Source: Candidatus Hydrogenedentota bacterium (GTDB lineage Bacteria > Hydrogenedentota > Hydrogenedentia > Hydrogenedentales > SLHB01). From it: a stretch of DNA of 64,000 bases. The DNA is taken from positions 9,936 to 73,935 of the forward strand of contig JBKHFO010000001.1 of NCBI GenBank assembly GCA_046540175.1, given 5' to 3'. The notes below the pieces were generated by a model. The model was not told the origin of the DNA. It did not search any database and saw only the letters and a list, made by a program, of their open reading frames with translations. Below are positions 1-64,000 of the stretch, in pieces. Position numbers and translations under genes: made by a program. The first letter of the stretch is position 1. Each line of letters starts with the position of its first letter.

Positions 1-1339
1 CCGTGTCCTCCGAGGTGTTGTCCCATTCATCGCCGTACTTACCCAGCGTGACGCCCACGCAGGTTGAGTAGCGGATGTCGTTGTCCTCGATAATCCAGCC
101 CCGGGACCAATGCGCGCCGATGAGTCCCACTTGCTCCGCCGTCGGAGGCGCCCAGGGGGTGGCGGCCTGCATCATCGTGAAGCCGCGCACGGTGATGTAA
201 TCCCGGCCTGGTTCGCTGGGATAGAAGACAGCTTGGCGGACGTTGATTTCGACATCCGCTTCGTTGGGATCCGTATCCTTGAACTGCGCCCAGATTACGG
301 TCTCCGTCTCGTCCACCTCGGCAAACCAAAGGCCCAGCTCCGCCGGTCCCGCTGTTTCCGCGGCAGGCTCCTCAACAGGGTTCTTGAACACCAGGCACAC
401 GGTCTGCGTACCGCTGGTGGGCGCAATTTCGACTGTGAACAATTCCCACTCTTGCCAGCCGCCCGTGTTCGGGACCGAAACCTCGCCCAGAAGTTCGCCA
501 TCCGGTTTGTTTAGGCGAATCTCGATGATTCCGCCTTCCGTGGCGGATGAGGCGCGAATATCTAGCTCCTCCGCGCTCTCGCCGAAGTCCACACCCTCGT
601 ACCGGACCCAGTCGCCGTGCTCAATCCAGCCGATGCACTGCATGTCCTCCGTGGACGGGGCCGTGTCCACGCCACGTTGGTCCGCGTATTCCGCTACAGG
701 GATTCGCTCCGCGCCCTCGGGCTGGAACCAAAGCACATTGATTAGAAACCCCGACGGCGCCTGGGCGTCCCGCCAGGGCGGGCGATCTCCAACAGGCTCC
801 AGCACTTCGTCAAGGGCGGCCGCCTCGGTCAGCCAATGCCCATTGAGATAGACCGCGCCGGTGTGGTGCGTCCGGTCCAAGGGGTTGAACCAGTCGCCGT
901 GGATCTCGTCGCTGTAGGGGTTAAAGTCTCCGAAGAAATCGTTCGGAACCCGCACTTTCCACGTATCATGCCCCACGTGCTCCCAGCCTTGCATGGGTTC
1001 AGAGCCTTTGATGACCACCTCCTCGCCCGGCGCCGCCCGATAGACGATGCGCGCCTCGTTGGAGACGCCGCCCCGCGGGGGATCGATCCGTTCGCGATAG
1101 ACGCCCCCGTGCACCGTGATCGTATCGCCCGGTTCGGCCCTCCGCGCCGCTTCGGAGATGGTGCGCAGTGGCCGCTCTTCGCTCCCGTCCCCGCCGCCGG
1201 GGCGGTCAACGGCGACGTGGTACTCCCGGCCCGAATCCGGTTGTTCACTGGCCAACGCAATCCCGGTTCGTGTCATGGATGCCGTCAAGGCCGCCGCCGA
1301 AGCCGTCTTCAAGAACTGTCTGCGCGTCGATTTCCTCAT
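1..1339 (-). CDS. Secreted (Tat signal) right-handed parallel beta-helix protein, pectate-lyase-fold / DUF1565-like; 3' end lies beyond the window edge
   Basis: Minus-strand translation from the ATG at 1339 gives [18 protein letters not shown] (twin-arginine RRxFLK motif). It continues ...[34 protein letters not shown], the typical N-terminus of beta-helix repeat proteins. AAGGGAG sits 9 nt upstream of this ATG. The ORF runs off the window start, so it is not in the ORF track. Confidence 0.6.
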
Positions 1340-1583
1340 GTATTCCATCTCCCTTTTCTATAGGTGTCCGCCGGGCGCATGCGCCGCCCCGTGCTCCCGG
1401 TAATCTTCCCGCTTCGCCGTATAGCTCACATAAGACCACTTGGTCCACTCTAGCGGCAAGTAAGCGACAGATGCAAGAGCCGCCTCAAGCTCGAATGTCT
1501 CGTCGAAGTAATGGCCTGCCCTGCCGGGACCACGGGTGGGAGGGCCGTGAAATACTACTACATCCCGCATCTTCATTTGGCCA

Positions 1584-1615
1584 TTGAATCCTTCATTGAA
1601 TCCTTGATTGAATCC
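1584..1615. promoter_or_regulatory. Three direct repeats TTGAATCC (GGATTCAA on the minus strand) with 12-bp periodicity in a divergent intergenic region
   Basis: Copies start at 1584, 1596 and 1608. The region is intergenic between divergent secreted-protein genes. It looks like a direct-repeat transcription-factor operator. Confidence 0.3.
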
Positions 1616-1960
1616 ATGCCGCGGCGCAACATGCCAAAGTACCGTTGAACAGTACGCACAACGCCACAGTTGAACCTGTTATCTTTGTTTTCGTAATGTT
1701 TTAAGCGCTGGGTGAGACAGAGAGCGGCTCCGTTGGAGAGGAACCGCGCCGTGGGATAGGCCGGTGGCGCCTTGCGGTGAGGAGGGGCGAGGAGGAAAGG
1801 TTAGACAATATCGGCCCCAGTCCCCGTCGCCGGCTCTTCGGATTGACGCCCCTAAAAGCCTGAGAATCGGCCCACCCAAAGGGAGAAACAGTGACGCGCA
1901 GTGAGAAAGGGACTAAACTCCAATTCTCACTGAGCCAAAACAGGAACAGCGAGGTGTTTT

Positions 1961-3520
1961 ATGAAGAATCAAACTCGAACGCTTTCTTTCGCGCGCACGA
2001 TTGTGATCGCCGCCTCATTGGCCGCGGCGATCTGCCTGATCGTCGCCGCTGCTCACCCCGTACCCGCGGCCTCTGCCGCCGCTTCGGGAGACGGGGAGTG
2101 GCCTCAATACGAGGAGAACCCTTTCCGTATCCCGATAACCATTCCACTGTGGTCCGGTGACGAGTATCGCAACGACAAGGGCGGCCTTGTCATTCATGAT
2201 GTCACAGGCGATGGGCTCAAGGATTTCGTGATCAGCTTCAAGGAAGGCCCTCAGCAAGACGACAGCGGGGACGCGCACATCGGCGCCTACAGCCATCACG
2301 GGGAAGAAATCTGGGCCGAACAGGTGGACATGCGGCTGAACATGAAGGCCGAATACGCAGGGTTGCCCGGTCACTTTGGTCCCGGCTTCTATATCGCCGA
2401 CATCGATGGGGACGAGCGGCCGGAATTACTGCACATTGATACATCGGATCGGCTGGTCATCCGTGACGCGCGCACAGGCGCCGTGAAGAAGAGAGGCGCG
2501 GTGGAGCTGCCGGAAGGCGGAGGCCGATGGGGAGGCATGGTGCAGGTTTGCAACTTCCGGGGCATGGGTATGGTGGACGCGCTGCTCCAGGCTGAGTACG
2601 AGGGCGGCGACAGCCGGAACGCGCCGGATCCCCATAACCCGTTCCACCGCCTCACCGCCGTGAAGCTGGATTCTTACGAGGATGGCGAATTCGAGGTGTT
2701 GTGGCACAACACCGATTACATTGGCGGCCGCCACTACGGCGCCCGGGCGATGGATCTTACGGGGAACGGCCGCGACGATGTGGCCGGGGCGGTGATCGTG
2801 AATCACGAAGGGGAGATCGCGCATGAATGGCGATTGCCGGAAGAGGGGTTCGCGCACTATGACAGCATAAAGGTCCAAAATGCCCGTCCGGACCTGCCCG
2901 GCCTGGAGGTCTTCGTGATTACGGAAGGCGGCCAAGAGTGGGTCGCCATGGTGAACCACGACGCGGGTGTCGTATACCACAGCAGCTACGAAAATGACGA
3001 GCCTCAAAAAGGGGCGGTGGGGCAATTCGATCCAGAGCGGCCCAGACTCGAAAGCTGGTGGGCGAACAAGGAGAGCAATTACCGGCATCCGTTTGCCTTT
3101 GATTCCGAAGGCGAATTGATCGCGGCGTACGACTTCAAGAGCAAGTTCCCCCCCGAAGGCCAGGAACGAGACTGGTCAACTGGGTCCACGACATTCATTG
3201 ATTGGAAAGGAACCGAAACGCAACAAGCCTTCATGCGGGGGAGATACGAGCACCCGTCGTTGGGTGGAGTCGCCAATCCCGTCGTCTTTGAGCCCATGAG
3301 CGGGGAAATCATCGAGTGGTTTGATACGCCCGTTCGCCAATGCTTCCCCGCGGATGTCTCGGGAGACTATCGCGAGGAAATCGTCGGTATCGACGGAGAG
3401 ACCAACGAACTCGTGATTTGGTGGAACCCGGAGCCCAATGAGCGGGAGCGGCCGCGTTATTGGAATCATCAATGGTACCGTGTGGCCATGCAGATCGCGG
3501 ACGCGTATTCCGTGAAGTGA
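1961..3520 (+). CDS. Secreted FG-GAP/beta-propeller repeat protein (Ca-binding DxDxDG-like loops; possibly polysaccharide-lyase PL11-like)
   Basis: Signal peptide MKNQTRTLSFARTIVIAASLAAAICLIVAAA. Repeated loops DVTGDGLKDF, IADIDGDERPEL, MDLTGNGRDDVAG and ADVSGDYREEIVGIDGE. GCGAGGTG Shine-Dalgarno sits 6 nt upstream. Confidence 0.7.
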   Translation: MKNQTRTLSFARTIVIAASLAAAICLIVAAAHPVPAASAAASGDGEWPQYEENPFRIPITIPLWSGDEYRNDKGGLVIHDVTGDGLKDFVISFKEGPQQDDSGDAHIGAYSHHGEEIWAEQVDMRLNMKAEYAGLPGHFGPGFYIADIDGDERPELLHIDTSDRLVIRDARTGAVKKRGAVELPEGGGRWGGMVQVCNFRGMGMVDALLQAEYEGGDSRNAPDPHNPFHRLTAVKLDSYEDGEFEVLWHNTDYIGGRHYGARAMDLTGNGRDDVAGAVIVNHEGEIAHEWRLPEEGFAHYDSIKVQNARPDLPGLEVFVITEGGQEWVAMVNHDAGVVYHSSYENDEPQKGAVGQFDPERPRLESWWANKESNYRHPFAFDSEGELIAAYDFKSKFPPEGQERDWSTGSTTFIDWKGTETQQAFMRGRYEHPSLGGVANPVVFEPMSGEIIEWFDTPVRQCFPADVSGDYREEIVGIDGETNELVIWWNPEPNERERPRYWNHQWYRVAMQIADAYSVK

Positions 3521-3595
3521 AGAAGCCGGCTCTCGCTGTTGCGCAATCCTGCCCCAAGATGACACGGCATGATCAACCACGGAATCAGGGCGGCA

Positions 3596-3632
3596 GGCCA
3601 TTCCCCAAGCCGAACAGACTTGGGGAATGGCC
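3596..3632. terminator. Bidirectional intrinsic-terminator-like hairpin between convergent genes
   Basis: Perfect 12-bp stem GGCCATTCCCCA / TGGGGAATGGCC with a 14-nt loop. It lies between the stop at 3520 and the stop at 3660. Confidence 0.5.
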
Positions 3633-3659
3633 GCCGCCGTTCGGCGGGGCGCCGCCAGG

Positions 3660-6233
3660 CTATTCGTAGGTGAAGACGGCCGTCGCGGCGCAATCGGCGT
3701 TCGCGCGGAGGCGGATCCAGTGGGCCGCGAAGCCCTCGGGGAACTCGTGGGTTACGGTTTCGCCCGCGGGCACGGTGAGTTCCGCGTAGGTGAAATACGT
3801 CTCGGGCGTATGAATCGCGCCGAAGATGTCGATCTCAAGCGCGAACGTCACGGCGCTGTCCGCGTCATGGCTTAGCTCGACCCGCTTGCGGTCGTAGCCG
3901 GTCATGAGGTACGGATCGCTCGCCTCGCCGGTTTCCACGGCCGTGCCGCGCCAGGGTCCGCCCACGCCGCGCGGCTTGCCCAGCTTCCAGAGGTCATCAA
4001 TATCGCCAACCCACAGCCCGGTCCGGCCGTCATCCGACGGGATAAGGTGGGGATGTTCGGGATCCGCACCGGCGGCCACTCCTGTAACCACCATCATGCC
4101 GAGCCACGAGCAGAAGTCGATGATCCGCTTGTTGTGTGTCGCCACGGGTTTCAAGGCGCGCACGCCGCCGGAGCTGTTGCGCGGCATCATGTAGAACGTG
4201 CCCGCGGCGTTGAGCAAGGCGCGCTCCGTCACTACTTCGCGCACGCGCCGGGGATCGCCGCCGGGCCAGGCCGCGCCGTAGGCTTCATGTCCTTTAGGCA
4301 GGCGGAACCGCGTGGCGCCTTGGAACAGGATAACCGAGGCTTCATCGATTTCGATATCCAGATCGCCGTCGGGCGCTTGCCCCATACCGCCCGCTTCGAT
4401 GGCGGCGTTTTGCCGCAGGTACTCGGCGGCGTCCGTGTCGTCGGGCTTGTGGCGTAGCACGAGGTCCTCGCCAATCTCGTAGTACCCCACGCCGCTGACT
4501 TCGCCGTCCGCGTCCACATGGCGCGCCCACAAGTGAAGCGTTTCCAGGTCCCCGCCGCGCGGCCGGATGATGCCCCGGGTGTAGGCGTCATTGGTCTCCA
4601 CGCTGGCCAGGGGCGCGAACATCGCCTCGTCCACGACGCTGCCCTTGGAGGGGCCGAAGTGGAAATGGGCCGTGGCCTGGCTCACGTCCCGGTCCGCGCG
4701 CACACGCATCCATTCCCCCGGCGCATCAGGCGGGATGACGTGGTGCGCGTAGCCCTCGGCGGGAACTTCGACCTCGGCATGGTCTTCCCAGTCGTTTTTG
4801 CCGGTGCGATCGATCTCGAGATGAAAGGTCACGGGTTCGCCGGAGTCGTGGCCCAGATGCAGCACCCGTTGCTCGTAGCCCGCGATGAAGAAGGGGACCG
4901 ACGGCGCGCCGCCCTCGACCGGATCCTCCATCCAAACGCCGCCCCATCCCACGGGCGCGCCCATATCGTGCAGGGCGTCCCACGTGGAGAACCAGAGGTT
5001 GGAGTGGCCTTGGCCCACAAGCGGATTGTCGAACGGCGAGGCGTCGTTGCAGGCGAACACCAGCTCGCCGTTCCAATTCTCCACGTCGCTGATGATCTTC
5101 AAGTAGGCGCTGATCGGGCGCAAGCCGGATCGATCGCCCGGCGTAAGGCGTATGGGAAAGTCGAACAAGCCGCCGTTCTTTATCATGAGCAGACGGGGCG
5201 GTTCGCCGTTCGCCGCTGGGACCGCCTCGCGGATGCGCGGCCATTCCGTGTGCCAACCATGATGGCCGTCGTACGAGAAGTCGGCCTTCGGCATACGGAA
5301 CTCCCGCCACTCTTCGTTCTCCATGACCATTAGAATGAGCGAGCGCTTATCCCAGCCCGTGGCCCATACCGGGGCCTCGTCATCGGGCGCCCCGTATATG
5401 CCCCCCGGTCCCGTGACCTCGGTGAACTGGCGCCGTTTGATGAGCCGCCACTCGTCTTCGCCATCCCAATCGGCCAGGATGCCCGCATCTTCATCGCTCT
5501 GATGCTCGGGATCAATCTGGTACTCGAAGGGCTGGAACGGATTCACCGTGCCAGAGGCGTGCTCGCCGTTGTTGCCAATGACGAGGCGGCCCTGGCCGGT
5601 GTAGGCGCCCTTGGCGTGCCAGCCCGGAACGGGCCGGGCGTAGAGAAGGTTCACCTCCAGGGTGTGCACGTCCACTTCGTACAGCAGCCCCTCCATATCA
5701 AAGTGGTAAACCTTGTTTCCGGGATCGTGCAGATGGCGGGCCGTTCCCGTGAGCCGGCCAAAGAGTTTATCCTCTTCCGGCGCGTCGGGCGCATCGCCCA
5801 TCGGAATTACCCGTATGTTGCGGTCCTCGTCCACGAAATAGGGGCCGATGAGGAGCTGGTTCGATTCCCGGTGAATCATGCGGTTGGCGGGCGTGCCGCC
5901 GACGCTATCCGGGAAATGCTCCCGGTTTAGGTCCTCGTTAATGATCCACAGCTTGTCCGAGCTGCCGCCCGGCGAATGCTGGTGATAGGTAATGACCCAC
6001 AGGCGGTCTTGCCATTTCACAACCGCGCCCACCCCGCACTCCCCCCCGCCGTCGCGGTTGAACACGGTGAGATGCGGATACCGCCCGCTGACCCGGAAAT
6101 GCCCTGGATTACCCGCCTGCGCCTGGACGGCGGCGCCCTCCAGGTTCTCCATAAACCCCAAGCTAGCGCCTGCGGCGGCCGTGGCGGCCAGAAACTGACG
6201 GCGCGTCAAACTACCTGCTGATTTCTTGGTCAT
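3660..6233 (-). CDS. Large Tat-secreted hypothetical protein (857 aa) with a C-terminal tandem duplicated domain
   Basis: MTKKSAGSLTRRQFLAATAAAGASLG twin-arginine signal. Two related C-terminal segments: ...SGEPVTFHLEIDRTGKND...WMRVRADRDVSQATAHFHF and ...DADSAVTFALEIDIFGAIHT...WIRLRANADCAATAVFTYE. No family motif recognised. Confidence 0.75.
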   Translation of the reverse strand: MTKKSAGSLTRRQFLAATAAAGASLGFMENLEGAAVQAQAGNPGHFRVSGRYPHLTVFNRDGGGECGVGAVVKWQDRLWVITYHQHSPGGSSDKLWIINEDLNREHFPDSVGGTPANRMIHRESNQLLIGPYFVDEDRNIRVIPMGDAPDAPEEDKLFGRLTGTARHLHDPGNKVYHFDMEGLLYEVDVHTLEVNLLYARPVPGWHAKGAYTGQGRLVIGNNGEHASGTVNPFQPFEYQIDPEHQSDEDAGILADWDGEDEWRLIKRRQFTEVTGPGGIYGAPDDEAPVWATGWDKRSLILMVMENEEWREFRMPKADFSYDGHHGWHTEWPRIREAVPAANGEPPRLLMIKNGGLFDFPIRLTPGDRSGLRPISAYLKIISDVENWNGELVFACNDASPFDNPLVGQGHSNLWFSTWDALHDMGAPVGWGGVWMEDPVEGGAPSVPFFIAGYEQRVLHLGHDSGEPVTFHLEIDRTGKNDWEDHAEVEVPAEGYAHHVIPPDAPGEWMRVRADRDVSQATAHFHFGPSKGSVVDEAMFAPLASVETNDAYTRGIIRPRGGDLETLHLWARHVDADGEVSGVGYYEIGEDLVLRHKPDDTDAAEYLRQNAAIEAGGMGQAPDGDLDIEIDEASVILFQGATRFRLPKGHEAYGAAWPGGDPRRVREVVTERALLNAAGTFYMMPRNSSGGVRALKPVATHNKRIIDFCSWLGMMVVTGVAAGADPEHPHLIPSDDGRTGLWVGDIDDLWKLGKPRGVGGPWRGTAVETGEASDPYLMTGYDRKRVELSHDADSAVTFALEIDIFGAIHTPETYFTYAELTVPAGETVTHEFPEGFAAHWIRLRANADCAATAVFTYE

Positions 6234-6354
6234 GGCGCCCCCCTGTCATGTGAGATTCGGTGTTCAGTTACCCCCGTGTAGTTCAATGGGTACTAGAATC
6301 TCATATGGACCGCGCCGTTTTCCAGGGGGCCCCCAATTATCCAGGCGCTGGTTG

Positions 6355-6783
6355 CTACGTTTTCCCGCGATACCCGTCGACGGACCACCGGTTGTCGCGG
6401 CACACGAAGTATAACGCCGCCACGGTCACAAGGATGTAATTGATGTTATTGGCGGTGGTGGGGGGATTCCCCATGACGTTGGTCCCCAGGGACAGCATGA
6501 TAAGCAGTACCCCCGTCACGGTGAGCATTGGCCTTGTAAAGATTCCCACGATGAGCGCCGCGCCGAGAAGCACCTCGATATACGGCAACACATAGGCGAA
6601 GGGCGCCACGAGAAAGACCGGCAAGTAGGTCTCCTCGAAGTTCCCGATCATGCCTTGGGCCGCGGCGACAGGTCCGCTGGCAATCTTGTTGATGCCGGCG
6701 AAGAAGAACAACACGCCGAGTCCCACGCGCAACAACAGGGCTGACACGGCTTCAAAAGGAAATGGTTTGTTGTTTCCAGTCAT
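6355..6783 (-). CDS. DoxX family membrane protein
   Basis: Translation MTGNNKPFPFEAVSALLLRVGLGVLFFFAGINKI... with 4 predicted TM helices typical of DoxX. The ATG at 6783 has AAGGGAG 8 nt upstream. The ORF-track start at 6810 is an upstream GTG. Confidence 0.8.
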   Translation of the reverse strand: MTGNNKPFPFEAVSALLLRVGLGVLFFFAGINKIASGPVAAAQGMIGNFEETYLPVFLVAPFAYVLPYIEVLLGAALIVGIFTRPMLTVTGVLLIMLSLGTNVMGNPPTTANNINYILVTVAALYFVCRDNRWSVDGYRGKT

Positions 6784-7406
6784 TGTAACGGCTCCCTTGT
6801 TACTGTTCACTCAGTGTCTGTGGTTTAGTAGCCATAAAGCCGCGGCCTAATCCATTGCGAACAGCGGAGAAGACATTGTTGCTGCAAATTATCGCCTCTA
6901 CCTCCACCTGATGTTCGCCGTCCCTCTGAGATGGCGAAAGTTTGCTTCCGTAATCATGTGGTATTAAAGGACCAACTTCACGTTTACTTGTACTTGGATA
7001 CTGTCTTCGTCCGCAAAAACTCCGCCGTAGGTTCCCCCCCTCCCACGAGAGTCACGGGCAAAACAGGTAGGACAATACTTTATATTTATAGTGTTTAATT
7101 TATCATAATTACACATTATGATTTCTACGCGTTGTTTCTTACAACTGTAATATAGCAAACAAAGGCTGGGAGCAGGGATATTCCGCGGATGGCGTTTGGA
7201 TCGATGGAGGAGGCTGCCGGGGGGGGAATAGAAGAACGCGGCCGGTCATTCCCCTCTTAATAGGAAGAGATATTGAAGCGTTCAAGCGTCTTTAGGGTGG
7301 CTTGCCTGAGGGCCATAGGCTGGGTGCGAACGGCCTTATTCAGCCCGCCCAGGGGGCTTTCCATGAGGTATCCCGTGCAACCGATGGGGCGGATTGGAGA
7401 TAGGCA

Positions 7407-8510
7407 TTACCACAAGGTCCCTTTGACGATGGGGACGCGAATCTCAAACCGCGTTCCCCCCGTTTCCAGGTCATCGTAGGAGACGGTTCCGCTGTGGGCG
7501 GTGATAATCCGGTGGACGATGGCGAGCCCGAGGCCGGTGCCTCCCTCTTTATGGGTTACGAACGGTTTGAACAAGTTCTGATCGGGAGGGGCCTGGATGC
7601 CGGCGCCGTTGTCATACACCTCGAAGAGCATATCCGCGTCCACCCGGTGAACCGCGATCAATACCCGGCCTTCCCCGGGCTCGACGGCGTCGATGGCGTT
7701 GTTGACCAAGTTGGAGAGCGCTTGGGCGATGCGGCTGGGATCGGCTTCCATCTCGGGAAGCCCAGGAGGGACGTCTTCCTCCAGCCGCACCCCTTTGTCT
7801 GCGGCCTTTTGCTGGCACAGGCGCAGGGTCCGCGCGACGATCATCTTGGGATGACAGCGGGTAATCTCGATTTGGAACGGCCGGGCGAAACCGAGAAACT
7901 GGCTGATGGTCCGTTCCAGATGGGCGGCCTCCTCGAAAATGGTTTGGGCCGTGTCGTGCAGGTCCTGATCATCCGCTTTGCGCTGGAGCCATTCCGCCAT
8001 TCCACTGATTACCATCACAGGGTTTCGCAGTTCATGGACTACGCCGGCGGTCAGCTCACCTAACGAGGCCAACTGCCGGTTAAGTTCGGCGGCCCGCTCG
8101 ATATTGCGGCGCTCTGTCATGTCCGTGAACAAGAAGATGACGCCGTTGAACGCATCGGGACCGTCCAGCAAAGAGGCCGACAGGCCGATCTCTCGCTTTT
8201 GTCCCTTGGCTATCTCAAGGACAATTTCCCGCCGCGAGATGGACTTCTGAGCGGTCATGACCTCCCGCATTACCTCCATGAAGGGCCGGGCAATGGGCAG
8301 ATCCTCAATGTGGATGCCCGGCGCGAAATCCAATTGATTGGCGTTGAGGAAGCCGCACGCAGCGGGGTTGGCGATGAGGATGCGGGCCTCGTTGTCAAGC
8401 GCCATGACGCCGCTAGGAAGGCTGTGGATGATCTGATTCGCGTAGTCGCTCATCGTTGGGGCGAGGGCTCTTTCACCGTCACCCCACGGGCTGCCTCGCT
8501 CAGGTTCCAT
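7407..8510 (-). CDS. PAS-domain sensor histidine kinase with no adjacent response regulator
   Basis: H-box HELRNP, N-box NLVNNAIDA, G1 DNGAGI, G2 GGTGLGLAI. An N-terminal PAS-like segment is present. The start was trimmed to the ATG with GAGGAC upstream, so the exact start is uncertain. Confidence 0.85.
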   Translation of the reverse strand: MEPERGSPWGDGERALAPTMSDYANQIIHSLPSGVMALDNEARILIANPAACGFLNANQLDFAPGIHIEDLPIARPFMEVMREVMTAQKSISRREIVLEIAKGQKREIGLSASLLDGPDAFNGVIFLFTDMTERRNIERAAELNRQLASLGELTAGVVHELRNPVMVISGMAEWLQRKADDQDLHDTAQTIFEEAAHLERTISQFLGFARPFQIEITRCHPKMIVARTLRLCQQKAADKGVRLEEDVPPGLPEMEADPSRIAQALSNLVNNAIDAVEPGEGRVLIAVHRVDADMLFEVYDNGAGIQAPPDQNLFKPFVTHKEGGTGLGLAIVHRIITAHSGTVSYDDLETGGTRFEIRVPIVKGTLW

Positions 8511-8642
8511 ATAGGGCGTCCTCGGTGGTGTCGCACATGATCTGAACTCCTTTGGCAGAGGGCCTTCCATAGGGCTAACGAGAGCCGTTCGGCCGTATTG
8601 CCGCCTTACCAGAGGGTCGTATCGGCCTTTTCGGCCAAGAAC

Positions 8643-9494
8643 TTAAGCGCGCTTTTTGCTGAGCGCCTTGGCGACGGCGGCGAATTCCGCGAGGGTAAGG
8701 GTTTGCGGGCGGCGGGAGGGGTCAATGCCGGTTTCGGAGAGGGCGTCCAGGGCGGCGTCCCGGTCAATGCCGAGTTCCGGCGCCTTGCCCAGCGTGTTGC
8801 GCAAGGTTTTCCTGCGTTGCCGGAAGGCTTTGTGGATGATGCCGAAGAGAAGGTCGTGGGCCACGCCGGGGTACAGCGGCGTCTCGCGGTTGCGCAAGCG
8901 TACGACGCAACTGTCCACCTTCGGCATGGGGCGAAAGCATGTCTTGGGGACATGATGGACGATGTCCACCTCGCTGTAATACTCCGCCGCTAGCGCCAAG
9001 ACCCCATAGTTCGCCGTGTTGACCCCGGCGCACAGGCGCTCGGCCACCTCGGCCTGCACCATGACGATCATGCGGTCGAAGTGGAGTGAACTCTCCCAGA
9101 AGTGAAAGAGAATGGGCGTGGTGATGTAGTAGGGGAGGTTCGAGGCCATCTTGAGGCGGTCAGGGCCGGGCAAGTATTCTTCCGCCAGTTTGCGCGGTTC
9201 GTGGTTGAGCACGTCGCCGCGGAAGAGGCGGATATTATCCACGGTCTCGAAACGGTCTTCCAGGCACGGCATGAACGAGGGGTCAATCTCAATGGCCAAA
9301 ATCCGCCGCGCGAGGGGATAAAGCTTCTCGGTCAACGCGCCCAGCCCCGCGCCAACCTCGATAACGTCATCCTCTTCAGAGAGCGCAGCGGCGTCCACCA
9401 TGATACGGTTGATGTTGTCGTCCAGCAGCAGGTTTTGGCCGAGCTGCTTTTTGAACCGGATGTTGTATTCCCGGCACATGTCTTGCAAACGCAT
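8643..9494 (-). CDS. rsmA: 16S rRNA (adenine1518/1519-N6)-dimethyltransferase
   Basis: REYNIRFKKQLGQNLLLDDNI matches the KsgA N-terminal RKRFGQNFL motif. SAM-binding VIEVGAGLGALT is present. The ATG at 9494 is preceded by AGAGGTGAT. Confidence 0.9.
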   Translation of the reverse strand: MRLQDMCREYNIRFKKQLGQNLLLDDNINRIMVDAAALSEEDDVIEVGAGLGALTEKLYPLARRILAIEIDPSFMPCLEDRFETVDNIRLFRGDVLNHEPRKLAEEYLPGPDRLKMASNLPYYITTPILFHFWESSLHFDRMIVMVQAEVAERLCAGVNTANYGVLALAAEYYSEVDIVHHVPKTCFRPMPKVDSCVVRLRNRETPLYPGVAHDLLFGIIHKAFRQRRKTLRNTLGKAPELGIDRDAALDALSETGIDPSRRPQTLTLAEFAAVAKALSKKRA

Positions 9495-9513
9495 GAAATC
9501 ACCTCTGGAATAT

Positions 9514-9781
9514 CTCACGCCACGGCGCTACGTTTCCCCAATCGCTGGACAAGGCGGCATGCCGGTTGTTTACATCCCCCTTGATCCCCCCCTTCCAAGG
9601 GTGAACCATAGCGCCGCCCTCCAGGCGGCTTATGTGCCGGCAAGATGCCGGCGGTACGAATTATTTCCCCTTTGAAGGGGGTGGCCCGAAAGGGGCGGGG
9701 GATGTTCTTCTGCTTACGCCTCACGCCACGGCGCTACGTTTGATTGAGTTCTCGTGGCGTCGTAGCGCCGTGGCGTGAGGC
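9514..9781. repeat. Composite repeat. The 21-mer CTCACGCCACGGCGCTACGTT occurs three times (9514-9535 direct, 9719-9738 direct, 9761-9780 inverted), enclosing a GC-hairpin repeat copy (9536-9716). The 21-bp perfect palindrome 9718-9781 is terminator-like.
   Basis: Direct reading. The 9621-9709 core is about 85% identical to 61802-61883. The palindrome is CCTCACGCCACGGCGCTACG-22nt-CGTAGCGCCGTGGCGTGAGG. Confidence 0.6.
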
Positions 9782-9803
9782 CAATTCGTCGATGAAGGGG
9801 CGC

Positions 9804-10949
9804 TTATTCCCTTAAGCCTTGGTTGCGGAAGAGGTAAACGCCTTCCTTGCCCGGCGCGATGATGTCCTTCCAGCCGTTGCCCGTGATGTCCTCGACCCAG
9901 AAGTAAATTCCCGCGCCACTGGCTTCTTCCGGCGGACCGTAATCAATGGTGACGCGCTCGAAGGCGCCGCCGTTGATCTTGAAGTAATAGAGGCCGGCGG
10001 GATCGTCCGCGCCTGGGTCGGCCCCGTCATGCGCCCGGTAGCGCTTGCCGGTGATGAGGTCGAGGTCGCCATCGTTGTCAATGTCCGCCAGGCGGAGGTC
10101 GTGATACTGGGAGCGATCGGGGTCGATCATATGCTTTTCCCAGCTCCGGTTTCCTTCCTCATCCCGCTTCTGTTCCATCCAGTAGAGGCCGTAGTCATGG
10201 CCCTCGCCCACAATGAGGTCGTTGAGGCCGTCGCCATTGACGTCGTGGACCAAGATGGGCACGCTGGCCGAGCCCAGATCAAAGTCGGCGTGGAAGGGCC
10301 ATTCGTCTTCCATTGGATTCCCGGGGTGCTCGAACCAGCCATTGGCCGACACGATGTCGCCCCGGCCGTTGCCCGTTATATCGCCGAACCCTAGGCCGTG
10401 CCCCGTGTTCTGGTTACTAATGGTGTGTTCCTCGAACTCGCCGGTCCCCTGTCCGTCTTCATCGCGCACCAGCCGGAAGATGCGTTGCGGATTATTGGGC
10501 GTGTTGGGCGCGATCTCGACATGGCCGTCGCCGTTGATGTCCCAGAAGCATGGGCGTTCGACATTGCCTATCGTGGCGATGTCATGGGTTTCCCACTCCA
10601 CGGGCTCGCCTTCGGGATTCTCCCGCCATCGCACGCTTTCGTTAAACCACCCGCCCGTGACGATGTCCATGTAACCATCGCCATTCACGTCCATGGGATA
10701 GTCCGAGAATGAGTCGTAATATGTGCCCTCTTGCCGAATGTCCGTGATCTTGTGCGAGGTCTCGAAGTCCGGTCCTTCAAACCAGTACTCACCCGAAACG
10801 ATATCCATGACGCCATTGTTGTTGATGTCGACGGCCGAGGCGGTCTCGTAGGTCCCCTCTCCTAACTGCTGGCGCTCGAACCACACTTCGCCGTCGCCCT
10901 CCGGGGCCCCAAAGGCCGCCGCTGTCATCATGATCAAAGTGCCTACCAT
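9804..10949 (-). CDS. Secreted FG-GAP/VCBS-repeat beta-propeller protein
   Basis: Start trimmed to MVGTLIMMTAAAFGA (signal peptide; GAGGAG upstream). Repeats VDINNNGVMDIVSG, MDVNGDGYMDIVTG, WDINGDGHVEI, GDITGNGRGDIVS, HDVNGDGLNDLIVG, ADIDNDGDLDLITG and EDITGNGWKDII. The longer ORF-track version overlaps the next gene. Confidence 0.75.
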   Translation of the reverse strand: MVGTLIMMTAAAFGAPEGDGEVWFERQQLGEGTYETASAVDINNNGVMDIVSGEYWFEGPDFETSHKITDIRQEGTYYDSFSDYPMDVNGDGYMDIVTGGWFNESVRWRENPEGEPVEWETHDIATIGNVERPCFWDINGDGHVEIAPNTPNNPQRIFRLVRDEDGQGTGEFEEHTISNQNTGHGLGFGDITGNGRGDIVSANGWFEHPGNPMEDEWPFHADFDLGSASVPILVHDVNGDGLNDLIVGEGHDYGLYWMEQKRDEEGNRSWEKHMIDPDRSQYHDLRLADIDNDGDLDLITGKRYRAHDGADPGADDPAGLYYFKINGGAFERVTIDYGPPEEASGAGIYFWVEDITGNGWKDIIAPGKEGVYLFRNQGLRE

Positions 10950-11010
10950 TGGATGGATCTCCTCTCTAGTTGGGGCTTCCGCAGGCAAGGCCGCCTGCGC
11001 CAGGGGTGTT

Positions 11011-12387
11011 TCACTGCTCCGCCAGCCCGCACAGGAATCGAATGTAGGTTTCGATGCCCCGGAAGAAGTTGGGGAGATGGTGCTTCTCGTTTGGGCCGTG
11101 GATGCCGTCGCCGGGCATCGCGCAACCCAGCATGACCGTGTCCACCCCCAGCTTGGTCTGGAGCAAGTGAACGATGGGAATCGTTCCCCCTTCCCTTCGG
11201 AACACCGGCGGAACGCCAAACACGTCCTCCAACGCCTTTTGCGCCACCTTCATTGCCGGGGCGTGGCGGTCCATGATCGCGGCGGGCGCGTGGGTCATCT
11301 CCCGCACTTCCCACAAAACGGATTCCGGGGCGTTCCGCCGCATGTATTCGCAGAGTTGGCCGTAGACTTCGCCGCTATCCTGATCCGGCACGAGCCGCAT
11401 CGAAATCTTGGCCAAGGCCGTGGCGGGGAGAACGGTCTTGCTGCCGGTCCCCGTGAACCCGCTCACGAGACCGTTTACCTCGAGGGTGGGACGCGCGCCG
11501 ATCCGTTCAAGCACGGTGTAACCGCTTTCGCCCCAAAGCGCCGGAGCGCCGCTCATTTCCAGCCATTCCGTGTCGGAATGCGGCAATCTCGCCATGGATT
11601 CCCGTTCATCAGGCTCCAATTCGCGCACGTTGTCATAGAATCCCGGCAGGGTCACCCGGCCTTCCGCATCATGCATGCCCGCGATGAGTTCACACAAGGC
11701 CTGCGCCGGATTGTGGACGGCGCCGCCGAAGAGGCCGGAATGGAGGTCCTTTTCCGGACCGCGGACTTCAAGCTCAAAGTAGGCGAGACCCCGCAACGCA
11801 TAGGTGATGGCGGGCGTATCGGGCGCGTGGATGCCGGAATCGCAATTGAGCACCCCGTCGCAGCTTAGCATGTCCGAGTGGGCGTCGATAAAGGCGCCGA
11901 GATGAGGGGAGCCCACCTCCTCCTCGCCTTCGAGCAGAAACTTGATGTTGACAGGCAGTTCTCCTTGCGCGCTCAAGGCGTCCACGGCCCGCAAAATGGC
12001 GGTTATCTGGCCTTTCATATCGGACGCGCCCCGGGCATGAATGTCTTCCCCGCGGATGACAGGCTCGAACGGAGGGGAGTCCCATTCGTCCCACGGATCC
12101 GCGGGCTGGACATCGTAATGGCCGTAGATCAAGATGGTGGGCCGTCCTTCGGCGCCCAACCAGTGGCCATATACGATCGGATGGCCCTCGGTGGGGAAGA
12201 TCTCCACGTCCTCCATCCCCAGCCGGCGCAGTTCATCGGCGAGCCATTGCGCCGTGCGCTGCACGTCCGGGGCGTGTTCAGGCAGCGTGGAAATGCTTGG
12301 CATGCGCAAGAGCGCTTTAAGCTGTTCGAGGTGGGCCTCGCGCTGGGCGCGGGCGTATTGGCAAGCCTCTTCGGCAGGTGGCGGCAT
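11011..12387 (-). CDS. M20 family metallopeptidase (dipeptidase / ArgE-DapE-like)
   Basis: IYGHYDVQP, HARGASDMKG, EGEEEVGS and the overall M20 layout with a dimerisation insert. Confidence 0.85.
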   Translation of the reverse strand: MPPPAEEACQYARAQREAHLEQLKALLRMPSISTLPEHAPDVQRTAQWLADELRRLGMEDVEIFPTEGHPIVYGHWLGAEGRPTILIYGHYDVQPADPWDEWDSPPFEPVIRGEDIHARGASDMKGQITAILRAVDALSAQGELPVNIKFLLEGEEEVGSPHLGAFIDAHSDMLSCDGVLNCDSGIHAPDTPAITYALRGLAYFELEVRGPEKDLHSGLFGGAVHNPAQALCELIAGMHDAEGRVTLPGFYDNVRELEPDERESMARLPHSDTEWLEMSGAPALWGESGYTVLERIGARPTLEVNGLVSGFTGTGSKTVLPATALAKISMRLVPDQDSGEVYGQLCEYMRRNAPESVLWEVREMTHAPAAIMDRHAPAMKVAQKALEDVFGVPPVFRREGGTIPIVHLLQTKLGVDTVMLGCAMPGDGIHGPNEKHHLPNFFRGIETYIRFLCGLAEQ

Positions 12388-12489
12388 GACAATCGGGGTC
12401 CTTTCAGGCCATTACTGCGTTTTGGTGAGACGTCCTCTTTTTGCGGAGCGCTACGTTACGATAAGCGCGCAACCAGAGAGACAGAGCGT

Positions 12490-15400
12490 TTATCGTCTGT
12501 ATTCCGATGGGCCAAAAACAACGTATAGGCCCGCGGGCCGGTCGAGCGCGCTGAAGGTCTCTCTTTCAGCATTGAAGCGCGCGTCTTCCACCGGCCGCCA
12601 GCCGTCATTGGGGTGGTGGTAATAGAGTCGAAGCTCCTCCATATGCTCTTCGTCACACACCCCGGACGGCAAGCGCGCGCTTATGCTCGCGCGTACGCCG
12701 ATCCCCTCGGGATGATGCTCCAATCGCAGGTATTCGGTGAAGGCGGCCAGGCCTTCCGGAGGCGGCGAAGGCGGCTGGTTGGGAATAGCCACACGCGCTT
12801 GGATGGCGGTGTTGGCTTGCACATGGAACGTGGCCTGCATCTCAGGGGCCCTGACCTGAATGTTACGGCCCCATTGAACCGGGCCAACCGCTTTGTAATC
12901 CTCGTCGGGTTGACCGCCGGACGTTTCTTGTTCTTGCTGCGCCCGCAACCGGGCCGCCGCCTCTTTTCCTTCTTCGTCGGTGAACGCGAAGTGGCGCCGG
13001 GGCCCTTCTTGCGGCGAGCTGTCACCATCAGGCGTATACTGAATGACGGGATCCCGCTCTTCCTGACGATCTTGTTCCTCCGCTTGCGCTTGCCGGCGCT
13101 GCTCGGCCATGGCCTCGTCTTCGGGCCGGCTGAACTGCATGCGCTGCGGAGGGGCGGTCTCTTCGTCTTCCGGCGGCGTGTACTCAATGACGGGCTCCCG
13201 CTCGCCGGCTTCAGGCGTTCTGAACGCTTCCGCCTCCTCAGGCGGCTCCTGAGCGCCGGGTTCGGTGTCCGTGGGCTCATCGGGGAGTTGCGCCACCTGC
13301 TCGGGATCATCTTCGGCCATGGAATCCTCGCGTGGCGTCAGGATGGACCCCGTGCGGGGTGGCGTCAAGGTGTCTTCCCTATCCTCGTCCGGCTGGGTTG
13401 CCCCTTCAAACACACGAAAACGGCCGTCGTTCCGCAGACCCGTCAAGGACACCCCTTCTCTGGCCTCGCCGGCGGGTTCAATGTGCATGTGCGAGCCGCC
13501 CGGTTCTTCGGATTGTTCCTTGCCTTCGTCGTCCGTGAAAGGACTGACTTCTTCACCCGGCGCGACCGGTGGCGCGAGATCTTCCAGCCCGCCTTCCAGC
13601 GAGAAGGGACCGGCATGGTCTTCGGGATCGATCTCCATGGGTTCGGCGGGATCCCAATCGGGATCGCGCGGCGTCACGCCAAACCGGCTCTCCACCTCGA
13701 CCTCGGGCCTCCGGAGAAACGCGTCCGGTCCCAGGACGGCGAACGTCTTCGCGCCTTGCTCCCGCGCGGAAAGGGTGCGAATTTCCGATTGGTTGTCTTG
13801 AAGCTCGGCAGGCCGCCATTCGCCCGAGGCGTCACACACCCAAATCCCTAGATAGGGAAAATGGCGGCTGTCGGCCAATGTCTCCGGGATGAAGACATCG
13901 ACATTCACCATGAACGGCGCTTCAGCGCGCGCGGTCTCCAGTTCCGCGAACAGACTGAATGCGGCTAGCCCTTCCGGCAAGGGCGCGGGCGGTTCACTGG
14001 ACACGTCCAAACTCGCCACGATCGGCGTTTCGGCTCGAAGCTGGAATTGCGCTTCGATGCCTTGGGGGCGAAGCAGGATGTTACGGCCGACTGCGCGTTG
14101 CGCCGCCCGTTGCACTTCGTCGTGGCGGAAGCGCGTGCGTTTGAAGCGGCGATCGGTGAACAACTCGAACTGATCGTCGTAATGGGGAGAACGGGGGTCT
14201 TGAGACGTCCCAAAGGGAAGTATGCTCACTGCTTCGGGTGTTTCGCCGAATCGCACGGCCATCGCGTAGCCGTACCCTTTTTGCACGGGCCGGGGACTTG
14301 AATTGCTTGCGGTGGGCCGGTCGGAGAAGAAGATGCTCTCTCCCGAGGCTCCGCCGGGCAGGGGGGCGTTCTTATCGCCGCGTTGCGCGCGGTGCACATA
14401 TTCCCAGGGGACCGACAGGCTCTGGTGCTGGTTGCGCAGATGCTTGGCGGCTTCTCCCACCGCCCGCAGCGAGAGTTCTCGCATCGCCTCGCTATCCTCG
14501 CGAACGGCGGCGCGTAGGCGTTTTTCGTTGTGTAAGACAGGGGGCGCGATGGCCTTGAGCGCGCGCCACCACGCGTCGAAACAGGTCATTCCCACGCTGC
14601 TTGGCTCGGCCATGTAGTTCCAGTCCCGCAAAATGTTCAGGGCCGCCGGCACGTCGGGGTGAATACGCGTGAGGGCGTTCTGGTGCGCTTCTCCTGCTTG
14701 AAGCAAATGGGGCACGGCTTCCATGGCGAACGGCGCGGCTACGTCATAGAGCATGGACTGAATGTCGTGGAAATTGCGGGGAGAGCGCCCCAGCAGGCTC
14801 CGCACGCGCCGCGCGCGCGCCGTGTCCGCATCGCGCACGAACCAATAGGGGTAATCCGAGGGGGCAATGTCCGCGTTGTTGGTCGCGCCCCACGGCGGCG
14901 TGCCGCTGGCCTGGACAAAGCCCGCGCCTGGGTTGGTGAGGCTCGGCAAGGCGGATAGAGGGACAAGGGGCCCCCACCTGTACCGGGTGTCCCCGGAAGG
15001 CACAGGGCTTTGCCAGTCCACGAAATGGGGGTCCTCGTCTTCCTCGCCGCCGGGGTCGCTCCCTTCGATGATTCGAGTCTCTCCCTCGCTAAGCGAACCC
15101 ATGTATTTTGTGCCGACTGTGGCATTGTAAAGGTAAAAGATGTTGCCGGCCCGGTCGGCGTACACCACGTGGAATGAGGGGAGTTGCCGCATGGCCAGGG
15201 CTTCCTGGAACTCGCGCAGGTTGCGGGCCCGGCCCATCTCCATGAGCTGGCGGAGCCCACCCAACTCGGTGTAGCCCCCCACCTTGTACGAGACTTGCCG
15301 TCCCCGGAACGTCCCCACCACCGGTCCGCGCGGAGTATGAACCTGCTGCACGTGACGCTCCGCGAAACCGGTAGGCGTTCGAACCGTAAAGGGGACGGTA

Positions 15401-16267
15401 TGCGCGAGATCTTGCAGTTCTTGTAATAACTCGAAATCGATTTGCGGCTGGTTGACTTGCGCCGGATTGTGGGCTACCTGGGGGGGCCTTTCAATATACA
15501 TGTCCCCGATATCGGGCTCATTCGGCGCCAGCCCCCATCCCAAGACTTCGTTGTGACCCTGCAAGAGAATGGGCAACCCGAAAACGGTTGCTCCCGCCAC
15601 GTTCATGTCTTGGGTGACGAGATGCGCTTCATACCACTGGAACGGCCCGCCATAATCCCCATGCGGGTTGATGGCGAGAAGCGCCTCGCCCGTGACGGAA
15701 TGCGCGCCGCTGACGGCCCATGCGTTGGCCGAGGGCATGGCCGGAGAACGGTGGTAGACATCGGGCAGATCGAACGGCGCCGTGGTCATGAGGAACGCGT
15801 GCAAGAGCGCAAGGATGTCTTGAGGCCGCACGCCTTCCGCCCACGTGGGCGCTTCCTCATGATGCTCGGAGAGCCAGCTATTGACGCCAAGGGCGAAGCC
15901 TTCGCACAACTGCCGGGTGATGGGATCGGCCTCTTGATACGCCCTCCGAGCGAGCGCGGCGTGGCCCATCTTCAGCGAAAACGCATCGGATTCCGCGTAG
16001 GACTCGCCCATTACCTCGGCCGCTCCGCCATTGGCAATGCGATACGCCATGAGCATCTCTTCGAGATGGTCTTCCGCCTGCGCGTACCCGAACGCGAAGG
16101 CCATGGCGCGGGGCGTGTCGCCGTAGACGTGGGGCGTTCCCCATTCATCCCGGTACAGCGTCGCTTGGGCCCACAGATCGTTTGGCTGGGCCGCCGCGCC
16201 TGCATCCCACGATGTGAGCGTCGTGACGGCTATCAAAAGTCCCAACAGGACTTTGGAAGTATCGGGC
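12490..16267 (-). CDS. Penicillin/AHL acylase family (Ntn hydrolase, S45) fused to a roughly 550-aa acidic Pro/Glu/Asp-rich C-terminal extension with a duplicated domain
   Basis: Signal peptide MPDTSKVLLGLLIAVTTLTSWDAGAAAQ. HVYGDTPRAMAFAFGYAQAEDHLEEM (acylase alpha subunit). SNAWAVSG is the beta-subunit N-terminal nucleophile Ser motif. C-terminal repeats VIEYTPPEDEE / VIQYTPDGDSS, PFTDDEGKE / FAFTDEEGKE and two PPxPxPEGLAAF-containing roughly 120-aa segments. Confidence 0.8.
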
Positions 16268-16506
16268 ATAATCTCGTGAACACCCTTGTTGTACATAAAC
16301 CTCCACTCGCTGCTTCTCCAGCGCTTACTAATGGGGCAAATTGTAGCATGCGGAAGGCGCGAGGGTCATCTTCCCCATGGCCGCCCCGTGCGAAACACAA
16401 GGTTGAACCGTGCCGCGCGGACCCTTATAGTGAGAGCAATCATCTGTCCTCTGCCGCTGGACCGGTGGATGGCGATACATCGGCTTGAACCAAGGAGCTT
16501 ATACCA

Positions 16507-18162
16507 ATGAACGAGAACGACCACAGTCTGCAGAGCCTTGCGGCTCCGCTGGCCAATCCCACCCGGCGCCGTTTCTTGCAGTCCATGCTCGCGGGCGGAG
16601 CCGCTTTCGTCGTGGGCCAGCCCGCCAACGCGCAGGAGACGTCCTATGCGGAGGGCGTTGTGTTTCACGACCGCAACGGCTCGGGCGTGCGTGAAGAAGG
16701 CGATCCCGGCGTGCCCGAAGTCCGTGTATCGAACGGCCGGGATGTCACCGTGACCGACGAGGAGGGACGGTGGCGGCTGCCTCTTGACGGGGACCGCACC
16801 GTCTTTTTCGTCATCAAGCCCAGCGGATGGCGCGCTCCGTTGAACGGCGATAACCTGCCTCAATTTCACTATATTCACGACCCCGAGGGTTCGCCCGAGT
16901 TGGAATATGAAGGCATCGCGCCCACGGGGACCTTGCCGGATTCCATCGATTTCCCGTTGGAGCCGCAAGAGGAGCCCAGCGAATTGCGGGTGTTGATGTG
17001 CGGCGATCCTCAGCCACGCAACGGCCGGGAGGTGGCGTACATCGCGCAAAGCGCCGTGCCGGAGCTGGCCGAGGCCGAGGCGGATTTTGGCGTGAGCCTT
17101 GGCGACATTATGTTCGATAACCTCGAGTATTACGGGCCGTTGAATGCCGCGATGGGGTTGGCGGGCAAGCCCTGGTACAACCTGCTGGGCAATCACGATT
17201 TGAACTTCGATGTTCCGGACAACGAACACGCCAACGACACCTTCATCCGCGTATACGGTCCGACGTACTACGCGTTTGAATACGGTCCCGTTCATTTCAT
17301 CGTACTGAACAATATCGACTGGATGGGAGCAACGGAGGAAGGCGGCACGGGCAACTACCGCGGGAGACTGGGGGAGCGTCAAATCGAATTCGTGCGAAAC
17401 GAGCTGGAACATGTGCCGCAGGACAAGCTCAGCGTCATCATGATGCATATCCCCCTGGACTCGCCGGATACGGAGGCAGAAGGCAGCAACACCGTGGATC
17501 GCGAAGACCTCTACCGCATCATCGAGGACAGGCCCAACCTGCTGACGCTTTCGGCTCATCGCCACCTGCACGGGCACTTCATGTTGGACGAGGAAAATGG
17601 TTGGCGAGGCGACAACCCGTTGCATCACATCATCATGGGGACCTTGTGCGGCAGCTGGTTCCGGGGCGCGCCGAATGAGCAGGGCGTGCCCGTGGCGATG
17701 ATGGCGGATGGCACGCCGAGAGGCTGCGGGATGTTCAGATTCGCGGACCAGCACTACTCAATGGACGGTTACAAGGTGTTCGGCGCCGGGGCGGACCATC
17801 AGATGCATATCGAGGCCCCCAACGTGGTCGCACGTGACGAGGTCGAAGAAACCGGCGTGTACGTCAACGTGTACAACGGCTGCGAGCGTTCCGAAGTGCG
17901 TTTCCGCGCGGGGAGCGATGGAGCGTGGCGTGACATGGACCGCACGGTCGAGCCCGATCCCCGCTACGTATGGCTTTATGAGCGCGATCAAGACGTGGAG
18001 TCTCCGTACCTTTCCCCCAGTGATCCGTATAACTGCTATCACCTATGGCGGATCAACCTGCCCGCCGATCTCCCCGAAGGGACCCATATGCTCGAAGTGG
18101 AAGCCACGGACAGGTTCGGCAACGTTCACCGGGGCGCGCGTCCGATGCGCGTGACGGCCTGA
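16507..18162 (+). CDS. Tat-secreted calcineurin-like metallophosphoesterase
   Basis: RRRFLQSMLAGGAAFVVGQPANAQ Tat signal. MCGDPQ, GDIMFD, LGNHDL and HRHLHGHF metal-binding motifs. Confidence 0.85.
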   Translation: MNENDHSLQSLAAPLANPTRRRFLQSMLAGGAAFVVGQPANAQETSYAEGVVFHDRNGSGVREEGDPGVPEVRVSNGRDVTVTDEEGRWRLPLDGDRTVFFVIKPSGWRAPLNGDNLPQFHYIHDPEGSPELEYEGIAPTGTLPDSIDFPLEPQEEPSELRVLMCGDPQPRNGREVAYIAQSAVPELAEAEADFGVSLGDIMFDNLEYYGPLNAAMGLAGKPWYNLLGNHDLNFDVPDNEHANDTFIRVYGPTYYAFEYGPVHFIVLNNIDWMGATEEGGTGNYRGRLGERQIEFVRNELEHVPQDKLSVIMMHIPLDSPDTEAEGSNTVDREDLYRIIEDRPNLLTLSAHRHLHGHFMLDEENGWRGDNPLHHIIMGTLCGSWFRGAPNEQGVPVAMMADGTPRGCGMFRFADQHYSMDGYKVFGAGADHQMHIEAPNVVARDEVEETGVYVNVYNGCERSEVRFRAGSDGAWRDMDRTVEPDPRYVWLYERDQDVESPYLSPSDPYNCYHLWRINLPADLPEGTHMLEVEATDRFGNVHRGARPMRVTA

Positions 18163-18720
18163 GCGTGTCTTGGCGGGTGAGCGGCGGCCATGTGCGCTTC
18201 CGCTCGCACGCCGCCCGGGGCCGGGCTTGGGGGCATGTGGTACACTGGGAGTTCGTGGGAAGATGAATCTTTTGTCCGAGTTGCGGGCATACATCCAAAA
18301 GACCCCAGCGGGGTCATGGATGGTAGCCAGGGGTTGAGCCCGCGAGCGCAAGCGAGTAGGGCGACACCCCTGGATCGAGGGTCCCCCACAAAGACGGACC
18401 CCGGCAGGGGTCCCAGACTCCAGGCTTCCGCGGCCCCTGCCGGGGTCGATTTGGGGTCGTCTTCGATTCCAGGGGTATTGCGTGCTGACGCACGCTGCAA
18501 CCCCTGGCTATCATCTGTCATCCCTGCCGGGATGGATTTATTTGTGACAGCATTTCAGAATCGGAACGAACACACATTCGGCGCTGACCACGCCCACATT
18601 GCGTTCCCCAATGGGCGAGTAGGTTTCCATCGCCGCCGGGGAATTTCCCGGCGGTTTCTAACGTTTCCACGGCATGGTGTTGTACGGTTTATTGGATCAG
18701 TTAAGGCCCGAGGAGGGGTT

Positions 18721-19641
18721 ATGCGCGTTATTCTAGCAAAACCACGGGGTTTTTGCGCAGGTGTTGAACGGGCGATCAAGTGCGTGGAACAGGCCTTGGA
18801 ACGGTATGGCGCCCCAGTGTATGTGCTCAACGATATCGTTCATAATGCGAACGTGGTCAACGAGTTGCGGGCGAAGGGGGCCATCTTTGTCAAGGACGTA
18901 AACGCGGCGCCCGAGGGCGCACACTTGCTCTTCAGCGCCCACGGTGTTGGCCCGGACCGTTGGGAAGAAGCCCAACGCCTGAGCCTGGATGTGATCGACG
19001 CTACATGTCCTCTTGTTGAAAAGGTGCATCGCGAAGCGCGCCTGTTCGCCGACAAGGATTTCACCGTCATTCTTATCGGGGAGGAAGGCCACGACGAAAC
19101 CGTTGGCACGAAAGGCTGGGCGCCGGACAACATACGGGTGGTGTTTTCGGAACACGAAGTCGAGCAACTCGAGGTCCCCGACGAGACGAAGCTGGCCTAT
19201 ATTACTCAGACCACCTTGAGCGTGGAGGACTGCCGCCGCGTGATTGAGGCGCTTCGGCGGCGCTTCCCGCATATTCAGGGGCCCAAGTCCGCCGACATCT
19301 GTTACGCCACCCAGAATCGCCAGGCGGCGGTGAACGCGCTCTCCCCTTACGTGGATCTCGTGCTTGTCGTTGGCGACAAGGAAAGCGCCAACTCCAATCG
19401 TTTGGCCGAGATTTGCCGGGTACAAGGGCGGCCCGCTTACCTGATTAGTTCAGCCGACGCCATACAAGAGGCGTGGTTGGAAGGGGTCCAGGATGTGCTG
19501 GTCACTGCCGGGGCCTCTGCGCCCGAATCCCTTGTGAAAGGCGTCATTGACTATCTGAGCGAACGCGGCGCGGAGGAAATTACCGAGAGCGAAATCATGG
19601 CGGAGAACGTCCACTTTAAGTTGCCCACCTCCATCGCGTAG
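18721..19641 (+). CDS. ispH: 4-hydroxy-3-methylbut-2-enyl diphosphate reductase
   Basis: MRVILAKPRGFCAGVERAI..., ATCPLV and TLSVED. GAGGAGG Shine-Dalgarno sits 6 nt upstream of the ATG at 18721. The ORF-track start at 18190 is an in-frame upstream extension. Confidence 0.92.
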   Translation: MRVILAKPRGFCAGVERAIKCVEQALERYGAPVYVLNDIVHNANVVNELRAKGAIFVKDVNAAPEGAHLLFSAHGVGPDRWEEAQRLSLDVIDATCPLVEKVHREARLFADKDFTVILIGEEGHDETVGTKGWAPDNIRVVFSEHEVEQLEVPDETKLAYITQTTLSVEDCRRVIEALRRRFPHIQGPKSADICYATQNRQAAVNALSPYVDLVLVVGDKESANSNRLAEICRVQGRPAYLISSADAIQEAWLEGVQDVLVTAGASAPESLVKGVIDYLSERGAEEITESEIMAENVHFKLPTSIA

Positions 19642-19735
19642 CGCAGCCCGCCTTAAGCAAACGTTCACGGCCGTCCCAAGAGGGCGGCTGTTTGTTATTC
19701 GGGGCCTTTCTTCCGCGTTGCGCGTCCGTTCTCTG

Positions 19736-20938
19736 TCATTCGCTTTCGGCGGCCCGGAAGCGTGTACTGTAATCCAGGGCGAGGCTGGCGAGGAGCGCGG
19801 CGCCGATAGGCAGGGCGTCGTCATTGAAATCGTAGTAGGGTGTATGAAGCCCTGGGTATTCCCGATCGGGGTGCGGGTTGACGCCCAGATAAACGAACGC
19901 GCCGGGCGCCTTTTGCAGATAGAACGCGAAATCCTCGGCGGCCATGACGGGACGGGGGAGCGTCATCACGCGGCCCTCGCCGAAAAGCCGTTCGGCCGTT
20001 TCCCGGGCGAAGTGTGTCGCCTCGGGGTCGTTGTACAACGAGGGGTACCGGGTGTCCTTCAGCACGGTTTCCGCCTCGGCGCGGAATGCCCTCGCTGTGT
20101 GAGAGGCCACGCGTTCGATGGCCTCGGCGATGATGTCGAAGCGAGCCGGTTCGATGCTGCGAAGGGTGCCCTCCATGATGGCGGTGTCCGGGATGACGTT
20201 TGTCGAGCAACCCCCGTGAATCGAGCCGATGGTGACGACGCCCGCCTCGCCGGGATCCAGTTCGCGGCTTACAATGGCCTGCAGCGCGGTGGTGATGTGC
20301 GCCGCCACGAGGATGGGATCCACTCCGTCGTGCGGGGCCGCGCCGTGGCACCCCTTGCCGCGCACCGTGATGCGGAAACAGTTCGCCGAGGCCATCATCC
20401 AGCCCGGGCGTAGCGCGATGCGTCCCAGGGGCAAGCTGGGCCATCCGTGCAACGCGAACGCGGCGTCCACGCCGTCGAGCACCCCTTCCTCCACAATGCG
20501 CCGTCCCCCCGCGGCGAGTTCCTCGGCTGGCTGAAAGACGCACTTCACGGTCCCGTGCAAGCGATCCCGGTGTTCCATGAGCGCATGGATGGCGCCGCAC
20601 AAACCCGCGCTGTGGCCGTCGTGTCCGCAGGCGTGCATCCGTTCGGGAATGGTGGACGCGTAGGGAAGGTCTGTTTGTTCTTGGATCTCCAGGGCGTCGA
20701 TGTCCGCCCGCAGCAACACGGCGGGACCCGGGTGGGAGCCCTCCAACGTGACCACAATCCCCGTGCCTCCTGCGTGGCCCCGGGTGTACGGCGCGCCCAA
20801 ATCGTCCAGAAATCGCGCGATCCGGCCGGAGGTCCAGTGTTCTTCAAAGCGTATCTCGGGATGGGCGTGCAATTCGTGGCGCAGTTCAATGAGTTTGGGC
20901 AGGATGGTGTCTAGGGCTGGCTTTAGTTCGTCATGCAT
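19736..20938 (-). CDS. M20D family amidohydrolase (N-acyl-L-amino acid amidohydrolase / hippurate hydrolase-like)
   Basis: MHDELKPALD..., HELHAHPE, MHACGHDGH, QPAEE. Start trimmed from the longer ORF. Confidence 0.85.
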   Translation of the reverse strand: MHDELKPALDTILPKLIELRHELHAHPEIRFEEHWTSGRIARFLDDLGAPYTRGHAGGTGIVVTLEGSHPGPAVLLRADIDALEIQEQTDLPYASTIPERMHACGHDGHSAGLCGAIHALMEHRDRLHGTVKCVFQPAEELAAGGRRIVEEGVLDGVDAAFALHGWPSLPLGRIALRPGWMMASANCFRITVRGKGCHGAAPHDGVDPILVAAHITTALQAIVSRELDPGEAGVVTIGSIHGGCSTNVIPDTAIMEGTLRSIEPARFDIIAEAIERVASHTARAFRAEAETVLKDTRYPSLYNDPEATHFARETAERLFGEGRVMTLPRPVMAAEDFAFYLQKAPGAFVYLGVNPHPDREYPGLHTPYYDFNDDALPIGAALLASLALDYSTRFRAAESE

Positions 20939-21257
20939 GAACCACCTCCGGCAAATGGGGATGTGAACGCGGAATTGATTCCGCGGGGCCGTGGATCTCG
21001 GGGAGAAGCTTAGCATGGCGCCGTCCCAACGCGCCACCGGCGCTTTCTCTTGCCGGGTTCCCGCCGTGTCCGCCTGTAACCATGCAAAAGGACGTACGGC
21101 GTCAACAAGCCGATTGTGAATCAAACCGCTGCTCGAAGCGTTGCGTTATGGCGGGAGCCTGTGAAACAATACCACGCTGTGCAATGGCGGGCGTTTTGCG
21201 CCCGGCTAATCCCAAGGAACCACGAGGGGATCTTAGCAAAAGGGTTTGTGAGCAATT

Positions 21258-21887
21258 ATGGATAGAATGAAAGGCCCCGCGCTTGTGGTGTTGTTTTTAA
21301 TGGCCGCGCTTGGCGGTGGGGGATGCGCCGCCGGACCCGGCGTTGTCCCATACGACGCCTTCAGCAGCGTTCGTGAAGCAGATCAGGAGCGTCCCGGCGA
21401 ATGGCGGATTGAGGACAACCGCATGGTGAATGTTATTCCCGAAGAAGCGGCGTCCGACGCTGTAGCGGCGGGAGAGGAAGGGGCCAGCATGGCCTTGGTC
21501 GAGGGGTTCCGCGCCCGGGATGTGGTGGTGAAGGGGCAACTCGGGTTCGAGGGGTATGCGGCGCCCGCCCTCGTGTTTCGGGCGCAGGAGGAAGATGGCG
21601 TGGTGGACGCTATGTACATGTTGGTGGTGAACACCGACGGCGTGTTCCTCTGGCGGCTGCTCGACGGGAATTGGATGGCCATCGTACGCCATTATGTGCC
21701 TTTGCCGCCGGAGACGATGCATACGGTGCGCGCCGAGGCGCGCGGGGACACGATTGAGGTTGCGTTGGACGGAGAGGACCTTTTCGATACGAATGACACG
21801 CTTCTCATGCAAGCTGGCGGAGCCGGGGTGAGCGCCCGGGAAGGCGTGTGTTATATAGCGGATGTCGGCGTGGAGAGTCTGGATTAG
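21258..21887 (+). CDS. Secreted protein (possible lipoprotein) with DUF1080-like concanavalin/jellyroll domain
   Basis: MKGPALVVLFLMAALGGGGCAAG signal. GEWRIEDNRMV ... GVSAREGVCYIADVGVESL resembles the 3-keto-disaccharide hydrolase / DUF1080 pattern. Family assignment is weak. Confidence 0.5.
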   Translation: MDRMKGPALVVLFLMAALGGGGCAAGPGVVPYDAFSSVREADQERPGEWRIEDNRMVNVIPEEAASDAVAAGEEGASMALVEGFRARDVVVKGQLGFEGYAAPALVFRAQEEDGVVDAMYMLVVNTDGVFLWRLLDGNWMAIVRHYVPLPPETMHTVRAEARGDTIEVALDGEDLFDTNDTLLMQAGGAGVSAREGVCYIADVGVESLD

Positions 21888-21901
21888 GGAGGTTGTATTT
21901 C

Positions 21902-23947
21902 GTGGCGGGCTATTCTTCCTTGCGGAGCTTGGCGATCCTTGGCGCGCTCCTATGCGCGGGGCCGTGGGTCCTTCCGGCGGACGCGGCGACATTCGAGGGG
22001 GTGGTGTTGGGACCCGGCGGGGATCCGGTGGAGAACGCGCAGGTCTTCATCGAGCCGGGCGTGGAGCACTCCCTCCGGCAGACCGAGACGGACGCAAGTG
22101 GACGTTTTACCTTTGAAGACGTTCGCAACGGGCGCATCGGCCTTTTCGCGGTGGCGGATAATCTGTCCTTTGGCGGTAAGACCGTGACCGCCCTGTCGGG
22201 GGCGAGGGAGACCGGCTTGCAAGTGCGTCTTGGCGAACCCGCGACGGTGCGGGGCAGGGTGCGCGATGCGGACGGGGCCGCCGTGTCCGAAGCGCGCATC
22301 ACGAGGGTGGCGCTTCTGCAAGAAGACAAGGTTGGCATCCCGCTAGCCAAATTGCGCGCATTCGACTTCTCCGAGCCGGCCACGGACGGGGAGGGCCGTT
22401 TCCAGATCCCGAACATGCCCGAAGGGGTGGAACTGGCGTTGAAGGTGGGCCATCCCAGTTATGCTCAGACAAGCGTCATGGGCGCCCGCGCGGGCATGCA
22501 ACCCGTCGAGGTGACCCTTGAGCAAGGCGTCTTGGTCCAGGGCGAGGTGGTGACTCGGGGAGATGAGCGCCCCGTGGCGAACGCGTTGGTGCGCTTCTCC
22601 AGCGCCGAGCCGCCGCACGACACGGCGTTGGCGCAAACGAATTATCAGGGCGGATTCGCCGTGCGCCTCAACCCCGGCGGCTACGTGTTCCGGGCCGATG
22701 GCGAGGCGTATGCAAGCCCAAGCTGGCAACAAGTGGTGCTGCCGGAGGACCGTGCTCAAGTTCAGGTGCAGCTTCGGGTAGCCGGCAAAGGAAGCATTGA
22801 AGGCGAGGTTCGGAACGCGCGTACCGAAGCTCCTGTCACGGGCGCGCGCTTGATCTTGGAAAGCGGCGGCCAACAAGCCGAGGCTGTGCGCACGGGCAGC
22901 GACGGGAGCTTCGAGTTGCCCGCGGTCGCGGGCGAAAATGTCTTGCGCCTGGATCAGGCGCCGGGTTATCTGCAACCTTCGACATCCGCCTACCGCGTTG
23001 ATGTCCGGGAGAACGAAACCACGGAACTTCCCACCCTCTGGCTGGCCCCTATCCCTGACTATCGCGTTACCGTCGTGGATGACGATGAAGAGCGTGTCCC
23101 TGGCGCCGTCGTCACAATGGCGCGTCCAGCCCAGTTGGGGTGGCATGTCGCGGACGAGGCTGGGGTGGTGAATCTGGAGTTCTCCCAACTTTCCCAAGGA
23201 ACGCCCATTGGCGTCGCCTATCATCCCACGCAGCCTCTCGGAGCCTTGTTCACCTTGCCGGAAAGACAGGAGGAGGCGCTTGTTCAGCTTTCGTCATTGC
23301 AAGAAGTCCGGGGCGAGGTGATGAACGCCCAAGGCCGGGGCTTGGAAGGTTTGGTGACGGCCTTGGCGTTCACTGGAACCGGAGAGGACGAGCAACCTGT
23401 GCTGCTGTCTCAAACCGTGAGCAGGTCCGGCGGCGGCGCTGTGTTTCCGGGAACGCCCGGCGGCGTGCGTCTGTCTCTCCTGGCTCAAGATGCGCAGGGG
23501 CAGTTTGGCCGTTCGGAAGGATTTCGGGCGGAAGAAGCTTCCGGCGCCATCGAAGTGCGGGTGGAGGAAGGCCGGGGGGGCGTGTCGGTGATAGGGGAGA
23601 CGTTCGCGTTGGATGACATGTCTCCTCTGAACGAGGCCGCCCGCGCGATGAGCGATTTCACGGGACCTTTCGTGGCGGTATTTGCCGAAGCCGGGGAAGC
23701 CGCCATGCTTGCCGAGAGCCTCGCCCAGTTGCGCGAGGTTTACAGCAATCATGGGGCGCGCTTTGTCCTCGGTGTGTCCGCCGAGTATGGTGAACTTGAG
23801 GGAGAAGAGAACGCTGGTCCCGTGTTCCAGGGCGAGGCGCCGGGCAGCGCGTCGGTTTATCTTGTGAATCGCGAGGGGAGCGTGGTGTACGAGGCGCTGG
23901 GACTGCCCAGTCCGCCCGCTATCCAGCGGCTATTGACGGAGAATTGA
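21902..23947 (+). CDS. Secreted protein of multiple carboxypeptidase-regulatory-like (CarbopepD_reg) repeats ending in a thioredoxin-like (TlpA-like) domain that lacks CxxC
   Basis: GTG start at 21902 with GGGAGG 9 nt upstream. Signal SLRSLAILGALLCAGPWVLPADA. Repeated GxVxxxxGxPVxxAxVxxxxxxxxTDxxGRFxF units (FEGVVLGPGGDPVENAQVFIEP...TDASGRFTF and others). The C-terminus FVAVFAEAGEAAMLAESLAQLREVYSNHGARFVLGVS aligns to the redoxin fold without Cys. Confidence 0.7.
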   Translation: MAGYSSLRSLAILGALLCAGPWVLPADAATFEGVVLGPGGDPVENAQVFIEPGVEHSLRQTETDASGRFTFEDVRNGRIGLFAVADNLSFGGKTVTALSGARETGLQVRLGEPATVRGRVRDADGAAVSEARITRVALLQEDKVGIPLAKLRAFDFSEPATDGEGRFQIPNMPEGVELALKVGHPSYAQTSVMGARAGMQPVEVTLEQGVLVQGEVVTRGDERPVANALVRFSSAEPPHDTALAQTNYQGGFAVRLNPGGYVFRADGEAYASPSWQQVVLPEDRAQVQVQLRVAGKGSIEGEVRNARTEAPVTGARLILESGGQQAEAVRTGSDGSFELPAVAGENVLRLDQAPGYLQPSTSAYRVDVRENETTELPTLWLAPIPDYRVTVVDDDEERVPGAVVTMARPAQLGWHVADEAGVVNLEFSQLSQGTPIGVAYHPTQPLGALFTLPERQEEALVQLSSLQEVRGEVMNAQGRGLEGLVTALAFTGTGEDEQPVLLSQTVSRSGGGAVFPGTPGGVRLSLLAQDAQGQFGRSEGFRAEEASGAIEVRVEEGRGGVSVIGETFALDDMSPLNEAARAMSDFTGPFVAVFAEAGEAAMLAESLAQLREVYSNHGARFVLGVSAEYGELEGEENAGPVFQGEAPGSASVYLVNREGSVVYEALGLPSPPAIQRLLTEN

Positions 23948-23955
23948 GCGAGACG

Positions 23956-25869
23956 ATGGTTTCACGCGAGCACATCAAGCGAATGGGAGATTTCCCCGGG
24001 ATTATGCGTGTTTTGGTTGTTTTGGCGGTGCTTATTCCGGCCTTTTTGATGATTGCGCCCGCCTGGGCGGAACAATTCGAGGTGTCCGGCGGGGTGATGA
24101 GTTATACGCGGGAGCCGGTGGAAGGCGCCTCCGTATGGCTGGTCCAAGGTCGGCAGGTCGACCGGGTGGAAACCGATGCCGAGGGAAGCTTCCGCTTTGA
24201 CGGAGTGACCGTCGGTCCCGCCTCCGTGGTGGCGCTGAAAGAGGGATACGCGCTGGGAGGGGCGGACATTCGCGTGGCGGATTCTGTCGAAACAGATGTG
24301 ATGCTCCCTCCGGAGGACGATCTTACTGTTCGGGTGACCAACCCTCAACATAGACCCGTGTCAGGGGCCTACGTGAAAAGCCTGCGTATTGGGGGGGCGT
24401 TTACCGTGCCGGTGGAGGAATTGATGGAAGAAGGTTTTCCCCGCCTACGGAGCGATGACGAGGGGTTTCTCACCATTCCGCATTTGCCCCAACAAAGTCA
24501 CATAGCGTGCCGCCTTTATCACCGTGATTACGCCGAGAGCCATGTCGCCTACTTGCCGGTGGGGCGGATCGAGGATCAGGATATCCTTCTCTATCCTGGA
24601 GTTACGCTCGAAGGCCGGGTGACGGGACCGGAGCAAGAGGGCGTGAGCGAGGCGCGCGTGCGGCTGTTTCGCGTTGGCGGAGGAGGCCGGCGGGAGTTCG
24701 CCAGCCAGTTCACGGATCCCGAGGGCTTCTACCGGATAACTGCGCGGCCGGGCGAATACTATCTTACTGTGGACCACCCGGCGTTTGGCGCGCCGAAACC
24801 TACGGAAGTGGCGTTGCGGCCCGGCGATGAAGAGGGCGCGCGCAACATCGAATTGCGATCCCCCCGGCATATCGAGGGCGCCGTAGTGGATCCAGACGGC
24901 GAGCCCATGGCGGGCGTGGACGTGGCCTTTCTGGGTGAAGAAGGAACCATGCACGCCCATACGTGGACGGCGGCTAATGGGGAGTACGAACTTCAGGTTG
25001 GGCTGGAGGAAGGGGCCGTGCGCGTGTTTCCGCCCAATGGTTACATGACGGATGCTTTCTCCGATGTGCTCGTACAGTTTGATGGCGCGGAACGAATCAA
25101 CTTGGAGCCACTTGAACTCGACCCATTGCCCGAGATTCGCGGACAAGTCGTGAATGCCCAGGGGGAGCCCCAGCCGCGGGTGATCCTTTCCACCGATGAT
25201 TTGGAGCATCCCCTGTGGTTCTTGACCAATGAAGAAGGGCAATTCAGCATTCGGTTGCCCCGCGTGCCTGACGATGCCGAGGCCACATTCGAGGCCGAGC
25301 ACGCGTTGCGGTTTCAACGAGCGGAGTTTACCGTGGACTTGCGGGATCCCGCCCCCATTCAACTGGAACTCGAACCCTTTGAACCACGTCTTAGAGAAAG
25401 AGGCGAGGAAGAGCCAACCCGTAACCGCCTGGGCCAGCTCATTGGCGAGGAAGCGCCGCCCGTTCGCTCCGAGGACTGGTGGAACAGCGATCCGCTTGAT
25501 ACACGCGACATGCGGGGAACCGTGCTTGTTCTGCTGTTTTGGGGCGGTTTTGACTATCTTGGCGAGGGACGCAATGTGCTGGAACACGTCCGTGCTCTTC
25601 ACGCGCTATATGACGACGTGGAGGACGTGGAAATCATCGGTGTTCACGATAGTAGTCTCGAGGCGGATGACGTCGAGTACTACGTGGACGAATATGGGCT
25701 CCAGTTTCCGGTGGCTCGCGATGTCGATACGGCGGAAACCTTCCACCGGTTTAACATCACGCATATTCCAGAAGTGGTCTTAATTGATCGCCACGGCCGG
25801 GTGCGCTTCCACGACGTGGAACATCAATTGTCGGAACTGATCAAGGTGCTTCGCCGGGAAGGACGGTAA
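23956..25869 (+). CDS. Paralog of the preceding gene: CarbopepD_reg-like repeats plus a C-terminal redox-inactive TlpA-like domain
   Basis: Signal ...MRVLVVLAVLIPAFLMIAPAWA. Repeats (FEVSGGVMSYTREPVEGASVWL...TDAEGSFRF; IEGAVVDPDGEPMAGVDV...). C-terminal GTVLVLLFWGGFDYLGEGRN...FPVARD...IPEVVLIDRHGRVRF, with WGGFDY in the place of WCxxC. Start uncertain (23956 or 24004). Confidence 0.7.
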   Translation: MVSREHIKRMGDFPGIMRVLVVLAVLIPAFLMIAPAWAEQFEVSGGVMSYTREPVEGASVWLVQGRQVDRVETDAEGSFRFDGVTVGPASVVALKEGYALGGADIRVADSVETDVMLPPEDDLTVRVTNPQHRPVSGAYVKSLRIGGAFTVPVEELMEEGFPRLRSDDEGFLTIPHLPQQSHIACRLYHRDYAESHVAYLPVGRIEDQDILLYPGVTLEGRVTGPEQEGVSEARVRLFRVGGGGRREFASQFTDPEGFYRITARPGEYYLTVDHPAFGAPKPTEVALRPGDEEGARNIELRSPRHIEGAVVDPDGEPMAGVDVAFLGEEGTMHAHTWTAANGEYELQVGLEEGAVRVFPPNGYMTDAFSDVLVQFDGAERINLEPLELDPLPEIRGQVVNAQGEPQPRVILSTDDLEHPLWFLTNEEGQFSIRLPRVPDDAEATFEAEHALRFQRAEFTVDLRDPAPIQLELEPFEPRLRERGEEEPTRNRLGQLIGEEAPPVRSEDWWNSDPLDTRDMRGTVLVLLFWGGFDYLGEGRNVLEHVRALHALYDDVEDVEIIGVHDSSLEADDVEYYVDEYGLQFPVARDVDTAETFHRFNITHIPEVVLIDRHGRVRFHDVEHQLSELIKVLRREGR

Positions 25870-25891
25870 GGCAACGCTAATCCAAATAAAG

Positions 25892-25941
25892 AAAACCCCA
25901 CGCTTCCGCCGCAGAGTGGAGCGTGTGGGGTATTCGCTTTT
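25892..25941. terminator. Bidirectional terminator hairpin between convergent genes
   Basis: AAAACCCCACGC...GCGTGTGGGGTATTCGCTTTT. A GC stem followed by a T-tract. Confidence 0.45.
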
Positions 25942-25980
25942 GAAAGACTAACCGGCCAACTGGCTCGCGTGGCCGGGGGG

Positions 25981-26247
25981 TTACTGTTGAATCGCGTTGG
26001 CCCGCCGTTGCAAAGTAGCCTTTTTTCGGGAGGCGTTATTCCGGTGGATCACGCCCTTGGACGCCGCGCGATCGATGTGCGACAAGGCGCGGGGCAGTTC
26101 TTCACTAATGGCGGCCGGGTCGTTCTTCTGGATGGCCTCTTCGGCGCGCCGAATATGGGTTTTCATGCGGGACTTAACGCTGATATTGCGTTCCCGCCTC
26201 AGCTCATTGACACGAATACGTTTTCGGGCAGACTTGATGTTGGCCAT
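25981..26247 (-). CDS. rpsT: 30S ribosomal protein S20
   Basis: MANIKSARKRIRVNELRRERN...AASKGVIHRNNASRKKATL matches the S20 consensus. GGAGAG sits 4 nt upstream. Confidence 0.9.
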   Translation of the reverse strand: MANIKSARKRIRVNELRRERNISVKSRMKTHIRRAEEAIQKNDPAAISEELPRALSHIDRAASKGVIHRNNASRKKATLQRRANAIQQ

Positions 26248-26477
26248 TACGCTCTCCATTGGTTAATTCTACTTGTCCACATCAGCGGACGAAGTGTAGC
26301 AAAAGGGAAGCGGCCGAATCAAACCACCGAATCACGCCAAGGCGGATTCCCCAAAAAACACGCTCGATAAGCCCGGATTTCAAGGCTATTTTGGGCTATT
26401 GCGTAAGGCAAACGGATCCCGGGCGGCAATTCGTGAAAAGTCTGCGCCGTGGAAACTGCAACCTTTCCGGGTGGATT

Positions 26478-26505
26478 TTTGATTAATAGGGTGTGGCCTC
26501 TATAA
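26478..26505 (+). promoter_or_regulatory. Sigma70-like promoter upstream of the gspE-like gene
   Basis: TTGATT (-35), 16-nt spacer, TATAAT (-10) at 26500-26505, 39 nt before the ATG. Confidence 0.35.
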
Positions 26506-26543
26506 TCTGCTCCGAATGCCCTTGAATAAACGTACAGGAGCGA

Positions 26544-28517
26544 ATGCGCATGGCGGACAAGAACGAAAGCAAACGGCCTGGCTACGGGGACTACATCCCG
26601 GGTGAGGCCCTCGTGAAGCAGGATATCATCACACAGCAAGAACTGGAGGACGCGCGCGCCAAAGAGGAAGAGAGCGGCACTCCATGGTATCGCCAACTGC
26701 TTCATAGCGGCAAGATTACGTTTGAAGTGCTTGAAGATATCCTTTATCACGAGTTCCACCCGAAATCGATCCGGGAGGAGCACGATCAACTGGGCCGGAC
26801 CTTGGTCGACATGAAGGCCATCTCCCAGCAACAACTCGAGGAGGCCTTGGAGGAACAACGGCGCAACGGCCGTTTGCTGGGAAACATCCTGCTGGATCGG
26901 GGATGGGTGACGCGCCGCACGATCGCCAAGGCGTTGAGCAAGCAGTACCGCATGGAATTCGCGGAGGCGGATAAAACCCCGAGCGAGTCCGAAGCGCTCG
27001 AGGCCGTGCCGGAGAGCATGGCGCGAAAGAACAACATGCTTCCTGTCCAGCTTGAAGGGGACAAGCTCACCGTCTTGGTGAATACGCCCCAAACGCGCGA
27101 CGCGTTGCGCAACGTGGGTGTTCTGTTGAGCAAGCGGATTCATCCCATCCTAACCGATATCGAAGACATGAGAGCCGAGATTCACGCCCGCTATCGCGGA
27201 AAGAAGGGGCGCTCGCTGCTGGGATTCAAGCGGTCTGGCAAGGAGGCTGACTCGGAGAAGGGCGGGCGCTTCCTAAAGCGAAAAGACAGGCATGAGGCGA
27301 CCGGCCCTGGCGCGTCAGGCGACGAGGGGAAAGGAGAAGGCCGCCGTTTCGAGGGTATTGCGCAAGAGGCCTCGGGGGCGCCCGTGGTGAAGTTGGTCTC
27401 CACGATTATCGAGGGCGCGGCCAATAGCGGCGCGACCGATATCCACCTCGATCCCCAAGACCCGGAAACGCGGGTGCGGTACCGCATTGACGGCGTTCTT
27501 CACGATATCATGAGTATCCCGAAGAATATCGAGGCGGCCACGGTCTCCCGCATCAAGATTCTGGCGGATCTCGATATCACCGAGACGCGCCATCCCCAGG
27601 ACGGCCATATGAGCCTTCACGTGGGTGAGGCGGCATACGACGTGCGGGTGGCCACGATGCCCACCTTTCTCGGGGAACGAATCGTATTGCGGCTGCTTGA
27701 CCAGACAAGCGTCCTCGCGGGCATCCGTGACCTGGGGCTGGAGCCAGAGGATGAGGACAAGCTCCGGCGCGCCATCGATCAGCCCTACGGCATGATATTG
27801 GTCACCGGCCCCACGGGCAGCGGCAAGACCACCACGCTCTACGCCGCGCTCAACCAGAAGGACGTGATGACCGAGAGCATCGTCACGTTGGAGGATCCCG
27901 TGGAGTATCAGCTGTCGGGCATCAACCAGGTGCAGGTGGATCCCGACATCAACCGCACCTTCGCCAGCACGCTGCGCTCGGCCCTGCGCCAGGACATCGA
28001 CGTGCTTCTCGTGGGGGAGATCCGGGACGCGGAGACCGCCCACATCGCCATACGCGCGGCCATGACCGGCCACCTTGTTTTCAGCACCCTGCACACCAAC
28101 GACGCTGTCGAGGCCGTGGGGACCCTGCGCAACATGGGCGTCCCCTCCTATCTGATCGCCAGCGCCCTCACGGCCGTGGCCGGCCAGCGCCTCGTGCGCA
28201 AGGTTTGTCCTTACTGCAAGACGGCGTTTCAGCCCGATTCCGCCCTCCTCCAGTCGCTCGGCATGCCGGAGGATACGCGGGAACTCTATCGCGGGGCGGG
28301 ATGCGAGAACTGCTACCACACCGGCCACAAAGGCCGGACGGGGGTCTTCGAGATGTTCGGCGTGAACCAAGAACTCCGCCGTCTCATCGCGCGGGACGCC
28401 ACCCATGAAGAGCTATTCGACGCAGCCCAGGTAAAAACCATGGCTGACCGCTGCCGCCTCAAAGTGGCGAGGGGAGAAGTCAATGCCGAGGAATTCCTCC
28501 GCACCGTGCGTTTCTGA
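26544..28517 (+). CDS. GspE/PilB/MshE-family secretion ATPase with N-terminal tandem MshEN-like (c-di-GMP-binding-like) motifs; no other pilus or secretion genes adjacent
   Basis: Walker A GPTGSGKTTT. Asp/His boxes. C-terminal tetracysteine CPYCK...CENCYHTGHKG. The N-terminus holds two consecutive 24-aa-like motifs, QLGRTLVDMKAISQQQLEEALEEQ and RLLGNILLDRGWVTRRTIAKALSKQ. ACAGGAG Shine-Dalgarno is present. Confidence 0.9.
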   Translation: MRMADKNESKRPGYGDYIPGEALVKQDIITQQELEDARAKEEESGTPWYRQLLHSGKITFEVLEDILYHEFHPKSIREEHDQLGRTLVDMKAISQQQLEEALEEQRRNGRLLGNILLDRGWVTRRTIAKALSKQYRMEFAEADKTPSESEALEAVPESMARKNNMLPVQLEGDKLTVLVNTPQTRDALRNVGVLLSKRIHPILTDIEDMRAEIHARYRGKKGRSLLGFKRSGKEADSEKGGRFLKRKDRHEATGPGASGDEGKGEGRRFEGIAQEASGAPVVKLVSTIIEGAANSGATDIHLDPQDPETRVRYRIDGVLHDIMSIPKNIEAATVSRIKILADLDITETRHPQDGHMSLHVGEAAYDVRVATMPTFLGERIVLRLLDQTSVLAGIRDLGLEPEDEDKLRRAIDQPYGMILVTGPTGSGKTTTLYAALNQKDVMTESIVTLEDPVEYQLSGINQVQVDPDINRTFASTLRSALRQDIDVLLVGEIRDAETAHIAIRAAMTGHLVFSTLHTNDAVEAVGTLRNMGVPSYLIASALTAVAGQRLVRKVCPYCKTAFQPDSALLQSLGMPEDTRELYRGAGCENCYHTGHKGRTGVFEMFGVNQELRRLIARDATHEELFDAAQVKTMADRCRLKVARGEVNAEEFLRTVRF

Positions 28518-28607
28518 AAACGAAGTGGGGACGGCGCCAGTGATCTTGAGCGCGAAAGCGGTGGGGAACCCCATGGGACGGCGAGCGCATTGCGCGGCTT
28601 ATCGCCT

Positions 28608-28763
28608 ACTTACCTGATGGGCGGTAATCGGGGCACTTGGTTGCGTTGGGGCGTTCGGGCCGCTTGCAGACGTTGCCATGGTCATACTTACAGTTGTCGC
28701 ACAGAAATTCGGTGGGACAAGTCTTCTGCCACCACCATTGGCGGAGTTTGTCGAGGGTGGTCA
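28608..28763 (-). CDS. Small Cys-rich protein (51 aa), putative zinc-ribbon-like
   Basis: Minus-strand ORF MTTLDKLRQWWWQKTCPTEFLCDNCKYDHGNVCKRPERPNATKCPDYRPSGK. GGAGG sits 6 nt upstream of the ATG. It is below the ORF-track length cutoff. Confidence 0.45.
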
Positions 28764-28830
28764 TGGGGCGCCTCCATTGGGTTAAGCGTTGTGCCCGTAG
28801 AATAGCAGGCGGGCGAAGGCAAATCCCAGG

Positions 28831-30165
28831 TTATGATTCGGAACGGCGTCGGCGCAGGCGGTATTCCTGTGGCGACACGCCCTCGAATTTACGGAACAGC
28901 CGGCCCAAATTGCTGGGATCGTTCACACCCACTCGCTTGGCCACCTCGTTCACCGGGAGTTTCGTGCGCCGCAGGAGTTCCTTCGCCCGCTGCACCCGCA
29001 AGCGTCCGACATATTGGCTAAATGAGAGCCCGAACTTTCGCTGAAGGCGGTGGGTGATGGCGGTGGGATTCTGGCCGATGGCCCGCGCCGCCTCGTCCAG
29101 CGTGACGCCCTCGGCCAGCCGGGGCGTCACATAATCGTGTAGCGCCTTGTACGTGGGGTCCTTGTCCGCCCCTCGCGTGGCGCGTTTCTTGGGGGGGCGC
29201 AACGCCTTGAAGAATTCCATGAGGCTGTCGACGAGCGCGGCGTCGTTCCGGGATGCCCGAATGGCTTCATAACACGCCGTCAAGCGATCCCAACCCCGTT
29301 CCACATCGAAGCCGGCCCGGCTGGCGCCCTCGAGCAGTTCCCCGGCCAAACTCAGCGCCCGGCCCCGCCGCACTGGCAGGCGAACTTTCTTGCCTCCCTC
29401 CGTTTCCGTGATGGCGTCGTGAAAGAGCGCGCGCGCTTGCTTCGTGTCCCCCGCCGCCAGCGCCAACGCCAAGGGGCCGCCTTCGCGGATGACGTCCGTC
29501 ATGGAACGGGTTTGGCGCGAGGGGGGCGCGGTGTCCGGGGCCGTGCGCCCGGGTTCATGGGCCTCGGTTTCAGCCGTTTCTTGCGCCTTGTGTTCGCGCC
29601 ACAGCGCTTGGAAGGAGGCCGTGGCCCAGTCCGCCAGCGCCGCCATGGCCCCAGCCGGGGCCGTGCGCACGTCATCCAGCGAAAAAGGCAGCCGGGGCTC
29701 GGCGCTTCCCGTGAAGTTGGCCAACCGTTTACGCACGTCCGCTTCCAGTCCTTCAGGCGCTTCAGCGGGACAGTAGGGACCCAAGGTGAGGACCACGTTG
29801 GGCGCGGCTTCCGGCAAGACGGGCGCGGACAGACACGCAAACCCCATGTGACACTGAAAAGGGATCGAGCGCTTGCGCCGGGAGGCGGCGAGGCTGGCGG
29901 GCAGACGCGACCCCCTACAGGCCGCTCCTCCGCCGGCCATCGCCGTCACATGGCGGCAGGCAGCGCAGCCGGGTTCCCGCGTGGCCAGCGCGTGCTCTTC
30001 CTCTTCTGTCACGTAGTGAATGCTCAGCGGCATGGCCGCCGCTTGGCGCATCCGTTCGATCCACCGCGCCGTCTCGTCCGACTGCAAAAAGGTCATTATC
30101 TCTTCCGCCAGCGCGGATCCCGAACGATCAATGTCATTGGAGCGCGAGTTCATGCCGAATGCCAC
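28831..30165 (-). CDS. AraC-family transcriptional regulator with N-terminal Cys-containing (PocR-like) sensory domain
   Basis: C-terminal AraC HTH pair (LDEAARAIGQNPTAITHRLQRKFGLSFSQYVGRLRVQRAKELL...VNEVAKRVGVNDPSNLGRLFRKFEGVSPQEYR). The N-terminus has IHYVTEEEE...CAACRH...FQCHMGFACL. Confidence 0.8.
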   Translation of the reverse strand: MAFGMNSRSNDIDRSGSALAEEIMTFLQSDETARWIERMRQAAAMPLSIHYVTEEEEHALATREPGCAACRHVTAMAGGGAACRGSRLPASLAASRRKRSIPFQCHMGFACLSAPVLPEAAPNVVLTLGPYCPAEAPEGLEADVRKRLANFTGSAEPRLPFSLDDVRTAPAGAMAALADWATASFQALWREHKAQETAETEAHEPGRTAPDTAPPSRQTRSMTDVIREGGPLALALAAGDTKQARALFHDAITETEGGKKVRLPVRRGRALSLAGELLEGASRAGFDVERGWDRLTACYEAIRASRNDAALVDSLMEFFKALRPPKKRATRGADKDPTYKALHDYVTPRLAEGVTLDEAARAIGQNPTAITHRLQRKFGLSFSQYVGRLRVQRAKELLRRTKLPVNEVAKRVGVNDPSNLGRLFRKFEGVSPQEYRLRRRRSES

Positions 30166-30198
30166 GTGCCGTTTCGCCTTTCACACAGTTTCCGATGA

Positions 30199-30330
30199 GC
30201 GACTTACAGAAGTCAAGAGGAGGTCCGCCTTCTTGCCGTAACCGATCACAATATCGAGTATTTCAAGCACCGTCCAGTAATTCTCCGCAAGATTTATCCG
30301 CGGCCAAGGGACTTCTGCAAGCCGCTGCGA
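30199..30330. repeat. MITE-like 130-bp element with imperfect terminal inverted repeats, copy 1
   Basis: About 85% identical to the reverse complement of 41575-41706. Ends are GCGACTTACAGAAGTC ... GACTTCTGCAAGCCGC. Confidence 0.55.
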
Positions 30331-30390
30331 TGTCACTTTTTTAAGGAGGAGCCTATGCGCTATACTTGCAGGCCTTGATTGGGGAGCACG

Positions 30391-31296
30391 ATGAAGCTAA
30401 CGCCAAACCAAGAGCGGCGCATAACCAAGTACTTACAGGACGTTCACGCCCAAACCGAAGGGCTCTCCGACGCCCAACGGCGCCGGGCGCTCGCCCATGT
30501 GAAGGCGCAGTTGCGCGAACGGCTCCAACAGTATACAGATGCCGCTCCCGAGGATACCGAACTTGAGGCGATTCTAAACAACTGCGCGCTGCCCGGCTTT
30601 GTCTCTTCCGCTGCTAACCAGGAGGCGCGGGAGGTGGGGGATGTGGAGGCATTGGAGCCCAGCGCCTCTCCGCAAGACACTTCCCCGCCGCAAAATGAAC
30701 CCCGAGCGGCGCGCGGCGATTTCCTCGAACTCGAGGGCCGCGTTTGGCTTGGCGTTTGCTCGGGGCTTGCCCGCTACCTCCGGATAGAATCCGCCATTGT
30801 CCGCATCATCGCCGCCGTCGTGGGCGTGGCGACCTTGGGATTCCTCCTTTGGGTTTACGTGGGATTATACCTGTTCTTCTATCTGCGCGACCGCTCCGGG
30901 GTGTTGCCGCCCCTTGATGTGCTTCCTGTCGTGCGGCGCATGGCGGGAATGCTGGCGTTAGGGATTGTCATGTTCGCCGTTGGTGAAATGGCGCTGTGGG
31001 CGATGGGCGCGGTCGCGGGGCTGGCCGCCGGGCATGGAATCACTGTTGACGCCGCCTGGGGCTGGTTTGCCGAGCGAAATGGGACCATCGTGTTTTGGAC
31101 CCTTGTATTCGCCCTTCCCTTGGGGGCCATGAGCGCCATGCCCGTCGCCGAAGGCTGGGACTACACGCTTAGGAAACTAGCCCAAGCCTGTCTGGCCGTG
31201 TACGCGCTGCTCCTCACGTTTGGTCTGGCGTGCCATTTCGTGGGACTGCTGCTGGAAGCTACCGGCGCCGGGACGGGCGTCACCACCGGGGAATAG
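30391..31296 (+). CDS. PspC-domain membrane protein
   Basis: RVWLGVCSGLARYLRIESAIVRI (PspC motif) followed by several TM helices. ATG at 30391 with GGGGAG upstream. The ORF-track start at 30379 is a TTG. Confidence 0.75.
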   Translation: MKLTPNQERRITKYLQDVHAQTEGLSDAQRRRALAHVKAQLRERLQQYTDAAPEDTELEAILNNCALPGFVSSAANQEAREVGDVEALEPSASPQDTSPPQNEPRAARGDFLELEGRVWLGVCSGLARYLRIESAIVRIIAAVVGVATLGFLLWVYVGLYLFFYLRDRSGVLPPLDVLPVVRRMAGMLALGIVMFAVGEMALWAMGAVAGLAAGHGITVDAAWGWFAERNGTIVFWTLVFALPLGAMSAMPVAEGWDYTLRKLAQACLAVYALLLTFGLACHFVGLLLEATGAGTGVTTGE

Positions 31297-31318
31297 AGCA
31301 GGAAAGGAATAGAAGAAA

Positions 31319-31411
<93 letters not shown>

Positions 31412-31564
31412 CAAGCCATCCGAATTGTAGGAACATAGGCAGGCGATTGTCAAACCAACGGCCCTTTTCCCAATTACCGGGCAGGCGCTGTGCAGGCTGG
31501 GCGCATCCCCCCGCCCTTCGGCCCACTCCCTAAAAGGGCGGAAAGTATTCGCCATATTCGCCCT

Positions 31565-31612
31565 TTGAAAGGGGTAAGGGGGATGTTCTTTCCCCCCCAA
31601 AGGCCAACGCGA
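31565..31612. repeat. Short copy of the GC-hairpin repeat family (CCCTTTGAAAGGGG...GGGGGATGTTCTT)
   Basis: TATTCGCCCTTTGAAAGGGGTAAGGGGGATGTTCTTTCCCC matches 9661-9712 with an internal deletion. Confidence 0.4.
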
Positions 31613-31813
31613 ATCCGCCCGCTGGCGACGGCGTCAATGGCGTCAAGACGCCGCCCGCCTCCGTATGCTATGATGGGGCCGCGCATTCAGACCGCGCATG
31701 GACGCCCGGGACGGCGGGAGGGGAACAGAAGGGCGGCGGTGTTTGTTTCAGCAAACAAATCGCCCGGATTGTTGCCTATTCCCTTAACCCAGTTGCCATA
31801 AGGAGAACAAACG

Positions 31814-32449
31814 ATGAAGATCCATGCGCGTTTTATTTCGGCTATGCTGTTGGCCGCGGTGTGTCTGACGCCTGTGTGGGCCCAGGATGCCGAAGAAGAG
31901 GATGTCACGTTGGAAAAGGGCGACGAAGCGCCTGGCTTCGCCTTGCCGGAATGGTCCGAGGAAGAACTGGAACAGGCTCGCGAGGAAGACTTGGAGTTGC
32001 CCGAGAAACTCAGCGACTTCAAGGGGGAGAAGAACCTGCTCGTGGCGTTCTATCCCCGTGTGTTCACGGGAGGATGCACGGCCCAACTTTGCGGATATCG
32101 CGACGAGTTCGAGCTGTTTGTATCGGCGGACACGGACGTCATCGCCATCAGCATGGATGAACAGGAAGAAAGCGACCGGTTTCGCGAGGAATACGAACTG
32201 CCGTTTTATGTGGTAGGGGACGAGGAAGGCGCCATCGTCGATGCCTATGGCGTGCCCCGGCGCGGCGAAGAAGGCAATGAGTTTGCTAGCCGGTCGGTGT
32301 TCCTGGTTGATAAACAAGGCGTGATTCGCTACATCGACTTGGAGTACGGCGTGGAAGAAGGGTTGGCGCCCCTGTACGAAGCCATGGACGAAGTTATGAA
32401 GGAACAGGAGGAAACGGAGCAGGCCCGGCTGGAAACGTCCGGCAACTGA
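31814..32449 (+). CDS. bcp: Periplasmic Bcp-type peroxiredoxin (AhpC/TSA family)
   Basis: Signal peptide. FYPRVFTGGCTAQLCGY matches the PxxxTxxC motif, with the resolving Cys 5 residues on as in Bcp. AAGGAG Shine-Dalgarno is present. Confidence 0.8.
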   Translation: MKIHARFISAMLLAAVCLTPVWAQDAEEEDVTLEKGDEAPGFALPEWSEEELEQAREEDLELPEKLSDFKGEKNLLVAFYPRVFTGGCTAQLCGYRDEFELFVSADTDVIAISMDEQEESDRFREEYELPFYVVGDEEGAIVDAYGVPRRGEEGNEFASRSVFLVDKQGVIRYIDLEYGVEEGLAPLYEAMDEVMKEQEETEQARLETSGN

Positions 32450-32456
32450 CTCCGGC

Positions 32457-33155
32457 GTGATGACGCCCCAAGCCTTTATCGAGGAAACCCGCGGCTCGGG
32501 AACCCGCCGGGAAACCCTGGCGGTCACCGAGATTTACAAGAGCATCCAGGGCGAGTCTACTTGGGCGGGCTTGCCCTGTATCTTCGTGCGGCTCACCGGC
32601 TGCCATCTCCGGTGCGTGTGGTGCGACACCACGTACGCATTCCAGGGCGGCGTTCAGACGGACGTACAAGATATTCTGACGCGCTGCCGGGAACTCGGGG
32701 GGAACCTCGTCGAAATTACGGGAGGCGAACCCCTGCTTCAGAAGAATTGCGGCGCGTTGGCGCGGCGGTTGCACGCCGAGGGTTACACCGTCTTGTGCGA
32801 AACCAGCGGGACGCTTCCCATCTCCATGCTTCCGGAAGAAACAATCAAGATCATGGATTTGAAGTGCCCCGGCAGCGGCGAGCACGGCCGGAATGACTGG
32901 TCCAACATTAACCGGCTCTCGGCGCGGGACGAGGTGAAGTTCGTCCTCGCTGATCGCGCCGACTACGAATGGAGCCGGGATGTGACCCGCGAATATGGGC
33001 TTGCTTCTCGGACGCGTGCGGTGCTGTTTTCCCCGGTGTGGGACAGGCTGGAGCCCAAACAACTCGCGGAGTGGATCCTGGAAGATGGGCTTGAGGTCCG
33101 GCTGCACATACCATTGCACAAAGTAGTGTGGTCCCCGGATACAAAGGGAGTGTAG
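32457..33155 (+). CDS. queE: 7-carboxy-7-deazaguanine synthase (radical SAM)
   Basis: IYKSIQGES, CHLRCVWCDT (CxxxCxxC) and the overall QueE length. Confidence 0.85.
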   Translation: MMTPQAFIEETRGSGTRRETLAVTEIYKSIQGESTWAGLPCIFVRLTGCHLRCVWCDTTYAFQGGVQTDVQDILTRCRELGGNLVEITGGEPLLQKNCGALARRLHAEGYTVLCETSGTLPISMLPEETIKIMDLKCPGSGEHGRNDWSNINRLSARDEVKFVLADRADYEWSRDVTREYGLASRTRAVLFSPVWDRLEPKQLAEWILEDGLEVRLHIPLHKVVWSPDTKGV

Positions 33156-33853
33156 TGAAGGTCGAGCTGATCAAAACGTTCCATGCGGAGGCCGCGCATG
33201 AGAACCCGCGCGCGGGCGGGTCCCAAGGCCGCATGCATGGACACAGCTACCGGTTGGACGTGGTGAGCGCGGGGGAATTGGATCCCGCGCGCGGGTGGCT
33301 CATGGACTATGCGGATATCAAGGAATGTTTCCGGCCGATTCAGGAGCAACTGGATCACACCTGCCTGAATCACGTCGAGGGTATGGAGGACACCCATCTC
33401 GAAGCGGTTCGCCACTGGATTCGCGCGCGCATTCCCCGGGATTTCCAGCCATTCCACGACGTGCGCGTGCGCATAGTGGGCGATTGCGCGTTCAAACCGG
33501 TATGGTTGCCCGCGGATGATGGCTTGGAACTGCCCGACCGCATCGGTTTTGGCATCGAGGCGGCGCATCATCTGCCCTTTGTCCCACAAGGGCATCAATG
33601 CCGCCGATTGCATGGGCACAGTTACCGCATCGAGGTGGGGGCGGAAAAGTTGGACGCGTTGGAAGAACGGCTCCGGGATATTTATGCTCAACTTGACCAC
33701 ACCGATCTCAACGAGATTGACGGGCTGGAGAACCCGACCTCCGAACACCTGAGCCGCTGGATTTGGGACTGTTTGCGAACAGGGGGAACCCAGCCCACGG
33801 TGGTGGCTATTCAAGAAACCTGTACAGCAGGGTGCGTGTATCGTGGAGAATAA
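33128..33853 (+). CDS. queD: 6-carboxy-5,6,7,8-tetrahydropterin synthase with two tandem QueD/PTPS domains
   Basis: Two copies of the ...HGHSYRL/HGHSYRI... catalytic-triad motif context (ELIKTFHAEAAHE...HGHSYRLDV, then ...HHLPFVPQGHQCRRLHGHSYRIEV). Start uncertain (ATG at 33128 overlapping queE, or GTG at 33155). Confidence 0.8.
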   Translation: MVPGYKGSVVKVELIKTFHAEAAHENPRAGGSQGRMHGHSYRLDVVSAGELDPARGWLMDYADIKECFRPIQEQLDHTCLNHVEGMEDTHLEAVRHWIRARIPRDFQPFHDVRVRIVGDCAFKPVWLPADDGLELPDRIGFGIEAAHHLPFVPQGHQCRRLHGHSYRIEVGAEKLDALEERLRDIYAQLDHTDLNEIDGLENPTSEHLSRWIWDCLRTGGTQPTVVAIQETCTAGCVYRGE

Positions 33854-34292
33854 AGGCGTGCCGGAAAAGCAGGACTTCGAAGCTCATGACAAAACCCTCC
33901 CCTTTAAGGGCCCCGAGGCGATCGACTCCGATTGTCTCGAATGTTTCCCGTACGAATATGCCGATAAACCGATGGGGGCTGCGCTTGAAATCGTCACCAC
34001 CACCGAGGAATTCACCTCGGTATGTCCCTTCTCGGGACTGCCCGATTTCGCCCGGGTGACCATCACCTACGCGCCCAACCGCCATTGCATCGAACTGCGG
34101 TCGTTGAAATACTATCTACTGTCCTACCGGGACGTTGGCATTTGGTACGAGCACTTGGTCAATCGCATGCTGGAAGACCTCGTGGCCGCCGTTCAACCCC
34201 GTTCGATGAAGGTCGTCATCGAATGCACCCCTCGCGGCGGGCTTAGCAGCACGGTTACCGCCTCCTACAGTCAGGAATGGACAAAGGCGTAG
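33843..34292 (+). CDS. queF: NADPH-dependent 7-cyano-7-deazaguanine reductase (YkvM type)
   Basis: EFTSVCPFSGLPDFARVTITY..ELRSLKYYLLSYR...ECTPRGGL. Confidence 0.85.
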   Translation: MENKGVPEKQDFEAHDKTLPFKGPEAIDSDCLECFPYEYADKPMGAALEIVTTTEEFTSVCPFSGLPDFARVTITYAPNRHCIELRSLKYYLLSYRDVGIWYEHLVNRMLEDLVAAVQPRSMKVVIECTPRGGLSSTVTASYSQEWTKA

Positions 34293-34322
34293 GGATTCAA
34301 TTCGTAGCAGCTTGCGCGCTGG

Positions 34323-36317
34323 GTGTTACAAGCGAGGCCGCGCCACCTTAACCGGGATATGCCCCAACCACCCATGACGCATTTCGACGAATCGTCCACG
34401 GGGGAAACCATGTCCCCATCTCTTCCTTCGGACGGAGACGCCCTGCCGCCACGCGCTACCTCCTCTCTGTGGCGGGCGGTGCGCGGCTGGCTCGTTTGCG
34501 CCGTTCTCGTGGCGTGCGCCGTGGCGTATGCCTTTCCCTTGAGTTCTTTCCTTCACGCCAAGGACGCCGTCTTTATGACGGGGCTCGCGATGGCGGCGGG
34601 CGTCTTGCTGGCCGAGACCTGGCGCGCGCCGGCCGCCGCCGCGGGCGCCGTGCAAGGGCTCCGGGCTTTCACGCCGCTGTGGCTGTTTCTGCTGTTCAGC
34701 CTGTTTGCTCACGCCGCACTGGGACAAGCCCGCGTGCCCACGGATACCGTCCTCGAGATTGTGCGGCTCGCCGCCTTGTTGGCGCTGGCGCCGGTGATGT
34801 GGGATTTGGCCTTCGAGGCTCAATGGCGCCAACGCTTCCTCGGGGCGTTGATTGTCGCCGCCGTGGTGGTGGCGCTTCTGGCTTTGGGCCAGTTCGCGGG
34901 CTGGCTGGACCGGCTCTTCCCCCCTCAACCCGGCTACACCCAACCCATGTACTCCGTGTTTGGCAACCAGAATCTGCTCGGCGGTTTCGTGGCGTTGGGG
35001 TTTGTACTGGCGGTCTACAAGGCCTTGGACGCAACGCGCCTCTTTTTGTACTGGGCGGCGGGCGCGGCGGCGCTGGGGGTGGCGCTGCTCTTGTCCGAAA
35101 GCCGGACGGCCTGGCTCGCCGCGGCCGTTGGTCTGCTGTGGGCCATTGGTCCCATGCGGCGATCGCCCCGGCGCGCGGCGATATTGGCGGGCGTGGGGGC
35201 CGTGGCGGTCATCGCGGCCGTGGCGGCGGCGGGGCCTGAAACGCTGAGCGAGAGGCTCACGGATCCATTTGGGGCAGAAGACGTGGGAGGCCGTGCGCGG
35301 CTGTGGTTCTGGGAGGGGGCGTGGCGCATGTTCTTGAGCGCCCCGCTTGTCGGCGTGGGGCTGGGCAATTTCCCGTATTGGTCACCCCATTTCCAAGGCG
35401 CCGCCTTGCACGCTCCCGGCGGAGAAGCCCATTACCACAACGAATTGCACACCGTTTACGCGCACAGCGATCCGCTTCAACTGCTCGCTACGGCGGGGGT
35501 GATCGGGATGCTCTTCCTCGGCTGGATGGCGTGGCGGCTGCGGGGCGTGAGGGGGATCACGCTCGGCGGGCTTGCTACCCTGGCCGTGTTCGCGTGCTTC
35601 AACTTCCCGTTGGCCAGCGCGCCTCACGCCGCCGCGGGGGTGGTGCTCGCAACGCTGGTGCTGGCTGAAAGAAGAGGAGGCAAAACCCATCCCATCCACA
35701 TGCCAAACGCCCATACGACGCGCAACGCGCCGCCGGCGTCTCGCCGGCTTTGTACTGTGACCGCCGCGGCCGTCTTCGCTGGGACGTTGGGCGCCGCCTT
35801 TTTCTATTGCGCGGCCGTGTTGCCGCCAAGCCATTGGCTGCGGATGGCGGAAAACCAAGCGTTGGAAGGCGAGAGCGGGCTTGATGACTACCGCCGGGCG
35901 GCGGAGCATTTCTGGCCCAACCCGCGCGCCCTTGAACGCTATGGCTACGCCCTTGCCCGGGAAGGCCGCAAGGAAGAAGCGCGGGAAGTCTTGGAACAGG
36001 CGCTCCAATACCGGGATACGGGCTCGCTGCACATGATGCTCGCCGCTGTCGCTTCCCGCCTCTCGGACGAGCAGACTATGCGAACGCATGCGGACGAGGC
36101 GCGGTTCCGGATTCCCGGCGAGGGGGCCGCGTGGTTTCTTGCGCTTGCGGCGCGGTCCCAGGCGGAATGGCCCGCGCTTAGGGAGGAGGCCTTGCAATGG
36201 CTCGATCCCGGGGAGTGGGAGAGGATCACGGAGAAGGCGCGGGGCGTCAGGGAACGAATCGAGGCCGGAGCACCGCGTAGATCCGCGGCTGAATTCTCAC
36301 GTCGAGCGGTCCCGTGA
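34323..36317 (+). CDS. O-antigen ligase/polymerase-like (Wzy_C) polytopic membrane protein with C-terminal TPR region
   Basis: Many TM helices. The periplasmic loop ...GLGNFPYWSPHFQGAALHAPGGEAHYHNELHTVYAHSDPLQLLATAG (conserved H...H..E pattern of the WaaL/Wzy_C domain). TPR-like C-terminus. Start ambiguous. Confidence 0.7.
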   Translation: MLQARPRHLNRDMPQPPMTHFDESSTGETMSPSLPSDGDALPPRATSSLWRAVRGWLVCAVLVACAVAYAFPLSSFLHAKDAVFMTGLAMAAGVLLAETWRAPAAAAGAVQGLRAFTPLWLFLLFSLFAHAALGQARVPTDTVLEIVRLAALLALAPVMWDLAFEAQWRQRFLGALIVAAVVVALLALGQFAGWLDRLFPPQPGYTQPMYSVFGNQNLLGGFVALGFVLAVYKALDATRLFLYWAAGAAALGVALLLSESRTAWLAAAVGLLWAIGPMRRSPRRAAILAGVGAVAVIAAVAAAGPETLSERLTDPFGAEDVGGRARLWFWEGAWRMFLSAPLVGVGLGNFPYWSPHFQGAALHAPGGEAHYHNELHTVYAHSDPLQLLATAGVIGMLFLGWMAWRLRGVRGITLGGLATLAVFACFNFPLASAPHAAAGVVLATLVLAERRGGKTHPIHMPNAHTTRNAPPASRRLCTVTAAAVFAGTLGAAFFYCAAVLPPSHWLRMAENQALEGESGLDDYRRAAEHFWPNPRALERYGYALAREGRKEEAREVLEQALQYRDTGSLHMMLAAVASRLSDEQTMRTHADEARFRIPGEGAAWFLALAARSQAEWPALREEALQWLDPGEWERITEKARGVRERIEAGAPRRSAAEFSRRAVP

Positions 36318-37746
36318 CGCTCAGCCGGTGTTCCGCGCTGGGTTCCGCTCGGACGGGTATGGCGATTTGACCCTCTGTGAGTTCGATGTGCTCAACGACC
36401 TGCTCGTCCTTGCGGACCACGACGCGCAGAGGCTCTTCGAGGGGTTCCTCAAGCGAGATGGCGATGACCGCTTCATGCGCCCACGTGTCAAGCCACTCCG
36501 AGCCAGTGGATTGCCAGACGATACCCATTTGCAAGGGCGCCAGAGAGGGATTGACTTCATACACGCCCGGGGTCTGTTGATTGTCATGCCGGGCGGCGTA
36601 CGCGGAAATCACGGGCAATTCCACGAGGGGCTTTACGCCCTCGGTGGACACCACGAGGACGAGAGCGGCGCCGGTCACCAGAATCATTTGCGCCGCCCAG
36701 GCGCCAAGGATGCGAACAAATGGTCCCCGGAATATGGCCAGACACGCAAGAAAGGCCAGAAGCCCCAAGGCGAGAGGCGCGTAAAGCAAATGTTCCACCG
36801 GCAGCCAAGTCGCCGAATACGCCGCAAACGCCAGTGATAGCCCGGCGAACAGATACGCCGAACCGGCGCGGGGCGTCAGCGTCATGAGAACTCCCGCGAT
36901 ATATAGGGAGGCTGGCCACGCCGCCAAGAGCACTATACCCCCAAGCACACGGAGTATGGCTAGATTGTCCGCGAGAACCCCATAAACCGTGAGCGGAATC
37001 GGTGGGATTCCGGAATAAGGAAACGCGCGTTCCCAGTTGTTTGTTGTAATCGCGACGGCCAAGACGCCAAGAATCAAGGTCAAGCCCACACCCGCCGCAG
37101 TGAGGGAAATGCGCATGAACGGGGAGGGGGGAGCGGCGGCTTCTTCAGGCTCTCCAGCCTCTTCACCTTTTTTAGTGGCTGGGGAGGGGGTGGGGTTCTT
37201 AAACGTGGGCAGTAGGGAGTTGCACTTCCAACAGCGCGTCAGCTCTTCGCCATTGTGTGCGCCGCATGCCGGGCAAATGTTCCCCTCTTGGATGTCTATG
37301 CCACTGTCGCTGTCATCAATTACCCGCTGTTGGGGCGGCGTCTGCTGTTTATCTTTTTGCAGCCGCTTGATGGCTTGAGGGGCCGTCGGGTGATAGGGGT
37401 CTTCCGCGAGGATCTTTTCCCACACAAGGCGGGACTCCTCCCGCCGTCCCGCCATCTCAAACACGCGGGCGAGTTGCTCGTAAAGCACCATGACATGCGG
37501 CCATTCGCTCAACGCGTGCTCAAGCACCTCGATGGCTTCCTCATACCGGCCCAGGCGGTAATAGGCGGCCGCTAGATAACGCAGTACGTTGAGCTTGGTG
37601 GGCCATTCGCGTTTGATAACCAGAAGGTGCTCCAAGGCCTCATCGTACTCACAGGCGTGGTACAGCTTTTTCACCAGCCGCCAACGTTGCTCGGTCTCGC
37701 CGGGATGCGCCTCGACGTACCGGGTCAGCTCCGGAATCCCGGTCAT
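36247..37746 (-). CDS. TPR-repeat protein with zinc-ribbon (CPACG...CWKCN) and C-terminal multi-TM domain
   Basis: N-terminal TPR helices. ICPACGAHNGEELTRCWKCNS. Then 6-8 hydrophobic helices. Its 3' end overlaps the preceding convergent gene by about 70 bp. Confidence 0.65.
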   Translation of the reverse strand: MTGIPELTRYVEAHPGETEQRWRLVKKLYHACEYDEALEHLLVIKREWPTKLNVLRYLAAAYYRLGRYEEAIEVLEHALSEWPHVMVLYEQLARVFEMAGRREESRLVWEKILAEDPYHPTAPQAIKRLQKDKQQTPPQQRVIDDSDSGIDIQEGNICPACGAHNGEELTRCWKCNSLLPTFKNPTPSPATKKGEEAGEPEEAAAPPSPFMRISLTAAGVGLTLILGVLAVAITTNNWERAFPYSGIPPIPLTVYGVLADNLAILRVLGGIVLLAAWPASLYIAGVLMTLTPRAGSAYLFAGLSLAFAAYSATWLPVEHLLYAPLALGLLAFLACLAIFRGPFVRILGAWAAQMILVTGAALVLVVSTEGVKPLVELPVISAYAARHDNQQTPGVYEVNPSLAPLQMGIVWQSTGSEWLDTWAHEAVIAISLEEPLEEPLRVVVRKDEQVVEHIELTEGQIAIPVRAEPSAEHRLSVTGPLDVRIQPRIYAVLRPRFVP

Positions 37747-37799
37747 GGCTCCTCCTCAGGGCATTGGGGCGTGTTCGCCACACCCTAAGCCGCCCGCCT

Positions 37800-38078
37800 C
37801 TACGGTTTCTTCTTCTTACCCTTGTTTTTGCTCTTGTTCTTGCTTTGGCTTTGCGCCGCTGCCCGGCGTTTGTTTAGCACTGTTTGCAGGATGGCGTTGG
37901 CCGCCCACGCGATGATGGCGGCCGCGAACATGGCGGCGACAAAGGCCATGCCCAAACGGACCACAATGGCGGTGTCTTCGCGCGTCACTTGGGAAATCAA
38001 GTAAAGCACCGGTCCGTAGAGAATCACCAATACGATCGCGTAGAAGCCCCACCCGAGCGATTCAATGCGCCACGCCAT
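37800..38078 (-). CDS. Small membrane protein with Lys-rich C-terminus
   Basis: Two TM helices (GFYAIVLVILYGPVLYLI; LGMAFVAAMFAAAIIAWAANAIL), then KNKSKNKGKKKKP. Confidence 0.5.
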   Translation of the reverse strand: MAWRIESLGWGFYAIVLVILYGPVLYLISQVTREDTAIVVRLGMAFVAAMFAAAIIAWAANAILQTVLNKRRAAAQSQSKNKSKNKGKKKKP

Positions 38079-38092
38079 GCCTCATGCTCCTT

Positions 38093-39361
38093 CTAAGCCG
38101 TTTCATTCGCCGGCGGAGGCGGCAGATCGATACGGAATCGCGCGCCGCTCTCCGCGTTGGTCTCCACGGCGAGTTTCCCCTCGTGTTCCAAAACAATCTT
38201 GTGCGTTACCGCCAATCCCAGGCCGGTGCCATTCGAGCCTTTTGTAGAGAAAAAGGGTTCGAGAACCTTTTGCCGGAGTTCAGGGGGCACGCCCGGCCCA
38301 TTGTCGTCCACCGCCAGCGTGGTCCCGCCGTCGGGCCGGGTCCAGGCGTGGAGCCTGACGGCGCCATTGTCCTTGGGAACCGCATCGGCCGCGTTGATCA
38401 CCAGATTGAGCAGCGCCCGGTAAAGGGCCTGGTGATCGCCATGGACGGGGGCCGTGACGCCGTCCAGGTCCAGGCGCAGCTCGATGGGCTTCGCGTTTGT
38501 CAACGCCCAGAACGTGTCCGTGACCTCTTCCATCAAGCGTTCGAGACGCACGGGGTTGAATTCCGGCTCGCGCGGTTTTGAGAAAGCCAGCATATCCTCG
38601 ACCACGTGCGCGATCTTGCGCGTGCTGCGCTTGAGGATAGTCCATCCCCGCTTTAGAACCTCGTACTGCTCTTGTTCTAGGCTTTGCTCCATCAGCTCGA
38701 CGCTGGTGGTCAGACCGTTTACGAGGTTTTTCGTGTAATGCGAGAGCCCGGCCACGGCTTCGCCTATGGCGGCCAGCCGTTCGGCCCGCATGTTCTCTTC
38801 AATCAAGCGCGCGTTGGCGATGGCCGTGGCCGCGACCGAGGAAAAGATTTCCATGACGTGGAGGTCGCTCTCGGAAAACGAGCCGCCGTCCCGTTTGTTT
38901 ATGACCTCAATGACCCCGATGAGCGTGTCCCGATCCACCAGGGGAACGGCGACGAGCGAGCGGGTCGTGAACTGGATGGTATTGTCCGGCGCGCGGCAGA
39001 ACCGGGGGTCGCGCTCCACGTCGGGCACATTGATCGCGCTGCGGGTCCTCGCCGCCGCGCCCGCGATGCCCTCGTCCAGCTTGAGCCGGAACTGTTGCTT
39101 CAGCGCCTGCTGATCGCCCGTCTCCCCCATGGCGACTTCAAAGTACAGCTCTTCGCTTTTGGGGTCATAGAGCATGAGCGAACACGCCTCGGCCCGGGCC
39201 ACCTCCTTGCCTTCGCTCATGATGCGTTCCAGCAGCGTTTCCAGATCGGTGAGGTGGGCCATGAAATAATGGACGCGGTACAATGCGTCCCCGATCCGCC
39301 GCATGTCCTCGGGCGGCACATTGGGGAACCAAGAGAGGCTGTGATCAAGTTGGGAGGTCAT
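38093..39361 (-). CDS. GAF-domain sensor histidine kinase
   Basis: GAF-like N-terminus (IMSEGKEVARAEACSLMLYD...). H-box LSHYTKN, N-box NLVINAADAV, G1 DNGPGV, G2 GSNGTGLGLAV. Confidence 0.85.
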   Translation of the reverse strand: MTSQLDHSLSWFPNVPPEDMRRIGDALYRVHYFMAHLTDLETLLERIMSEGKEVARAEACSLMLYDPKSEELYFEVAMGETGDQQALKQQFRLKLDEGIAGAAARTRSAINVPDVERDPRFCRAPDNTIQFTTRSLVAVPLVDRDTLIGVIEVINKRDGGSFSESDLHVMEIFSSVAATAIANARLIEENMRAERLAAIGEAVAGLSHYTKNLVNGLTTSVELMEQSLEQEQYEVLKRGWTILKRSTRKIAHVVEDMLAFSKPREPEFNPVRLERLMEEVTDTFWALTNAKPIELRLDLDGVTAPVHGDHQALYRALLNLVINAADAVPKDNGAVRLHAWTRPDGGTTLAVDDNGPGVPPELRQKVLEPFFSTKGSNGTGLGLAVTHKIVLEHEGKLAVETNAESGARFRIDLPPPPANETA

Positions 39362-40449
39362 GGCTCGGCTATTTCGTCCAAGCGATCCTCAAGATCGGGT
39401 AAAGCATGATAGATAACATCACCCACCACCTGCAAGCTGTTTGCGCTCACCTTGTCCAACGAGTCTTCCTCGGTGTGCCAGTACTGCTGGTGGGTTTGCG
39501 GCGTGCCGCCATACATGAAATCGATAATTACCATGGCTGGTATGCCCACCCGGCGAAAGGGGATATGGTCATCCAGGATCATATGGCTTTCTTCAAGGAA
39601 GTACTCGCTGTATCCCAACTCGTGGGCCGTGTCCCAGATTATATCGTTGAGCCATGCGGGGGCGCCGGCGTCGCGCCGGATGGTGAGGACGCGATCGCCG
39701 ATCATATCGACGTTGATCATGACCTCAATGTCGTCAATTTCTCCCGTCTCCTGTAACTCGCCCACGAACGCCCGGCTGCCGTAGAGACTGTCGTCCTCGC
39801 TCCATTCCACGAACGCCTCTTCGCCGTCAAAAAAACACAGCCAAATGGTGCGGCCCTCCCGTTGCGGACCAAGAGCGCGGGCCATTTCGAGCATCCAAGC
39901 AGTCGTTGAACCCGCGTCGTTGGCTCCGACAAACCTGATGTCTTCGAAGTACTTGGTGTCGTAATGATTTCCCAGCACGATTATGCCGGGCTCGGTCCCT
40001 TCGATAACGCCCACGACATTGGCCATGTACCGGCGGCCAATGGGGGTCTCCGCCCAGAAATCCTGTTCGCGGACGGCGGCGCCGGCCTCCTCGAGTTCAC
40101 TCCGCAGCCACTTGCGCAATTCCGCAAGCGGTTCCGACCCTGGGGGACGGGGGCCGTAGCTGACCACGTGCTCGAGGTCGCGCATGGCCCGCTCGCCATC
40201 AAACGGGGAGAGTTTCCGCTCCACAGTGGAGCAACCGTTTTGCTCGTTTCCCGCGGCCGGCATTGAGGCGGCCTCCTCAGGCCCAGTGGACTCGACCGTG
40301 GTCTGTTCCAAGGTCTTGGACGTCAGCCATAAGAAAACGAAGGCGAGCACGCCCATCCCTACAATCATTTTGAGGGCCAATCGCCCATCACGGCGCCCCG
40401 CCGGATAGAGGGCGCGGCTTTTCTTCACATTTCGTTTACGATCCGTCAT
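39358..40449 (-). CDS. M28 family zinc peptidase (signal-anchor, aminopeptidase-like)
   Basis: N-terminal TM. VIVLGNHYDT, GANDAGSTTAWMLEMARAL, CFFDGEE, DHIPF motifs. Confidence 0.8.
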   Translation of the reverse strand: MTDRKRNVKKSRALYPAGRRDGRLALKMIVGMGVLAFVFLWLTSKTLEQTTVESTGPEEAASMPAAGNEQNGCSTVERKLSPFDGERAMRDLEHVVSYGPRPPGSEPLAELRKWLRSELEEAGAAVREQDFWAETPIGRRYMANVVGVIEGTEPGIIVLGNHYDTKYFEDIRFVGANDAGSTTAWMLEMARALGPQREGRTIWLCFFDGEEAFVEWSEDDSLYGSRAFVGELQETGEIDDIEVMINVDMIGDRVLTIRRDAGAPAWLNDIIWDTAHELGYSEYFLEESHMILDDHIPFRRVGIPAMVIIDFMYGGTPQTHQQYWHTEEDSLDKVSANSLQVVGDVIYHALPDLEDRLDEIAEP

Positions 40450-40527
40450 AATAGTCCCTGATTTGTTTTTTGGGGCCGGGCCGCTCGCGCCCGCCTTACC
40501 TGTTTCCCACAGCGAGACGCAATCGCC

Positions 40528-41568
40528 ATGACCTCTACTGCGGATTCCCTATTTACCCGAGCCTTGCACGGCCAACGCACGGCGCGTCCTCCCGTTTGGT
40601 TCATGCGCCAAGCGGGGCGAACCGACCCCGAGTATAACCGGTTGAAGGCCGAAAGTGGTATGAGGCTCGATTCGCTTTTCCGTCATCCCGAGATGGCGGC
40701 GCGCATTTCTCTGCTTCCCCGCCGCTTGGGTGTGGACGCCATCATCATGTTTCAGGACATCTTGACCCCTTTAACCCCCATGGGCGCGCCCTTTCGTTTT
40801 GCGCCCGGGCCGGTGTTGGACAAGCCTCCGCGTTCGGCCGCCGAGTTGGCCGCGTTGCACACGTACGACGTGATGGAGGAGCTGCCGTTTATTCCGCGCG
40901 CCATCGAATTGCTGCGGGAAGAACTCGAAGGCGCCTTGCCGGTGCTCGGGTTTGCTGGCGCCCCGTTTACCCTGGCGGCGTTTCTTGCGGAGGGCAAGAG
41001 TTTCAAGGCCGAGGCCCCGGCCCTGCGGGCGCTCATGGAAGAGAATCCCCAAGCGCTTCACCGGCTGCTGGACAAGCTTACCACCTTGACCACGCATTAT
41101 TTGGAGCTTCAGCGGCAGGCCGGGGTGGCGGCGCTGCAACTTTTTGAATCGGCTGCATTGCTGCTGAACCGCCGCGAGTATTGGGAATTCGCCTTACCCT
41201 ACCAGCGCCGTATTTTAGACGCTTTCAGCGGCCGTGTTCCAACGATTATCTTTGCCCGGGACTGGCCCTACCTCGCGGACTACGCGGAGGCGGGCGCGGA
41301 TGTGGTGAGCTTGCCCAGTTCGATTGACCTGGGGGAAGCCCGCGCGGCCTTGGGCCCCGGGTGCGTGCTGCAAGGCAATCTCGACAACCAATTGGTGGCG
41401 GAGGGTCCCCCAGCGCGCATCCGGCAAGCCGTGCGAGAATGCGTGGCGGCGGGTGAGCGCGAGGGGCACATCGTGAACTTGAATCACGGGTTGTTGCGGG
41501 ATACCCCATTTGAACACATCCAAACCGTCGTGGAGGAAGTCCACGCCGCGGCGGCGGGAATGGAGTGA
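40528..41568 (+). CDS. hemE: Uroporphyrinogen decarboxylase
   Basis: PPVWFMRQAGR N-terminal signature and URO-D length (346 aa). Confidence 0.9.
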   Translation: MTSTADSLFTRALHGQRTARPPVWFMRQAGRTDPEYNRLKAESGMRLDSLFRHPEMAARISLLPRRLGVDAIIMFQDILTPLTPMGAPFRFAPGPVLDKPPRSAAELAALHTYDVMEELPFIPRAIELLREELEGALPVLGFAGAPFTLAAFLAEGKSFKAEAPALRALMEENPQALHRLLDKLTTLTTHYLELQRQAGVAALQLFESAALLLNRREYWEFALPYQRRILDAFSGRVPTIIFARDWPYLADYAEAGADVVSLPSSIDLGEARAALGPGCVLQGNLDNQLVAEGPPARIRQAVRECVAAGEREGHIVNLNHGLLRDTPFEHIQTVVEEVHAAAAGME

Positions 41569-41574
41569 ACCTCA

Positions 41575-41706
41575 GCGACTTACGGAAGTCCCTTGGTCGA
41601 GGATGAATCTTGCTGAGAATTACTGGACAGTGCTCGAATTACTCGATATTGTAATCGCTTAAGGCAAGAAGGCGGACCTCTTCTCGACGTCTGCAAGCCG
41701 CTCAAC
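41575..41706. repeat. MITE-like 130-bp element, copy 2 (inverted relative to copy 1)
   Basis: Starts 7 nt after the hemE stop. Reverse complement is about 85% identical to 30199-30330. Confidence 0.55.
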
Positions 41707-41870
41707 CCGTATTGCAAGAAAGATGACGCGAATGCGACGGGCGGGCTAAAGGGCCATGGATGTGTTAAAATGGGGTAAGCGTTCCGGGAGGAATGGGTTG
41801 CAGCGGGTGGAGGCGGCATGGCAGTATACGGGCGCCGTTTAGTCCGGGACGGCGGGGGTAAGGGAAACAG

Positions 41871-41900
41871 TTGACACATTACCGCTTAGATTGTTACACT
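41871..41900 (+). promoter_or_regulatory. Sigma70-like promoter of clpX
   Basis: TTGACA (41871-41876), 18-nt spacer, TACACT. It lies 35 nt before the clpX ATG. Confidence 0.4.
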
Positions 41901-41934
41901 AGGTGCTTTTGGAACCGTTAAAAGGGAGGTTTGT

Positions 41935-43221
41935 ATGGCTTCTCACCGCACGCGCGGAGATGTCCCCACTTGCTCGTTTTGTGGCAAGCGCCACGATGAA
42001 GTCAATAAACTCATCGCCGGGCCGGACGTCAACATTTGCGACGAATGTGTGAGCCTCTGCGGCGAGATTGTCGCCGAGGATCGCGCCCGCAAAGGCGCGA
42101 AGCATGACATGAAGGTTCCCCGGCCCTACGAGATCAAGGAATTCCTTGATGACTATGTCGTTGGCCAAGAGAGAGCCAAACGGGTTCTGTCCGTGGGCGT
42201 GCATAACCACTACAAGCGCATTTCCGCCGGTGGTGAGATCGAAGGCGTGGAGCTGCAGAAGTCCAACGTGTTGCTTGTCGGCCCGACGGGATGCGGCAAG
42301 ACGTTGATGGCTCAGTGCCTGGCCAAACTCCTGGATGTGCCTTTTGCCGTTGTCGACGCCACCACGCTGACCGAGGCCGGTTACGTGGGAGATGATGTGG
42401 AGAATGTCATCCTGAAGCTGCTTCAGGCTTCCGACCATGACGCCAGCCGGGCCGAGATGGGCATCGTGTACATTGACGAGATCGACAAGGTCGCCCGTAA
42501 AGGCGACAGCCCCTCCATCACGCGTGACGTGTCGGGCGAGGGCGTGCAGCAGGCCCTGCTGAAACTTCTGGAAGGCACCGTGGCCAGTGTTCCCCCTCAG
42601 GGCGGCCGCAAGCATCCTCAACAAGAATGCGTCCAGGTCGACACCAAGGATATTCTGTTCATTTGCGGCGGCGCGTTCAACGGTCTTGAGCGCATCGTTG
42701 AGCAACGCACGCGGAAGACGGTGATCGGGTTCAATGCGGATGTGCAGTCCCGCCATTATCGGAACATTGGCCAACTCCTCGAATTGGTGGAGCCGGAAGA
42801 CCTCATAAAATACGGGATGATTCCCGAGTTCTCTGGCCGTCTTCCCGTGGTGGCCACCCTGCATGAGTTGGGCAAGGACGAATTGGTCCGTATTCTCACG
42901 GAGCCCAAGAACGCCCTTCTCCGGCAATTCGAGAAGCTGTTCGCCATCGAGAACGTGAAGCTTTCGTTCAAGGACGAGGCCATTGAAGCCATAGCCGAAC
43001 TCGCCATTGATAAAGACACGGGCGCCCGGGGGCTGCGGGCGATCATGGAGCAGTTCATGCTCAATATCATGTACGACATTCCCGCGCGCCATGATGTGCG
43101 GGAGTGTATCATTACCGAGGGCGTCATTCGGGAGAATGAAGATCCGATTCTGGTCTACGAGCACGAGTACGAACAGGCCCAGGACTCCAACGAGAGTACG
43201 AACAAGACGGCCTCCGCTTAA
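41935..43221 (+). CDS. clpX: ATP-dependent Clp protease ATP-binding subunit ClpX
   Basis: CSFCGK...CDEC zinc-binding N-domain, GPTGCGKT Walker A, and the IGF-loop region. Confidence 0.95.
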
Positions 43222-43264
43222 GGCCGGAAAACTAGCCGAGCGACTGTTGAGCGTTTCTTCGACC

Positions 43265-43300
43265 GCGCCGGAAAGGCAGATGCTTTTCCGGCGCGGTTTT
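43265..43300 (+). terminator. Rho-independent terminator after clpX
   Basis: GCGCCGGAAA-GGCAGATGC-TTTCCGGCGC stem followed by GGTTTT. Confidence 0.55.
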
Positions 43301-43360
43301 CACAAACCCAATGTATCCCGCCCGCTTCCCCGCATCGCTTTTTACTGATGGGTTGAATAG

Positions 43361-43586
43361 ACAGGATTTACATGAGTAACAAGATTATGAAGCGTTTTAA
43401 GACTTCTTGTTCAGTATAGCCAAGACTCAAAAACAGAGTGTTTCATATTCATTGTTAGGTGTTTACTGGACATGGATGTGATTGTGTGCCGAAAAGTAAT
43501 GGAACACTTTGTATCCCATTTGTTTTGGGGTGGCCTAGGCGCCATTTAGCTACCGTAAAATCATCTTGTTAATCATGTAAATCCTG
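43361..43586. repeat. AT-rich element about 225 bp long bounded by 25-bp inverted repeats, immediately upstream of lon
   Basis: ACAGGATTTACATGAGTAACAAGAT (43361-43385) and ATCTTGTTAATCATGTAAATCCTGT (43562-43586) match in 24 of 25 positions. The interior is about 35-40% GC against about 65% for the genome. Confidence 0.5.
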
Positions 43587-43598
43587 TTCATAAATACC

Positions 43599-46019
43599 GT
43601 GACGCGTCTTACGGAGACTATCGCGTTGGCAAGAAAGAAAAAGCAACATCCCCATCCCGAACTGGAAGCCCTGCCTCTGTTGCCGCTTAAGGACATGGTG
43701 ATCTTCCCGCGCATGGTGGTTCCCCTCATCGTGGGCCGTCCGCGCAGCATCGAAGCGGTAGAAGAAAGCCTGAGTTCGGAGCGTCCCCTGTTTTTGTGCC
43801 GGCAGCTGGAGGCCGAGACGCCGGATCCCGGGGCTGAGGAACTCAGCGCCTGCGGCGTTACCGCGGGGATTCTGCAAACGCACCGGATGCCCGACGGCGC
43901 GGTGAAGGTCGTGGTCGAAGGATTGGGCCGGGCGGCGTTGCATCAGGTTGAGAAGCTTCAGGGGCTTTCCATGGCCTATGTGCATGTCGAGGACACGCCG
44001 GCTGTGCCTGCCGACGACAAACACGTACGGGCTCAGGTCCAGCTCGCCTTGGAAAACCTAATGGAATACGCGCGGGTTACGCAACGCGTCGCGCCAGAAG
44101 TCGTGGCTTCGCTTCAGAATCTGGATGATCCCCGCGATATTGCCGACATGCTTCCCGCGCATCTTCCGCTCAACCCGCGTGAACGGCAGGCCCTGTTGGA
44201 TATCGCGGAGCCCGGTGAGCGCCTTGAGCAGGTGTCTTCTTATCTTATGCGCGAACTCGAGCTGCAAGAGATTGAGCAGAAAGTGCGGGATCGGGTTCGC
44301 GAACAAATGGAGCGCAGTCAGCGAGACCATTACTTGCATGAACAACTGCGGGCCATTCAACAGGAGCTAGGACAAGGCGACGAGAGTAGCGAGTTTGCCG
44401 AACTGCATAATCTTATTGTGGAAGCCGGTATGCCCTCAGACGTCGAAGCCAAGGCCTTGCGCGAACTTAACCGGTACGAGCGGATGCCTTCCATGAGTCC
44501 CGAAAGCACGCTTACCCGGAACTATTTGGAATGGCTTACCGAAGTGCCTTGGAAGAAACGAACCAAGGACAGCATTGATCTCGAACGGGCGCAACGCGTT
44601 CTGGACGAAGACCACTACGGTTTGGAAAAGGTGAAAGAGCGTATCCTTGAATTCCTCGCGGTGCGCAAACTCAGCAAGAGCAAACGGGGTCCCATCCTGT
44701 GCTTGGTGGGACCGCCAGGCGTGGGCAAAACCTCGCTGGGCCAGTCCGTCGCCCGGACCATGAACCGCCGTTTTGTCCGGGTGTCGTTGGGCGGAGTCCG
44801 GGACGAAGCGGAGATTCGGGGGCATCGCCGGACGTATGTGGGCGCCTTGCCGGGCCGGATCGTTCAGAGCATGAAACGGGTTGGCGTGAAGAACCCGGTG
44901 TTCATGTTGGATGAAATCGACAAGCTGACGGCCGATTTCCGGGGCGATCCTTCCTCGGCGTTGCTGGAAGTGTTGGATCCGGAACAGAACCAGAGCTTCA
45001 GCGACCATTACCTTGAGGTCGATTTCGATTTGCACGAAGTCTTCTTCATCACAACGGCCAACGACGAGTTCAATATCCCGCCCGCTTTGCATGACCGCCT
45101 TGAAGTAGTGCGTCTGCCCGGGTACAGCAGCCACGAAAAAGAGCGCATAGCGCAGTTCTTTCTTGTGCCGCGGCAACTCAAGGAAATGGGCCTTAAAGCG
45201 GACCAGCTCCAAATGACGGGCGAGGCGTTGAAGGTGCTCATTAACCGGTATACCCGCGAGGCAGGCGTACGAGAACTCGACCGCCGCATCGCCCAAGTGT
45301 GCCGGAAGGTGGCGCAAGAGGTGGTCGGCGAAGCCAAGGCGAAGGGCATTACCCACGCCAAGGCCATGCGCAATAGCCCCGGCATGACGGCGGAGCGTAT
45401 CGTGAGCCTGTTGGGGCCGGAGGAATACACCGAGCAGCGGACCGATCCCGAACCGCGGCCGGGCGTTGCGGTCGGCTTGGCGTGGACCGCTGCCGGCGGC
45501 GACATCCTCCACCTGGAAACGGGGGTGATGGAAGGCAAGGGGAAGTTGACGGTCACGGGCCATCTCGGCGACGTCATGAAGGAATCAGCGGAAGCCGCGT
45601 ACAGCTATCTGCGTACCCGGCGGGAGACGCTGGAGCTGTCCCCGAACTTTCATGCCGAAACCGATTTGCACGTGCATGTGCCCGAAGGCGCCATACCCAA
45701 GGATGGGCCTAGCGCGGGCGTCCCACTAGCTGTCTCCATGCTGTCGGCCCTGCGCCGCCGGCCTGTCCGCAAGGGCTTGGCCATGACCGGGGAAATCACG
45801 TTGCGCGGCCGGGTCTTGCCCGTGGGAGGAGTCAAGGAGAAGGTGTTGGCGGCTCACCGCGCGGGCATCAAGACAGTCATGTTGCCCTTGGAAAATGAGA
45901 AAGACCTCCGAGAGATTCCGGCCGAAGTAAAGGAAGAACTGGAGTTCCTCTTGGCCGATGACATGGCTGAGGTGCTGGCTGAAGCCTTTCCGGAGGCCGG
46001 CGAGGTCGAGGCGTCATGA
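43599..46019 (+). CDS. lon: ATP-dependent Lon protease
   Basis: [14 protein letters not shown]-domain, GPPGVGKTS, and PKDGPSAG with catalytic Ser. Alternative TTG start about 27 nt downstream, with GGAGA upstream. Confidence 0.95.
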
Positions 46020-46615
46020 AGATCCGGTCATGCGGGTTTGTGAAAAGTGTGTTGAACTTGAGCGATTGTCCACCGGAAGGGCGGCCGGAATTCGCCTTCG
46101 CCGGGCGCTCCAACGTGGGCAAATCCTCGTTGTTGAATACGCTGCTGAACAGGCGGGGGCTCGCCAAAACCAGCAAGACGCCCGGAAAGACCCGGACCCT
46201 CAATTTCTTCGATGTAAACGGGGAACTGTATCTCGTCGATTTGCCCGGCTACGGTTATGCCAAGGCCCCCAAGGCGCTCCAGGCCAACTGGGGCAAGGCG
46301 ATCACTACCTATCTGCGTGAACGGAAGTCCCTGCGGCTCGTGGTCCATCTCTTGGATGCCCGCCACGAACCTACCCAGCGCGATCACGAGCTGCTTGACA
46401 TGCTCGACGCGTTCGCCCGCCCCGTCGTGCTCGTGGCCACGAAAGTGGACAAGCTTAAACAGAAAGACCGGGCCACCCTGGAGAACCGCTTGCGCAAGAA
46501 TCTTGCTCTGGATGACTCCGCCCTCATCATTCCCTTTTCTTGCATGAGCGGCGAGGGCAAGGGCCCCCTTTGGGAAGTGCTCGAAAGCATGACGGCGGAG
46601 CCGCCGCCGCCGTAA
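46016..46615 (+). CDS. engB: Ribosome biogenesis GTP-binding protein YihA/EngB
   Basis: [12 protein letters not shown] (G1), DLPGYG (G3), TKVDK (G4). Start overlaps the lon stop (ATGA). Confidence 0.9.
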
Positions 46616-46715
46616 ACGTCATTCGAACGACGGTGACGCACCCCCATCATACAGCTCGCCCTGGAGCCCGTTAGCCGCGGACTCCAGGGCGAGTTCAGGA
46701 TGTATGTGCGAGCGC

Positions 46716-48209
46716 TTATTGCTCGGGGATGCTCAGACTCAGCACGGCAGTCTGTTGCCCGCCGCGGAGAATACGGACAAGCGTCGACGAGCCCGGCTGG
46801 GCGTGCTCACTTATCAGTTGGTCGTAATCGCCGGAGTTGTTGACCGGCTGCCGGGCGATTTCCAGGATGATATCGCCTCTCCGGATGCCCGCGTCATAAG
46901 CGGGGCTGTCGGGATCGACGCTGCTTACGACCACGCCCTCCTCCAGCTCAAACTCTGGCGCAAGGCGTTCGGCAAGCTCCGGCGGGATGTCTTCCACCTG
47001 AAGGCCTACGTGGTCCTCTTCGGGCGAGGCCTCGGCGACTTCATCGGGTCTCTCATAGACTTCAAGCTCCACGTCGACCTCAATGAGTTCCTCGTCGCGC
47101 CAGACCTCGAGGGTCACCGTTTCATCGGGCGGCAGGGCCGAGATGGTGCGAACCAAGTCGGTCGCGTCTTGAATCGATTCCCCATCGACACTGCGGATGA
47201 CGTCGTAGGTTTGAAGACCCGCGCGAGCCGCTGGCGTGTCTTCGCGCACGCGTTCCACAAAGGCTCCACGTTCGTCGGGCAAGTCCAAACCGGACGCCAG
47301 GTCGCCGGCATCGGTGATCTCGACCCCAAGATAGCCGCGTGTGACGAATCCTTCCTCGATCAGTTCAGGGATCACGTTGCGGGCTAGATTGATGGGAATG
47401 GCGAAGCCTATGTTCTCCGCGCCGAAGACAATGGCGGTATTGATGCCGATGACCTCGCCGTGGATATTCACAAGGGGGCCTCCGCTATTGCCCAAGTTGA
47501 TGGCCGCGTCGGTCTGGATGAAGTTTTGAAAGCGCAAGTCTGGGTCGGGCAGCATCAATTCGTCGCGGCCCAACGCGCTTATGTGGCCGAAGGAAACCGA
47601 CCCTTCCAGGCCTTGCGGGCTTCCCACGGCAACCGCGAACTGTCCCACCTCAAGGGTTTCGGAGTCGCCAAGCGTGACCGGCGACAGTTCTTCCTCCGGT
47701 GCGTCGATCTTGATCACGGCCACATCCGTGTCCGGGTCGCCGCCCACCACCGTGGCGTCGTACTCGTTTCCGTTGTTCAAGCGCACGGTGATGCTTTCGG
47801 CGTTGCGGATCACATGGTTATTGGTGATGATATGGCCTTCTTCATCGTAGATGAAGCCGGAGCCCGTGGCGGGCACCCGGGGGGGTTGGGGTTCCTGTTG
47901 TGGACCAGGCCCCTGTGGACCAGGCCCCATTTCATCCCGGGGAACGCCGAAGAACCGGAACAGGTCTTCGAACATCTCCATGTCCGGCATACCATCCGGC
48001 ATGCCATCGGGCATGCCGCCGCCAGGTGCTTCAAGTTCGCGGTCGGCCTCGATGTTCACTACACTGGGCCGTACCTCTTGGCCCAACTGGACAAAGGCGC
48101 TCTCGAATTCTTCCAGCAATTCAGAGTCCAACGCGTGCGCTGGAGTGATGCCTGGGGCCAACAGGGCCGCCGCGCAAAAAACTCCGATACCAATCGACCA
48201 CTTTCTCAT
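46716..48209 (-). CDS. htrA: HtrA/DegP-family periplasmic serine protease with two PDZ domains
   Basis: Signal MRKWSIGIGVFCAAALLAPG. HVI (His), D, GNSGGPLVN (Ser) triad. Two PDZ-like segments. AAAGGAG sits 7 nt upstream. Confidence 0.9.
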   Translation of the reverse strand: MRKWSIGIGVFCAAALLAPGITPAHALDSELLEEFESAFVQLGQEVRPSVVNIEADRELEAPGGGMPDGMPDGMPDMEMFEDLFRFFGVPRDEMGPGPQGPGPQQEPQPPRVPATGSGFIYDEEGHIITNNHVIRNAESITVRLNNGNEYDATVVGGDPDTDVAVIKIDAPEEELSPVTLGDSETLEVGQFAVAVGSPQGLEGSVSFGHISALGRDELMLPDPDLRFQNFIQTDAAINLGNSGGPLVNIHGEVIGINTAIVFGAENIGFAIPINLARNVIPELIEEGFVTRGYLGVEITDAGDLASGLDLPDERGAFVERVREDTPAARAGLQTYDVIRSVDGESIQDATDLVRTISALPPDETVTLEVWRDEELIEVDVELEVYERPDEVAEASPEEDHVGLQVEDIPPELAERLAPEFELEEGVVVSSVDPDSPAYDAGIRRGDIILEIARQPVNNSGDYDQLISEHAQPGSSTLVRILRGGQQTAVLSLSIPEQ

Positions 48210-48560
48210 AGTGTTGCTCCTTTCGTTTCCACCGCCGATGGGCGGTGCATGGCTTGGTGGAGGCGCATCCATACGCGCTCCATTTCCTCGCTTGATGGTG
48301 CCTTGCGTCCTTCGCAAAACACATGGAACGAATCTAGCACCTGGCGCGCATCCATTACGATCCGCGCCATGGCGATATCGCACCTCAACCCTGTCAAGGC
48401 TTGGGATGCGTGATACCTTAGCCCCGCTCGATCCCCGCTTTCGATATCAATGAATGTGCGGGACCGCGACTTGTTGTTAGCAAATTGGATGCGAGTTCGC
48501 ATGGGGACCCTGAGTTGCCGGAGGGCGAACAACCGCCGCCTCACCTGTTCGATGTAGGGC
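48206..48560 (-). pseudogene. Diverged duplicate of the glnD 3' end (C-terminal ACT domain fragment)
   Basis: KPYIEQVRRRLFALRQLRVPMRTRIQFANNKSRSRTFIDIESGDRAGLRYH...HRPSAVETKGATL is about 75% identical to the last roughly 118 aa of the full glnD (49637-49990). No N-terminal domains. Its stop overlaps the htrA ATG (ATGA). Confidence 0.6.
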
Positions 48561-48644
48561 TTCGCTTCCGCGCTGTGAACAAACCCTGCCCACAGGATTC
48601 GTCTGTGATTTCGCATCCGCACGTCAAAAACCTCTTGCTGTGCT

Positions 48645-49637
48645 CTATTGGCTTTCCAGCAACCCCACCATAGCCTCACCCATGCCTTCTCCGATGAGAT
48701 AGAAGGTTTCCCAGTTGCGGAGCCAGTGGAAGTCTTGCGCAGAAGGAGATTCCTCTTCGCTTCTCTGAAAATCGCGAGTCTCAACGCCGGCGACATTGCC
48801 TTTGAATTCAGGGTATTCTTCGGGGTCGGAAAGCGCTAACTGGGCGTCCATCAGTTTCTCGACCCTCTCCTTATAGGGGGCGTCGCCGGGAATCGTCCAG
48901 CCGCCCATCCCTGTATTCGCAATGACGAAGGGAAGATCCGGGACGCCGAGATCCGCGCGGATATCCTTGACGAAGTTCTCCATGTTCTTTTCGTACGCAT
49001 CCACCGCGGCCTGATCGATGCGGTCGTTCCAGCCTTGGTGCCAGCCGAACCCCACGATCTCGTATCCCTCACCGTCGTAGTCTGGATAGTACTGCTTCAA
49101 GTCACCGGTAATCTCTTCGACCTGCCTCAGAATCTCCGCGTAGTGGAATCCCTTATCACCGTCTTCTTCGGGTTCGGGATATGCTTCGGAGCTTGGGGAC
49201 AGGAAGTCATGATAAAGTGATCTACCGCCCCACGCCGCCTTGATGATCAGCACGGGGTCTTCATAATAGTCTCCGACAGTGAACCCGAAACCATATTCGG
49301 GGCCGATGTGATCTTCGGAGGCTCCGTAACCGGTCGTAAGCCAGCCCTTTTGGTCCATGTTGTACACGATCCAGACATCGTCGCGGACAACCGGTTCGTC
49401 ATTCGCGTCCAGCAGATGGCCATACGCGCCGGGTTTCTCTTCGAGATACCACTCCATCGTTCCAGGACCGTTCTCGAGCTGGCCGAAACCAACCATGTTC
49501 GACTGCCCCGAGAGGATGAATATCTTCAACGCGCCATCGGCGGAACGGCCCTCTTGCTCTTCCGAGGCAGAACCGGCAGGCATGCATACCATCAACACCG
49601 ACGCTGCAACGACCATCATCCTGCATACTGTATTCAT
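48645..49637 (-). CDS. Secreted SGNH/DUF303 sialate O-acetylesterase-like carbohydrate esterase
   Basis: Signal peptide. FILSGQSNMVGFG motif. Lower GC (about 56%) than the surroundings. ATG overlaps the glnD stop (TAATG). Confidence 0.8.
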   Translation of the reverse strand: MNTVCRMMVVAASVLMVCMPAGSASEEQEGRSADGALKIFILSGQSNMVGFGQLENGPGTMEWYLEEKPGAYGHLLDANDEPVVRDDVWIVYNMDQKGWLTTGYGASEDHIGPEYGFGFTVGDYYEDPVLIIKAAWGGRSLYHDFLSPSSEAYPEPEEDGDKGFHYAEILRQVEEITGDLKQYYPDYDGEGYEIVGFGWHQGWNDRIDQAAVDAYEKNMENFVKDIRADLGVPDLPFVIANTGMGGWTIPGDAPYKERVEKLMDAQLALSDPEEYPEFKGNVAGVETRDFQRSEEESPSAQDFHWLRNWETFYLIGEGMGEAMVGLLESQ

Positions 49638-52348
49638 TATTGCAGACTCCCTTTCGTTGTTTCCACCGCCGACGGGCGGTGAATGGCGTGGTGGAGTCGC
49701 GTCCGCATGCGCTCCATTTCTTCACTTGATGTCACTTTGCGTCCTTCGCAAGTCACATAGAACGAATCCCGGACCCGCCGCGCGTCCGTCACGATCCGGG
49801 CTGTGGCTATATCGCATCCCAACCCCGTCAAGGTGTGGGCTACGTCATACAGTAGCCCGGTTCGATCCCCGCTTTCGATATCAATGACTGTGTGGGTCCG
49901 CGAACTGTAATTGTCGAACTCGATTTGGGTGCGTACGGGGATGCGGGGTTGCAGCAGGGCGAACAACCGCCGGCGCGCCTGTTCAACATAGGGCTTCACA
50001 TCCGCGCCTTCAACCAGCACAGCCCGCAAGACCCGTTCAAGGCCGGCCAACTCGGTCTGGGTTAACCGCCGTCCTCCGGAGGGCTCTCCCACGGTGAAGC
50101 AGTCAATCACGTATCCGTCGGGCCGGGTAAAAAGGGCGGCGCTGTTAACATCCATGAGCTGTGAAGTGAAACTGCCCGCCAACTTGGCGAAAAGGCCGAT
50201 TTGGTCGCGCGTGCTTATGGTGATCTCGCTCATGACCGTATCATCTATTGGAGCCGTATGGAGGACGAAACCCGCTTCTTTGGCGCGCGCAATCAGCTCA
50301 AGATGGTGCGCCATCTGTTCGCTTGAAAAGGCTGCATAGTACCGTTCTCCCATGTCCCGGATGTGGGCTTCAACCTCGCTGCGAAGATCCTCGCGCGCGC
50401 GTTCCTGGACCATCTGCGCCTTAGGGGAGTTCCAGAACGCTTCGTCCGGCGATACCGTGCGGCCAAGCAAGTGCTTCTCGGCCTTCAGATACAGCTTCAT
50501 GAGCAAGGCGCCTTTCCAGTCGTTCCAGACATTGGGGCCAACGGCGGACATGTCCGCGTAAGAAAGCAGGAACAAGGACCGGAGGCGCTGTTCAGTCCGC
50601 ATCGTTTCCGCAAAGGACCGGACAATGTCCTCGTCATCAATGTCCCGGTACTGGCTGATGAAGGTCATTTGCATGTGATGCTCGACGAGAAAGGCGATCC
50701 GTTCCACATCGTCGGCGGAAAGCCCCATACGGTAGGCTATGCGCCGGGCAAGGCGGGTGCTTTCTTGAACATGAACCTCTCCCTTGGCCTTGCCCAAATC
50801 GTGAAATAGAATGGCCATCACGAGAATATGGGGATCCGACAAATGCTCAAGGGCAGTGCGTAAGCAACGCGAGACGGTGTCGTCGCGTTCGTGAAGGGCC
50901 GAAAGCGCCTCCAAAGCCCGCAGCGTATGTTCATCCACGGGATAAGCATGAAAATCCTCGTAGCAAATTATGCCCTCAATCGCCCCAAATTCTGGAATAT
51001 ACCGGCCCAGCAGGCCCGTTTGCGCCATTTGCCGTAGCGTGCTTCCCGCTGTGGTTGGATGATTGCATAGGGCGGTGAAAAGGCGCCGCACGACATCGCT
51101 CGAACGGAATGTATCGCCCACGAGCCCCAGGTTGCGCCTGATGCGGCGTTCCGTTTCGTAGCTCAGGGGGACTCCTTGGCTGGCGCTCTTCCAGAAGACC
51201 TCCATGAGCCGCGCCGGCGCTTGGGCGAACCAATGGGGATCGTGAAGTCCCGCATGAAGTTCCCCGCCGCTGATCGTTACCTCATCGGCGGAACCGGCGT
51301 GCGTCTCCGCGGTAGGCGATAGGGAGGGCTGACAGTTCCACAATCCCGCGGCGCGCCGAAGCAGGTTGCGCATCGTTCTCGCGGCTGCGTAGTAGTCCTC
51401 CATGAGGCGCGCGATATTAGGGCGCTCCCCCGCCGTATATTCAAAGGCTTGCGCTAGCCGGTGCTGATTCGAGAAAGTTAACCGATCCTCGTCTTTGCCG
51501 GTTACGAAATGCAACTCGTTGCGCAGGCGCAGTAGGAAATCAAGCGCCTCGACGACTTCGAGGTGGGTTTCGGGGGAGAGAAGACCTGTGCTGGCGACCT
51601 CGTCGAGCGTCTTTGTACCGTAGGCTGTCATGGGAAGCCACAGGGCGCTGTGATAGTCGCGGAGCCCTCCGGCGTTCTGCTTGATATCGGGGGAAAGCGC
51701 GTACAGATCGCCATATTTTGCGGGCAATTCCCCGAAACGTTCGCGCACAATTTCTTCGATGTAGCGATGGGCGACGCCCTTTACCTGTAAATCTCGCACG
51801 CACAGTTTCAGCCGTGCGAATACTGTTGTGTCGCCCGCCAAGAGCCGGGCCTGAGAAAAGCTGGTGAACACTTCCTTGTCGTCATTCGCCAACTCTTGGG
51901 TTTCCGCGATGGTGCGGATGGCGTATCCCACATGAAAGCCCAGGTCCCACAAAAACGCGACCAGATAGCTGTTGAGGGTCTCGATAGCGGGGCTCAGCTT
52001 GCCATCGTGGATCAAGGCCACATCGAGGTCCGAGTAGGGACTCAGTTCGGCGCGGCCATACCCGCCGACCGCACACAAAGCCACACGGCTTTCAACTTGT
52101 GCTGTATCATGAGCGGCCGCCAGCCCGAACCGGTAGACGCCCTGAAGCACCGTGTCCGCCATGTCCGACAAGGCCCGCACGACATTGCCGCCCGACTCGC
52201 CGGCTTCATGCCGACTGCGAATCGCCTTGCGGCGGGCTTCCGTATAGGCGCGAGCCGCCTCCAGGCACTCGTTCCGGGACATCGCACGGAACGCCTGGGG
52301 ATCGCTGCTGGCCAGCGTCACGAGTTCTTCGAAGGCGGGCATGGTCAT
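49637..52348 (-). CDS. glnD: [Protein-PII] uridylyltransferase/uridylyl-removing enzyme
   Basis: Nucleotidyltransferase GGYGRAELSPYSDLDV, HD domain HDLGK, two C-terminal ACT domains. Start trimmed to MTMPAFEEL. Confidence 0.9.
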   Translation of the reverse strand: MTMPAFEELVTLASSDPQAFRAMSRNECLEAARAYTEARRKAIRSRHEAGESGGNVVRALSDMADTVLQGVYRFGLAAAHDTAQVESRVALCAVGGYGRAELSPYSDLDVALIHDGKLSPAIETLNSYLVAFLWDLGFHVGYAIRTIAETQELANDDKEVFTSFSQARLLAGDTTVFARLKLCVRDLQVKGVAHRYIEEIVRERFGELPAKYGDLYALSPDIKQNAGGLRDYHSALWLPMTAYGTKTLDEVASTGLLSPETHLEVVEALDFLLRLRNELHFVTGKDEDRLTFSNQHRLAQAFEYTAGERPNIARLMEDYYAAARTMRNLLRRAAGLWNCQPSLSPTAETHAGSADEVTISGGELHAGLHDPHWFAQAPARLMEVFWKSASQGVPLSYETERRIRRNLGLVGDTFRSSDVVRRLFTALCNHPTTAGSTLRQMAQTGLLGRYIPEFGAIEGIICYEDFHAYPVDEHTLRALEALSALHERDDTVSRCLRTALEHLSDPHILVMAILFHDLGKAKGEVHVQESTRLARRIAYRMGLSADDVERIAFLVEHHMQMTFISQYRDIDDEDIVRSFAETMRTEQRLRSLFLLSYADMSAVGPNVWNDWKGALLMKLYLKAEKHLLGRTVSPDEAFWNSPKAQMVQERAREDLRSEVEAHIRDMGERYYAAFSSEQMAHHLELIARAKEAGFVLHTAPIDDTVMSEITISTRDQIGLFAKLAGSFTSQLMDVNSAALFTRPDGYVIDCFTVGEPSGGRRLTQTELAGLERVLRAVLVEGADVKPYVEQARRRLFALLQPRIPVRTQIEFDNYSSRTHTVIDIESGDRTGLLYDVAHTLTGLGCDIATARIVTDARRVRDSFYVTCEGRKVTSSEEMERMRTRLHHAIHRPSAVETTKGSLQ

Positions 52349-53141
52349 TGCGCGGTTTCCCCCTCGGGGGTTGTTGGGGCGGTCTCGTATGGGGGGCCGA
52401 CAAGCGTGAAGGCGTATTGGGGCGCCCACCCACGACCGCCTTCAACGGATTCAATGCGAATCCACTCGTCCTCTTGGCGATCTACTGTAACACGATCGCC
52501 TTCGTGGAGTTCAAACCGCACCTCGCTTACCTCGCCAATCCCGTACCGCACAGGAACGCTTTCCACGCTGGCAACCGCAACCCGTGCGGGCTGGTGGCGC
52601 ACCCATCCCATGGCGGCAAACAGGGCGGCAAAAAGTAAGCTTAACGCGGCTACTACCTTGATCCAACGCGTAGACCGCCAAATGCAAGCTGCCATCGCGC
52701 CCCAGAACAGGCCCCAAAACCCAACGGCTAACCATACAGTGGTTGCTGGAGCAAGCCGGGATTGAGCGGTTAGCAAGGCCTGCCGCCATGCGGGCTTTTC
52801 CGGGGGGACCAGGCCTTGCTCGGTTTGCGCGAGGGCGTGTCGAAGGCTGCGGCGGGCCTGCGCGAAATGGGGATTGTGCTGCAAAGCTCGTTCGTAGTTT
52901 GCTATGGCGGGACCAAGGCGTCCTTGTTGATGGAAGGCATGGGCCAAGTTGTAGAAGACGGGGGCCTCCCGGACGCCCTCGGCTACCAACAGTTGAAACT
53001 GTTGAGCCGCGGCTGCGTAGTCTTCGTCTTCATAGGCTTCCACGCCGCGGGCGAAGGTCACGTCATGGGCAGTTTCCTGCGCCGAGCCGGCGGCGGCAGT
53101 AAAGGCGAATGACAAGAATATAAGAAAAAGCATTCTGCTCA
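52345..53141 (-). CDS. batE: BatE-like protein (TPR + SH3b), Bat/MoxR operon
   Basis: Signal MSRMLFLIFLSFAFTAAAG. TPR helices, a TM segment, and a C-terminal SH3-like GDRVTVDRQEDEWIRIE...GWAPQYAF. Confidence 0.7.
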
Positions 53142-54980
53142 TGAGCAGCGCCTCGGATTCTCTTCGTTGGCTTGTACCGTGTCCATGGCGTGGCGGGCGG
53201 CGTCGCTCAGGGCGGCGATTTCCTGCCGATTCAACCAAGCGCCTCCATAGCGGACCCGTTCACAAACGCGCAAGATCCGAATCAGATTGTCTTGCACCGT
53301 TTTGTCCAGCCCGCGCCAGGCCAGGACGTGCTCCAAATCTCCGGCTGTCACGCCGCCTGCCGGAAGGTCAAAGGCGTCCGCCACATACGTGGACACCGCG
53401 CGATGCAAGACTTCCGCGGGTTCGGTTGACGTAGCCGCTAGCTCCAGTCTGCGCTTGGCTTCCGCCGCGGCTTTGCGAAGCCGGGCGCGGGTGTTCACAG
53501 CTTCATTACGCCGCCGGCGGACATAGAGGCCCAGCATGGCGAAGCCCACCATGGGCGCGGCCGCGGCTGCTCCTGCGCGCACGGCCAGGTTGCCTCGCGG
53601 CCGGAGACCACCGGGATTGGCGGCCAAGGGAGGAAGTTCGCCTTCGGGCCCTGCGGTTCCCCATCGGCCGGCGGCGGTTTGCTCGTCTACCCGTACGCGC
53701 TCTTGCTGGGCCACCCGTCTTGGGCTGACCTCGATGTCGAAGGCGCTGGTGGTCTTACTCACATACGTTTCGCGGCTAGGATCAAAGTAAGAGTACGCGA
53801 TCGGGGGAAACCGAACCCGCCCATCGGATTCCGGGGCGACGCTGTACGTGATCTGCTTGCGGGCCAGGGCCCGGTCCGGATCCTCCAAGCGGGCGCGCTG
53901 TTCCACATCCACAATCTCCGCCCCCTGAAGGCGTGGCGCGCGGGGCATCCCCATGGCGTTGGGATTGCCCCTCCCTTCAAGGACGACCCGCACCTCGAAA
54001 GGCAATCCTTGTTCGGCCTGCGTGGGATGCTCCTCCAGCGCGATATCAAATTGGCCCACTGCCCCGCTGAATCCGCTCGGGGCTCCCGGGGGCAGGGGCT
54101 TAACTTCCACCTCGATGGGGGCGGTCTCAAGCGTTAGACGGCGGCGCTGAAAGCCTGCGTACGTGGTCGCGCGGACCATGCCTTCCCAACGCCAAGGGCC
54201 GAGGGTTAAGACGCCGTTTTGGATGGGATAAAGCGTTTGATAATACTGATTAAGCTCATATGGCCAGCCGTCCAATTCCCGGTTATCCTGCCGGGTTCGA
54301 AAATCCATGGCGTAGAAGCCTTCCGTGGAGGGATATTCGTGCTGGGCGCCAGGTCCCGAAGACACGGAGACATTCCGGTCATCCAGCTTCCAGAGCGAAA
54401 GCTCCAGTTCCAGTAATTCGCCCTCATACACGCTCTTCTCATTAACCCTGCTGGTGAGAAACACGACATCGTCCCATCCCACGGGGCTTTCGCTATCCCC
54501 TTCCTGCGAAGGCCGAATCCGGTGTTGGCCGGACAATTCGTCGCGCCGCGCGGATGGTTGAGTGGGAGCCGGCCGGATTGATATCGGAGAATCGCCGCCT
54601 GGGCTGGGAAGCACGGTTATCTCTACCGGGTTGGATTCGATGGTTTCCCCATCGATTTCGGCTCTGGCTGGCGGAATGGTAAGGACGCCGGGTTCACGGG
54701 CGATAGTGCGGTAACTCCGGACCTTGGTGTGCACCGGTTTGTCTCCCATGCCAAATTGCACGCGATCGGCCCCGCCCGCGTACCGGCCATCAAAGGCGAG
54801 CCCTTCGACTTCCGGCAACGAGAGTTCGCCAAGGCTTCCGCCACAAGCTTCAATGATTAGCTGGAAGGGCCTGTTTTGCCCCACCGTCTCTGGCTCCACA
54901 CTCATATGCAAATAGGGAGGCTCCTCCCCCAACGCGAGGGAGGCGCTCAATGCTGCTATAAGGGCGAATCCATTACGCAT
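53139..54980 (-). CDS. batD: BatD-like protein
   Basis: Signal peptide. About 600-aa beta-rich periplasmic region. One TM helix (AAAAAPMVGFAMLGLYV) with a basic tail. Position matches batD in the operon. Confidence 0.7.
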   Translation of the reverse strand: MRNGFALIAALSASLALGEEPPYLHMSVEPETVGQNRPFQLIIEACGGSLGELSLPEVEGLAFDGRYAGGADRVQFGMGDKPVHTKVRSYRTIAREPGVLTIPPARAEIDGETIESNPVEITVLPSPGGDSPISIRPAPTQPSARRDELSGQHRIRPSQEGDSESPVGWDDVVFLTSRVNEKSVYEGELLELELSLWKLDDRNVSVSSGPGAQHEYPSTEGFYAMDFRTRQDNRELDGWPYELNQYYQTLYPIQNGVLTLGPWRWEGMVRATTYAGFQRRRLTLETAPIEVEVKPLPPGAPSGFSGAVGQFDIALEEHPTQAEQGLPFEVRVVLEGRGNPNAMGMPRAPRLQGAEIVDVEQRARLEDPDRALARKQITYSVAPESDGRVRFPPIAYSYFDPSRETYVSKTTSAFDIEVSPRRVAQQERVRVDEQTAAGRWGTAGPEGELPPLAANPGGLRPRGNLAVRAGAAAAAPMVGFAMLGLYVRRRRNEAVNTRARLRKAAAEAKRRLELAATSTEPAEVLHRAVSTYVADAFDLPAGGVTAGDLEHVLAWRGLDKTVQDNLIRILRVCERVRYGGAWLNRQEIAALSDAARHAMDTVQANEENPRRCS

Positions 54981-54982
54981 AT

Positions 54983-55879
54983 CTACCACCATTGCGCCCG
55001 TATGCGGGGCCCATCGTGCTCCCGGAGCATCTCCCGCTGTTCCCGGTTGTCCTCTTCCTCCAGGGCCTCGAGAATGGCTTCAAGCGTCTGAGGGTTTTCC
55101 GGGGTCTCGGGGGACTCTGTCTCTTCGGGGTTCGGTTGAGGCCCGGCGGGCGCCTCGCGCTCCTCAGGGTCCTGCTCCTGTTCGCCATCGCCGGCTTCCG
55201 GCTGTTCTTCTCCCTCTCCCTCTTCCTCTCCCTCTTCCTCTTTCTCTCCTTCTTCTCCCTCGTCGCCGCTGTTTTCAGGCTCGGGCTCTTCTCCCTCTTC
55301 CTGGGGTTCCTCGTCTTCGGACTCGTCCTCGTCCGGTTCCTCTTGAGGGGGATTCTCCAATAAGGTCTTCCGCAAATAGCGCATGTGATCGAGATTGTGC
55401 TGGGCGGCCTTGTGATCCGGGTATTGGGCTAGGAACTCCTCGTAGCTGCTTATGCTATCCTCGACGGCCTCCAAGGCTTCCTCGTACGGCCTGGCGCGCG
55501 CGATTGCCCGGGCCTGCCGGCCCTCGGTGTTGGCCCGGTTGTACGCCGCATCCCGCCTTAACTCGATGTCTGCGTCCTCCGGAAGACTGTCGAAGATTTC
55601 CTGGGCGGCCTCAAAGTGCTCGAACGCCTCGTCCAGGTCTCCGGCTTCCAAGGCCTCCTTGCCAAGCGAAACTTTCGCAGATCCCATATTATACCGCAAC
55701 ACGCCGGAGGAAGGCGCTTCAATCTGAAGCAACTGGTACAGCTCCAATGCGGCTTGGGCCTCGCCTTGCTCGAGAAGCTCGTTGCCGCGTTCGACCTGCT
55801 CGCGCAACGAACTCGCCCCCCCGGCGGCATGCATGCCGCCAAGTACGATTACAATTATGAGACACGTTAGCCTATGCAT
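54983..55879 (-). CDS. batC: BatC-like TPR protein with acidic Glu-rich C-terminus
   Basis: Signal MHRLTCLIIVIVLGGMHAAGG. TPR repeats. EEPDEDESEDEEPQEEGEEPE tail. Confidence 0.7.
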   Translation of the reverse strand: MHRLTCLIIVIVLGGMHAAGGASSLREQVERGNELLEQGEAQAALELYQLLQIEAPSSGVLRYNMGSAKVSLGKEALEAGDLDEAFEHFEAAQEIFDSLPEDADIELRRDAAYNRANTEGRQARAIARARPYEEALEAVEDSISSYEEFLAQYPDHKAAQHNLDHMRYLRKTLLENPPQEEPDEDESEDEEPQEEGEEPEPENSGDEGEEGEKEEEGEEEGEGEEQPEAGDGEQEQDPEEREAPAGPQPNPEETESPETPENPQTLEAILEALEEEDNREQREMLREHDGPRIRAQWW

Positions 55880-56966
55880 ATTCGTTGCCGCTATCTGGCG
55901 CGGCGTGTTCACGGGCCAAATTGCGCTGGCGGAACGCGGGTAATAGGACCAGCCAGAAGCCTTCGGCCGCAAAACACAGCAGGCCCAAGCCCAAGGGCCA
56001 CTGATACCGGTTCACCTCTTCTATCCGCTGCTCATCGCTCAGGACGCGCGTCGCGTGGCCCGTGAGTCCGCTTTCCAATTGATCGAGATCCCAGCTATCG
56101 TGACTGCCGCGGATATAGGATCCGCCGCCTGCATTGGCGGCCTGAATAAGCCCATCTTCCTCCAAGCGCGTATGATGGGTCCCCGGCGCGCTGAGAGGCA
56201 AATCACGGCGCAGCCATGGCGGAGCCTCGACTGCCACGCCCCGCGTTGTGCCGATTCCGAGGGCATAGACGGCCGCCAACTCTGATAGGTCCCGGGCGGC
56301 GTCCACCACGTCCCCGCTAACTTCCTCGCCGTCGGATAAGACCACCACGGCCCGGCTATGGCGGCTGTGGGGACCTGTATGTTCTGCTTCAGCCTGGAAC
56401 GTTTCAGCCGCTTTGTTCAATCCAGCCTCGAGGTCGGTGCCGGCAAACCCGATGATCCCGGAGTCGATTGACCGAAGCACCGCGCGAGCGTAGCCGTGGT
56501 CATGGCTTAGCGGACTCAGACGCTCGGCGCCGCCGGAGATTACGATAAACCCGAACCGATCGCCCGGGAAGCGGTCCATGAGCATGAGCGCTTTGCGCCG
56601 GGCCATTTCGAGGCGGGTCGGGGGCGCATCCTCGGCGAGCATGCTGGGCGAAATGTCCAGAATAACCAGTATGTCCCGGCTTCGCCGTTGCACATCGACC
56701 CGCGACTCGCCCCAATGAGGTTGCGCCAGGGCAATCGCCAGAAAAGCGCACCCCGCCAAGGTGAACCAGCGCAAGGGTTTGCGCGCGCGGCCATCCGCCC
56801 CGGCTTGCAACCGGGGCGCAAGCGTACCGTGGACGAACTGGTTGATCCGTTCGCCCCGGTAGTTTTCCAGAATGCGCAACGCCAACCAGATCAGGGCCAG
56901 GGAGGAGGCCATGATGAACACCCATAGGGGTAGTTGGTGCGTTGGGAACGCGAATGCGATATCCAT
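55872..56966 (-). CDS. batB: BatB-like von Willebrand factor A domain membrane protein
   Basis: N-terminal TM pair. VWA MIDAS DISPSM...SGG...LSDGEE. Confidence 0.8.
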   Translation of the reverse strand: MDIAFAFPTHQLPLWVFIMASSLALIWLALRILENYRGERINQFVHGTLAPRLQAGADGRARKPLRWFTLAGCAFLAIALAQPHWGESRVDVQRRSRDILVILDISPSMLAEDAPPTRLEMARRKALMLMDRFPGDRFGFIVISGGAERLSPLSHDHGYARAVLRSIDSGIIGFAGTDLEAGLNKAAETFQAEAEHTGPHSRHSRAVVVLSDGEEVSGDVVDAARDLSELAAVYALGIGTTRGVAVEAPPWLRRDLPLSAPGTHHTRLEEDGLIQAANAGGGSYIRGSHDSWDLDQLESGLTGHATRVLSDEQRIEEVNRYQWPLGLGLLCFAAEGFWLVLLPAFRQRNLAREHAAPDSGNEYA

Positions 56967-57072
56967 GTGCTACGTTTCACTAATGGTTGTAACGAAATCG
57001 TTCGTTACTCGTACCGCCGGCATCATATAGACCGTCTCTAAGCCGACAAGATGCCGGCAGTACGTTCCGCTG

Positions 57073-58140
57073 TTACGGTATCGGTTCAAACCACAACCGG
57101 CGCGTGAATACAGACGCCGCCACCATGGTCAAACCGGCAGCCGCGTACGGGGGAAATCCTTCCTCCGTGTGATAATATTCGCTAATCTCAATTTCCGTAC
57201 GTTCAAGTTCGCTAATCTCTTCATAGGCTTCGCGTAGCGACTCCGCGTCCGTGGCCCGGTAGTACCGTCCGCCGGTCAGTTCGGCGATGGCGGTGAGTGA
57301 CTCGTCGTCAATGGGGATGTGCACCGGCGCCAGCCGTTCTCCAAGCACGGTCCGCTGTGGAATGAGCACCTCGCCCCGGGAACCCGCCCCCACGGCGTAA
57401 ATGCGGATGCCATACTCGTTGGCGAGGTGGGCCGCGGTCATGGGATCAAGTTCGCCCGTGTTGTTCCGGCCGTCTGTTAGCAACACGAGGACCCGCGTTT
57501 CCGCCTCGGAATGGCGCAGCCGGCTTACGGCCAAGCCAATGGCCGAGCCAATGGCCGTTCCTTGTTTGCGTCGATCCTCCAAGTCGATGTACGCGCGATC
57601 GATTTCCCGTTGCACGATGTCATAGTCCAGGGTGAGCGGACTGGCCGTCCACGCGGTTCCGGCGAACAGGATAAGCCCCAGCCGGTCTATCGAGCCTTGA
57701 CTTGTCATGTGCTGCCGGCTGTCAACAAAATGGCGCAAGACCTCCTTGGAAACTTCCAGCCGGTCCCGCCGTTGGCCCTCGACGGAAAAATCAAGCGCCT
57801 TCATGCTTCCCGACACGTCCAGGCTCAACATGAGGTCCATCACTTCCACCTTTTCAGGAACGGGTTGTAACCCTTTCACGGGCCGGGCCAACGCCACCAC
57901 GAGCAGGCCTAGGCCAATCGCGCGCAGAATGGGCGGGATCAAACGCAGTTTCTCGCGGTGAGGCCCCGCCACCCGCGCAAGCACGTCGCCCGTGGACACC
58001 TGTATTACGCCCGGCGCCCGCACGGCTATCTCGGCGATAAGCAACGCGCCCACGCCCACCAACAGCACCAGGAACCAGGGGTGGATAAGCGAACTGAAGT
58101 AAAATGGGCCTAACCACTCATACATGCTTACTTGACTCAT
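57073..58140 (-). CDS. batA: BatA-like VWA domain membrane protein
   Basis: N-terminal TMs. LDVSGSM...TAIGSA...LLTDGRNN. C-terminal TM. Confidence 0.8.
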   Translation of the reverse strand: MSQVSMYEWLGPFYFSSLIHPWFLVLLVGVGALLIAEIAVRAPGVIQVSTGDVLARVAGPHREKLRLIPPILRAIGLGLLVVALARPVKGLQPVPEKVEVMDLMLSLDVSGSMKALDFSVEGQRRDRLEVSKEVLRHFVDSRQHMTSQGSIDRLGLILFAGTAWTASPLTLDYDIVQREIDRAYIDLEDRRKQGTAIGSAIGLAVSRLRHSEAETRVLVLLTDGRNNTGELDPMTAAHLANEYGIRIYAVGAGSRGEVLIPQRTVLGERLAPVHIPIDDESLTAIAELTGGRYYRATDAESLREAYEEISELERTEIEISEYYHTEEGFPPYAAAGLTMVAASVFTRRLWFEPIP

Positions 58141-59147
58141 GCCGCTTCTTGCCGCGGCTCTTCGCGGCGGATTGTTTCCGTCACAAAGGCTCGAATATCG
58201 TCGAGATGCCGCCGCGCCTCGGCGGCCGAAGGCTGGAACCGGGCGAATTTGACCCGGTCGCTGTGGCGTAAAAACCCCGCGAGAAACTGCTGTTGCTGTT
58301 CCGTCAACGCGCCATTCGCCGAGGCGTCCTCAAGGAGTTCTTGGGTGGTCTGTTCCTGCGCGTGAATCGCAAAACGTTGCGCAAGGTAATCCCGGAGGAT
58401 GCGGGACAGCTCGACGTAATACCGGTTGAAATCGCCACTGGCGGGGAGGTTTTGCGCGGAAAGCTCGTCCAATTGCTTGAGGGCGCCGTCCCACGCGGTC
58501 AGCGGCTCCCGGCCCGCTTGGGCGGCTCGCCGGCGCGCCCAAAGCCACGCCGCAAAGACCGCAACGGCCGCCGCGCCGGTCACGAGCGCCCATACTTGCC
58601 ATTGCCGCCACCAAGGGGTGGCAGGCGCGGCGGGGCCGGCGTCGGGCGCGAACCGCATCACGGCTTGCTGTTCATCGGGCGTCAGTTCCCGCGCCTGGAT
58701 CGCCACCGGCGGCACGTTGGCTTCGACGGCGTCCGGCCCATACGTAACCGGCGGCGGTTCTATGGCGTATTCGCCGGCTTCCGGGGCGTCCAACGCGAAG
58801 GTGGTTGTGATTCGGACACGTCCATCGTCGAGGGGTTCCTCTTCCCGGCCCAGGTCCCGGTAGACTTTCAAGTCCCCGGCATGCTCCGCCAGATCGGGAA
58901 AGGTCACGTCAAGCGCTTCCGGCGCCTCCACGGTAATCGTGTACGTGAAAAGCCGGTGAAATGGCCCCTCGGATGGAGTGGCCGCGGCCCGCACCGAAAC
59001 GTCGCCCGCCTGGCCTGGCTGGGCGGTGGCGTTTCCAAATCCCAAGAGCACTAGGGCGGCCGCCGCCCCAAAAAGACGGAAACAGTCCCGCGCCCGGTTC
59101 ATTCCCCGGACTCTATGGTTGACGGGCTCTGTTGTCATGGTGTTCAT
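58137..59147 (-). CDS. Bat-operon-associated membrane protein (DUF4381-like)
   Basis: Signal peptide. Central TM WQVWALVTGAAAVAVFAAWLW. Sits between DUF58 and batA as in described Bat operons. Confidence 0.6.
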   Translation of the reverse strand: MNTMTTEPVNHRVRGMNRARDCFRLFGAAAALVLLGFGNATAQPGQAGDVSVRAAATPSEGPFHRLFTYTITVEAPEALDVTFPDLAEHAGDLKVYRDLGREEEPLDDGRVRITTTFALDAPEAGEYAIEPPPVTYGPDAVEANVPPVAIQARELTPDEQQAVMRFAPDAGPAAPATPWWRQWQVWALVTGAAAVAVFAAWLWARRRAAQAGREPLTAWDGALKQLDELSAQNLPASGDFNRYYVELSRILRDYLAQRFAIHAQEQTTQELLEDASANGALTEQQQQFLAGFLRHSDRVKFARFQPSAAEARRHLDDIRAFVTETIRREEPRQEAA

Positions 59148-59150
59148 TGT

Positions 59151-60029
59151 TCAACTGTAGCGCCGTTCGCGCATCCGGAAAAAACGGTACAGCTCCTGCA
59201 CGTAGGATTGATCCGTGCGAACCCGGATCGCGTCCACCTTGGTTCTCTGAAACACTTTGTCCCGCTCTTCCGCGCGCTTCCGGGCCGCTTCGGCGTAGCG
59301 CGCCCTCACGCTCTTCCGCGCCGTGTTCACAAGCACTTCCTGCCCACTCTCGGCGTCCCGCGCCGACACAAGCCCCACGGGGGGCAGCGTTTCCTCGCGG
59401 GGATCGCTCACTACAACGCCTACCACGTCATGGCGGGTGTTGGCAAGCCGCAGGGCGGACTCGTATCCTTCGGCGATGAAATCGGACACGAGAAACACGA
59501 CGGCGCGCCGTTTGGTGACGCGGTTGAGAAAGTGGAGCGCGGCGGGGATATTGGTCTTGCGGCCCTTGGGGGTGTAATACAAGACTTCCCGGATCACGCG
59601 GAGCACATGGGTGCGCCCTTTCTTGGGGGGGACGTAAAGCTCCACGTCATCGGTGAAGATAATCAGGCCGACCTTGTCATTATTCTGAACAGCCGAATAC
59701 GCGAGCACGGCGCAGAGTTCGGCGGCCAGCTCCGTCTTGAACCGGTTCACACTGCCGAACTGGCCTGACGCGCTCGCGTCCACCGCCAACAGCACCGTCA
59801 GCTCCCGTTCTTCCGCCAACACCTTAATGTGCGCGTCGCCGGTGCGGGCCGTCACGTTCCAATCAATGAGCCGGACGTCATCGCCCGGAACGTATTCCCG
59901 GACCTCCCGGACCTCGACGCCCTGCCCTTTGAATACGCTTTCGTACTGGCCCGCTAAAACGTCATTCACCATCCGGCGTGTGCGAATCTGAATGCGCCGG
60001 ATCTGTTTCATGATTTCGCTTGGTATCAT
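59151..60029 (-). CDS. DUF58 (VWA-like) protein, MoxR partner
   Basis: VREYVPGDDVRLIDWNVTARTG...LLAVDASASGQFGS is characteristic of DUF58. Confidence 0.85.
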   Translation of the reverse strand: MIPSEIMKQIRRIQIRTRRMVNDVLAGQYESVFKGQGVEVREVREYVPGDDVRLIDWNVTARTGDAHIKVLAEERELTVLLAVDASASGQFGSVNRFKTELAAELCAVLAYSAVQNNDKVGLIIFTDDVELYVPPKKGRTHVLRVIREVLYYTPKGRKTNIPAALHFLNRVTKRRAVVFLVSDFIAEGYESALRLANTRHDVVGVVVSDPREETLPPVGLVSARDAESGQEVLVNTARKSVRARYAEAARKRAEERDKVFQRTKVDAIRVRTDQSYVQELYRFFRMRERRYS

Positions 60030-61012
60030 GGCACGGGTACGGTGTCTAGTATGCGCCGAATGATATGCTCGCTGGTCAACTCCTCGGCTTCCGCCTCGTA
60101 GGTGACGATCACGCGATGGCGCAGGATGTCCATCGCCACCTGTTTAACGTCATTGGGAAACACGTTGCCTTCGCCCTGTAGGAACGCCAAGGCGCGCGCG
60201 GCTTGGTGCAAATAGAGCGTTGCGCGGGGCGAGGCCCCGTATTCAATAAGATGCCCGAGATCCAAGCCGAACGCTTGAGGGTTCCGCGTGGCCTGCACCA
60301 CATCCACGATGTAATTCTTGGCCTTGTCGTCGACGTAGATCTGGTTGACCAATTGACGGGCGCGCAGAATCTGGTCCCGGGTTACCGCGGGTTTGACCGG
60401 CGCGTCATACAACAAATCCACCCGGTCCATCATCTCGCGCTCTTCCGCGCGGGTAGGGTAGCTGACCTTCAGCTTGAACATGAACCGGTCCACCTGGGCC
60501 TCGGGCAAGGGATAGGTCCCTTCCTGCTCGATAGGATTCTGGGTGGCCAGCACCATGAACGGCTCTTCCATGGCGTACGTTGTGTCCGCGATGGTCACTT
60601 GACGTTCTTGCATGGCCTCGAGCAGTGCGCTTTGCACCTTGGCCGGCGCGCGGTTTACTTCGTCGGCCAGGATAATATGCCCAAAAATCGGGCCTTTCTT
60701 GGTAGTGAAAGAGCTATCGCGCGGATTATAGATCTGGGTGCCGATGAGGTCGGCGGGAAGGAGATCCGGGGTGAACTGGATCCGGCAAAAATTGCATTCG
60801 ATGGCTTGGGCGAGGGTCTTGACCGCGGTCGTCTTGGCCAAACCCGGCACGCCCTCAATAAGAATGTGGCCGTTGGCGAGGATCCCCGCCAACAGCCTAT
60901 CTATCATATATTGCTGCCCAACGATCACCTGAGCGATTTCGGCTCGAAGGCGGGCAACAAAGTCAGCCTCGGCTTCAACGCGGCTACGGATTGCTTCTAC
61001 CGAAACAGCCAT
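60026..61012 (-). CDS. moxR: MoxR-family AAA+ ATPase
   Basis: IVGQQYMIDRLLAGILANGHILIEGVPGLAKT (Walker A), ILADEVNRAP (Walker B), sensor motifs. Confidence 0.9.
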   Translation of the reverse strand: MAVSVEAIRSRVEAEADFVARLRAEIAQVIVGQQYMIDRLLAGILANGHILIEGVPGLAKTTAVKTLAQAIECNFCRIQFTPDLLPADLIGTQIYNPRDSSFTTKKGPIFGHIILADEVNRAPAKVQSALLEAMQERQVTIADTTYAMEEPFMVLATQNPIEQEGTYPLPEAQVDRFMFKLKVSYPTRAEEREMMDRVDLLYDAPVKPAVTRDQILRARQLVNQIYVDDKAKNYIVDVVQATRNPQAFGLDLGHLIEYGASPRATLYLHQAARALAFLQGEGNVFPNDVKQVAMDILRHRVIVTYEAEAEELTSEHIIRRILDTVPVP

Positions 61013-61689
61013 GCGACTTCCTCCTTAGTGCGATCCCGCAAAACCATGCGAACGTAGCGCTTCGGGATATGTTGCGTCCATTCCTGAATCGCCGCCCCGC
61101 CTGCCGTTTTGGAGAGGGCAAGGGCGGGCTGGGCGGGGTGAAACCGCCTCGGGGAAAGCGGCCACCCGCCCAGCCCTGTGCTGAGGAGGAGGAAGAAAAT
61201 GAAGAAGAAACAAAGTATCCTGTCGCCGCCAGGGACCCAGGCAAGGGTTCGATCGGGGTTCACGCTGAGCGTGAGTGGGGCAGCCCTGAGAGTGGGGAGG
61301 AGGGGGGTCAGGGCTTTCGGGGTGCGTTGCGGGTGCGGGGGCCCCTGGCGGCTTAGGAAAACCGTCAACAATCGGAGCGTCAGGAGCGGTGCAAGCGCCT
61401 GCGTCTTCCGTTATTGATTCAACTGTCGGCATACCTGTCGTTCCGAGGGCGCCTGCGCCTCTCTTCGACGTGGTTTGCAGAGAACGGGGCGCGGCGCCGG
61501 GAGCGTTGGGCTCGAACTGTTGATATGTCGTCGCCGTGCCGTTCATGCTTATTAAGTAGCAACCACCGTGCCAACCGAGCGCCGTTTCATAAATGCTTGT
61601 GTGTGAGGGACTTGGCGATTTGCGCACAAAATGGGGCGCGCCTCATTTAGGGCATGGCGTTTCTTTTGAGTCTTATCTGAGGCATGAGG

Positions 61690-61883
61690 CGGCCGGACCG
61701 CCGGCATCTTGCCGGCTTTCAGATACAATTCCCCCTTCGAAGGGGAATTATAAGGGAAGGTCCCCCTTGCTCCCCCGAAGGGGGAAGCGTATCGCCGTCT
61801 TCCAGGCCGCCTATGTGGCGGCACGATGCCGGCGGTCCGAACAATTCCCCCTTTGAGGGGTGGCCCGCAGGGCCGGGGGATGT
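61690..61883. repeat. GC-hairpin repeat family, long copy B
   Basis: 61802-61883 is about 85% identical to 9621-9709. Contains CCCCCTTCGAAGGGG, CCCCCGAAGGGGG and CCCCCTTTGAGGGG hairpins. Confidence 0.55.
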
Positions 61884-62043
61884 ACACAACCTGCACGCCA
61901 ATCTATCCGGCCATCCGGGAACCCGGCTGTCCATTGTAAACTGGGCGGGGAGCGTGGTACTATCTTATTAACCCGTGCGGAGGCGGGATACGGCTTGTTG
62001 CCCCGAACCATGTAGGGAAGGCAAGCCCGCCGCTCCATCAAGA

Positions 62044-62085
62044 AGGATTTCCCCTTTGAAGGGGGAGGAAGCGGGAGGTCCCTAA
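62044..62085. repeat. GC-hairpin repeat family, short copy (TTCCCCTTTGAAGGGGG)
   Basis: GATTTCCCCTTTGAAGGGGGAGGAAGCGGGAGGTCCC matches 9661-9700. Confidence 0.4.
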
Positions 62086-62109
62086 GCAGGCCACCGCCCG
62101 GAGTTGTGA

Positions 62110-62138
62110 TTGACACATGGATAACGCTATGCTATAAC
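62110..62138 (+). promoter_or_regulatory. Sigma70-like promoter
   Basis: TTGACA, 17-nt spacer, TATAAC. It lies about 260 nt upstream of the GTG at 62399. Confidence 0.4.
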
Positions 62139-62398
62139 GTCACTTGCATCGTGGACGGAAGGGCGCCGTTGTGCGCGCCCTAGGGTCGAACCGGTGTGAT
62201 GACCTGGGAAGGGAATTGGGGAGATTTCCAGACAACGTGGGGATACGAATGAGAACAGGTGATCAGCCCGTCGCAGGCCGGCCCTTGAAGGCTGGCGGCC
62301 CTCTCAAGGAGGGCGTTCATTCCTATTGTATGGTTTCGGCTCTCGGCGCTTCGTCGCGTTCGGGGGCCTTTTTGGCGTTCGGTTGGAGGTGGTCCACC

Positions 62399-64000
62399 GT
62401 GTTTAAGAACAGCTTTGCTCCATTTCGCACCCTCTGTCTTGTCCTGGCTCTCTTTGCCGCCGGCGTGCTCGGTTTCGCCGGTCAAGCGCATGCCCAGGTA
62501 GACGGGACACAAGTGGTGCCGGAAGATGCAGACATTTTCGGGGCCACGATAGAGCCCTTCAATCTCATCGACGATGAGCATGCCTTGATGCCGTTGCACG
62601 ACTGGCAGGGGATGTTTGGGTTCACCATGTCGTACAGTCCCGACGAGCCGGCCCCCCGGCAACTCGCCTCATTCCAGTACACGGTGGTGGGCGATAAAGT
62701 GGACGAGCGTGACTGGGACCGCTTCAACGTGCCCCGATCCGAGGACATCCTGGAGTGGGGGCTGTTCATTAATGTGGAGGGTGAACAGGAACTGAACGAA
62801 AACTGCAATCTAATTCTTACGTGGGACGCCCAGGGCGAACCCTGGGGCGAGTTGGTATCCGATTCGCCTGGGTTCCTACAGTACGAGATGGACTTTTTCG
62901 AGTTGTTTGAAGAAGAATGGGACTGGTCGCAGTATTTTTCAGAACCCACGCCGGAACCTTCGTGGCCCTCGGCGTCTGCCGATCCCGGCAACACCTACAT
63001 CATCGCGGTCCGCACGTCGTCGGTATGGCGCAACGGAACAACCATGTCATACAACTTTGACCACGGCGTGATGCGTACGCCTGAAGGCGTAATTTGGGTT
63101 GATGATGACGGCAACCTCATTGACGGCTATCCAGACGGCGTAGAGACGCCGGGCGACATCCTTGATGAAGCCTTCATCGACGAGGAAGTGGCGTGGAGTT
63201 CCAGTTTTGGCGCCTACGACATGACCGGGATCGGGAGGAGTGAGGCTACCGAATACGACATTTCCGACTATAACCGCTGGTCCTATTCGCGCCGGGAATA
63301 CACGCCTCTGACGGGGCAGACCCGCTTCCGCTGGGATATCCCGGGACAAGTCATAGATTTCGTAACCGGCGAATGGCTGGACCAGCGCCCCGTGATGCCC
63401 CTTGAGCAGTGGCTGCCCGTTGTGGGGTTGAATATACACTCCGCCAACCCGCCGCAATTAGGCGTATCGGAACGGGAAAGCCTGGGCATCGACGCGCAAG
63501 AGCCCCAGGGACAAGCCGATCTGGTTGAGGTGAACCTTATACTGACCGATGAGGGAGGCGACCCTCACGGCCCGCCGGGCAATGGCGGCTTTGATCCGCG
63601 CACGGCGCTCGATCCGTTCACTGCCAGCCACTTGGGAGGGATGCCCCCGGAAGCCGAAGGATTGGATTTTGTCTTTAATGGCGCCAATGTCTTTCACGAC
63701 ACCACGGACACGGCATTGTTTGACCCGCCGGACCAAACCCCCGACGACGGGGTGCTTCTGAACGATTTCCCGTTGATGCCCTATGGCGCTGACGCCAACT
63801 TGGATCTGACCGATCCCTATAAACCGGAGTGGGAGTACATTCCCTTCCCGCCGGGCGGCGGCGATCCTTGGTGGAAGGTCAGGCTCCTATTCCGCGGCGG
63901 TATCCGGCGCCCCGAGCTGGACGCCACCCCAACGGGCATGATCGATCCCATACCGAACGTGGTTGACGATGATGAGCCTTCGTCGGTTCAGCACGACTAC
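62399..64000 (+). CDS. Secreted hypothetical protein (GTG start; 3' end lies beyond the window edge), acidic with Asp-rich loops
   Basis: Open frame from GTG 62399 (GGAGGTGG 9 nt upstream) to the window end. Signal VFKNSFAPFRTLCLVLALFAAGVLGFAGQAHA. DDDGNLIDGYPDG. Not in the ORF track because no stop falls in the window. Confidence 0.65.
   Translation, partial: MFKNSFAPFRTLCLVLALFAAGVLGFAGQAHAQVDGTQVVPEDADIFGATIEPFNLIDDEHALMPLHDWQGMFGFTMSYSPDEPAPRQLASFQYTVVGDKVDERDWDRFNVPRSEDILEWGLFINVEGEQELNENCNLILTWDAQGEPWGELVSDSPGFLQYEMDFFELFEEEWDWSQYFSEPTPEPSWPSASADPGNTYIIAVRTSSVWRNGTTMSYNFDHGVMRTPEGVIWVDDDGNLIDGYPDGVETPGDILDEAFIDEEVAWSSSFGAYDMTGIGRSEATEYDISDYNRWSYSRREYTPLTGQTRFRWDIPGQVIDFVTGEWLDQRPVMPLEQWLPVVGLNIHSANPPQLGVSERESLGIDAQEPQGQADLVEVNLILTDEGGDPHGPPGNGGFDPRTALDPFTASHLGGMPPEAEGLDFVFNGANVFHDTTDTALFDPPDQTPDDGVLLNDFPLMPYGADANLDLTDPYKPEWEYIPFPPGGGDPWWKVRLLFRGGIRRPELDATPTGMIDPIPNVVDDDEPSSVQHDY

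Follow-up and report, generated by a model that had tools for sequence, protein, structure and literature searches.

A carbohydrate esterase gene probably inserted between glnD and htrA, with duplication of the glnD 3' end, in two Hydrogenedentota lineages

In a contig of a Candidatus Hydrogenedentota bacterium, the 3' end of glnD occurs twice, on either side of a carbohydrate esterase gene. Comparison with related genomes supports an ancestral state in which htrA directly followed glnD, the esterase gene being a likely lineage-specific insertion that came with a second copy of the glnD 3' end. We consider it likely that the clade's own esterase gene entered this junction in one illegitimate, microhomology-mediated event, which duplicated the end of glnD. 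Positions below refer to the window, the whole stretch of 64,000 nucleotides that was analysed, and the features are collected in Table 1.

Results

A repeat search of the window returned a direct repeat on the minus strand (300 nt, 78% identity, 1434-nt spacing), and BLASTN aligned 48225–48573 with 49659–50007 at strong significance (277/350 identical, 79%; E = 7e-68). The earlier note on this DNA, which had proposed this alignment as a check, was right that the glnD 3' end is present twice, although its unit of about 350 bp was too short: in-register similarity reaches 48601/50035 upstream of the match (69% over 45 nt) and runs downstream up to both stop codons, and the repeat unit is therefore about 396 nt. 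The copies, H1 at the end of glnD and H2 next to htrA, share 77–79% nucleotide identity and 65% amino-acid identity, the latter lower than the 75% or so first given. Between them sits the SASA-family esterase gene (48645–49637).

Table 1. Features of the glnD–htrA region and the evidence for each
Feature	Position in window	Strand	Evidence
htrA, Do/DegP-family serine protease, 497 aa	46716..48209	-	Pfam, TIGR02037, synteny in 21 loci
Repeat copy H2, relic of glnD 3' end, degenerate ACT domain	48206..48601	-	dN/dS, codon-position spread, Pfam below cutoff
Junction 2 filler, or very diverged glnD sequence	48602..48630	-	single copy in window
Short 3' flank brought with esterase (putative), holds SD-like AAGAGG	48631..48644	-	L081 match
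SASA/SGNH-family carbohydrate esterase ("sialate O-acetylesterase-like"), predicted, 330 aa	48645..49637	-	PF03629, GQSNM motif
glnD, [protein-PII] uridylyltransferase, 903 aa, full length	49637..52348	-	TIGR01693, Pfam, L169 gene call
Final glnD codons (..KGSLQ*), from esterase 5' leader including its SD	49638..49656	-	leader match in L081/L082
Repeat copy H1, glnD 3' end, second ACT domain	49640..50035	-	BLASTN vs other copy, E = 7e-68
Junction 1 microhomology GCGGTGGAAAC, common to glnD tail and esterase leader	49659..49669	-	motif count, L081/L082 leaders

In 21 other Hydrogenedentota genomes, including relatives with 83–85% identical GlnD, htrA was found directly after glnD, and eight of the nine junctions read show an ATGA overlap with an AAAGGAG-type SD sequence. 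The order glnD–esterase–fragment–htrA was limited to two closely related lineages, lineage A (the window and L169) and lineage B (L003, L170 and L171); as these are five independent assemblies, an assembly artefact is ruled out. In H2 the length (369 nt), the tail (AVETKGA..), the SD and the ATGA junction are all those of the ancestral state. The htrA product carries Trypsin_2 (123 bits) and two PDZ domains and scored 415.0 bits against TIGR02037, just under the cutoff of 416.2; by its position the gene is taken to be the ancestral downstream partner of glnD. This synteny comparison, also suggested beforehand, bears out the earlier proposal of an insertion into an ancestral glnD–htrA junction with partial duplication of the target. 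The earlier note had likewise read correctly that the glnD stop and the esterase start overlap in TAATG, and the fragment stop and the htrA start in ATGA.

The window glnD matched TIGR01693 at 620.9 bits (cutoff 519.4) over model positions 1–849 of 850, and its Pfam domains are GlnD_UR_UTase, HD and ACT_ACR9_3rd, so that 49637–52348 matches at full length above the cutoff and has the NTase, the HD and both C-terminal ACT domains. The start at 52348 agrees with a 903-aa gene call in L169, and dN/dS between the window and L003 was 0.08; glnD is full length and predicted to be functional. H1 still belongs to it and is under purifying selection, with an ACT score of 45.9 bits (Pfam cutoff 27), branch pN/pS of 0.09–0.19 and most of its substitutions in third codon positions (15, against 2 each in the first and second).

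H2 gave a different picture. The region 48206–48622 matched TIGR01693 over model positions 756–848 only (31.4 bits vs the cutoff of 519.4) and is not a glnD gene, and its ACT score of 24.7 bits falls under the cutoff of 27 for a Pfam ACT domain (PF24931 ACT_ACR9_3rd / PF01842). The 5' 85% of glnD is gone and purifying selection is lost: dN/dS between the window and L003 was 1.5, branch pN/pS was 1.6 and 1.2, and substitutions were spread evenly over codon positions 1, 2 and 3 (14, 19 and 9). Relative to full-length GlnD, the conserved motif GLLYD reads GLRYH, and a second, ARIVTDARRVRDSFYV (ARIMTDARRVRDAFY in more distant relatives), reads ARIVMDARQVLDSFHV. These values indicate that the relic evolves neutrally (dN/dS 1.2–1.6) and not as a conserved protein. 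Through its AAAGGAG sequence and the overlap with htrA, it appears still to supply the original ribosome-binding context of that gene.

The frame of H2 is open from GTG at 48622 to TGA at 48206, 138 codons free of stops and frameshifts, and it is open in all five instances. Between the two lineages, H2 carries 46 substitutions and 0 indels in 393 nt, whereas genuinely intergenic DNA compared between the same two genomes carries 157 substitutions and 13 indels in 744 nt, or 42 substitutions and 6 indels in 367 nt when the poorly aligned region upstream of lon is left out; the chance of zero indels in H2 is P = 0.004–0.013. Translational coupling to htrA may account for a frame kept without indels. 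It is tentatively possible that selection holds the relic frame open because ribosomes translate through it to the ATGA to start htrA, the amino-acid sequence being irrelevant. Besides the intact frames in both lineages and the indel count, this is favoured by a substitution density equal to that of intergenic DNA (0.117 vs 0.114 per nt), by the conservation of the ATGA overlap and SD in the relatives examined, and by the SD-like AAGAGG 5–8 nt ahead of the GTG in both lineages. However, the missing stop codons alone are not significant in simulation (P = 0.09–0.15), formerly coding DNA may gain fewer indels than real intergenic DNA, and only two independent lineages are compared (n = 2). Moreover, htrA has its own strong SD, predicted to be unpaired, and may not need coupling, and conservation in the 90 nt adjoining htrA does not significantly exceed that in the remainder of the relic. 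That the relic was co-opted as a "spacer ORF", its sequence drifting neutrally while its frame is selected because translation to the ATGA is needed for htrA expression, is a doubtful proposition on this evidence. Such coupling would supplement the insertion and duplication proposed here and would not replace it.

It is very improbable that the fragment has become a new functional, neofunctionalised stand-alone ACT-domain protein. The open frame with a possible SD and start, the absence of indels and a 136-aa ACT protein called in L170 speak for this, but dN/dS of 1.2–1.6 with substitutions even across codon positions, the subthreshold Pfam score, the replacement of a core motif by different residues in each lineage (TFIDIESGDRAGLRYH vs TVSGSESGDRTGLRYH) and the lack of a gene at this place in the L169 annotation speak against it.

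The gene between the two copies matched PF03629 (SASA) at 76.3 bits (cutoff 24.8), in agreement with its first description as an SGNH/DUF303 esterase, and the GQSN nucleophile motif can be read in its translation (LSGQSNMVGFG); domain score and motif together place 48645–49637 among predicted SASA/SGNH carbohydrate esterases. Its N-terminus, judged by eye, is hydrophobic and signal-peptide-like. The protein is identical to MFP4190473.1, and the solved structures are distant relatives only (2apj, 6.6e-8; 1zmb). With dN/dS of 0.23 between the window and L003, the gene is predicted to be functional.

The earlier note had regarded this gene as a foreign cassette, and acquisition from an unrelated organism has some points in its favour: of the 42 ORFs in the window, none has a lower total GC than the esterase (0.559 vs a mean of 0.613, s.d. 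0.025), and the family is common in Phycisphaerae and Verrucomicrobia at 65–75% identity. Its GC had been put at about 56%, which stands (55.9%), and that of the surroundings at about 65%, which does not (window mean 61.0%, glnD 59.6%, htrA 60.7%). Yet it is codon positions 1 and 2, and hence amino-acid composition, that lower the total GC; GC3 is 0.676, only 0.9 s.d. below the window mean (0.723, s.d. 0.052) and near the values for glnD (0.692) and htrA (0.694), so the composition check also pointed away from a foreign gene. The nearest homologues (79–80% amino-acid identity; next best 72%) lie on L081 and L082, where they adjoin hisC, in a sister Hydrogenedentota lineage; L081 belongs to Hydrogenedentota, its MurA being 96% identical to that of the MAG carrying L001. 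The dS between the window esterase and these two is unsaturated and equals the genome-wide value (0.65–0.74, against 0.48–0.94 for housekeeping genes of the same lineages), and a leader recognisable at the nucleotide level is common only to these relatives. With neither atypical synonymous composition nor nearest relatives outside the host clade, a foreign origin is very unlikely, and the comparison indicates that the esterase is native to the Hydrogenedentota clade. Neither glnD nor htrA was found near the esterase in any of 80 metagenomic esterase loci or in L081 and L082. Lineage A shows no more than 16 codons of an esterase remnant at its hisC locus; the source may have been the cell's own hisC-linked copy or DNA of a close relative.

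The junctions of the insert were read against these relatives. The tail of the window glnD differs from the ancestral AVETKGA.. form: CGAAAGGGAGTCTGCAATAATG at its end resembles CGAAAGGAAGCCTGCAATGATG in the esterase leaders of L081 and L082, whose gene context is unrelated, and the leader local alignment score was 23 for these two vs at most 13 in 75 other esterase loci. This match marks the GlnD C-terminus as chimeric, its last codons supplied by the esterase's own leader. Junction 1, upstream, lies where the glnD tail and that leader (GCGGTGGAA..CGAAAGGAAGCCTGCAAT) share the microhomology GCGGTGGAA..GAAAGG. The core GCGGTGGAAAC is found exactly twice in the window, at 49659–49669 and 48225–48235 (0.09 expected by chance), and the L081 and L082 leaders have GCGGTGGAAC at the matching position; the 49659–49669 copy doubles as the 3' arm of a predicted 7-bp hairpin. 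At the other end, the 17 nt from the esterase stop codon read TAGAGCACAGCAAGAGG in the window and TAGGGACCAGGGAAAGG in L081, with no similarity further on. They are followed by the 48602–48630 filler, which has no second copy within the window, is only about 44% identical to glnD in register (manual count on the alignment), differs between lineages A and B by one 3-nt indel and holds two possible start codons of the relic ORF, GTG (48622) and ATG (48616). Junction 2 lies somewhere within 48601–48625, its position blurred by about 0.25 substitutions per site.

No mobile-element genes were found among the L169 neighbours in the gene and Pfam list (TPR, BatD, GlnD, SASA, HtrA, EngB, Lon and ClpX only), the repeat search found no inverted repeats flanking the insert, and the operon gave no Rfam match and no predicted terminator. 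The duplication of about 396 nt far exceeds a transposition target-site duplication, and the insert does not qualify as a mobile element or genomic island. Since no terminator was predicted between these genes, glnD, esterase, relic and htrA are probably one transcription unit.

The dS between the two glnD-end copies was 0.52, above that of the A/B split (0.18) and below that of the L001/L002 split (0.65–0.83), and pS on their stem branches was alike (0.13 and 0.16). In an NJ tree, the fragment fell within the clade of the window, L003, L001 and L002 (100% bootstrap), as sister to the window and L003 glnD copies with weak bootstrap (39–59%). As the fragment nests in the same clade and neutral decay explains its divergence, there is no need for the diverged donor copy that had also been proposed as a recombination partner; in view of the weak bootstrap, a donor, had there been one, may have been a sister species in the same genus-level clade. 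A Campbell-type single crossover, by which circular diverged-donor DNA with a glnD 3' end and the esterase integrated in the glnD 3' end, the repeats being diverged from birth, would yield the homology–insert–homology topology, and L001 and L002 lie at about the same synonymous distance from either copy (dS 0.52–0.56). We hold this course to be highly improbable, as outside lineages A and B none of about 100 loci has glnD next to an esterase, the esterase's own leader accounts for the glnD–esterase joint, the filler is atypical of homologous crossover and the divergence of the copies fits neutral decay in situ. The likeness of the L081/L082 leaders to the glnD tail could in principle mean that those esterases once sat behind a glnD, which is less parsimonious since L001, of the L081 lineage, has an untouched junction.

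As reconstructed from present-day junctions only, the single illegitimate event, by microhomology or template switch, would have occurred in the common ancestor of lineages A and B, at the glnD–htrA junction with its ATGA overlap, and without mobile-element machinery. The inserted piece would have been the esterase coding sequence with about 20–35 nt of SD-bearing 5' leader in front and about 14 nt of 3' flank behind. Upstream, it would have joined at the resemblance between the esterase leader (GCGGTGGAAC..CGAAAGGAAG) and the end of glnD (GCGGTGGAAAC-GAAAGGAG); downstream, it would have rejoined glnD about 396 nt further upstream via about 29 nt of filler, an offset by which the last 396 nt of glnD would be duplicated. 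The present order is glnD, still intact but ending in a chimeric tail encoded by the esterase leader, then TAATG, the esterase, what is left of the duplicated glnD ACT2 region, ATGA and htrA.

Discussion

Homology-facilitated illegitimate recombination (HFIR) is known from naturally transformable bacteria, where the homologous anchor is usually longer than here and target DNA is often lost, and template switching is described by the MMBIR/FoSTeS models. The present case resembles both in its gene-sized insert without mobility genes, in joining on one side through a short stretch of similarity (9 + 7 nt) and on the other through filler, and in the local duplication of target sequence. Unlike in HFIR, the anchor is short and about 400 bp were duplicated instead of target DNA being deleted, and the mechanism is inferred from sequence alone, in a phylum without an experimental system. 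HFIR is a topic of PMC6382021. With Campbell-type integration the locus shares a chromosomal segment directly repeated on either side of the insert; unlike there, the junctions show microhomology and filler and not a clean homologous exchange, and a circular glnD-bearing donor is not in evidence.

Translationally coupled gene pairs with ATGA or TAATG overlaps are well known, for example from the E. coli trp operon. The ancestral glnD–htrA pair is of this form, with an ATGA overlap and an SD that lies within glnD, and the joints after insertion are again overlaps or near-overlaps (TAATG, ATGA), as read from the DNA; unlike in such pairs, the "gene" upstream of htrA is now a degenerate relic. 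Like gene-fragment pseudogenes, this relic is truncated, lacks NTase and HD, has a neutral dN/dS and has lost conserved residues; it differs from them in that about 0.2 substitutions per site have brought no frameshift, stop or indel, and in that its end still provides what looks like a working start context for htrA.

For annotation, the 136–138-aa "ACT-domain protein" called in some assemblies is the relic, and this GlnD ends in codons that derive from the leader of a different gene. The locus is a well-resolved yet ordinary genome rearrangement, which reveals no new system and answers no open question; its sole non-routine aspect is the neutral evolution of the relic with its frame preserved. 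It offers a clear natural case, usable as an illustration of operon growth, in which a gene was recruited to an existing operon without a mobile element and the junctions, the ancestral state and the likely source locus can be read. Duplicating the glnD 3' end would have spared both glnD and the ribosome-binding context of htrA and, if the spacer-ORF reading is true, the 400-bp duplication would have made a new gene in a translationally coupled pair tolerable.

Gene order and the duplicated glnD end

In the window, a SASA-family esterase gene and a second copy of the glnD 3′ end, here called the relic, separate glnD, encoding [protein-PII] uridylyltransferase, from htrA, encoding a Do/DegP-family serine protease. 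The glnD stop and the esterase start share TAATG, and the relic stop and the htrA start share ATGA, both overlaps as the earlier note had described. A repeat search returned a direct repeat of 300 nt with 78% identity and 1434-nt spacing, and BLASTN aligned the two glnD 3′ copies significantly (277/350 identical, E = 7e-68); since the in-register similarity reaches 48601 and 50035, the duplicated unit spans about 396 nt. Identity between the copies is 77–79% for DNA and 65% for protein, not the roughly 75% of amino acids first estimated. The GC contrast noted earlier held for the esterase (about 56%; measured 55.9%) but not for surroundings put at about 65%, as the window has 61.0%, glnD 59.6% and htrA 60.7%.

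Genes and open frames at the interrupted glnD-htrA junction
Feature	Position in window	Strand	Product or match
glnD	49637-52348	minus	903 aa; TIGR01693 620.9 bits vs cutoff 519.4
SASA-family esterase	48645-49637	minus	330 aa; PF03629 76 bits
Relic open frame	48206-48622	minus	product similar to GlnD C-terminus
htrA	46716-48209	minus	497 aa; Trypsin_2 and two PDZ domains

A GlnD scan of species-representative genomes identified the host of the window as Candidatus Hydrogenedentota. The proposal made from the sequence, that an insertion with partial duplication of the target took place at an ancestral glnD-htrA junction, was borne out by 21 related loci in which htrA directly follows glnD, including L001 and L002, whose GlnD is 83–85% identical to that of the window. 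The glnD stop and htrA start overlap as ATGA in eight of the nine junctions read, and an AAAGGAG-type Shine-Dalgarno (SD) sequence inside the last glnD codons precedes the ATGA, likewise in 8/9. The copy beside htrA keeps the ancestral length (369 nt counted from the conserved KPY motif), tail (AVETKGA..) and junction; the tail of the glnD-attached copy is altered, reading AVETTKGSLQ, then stop.

Within the GlnD scan, the glnD-esterase-fragment-htrA order was common only to the window and L003 (GlnD 97% identical), and exact-protein look-ups added three further assemblies (L169, L170 and L171). The carriers split into two lineages, A (window, L169) and B (L003, L170, L171); genomes of these lineages include GCA_046539725.1, GCA_046497285.1 and the window's own MAG, which encodes MFP4190473.1. 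An assembly artefact is ruled out, because the arrangement is present in five independent assemblies. No new instance of the insertion was found among 80 metagenomic esterase loci, all at most 77% identical over the matched part.

In a distant Hydrogenedentota genome, the glnD-htrA junction is independently interrupted (L010:2675-3339) by an ORF of 196 aa (2712-3302) that weakly matches an MntA-like nucleotidyltransferase (NF047752, 1.4e-9, below cutoff), and the glnD 3′ end there is not duplicated. Insertions may recur at this junction.

The N-terminal linker of htrA contains a perfect 15-nt tandem repeat (47899-47928, TGTGGACCAGGCCCC twice) coding for a Gly/Pro/Gln-rich stretch, and a 15-nt indel near it (about 48006) separates lineages A and B. 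Omega for htrA is 0.24 between A and B, and 0.12–0.13 towards L001/L002. Between the convergent engB and htrA ends lies a 16-nt inverted repeat (46655-46693, 94% complementary, 7-nt loop), possibly a hairpin resembling a bidirectional terminator; it was not among the calls of the consensus terminator scan.

Origin of the esterase

The esterase family is very widespread, with members in Phycisphaerae and Verrucomicrobia 65–75% identical, and two nearest homologues (L081, L082) are set apart at 79–80%. L081 is a 24-kb contig on which the homologue is convergent to hisC in a tpiA-secG-murA-hisD-hisC neighborhood; it belongs to Hydrogenedentota, its MurA being 96% identical to that of SKRY01 (the MAG carrying L001) and 92% to that of JAWOFY01 (the MAG carrying L003). 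Neither glnD nor htrA occurs near the esterase homologue at any of the 80 metagenomic loci, nor at L081 or L082.

The gene had been taken for a foreign cassette, a reading not upheld by these comparisons. Its dS between the window and L081/L082 is 0.65–0.74, within the range of 0.48–0.94 for glnD, htrA, engB, lon, murA, hisD and hisC in the same lineages. Compositional foreignness was rejected, as GC3 (0.676) is within one SD of the window mean (0.723, SD 0.052; glnD 0.692, htrA 0.694), and positions 1 and 2 of the codons account for the low total GC. Purifying selection acts on the esterase (omega 0.23, lineage A vs B). By its nearest homologues, divergence and codon composition, the gene is native to the clade.

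The hisC locus in lineage A was visible only in part: L167, of the L169 MAG, ends at hisC, and on L172, 99.4% identical to it in nucleotides, just the final 16 codons resembling the esterase are present. On L172 (3880-4396), an LprI-domain gene comes after hisC, and the contig ends in an esterase-like 3′ remnant (QGSHWLRNWQTFYLIG, ..HWLRNWQTFYLIG) with a tail that has been frameshifted or replaced by unrelated sequence. In the lineage carrying the new copy, the former esterase locus has apparently undergone rearrangement.

The MAG carrying L003 has an hisD call of just 88 aa, after which comes an AMP-binding gene on the opposite strand (L163:5509-6230); L164, a Logan contig with the identical MurA, has full hisD. 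The L163 region has either truly been rearranged or lies on a chimeric contig.

Age and decay of the relic

The dS between the two glnD 3′ copies (0.52) is above that of the A/B split (0.18) and below that of the L001/L002 split (0.65–0.83), and their stem branches are similar in pS (0.13 and 0.16, parsimony ancestors). In a neighbor-joining tree, the relic copies fall within the window/L003/L001/L002 clade (100% bootstrap), as sisters of the window/L003 glnD copies (39–59%). This position and timing make the diverged outside donor suggested earlier unnecessary, although a sister species might conceivably have supplied the fragment.

Omega is 0.08–0.19 for the glnD-attached copy and 1.2–1.6 for the relic on both terminal branches; substitutions at codon positions 1, 2 and 3 number 2, 2 and 15 in the former and an even 14, 19 and 9 in the latter. 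Motifs conserved in full-length GlnD are lost from the relic (GLLYD to GLRYH; ARIVTDARRVRDSFYV to ARIVMDARQVLDSFHV), with different replacements in lineage B, and the Pfam ACT score falls from 45.9 bits in the glnD copy to 24.7 bits (cutoff 27). As a protein, the fragment appears to be a relic.

Its frame is nevertheless intact in all instances, running from a GTG 22 nt past the esterase stop, with an SD-like AAGAGG 5–8 nt upstream, to the ATGA. Comparison of lineages A and B gives 46 substitutions and 0 indels over 393 nt of the relic. In true intergenic DNA from this genome pair, substitutions are equally dense (0.114 per nt vs 0.117 in the relic) and indels number 6 over 367 nt, or 13 over 744 nt, so that the chance of finding none in the relic is 0.004–0.013. 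The pattern fits selection for the open frame, for example through translational coupling into htrA, a possibility to which we give a fairly low probability. Stop-codon avoidance was not significant in simulation (P = 0.09–0.15), and the 90 nt adjoining htrA were not significantly more conserved than other parts of the relic (Fisher p = 0.46). The missing indels could also be due to formerly coding DNA being less prone to them.

The region upstream of lon (43222-43598) is hypervariable between A and B, with 115 mismatches over an alignment of 377 nt and 7 indels, the longest of 46 nt, between flanking genes that are 93–95% identical.

Junctions and proposed mechanism

At the glnD/esterase joint, the 22 nt up to and including the esterase ATG (CGAAAGGGAGTCTGCAATAATG), which code for the GlnD end in the window, match the leader of the esterase itself in L081/L082 (CGAAAGGAAGCCTGCAATGATG) and not the ancestral glnD tail (GAAAGGAGCAGCAACATGA); the leader local alignment score is 23 vs at most 13 at 75 other esterase loci. 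Immediately upstream, the esterase leader (element GCGGTGGAA..CGAAAGGAAGCCTGCAAT) and the glnD tail both read GCGGTGGAA(A/C)C, a 9-nt microhomology that, with a shared GAAAGG, probably marks the crossover. The motif occurs at two places only within the window, one in each glnD 3′ copy, and doubles as the 3′ arm of a 7-bp hairpin that is predicted there. RNA folding near the start codons of htrA and the esterase gave modest hairpin z-scores (−1.5 to −2.4).

Two hairpins, GGAGCGC..GCGCCTCC and CACCGCC-CATC-GGCGGTG, are predicted directly upstream of the htrA SD (48228-48283, and 49662-49716), and both are found in both repeat copies, L001 and L002; the insertion junction falls on the second one's 3′ arm.

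At the esterase/relic joint, about 14 nt past the esterase stop are still similar to L081, followed by about 29 nt without detectable source or second copy within the window, before glnD homology resumes at 48601, equivalent to glnD position 50035. Transposon insertion was rejected, as neighboring genes and the repeat search revealed no transposase, integrase or inverted repeat at the insertion. An Rfam scan of 46000-53000 (E up to 1) gave no match, and a promoter/terminator scan of 46500-52700 gave counts at shuffle expectation, with nothing between the esterase and htrA.

From these joints we infer one illegitimate, microhomology-guided event, by end joining or replication template switch, in which the leader, esterase and short flank would have been copied into the glnD-htrA junction; rejoining about 396 nt further upstream in glnD would then have duplicated that stretch. 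The structure is not a mobile element, a foreign island or a new system. Its most fitting description is that a gene native to the clade entered a conserved pair of overlapping genes by microhomology-mediated duplicative insertion and left a gene-fragment relic behind, a new instance of a kind of rearrangement already known.
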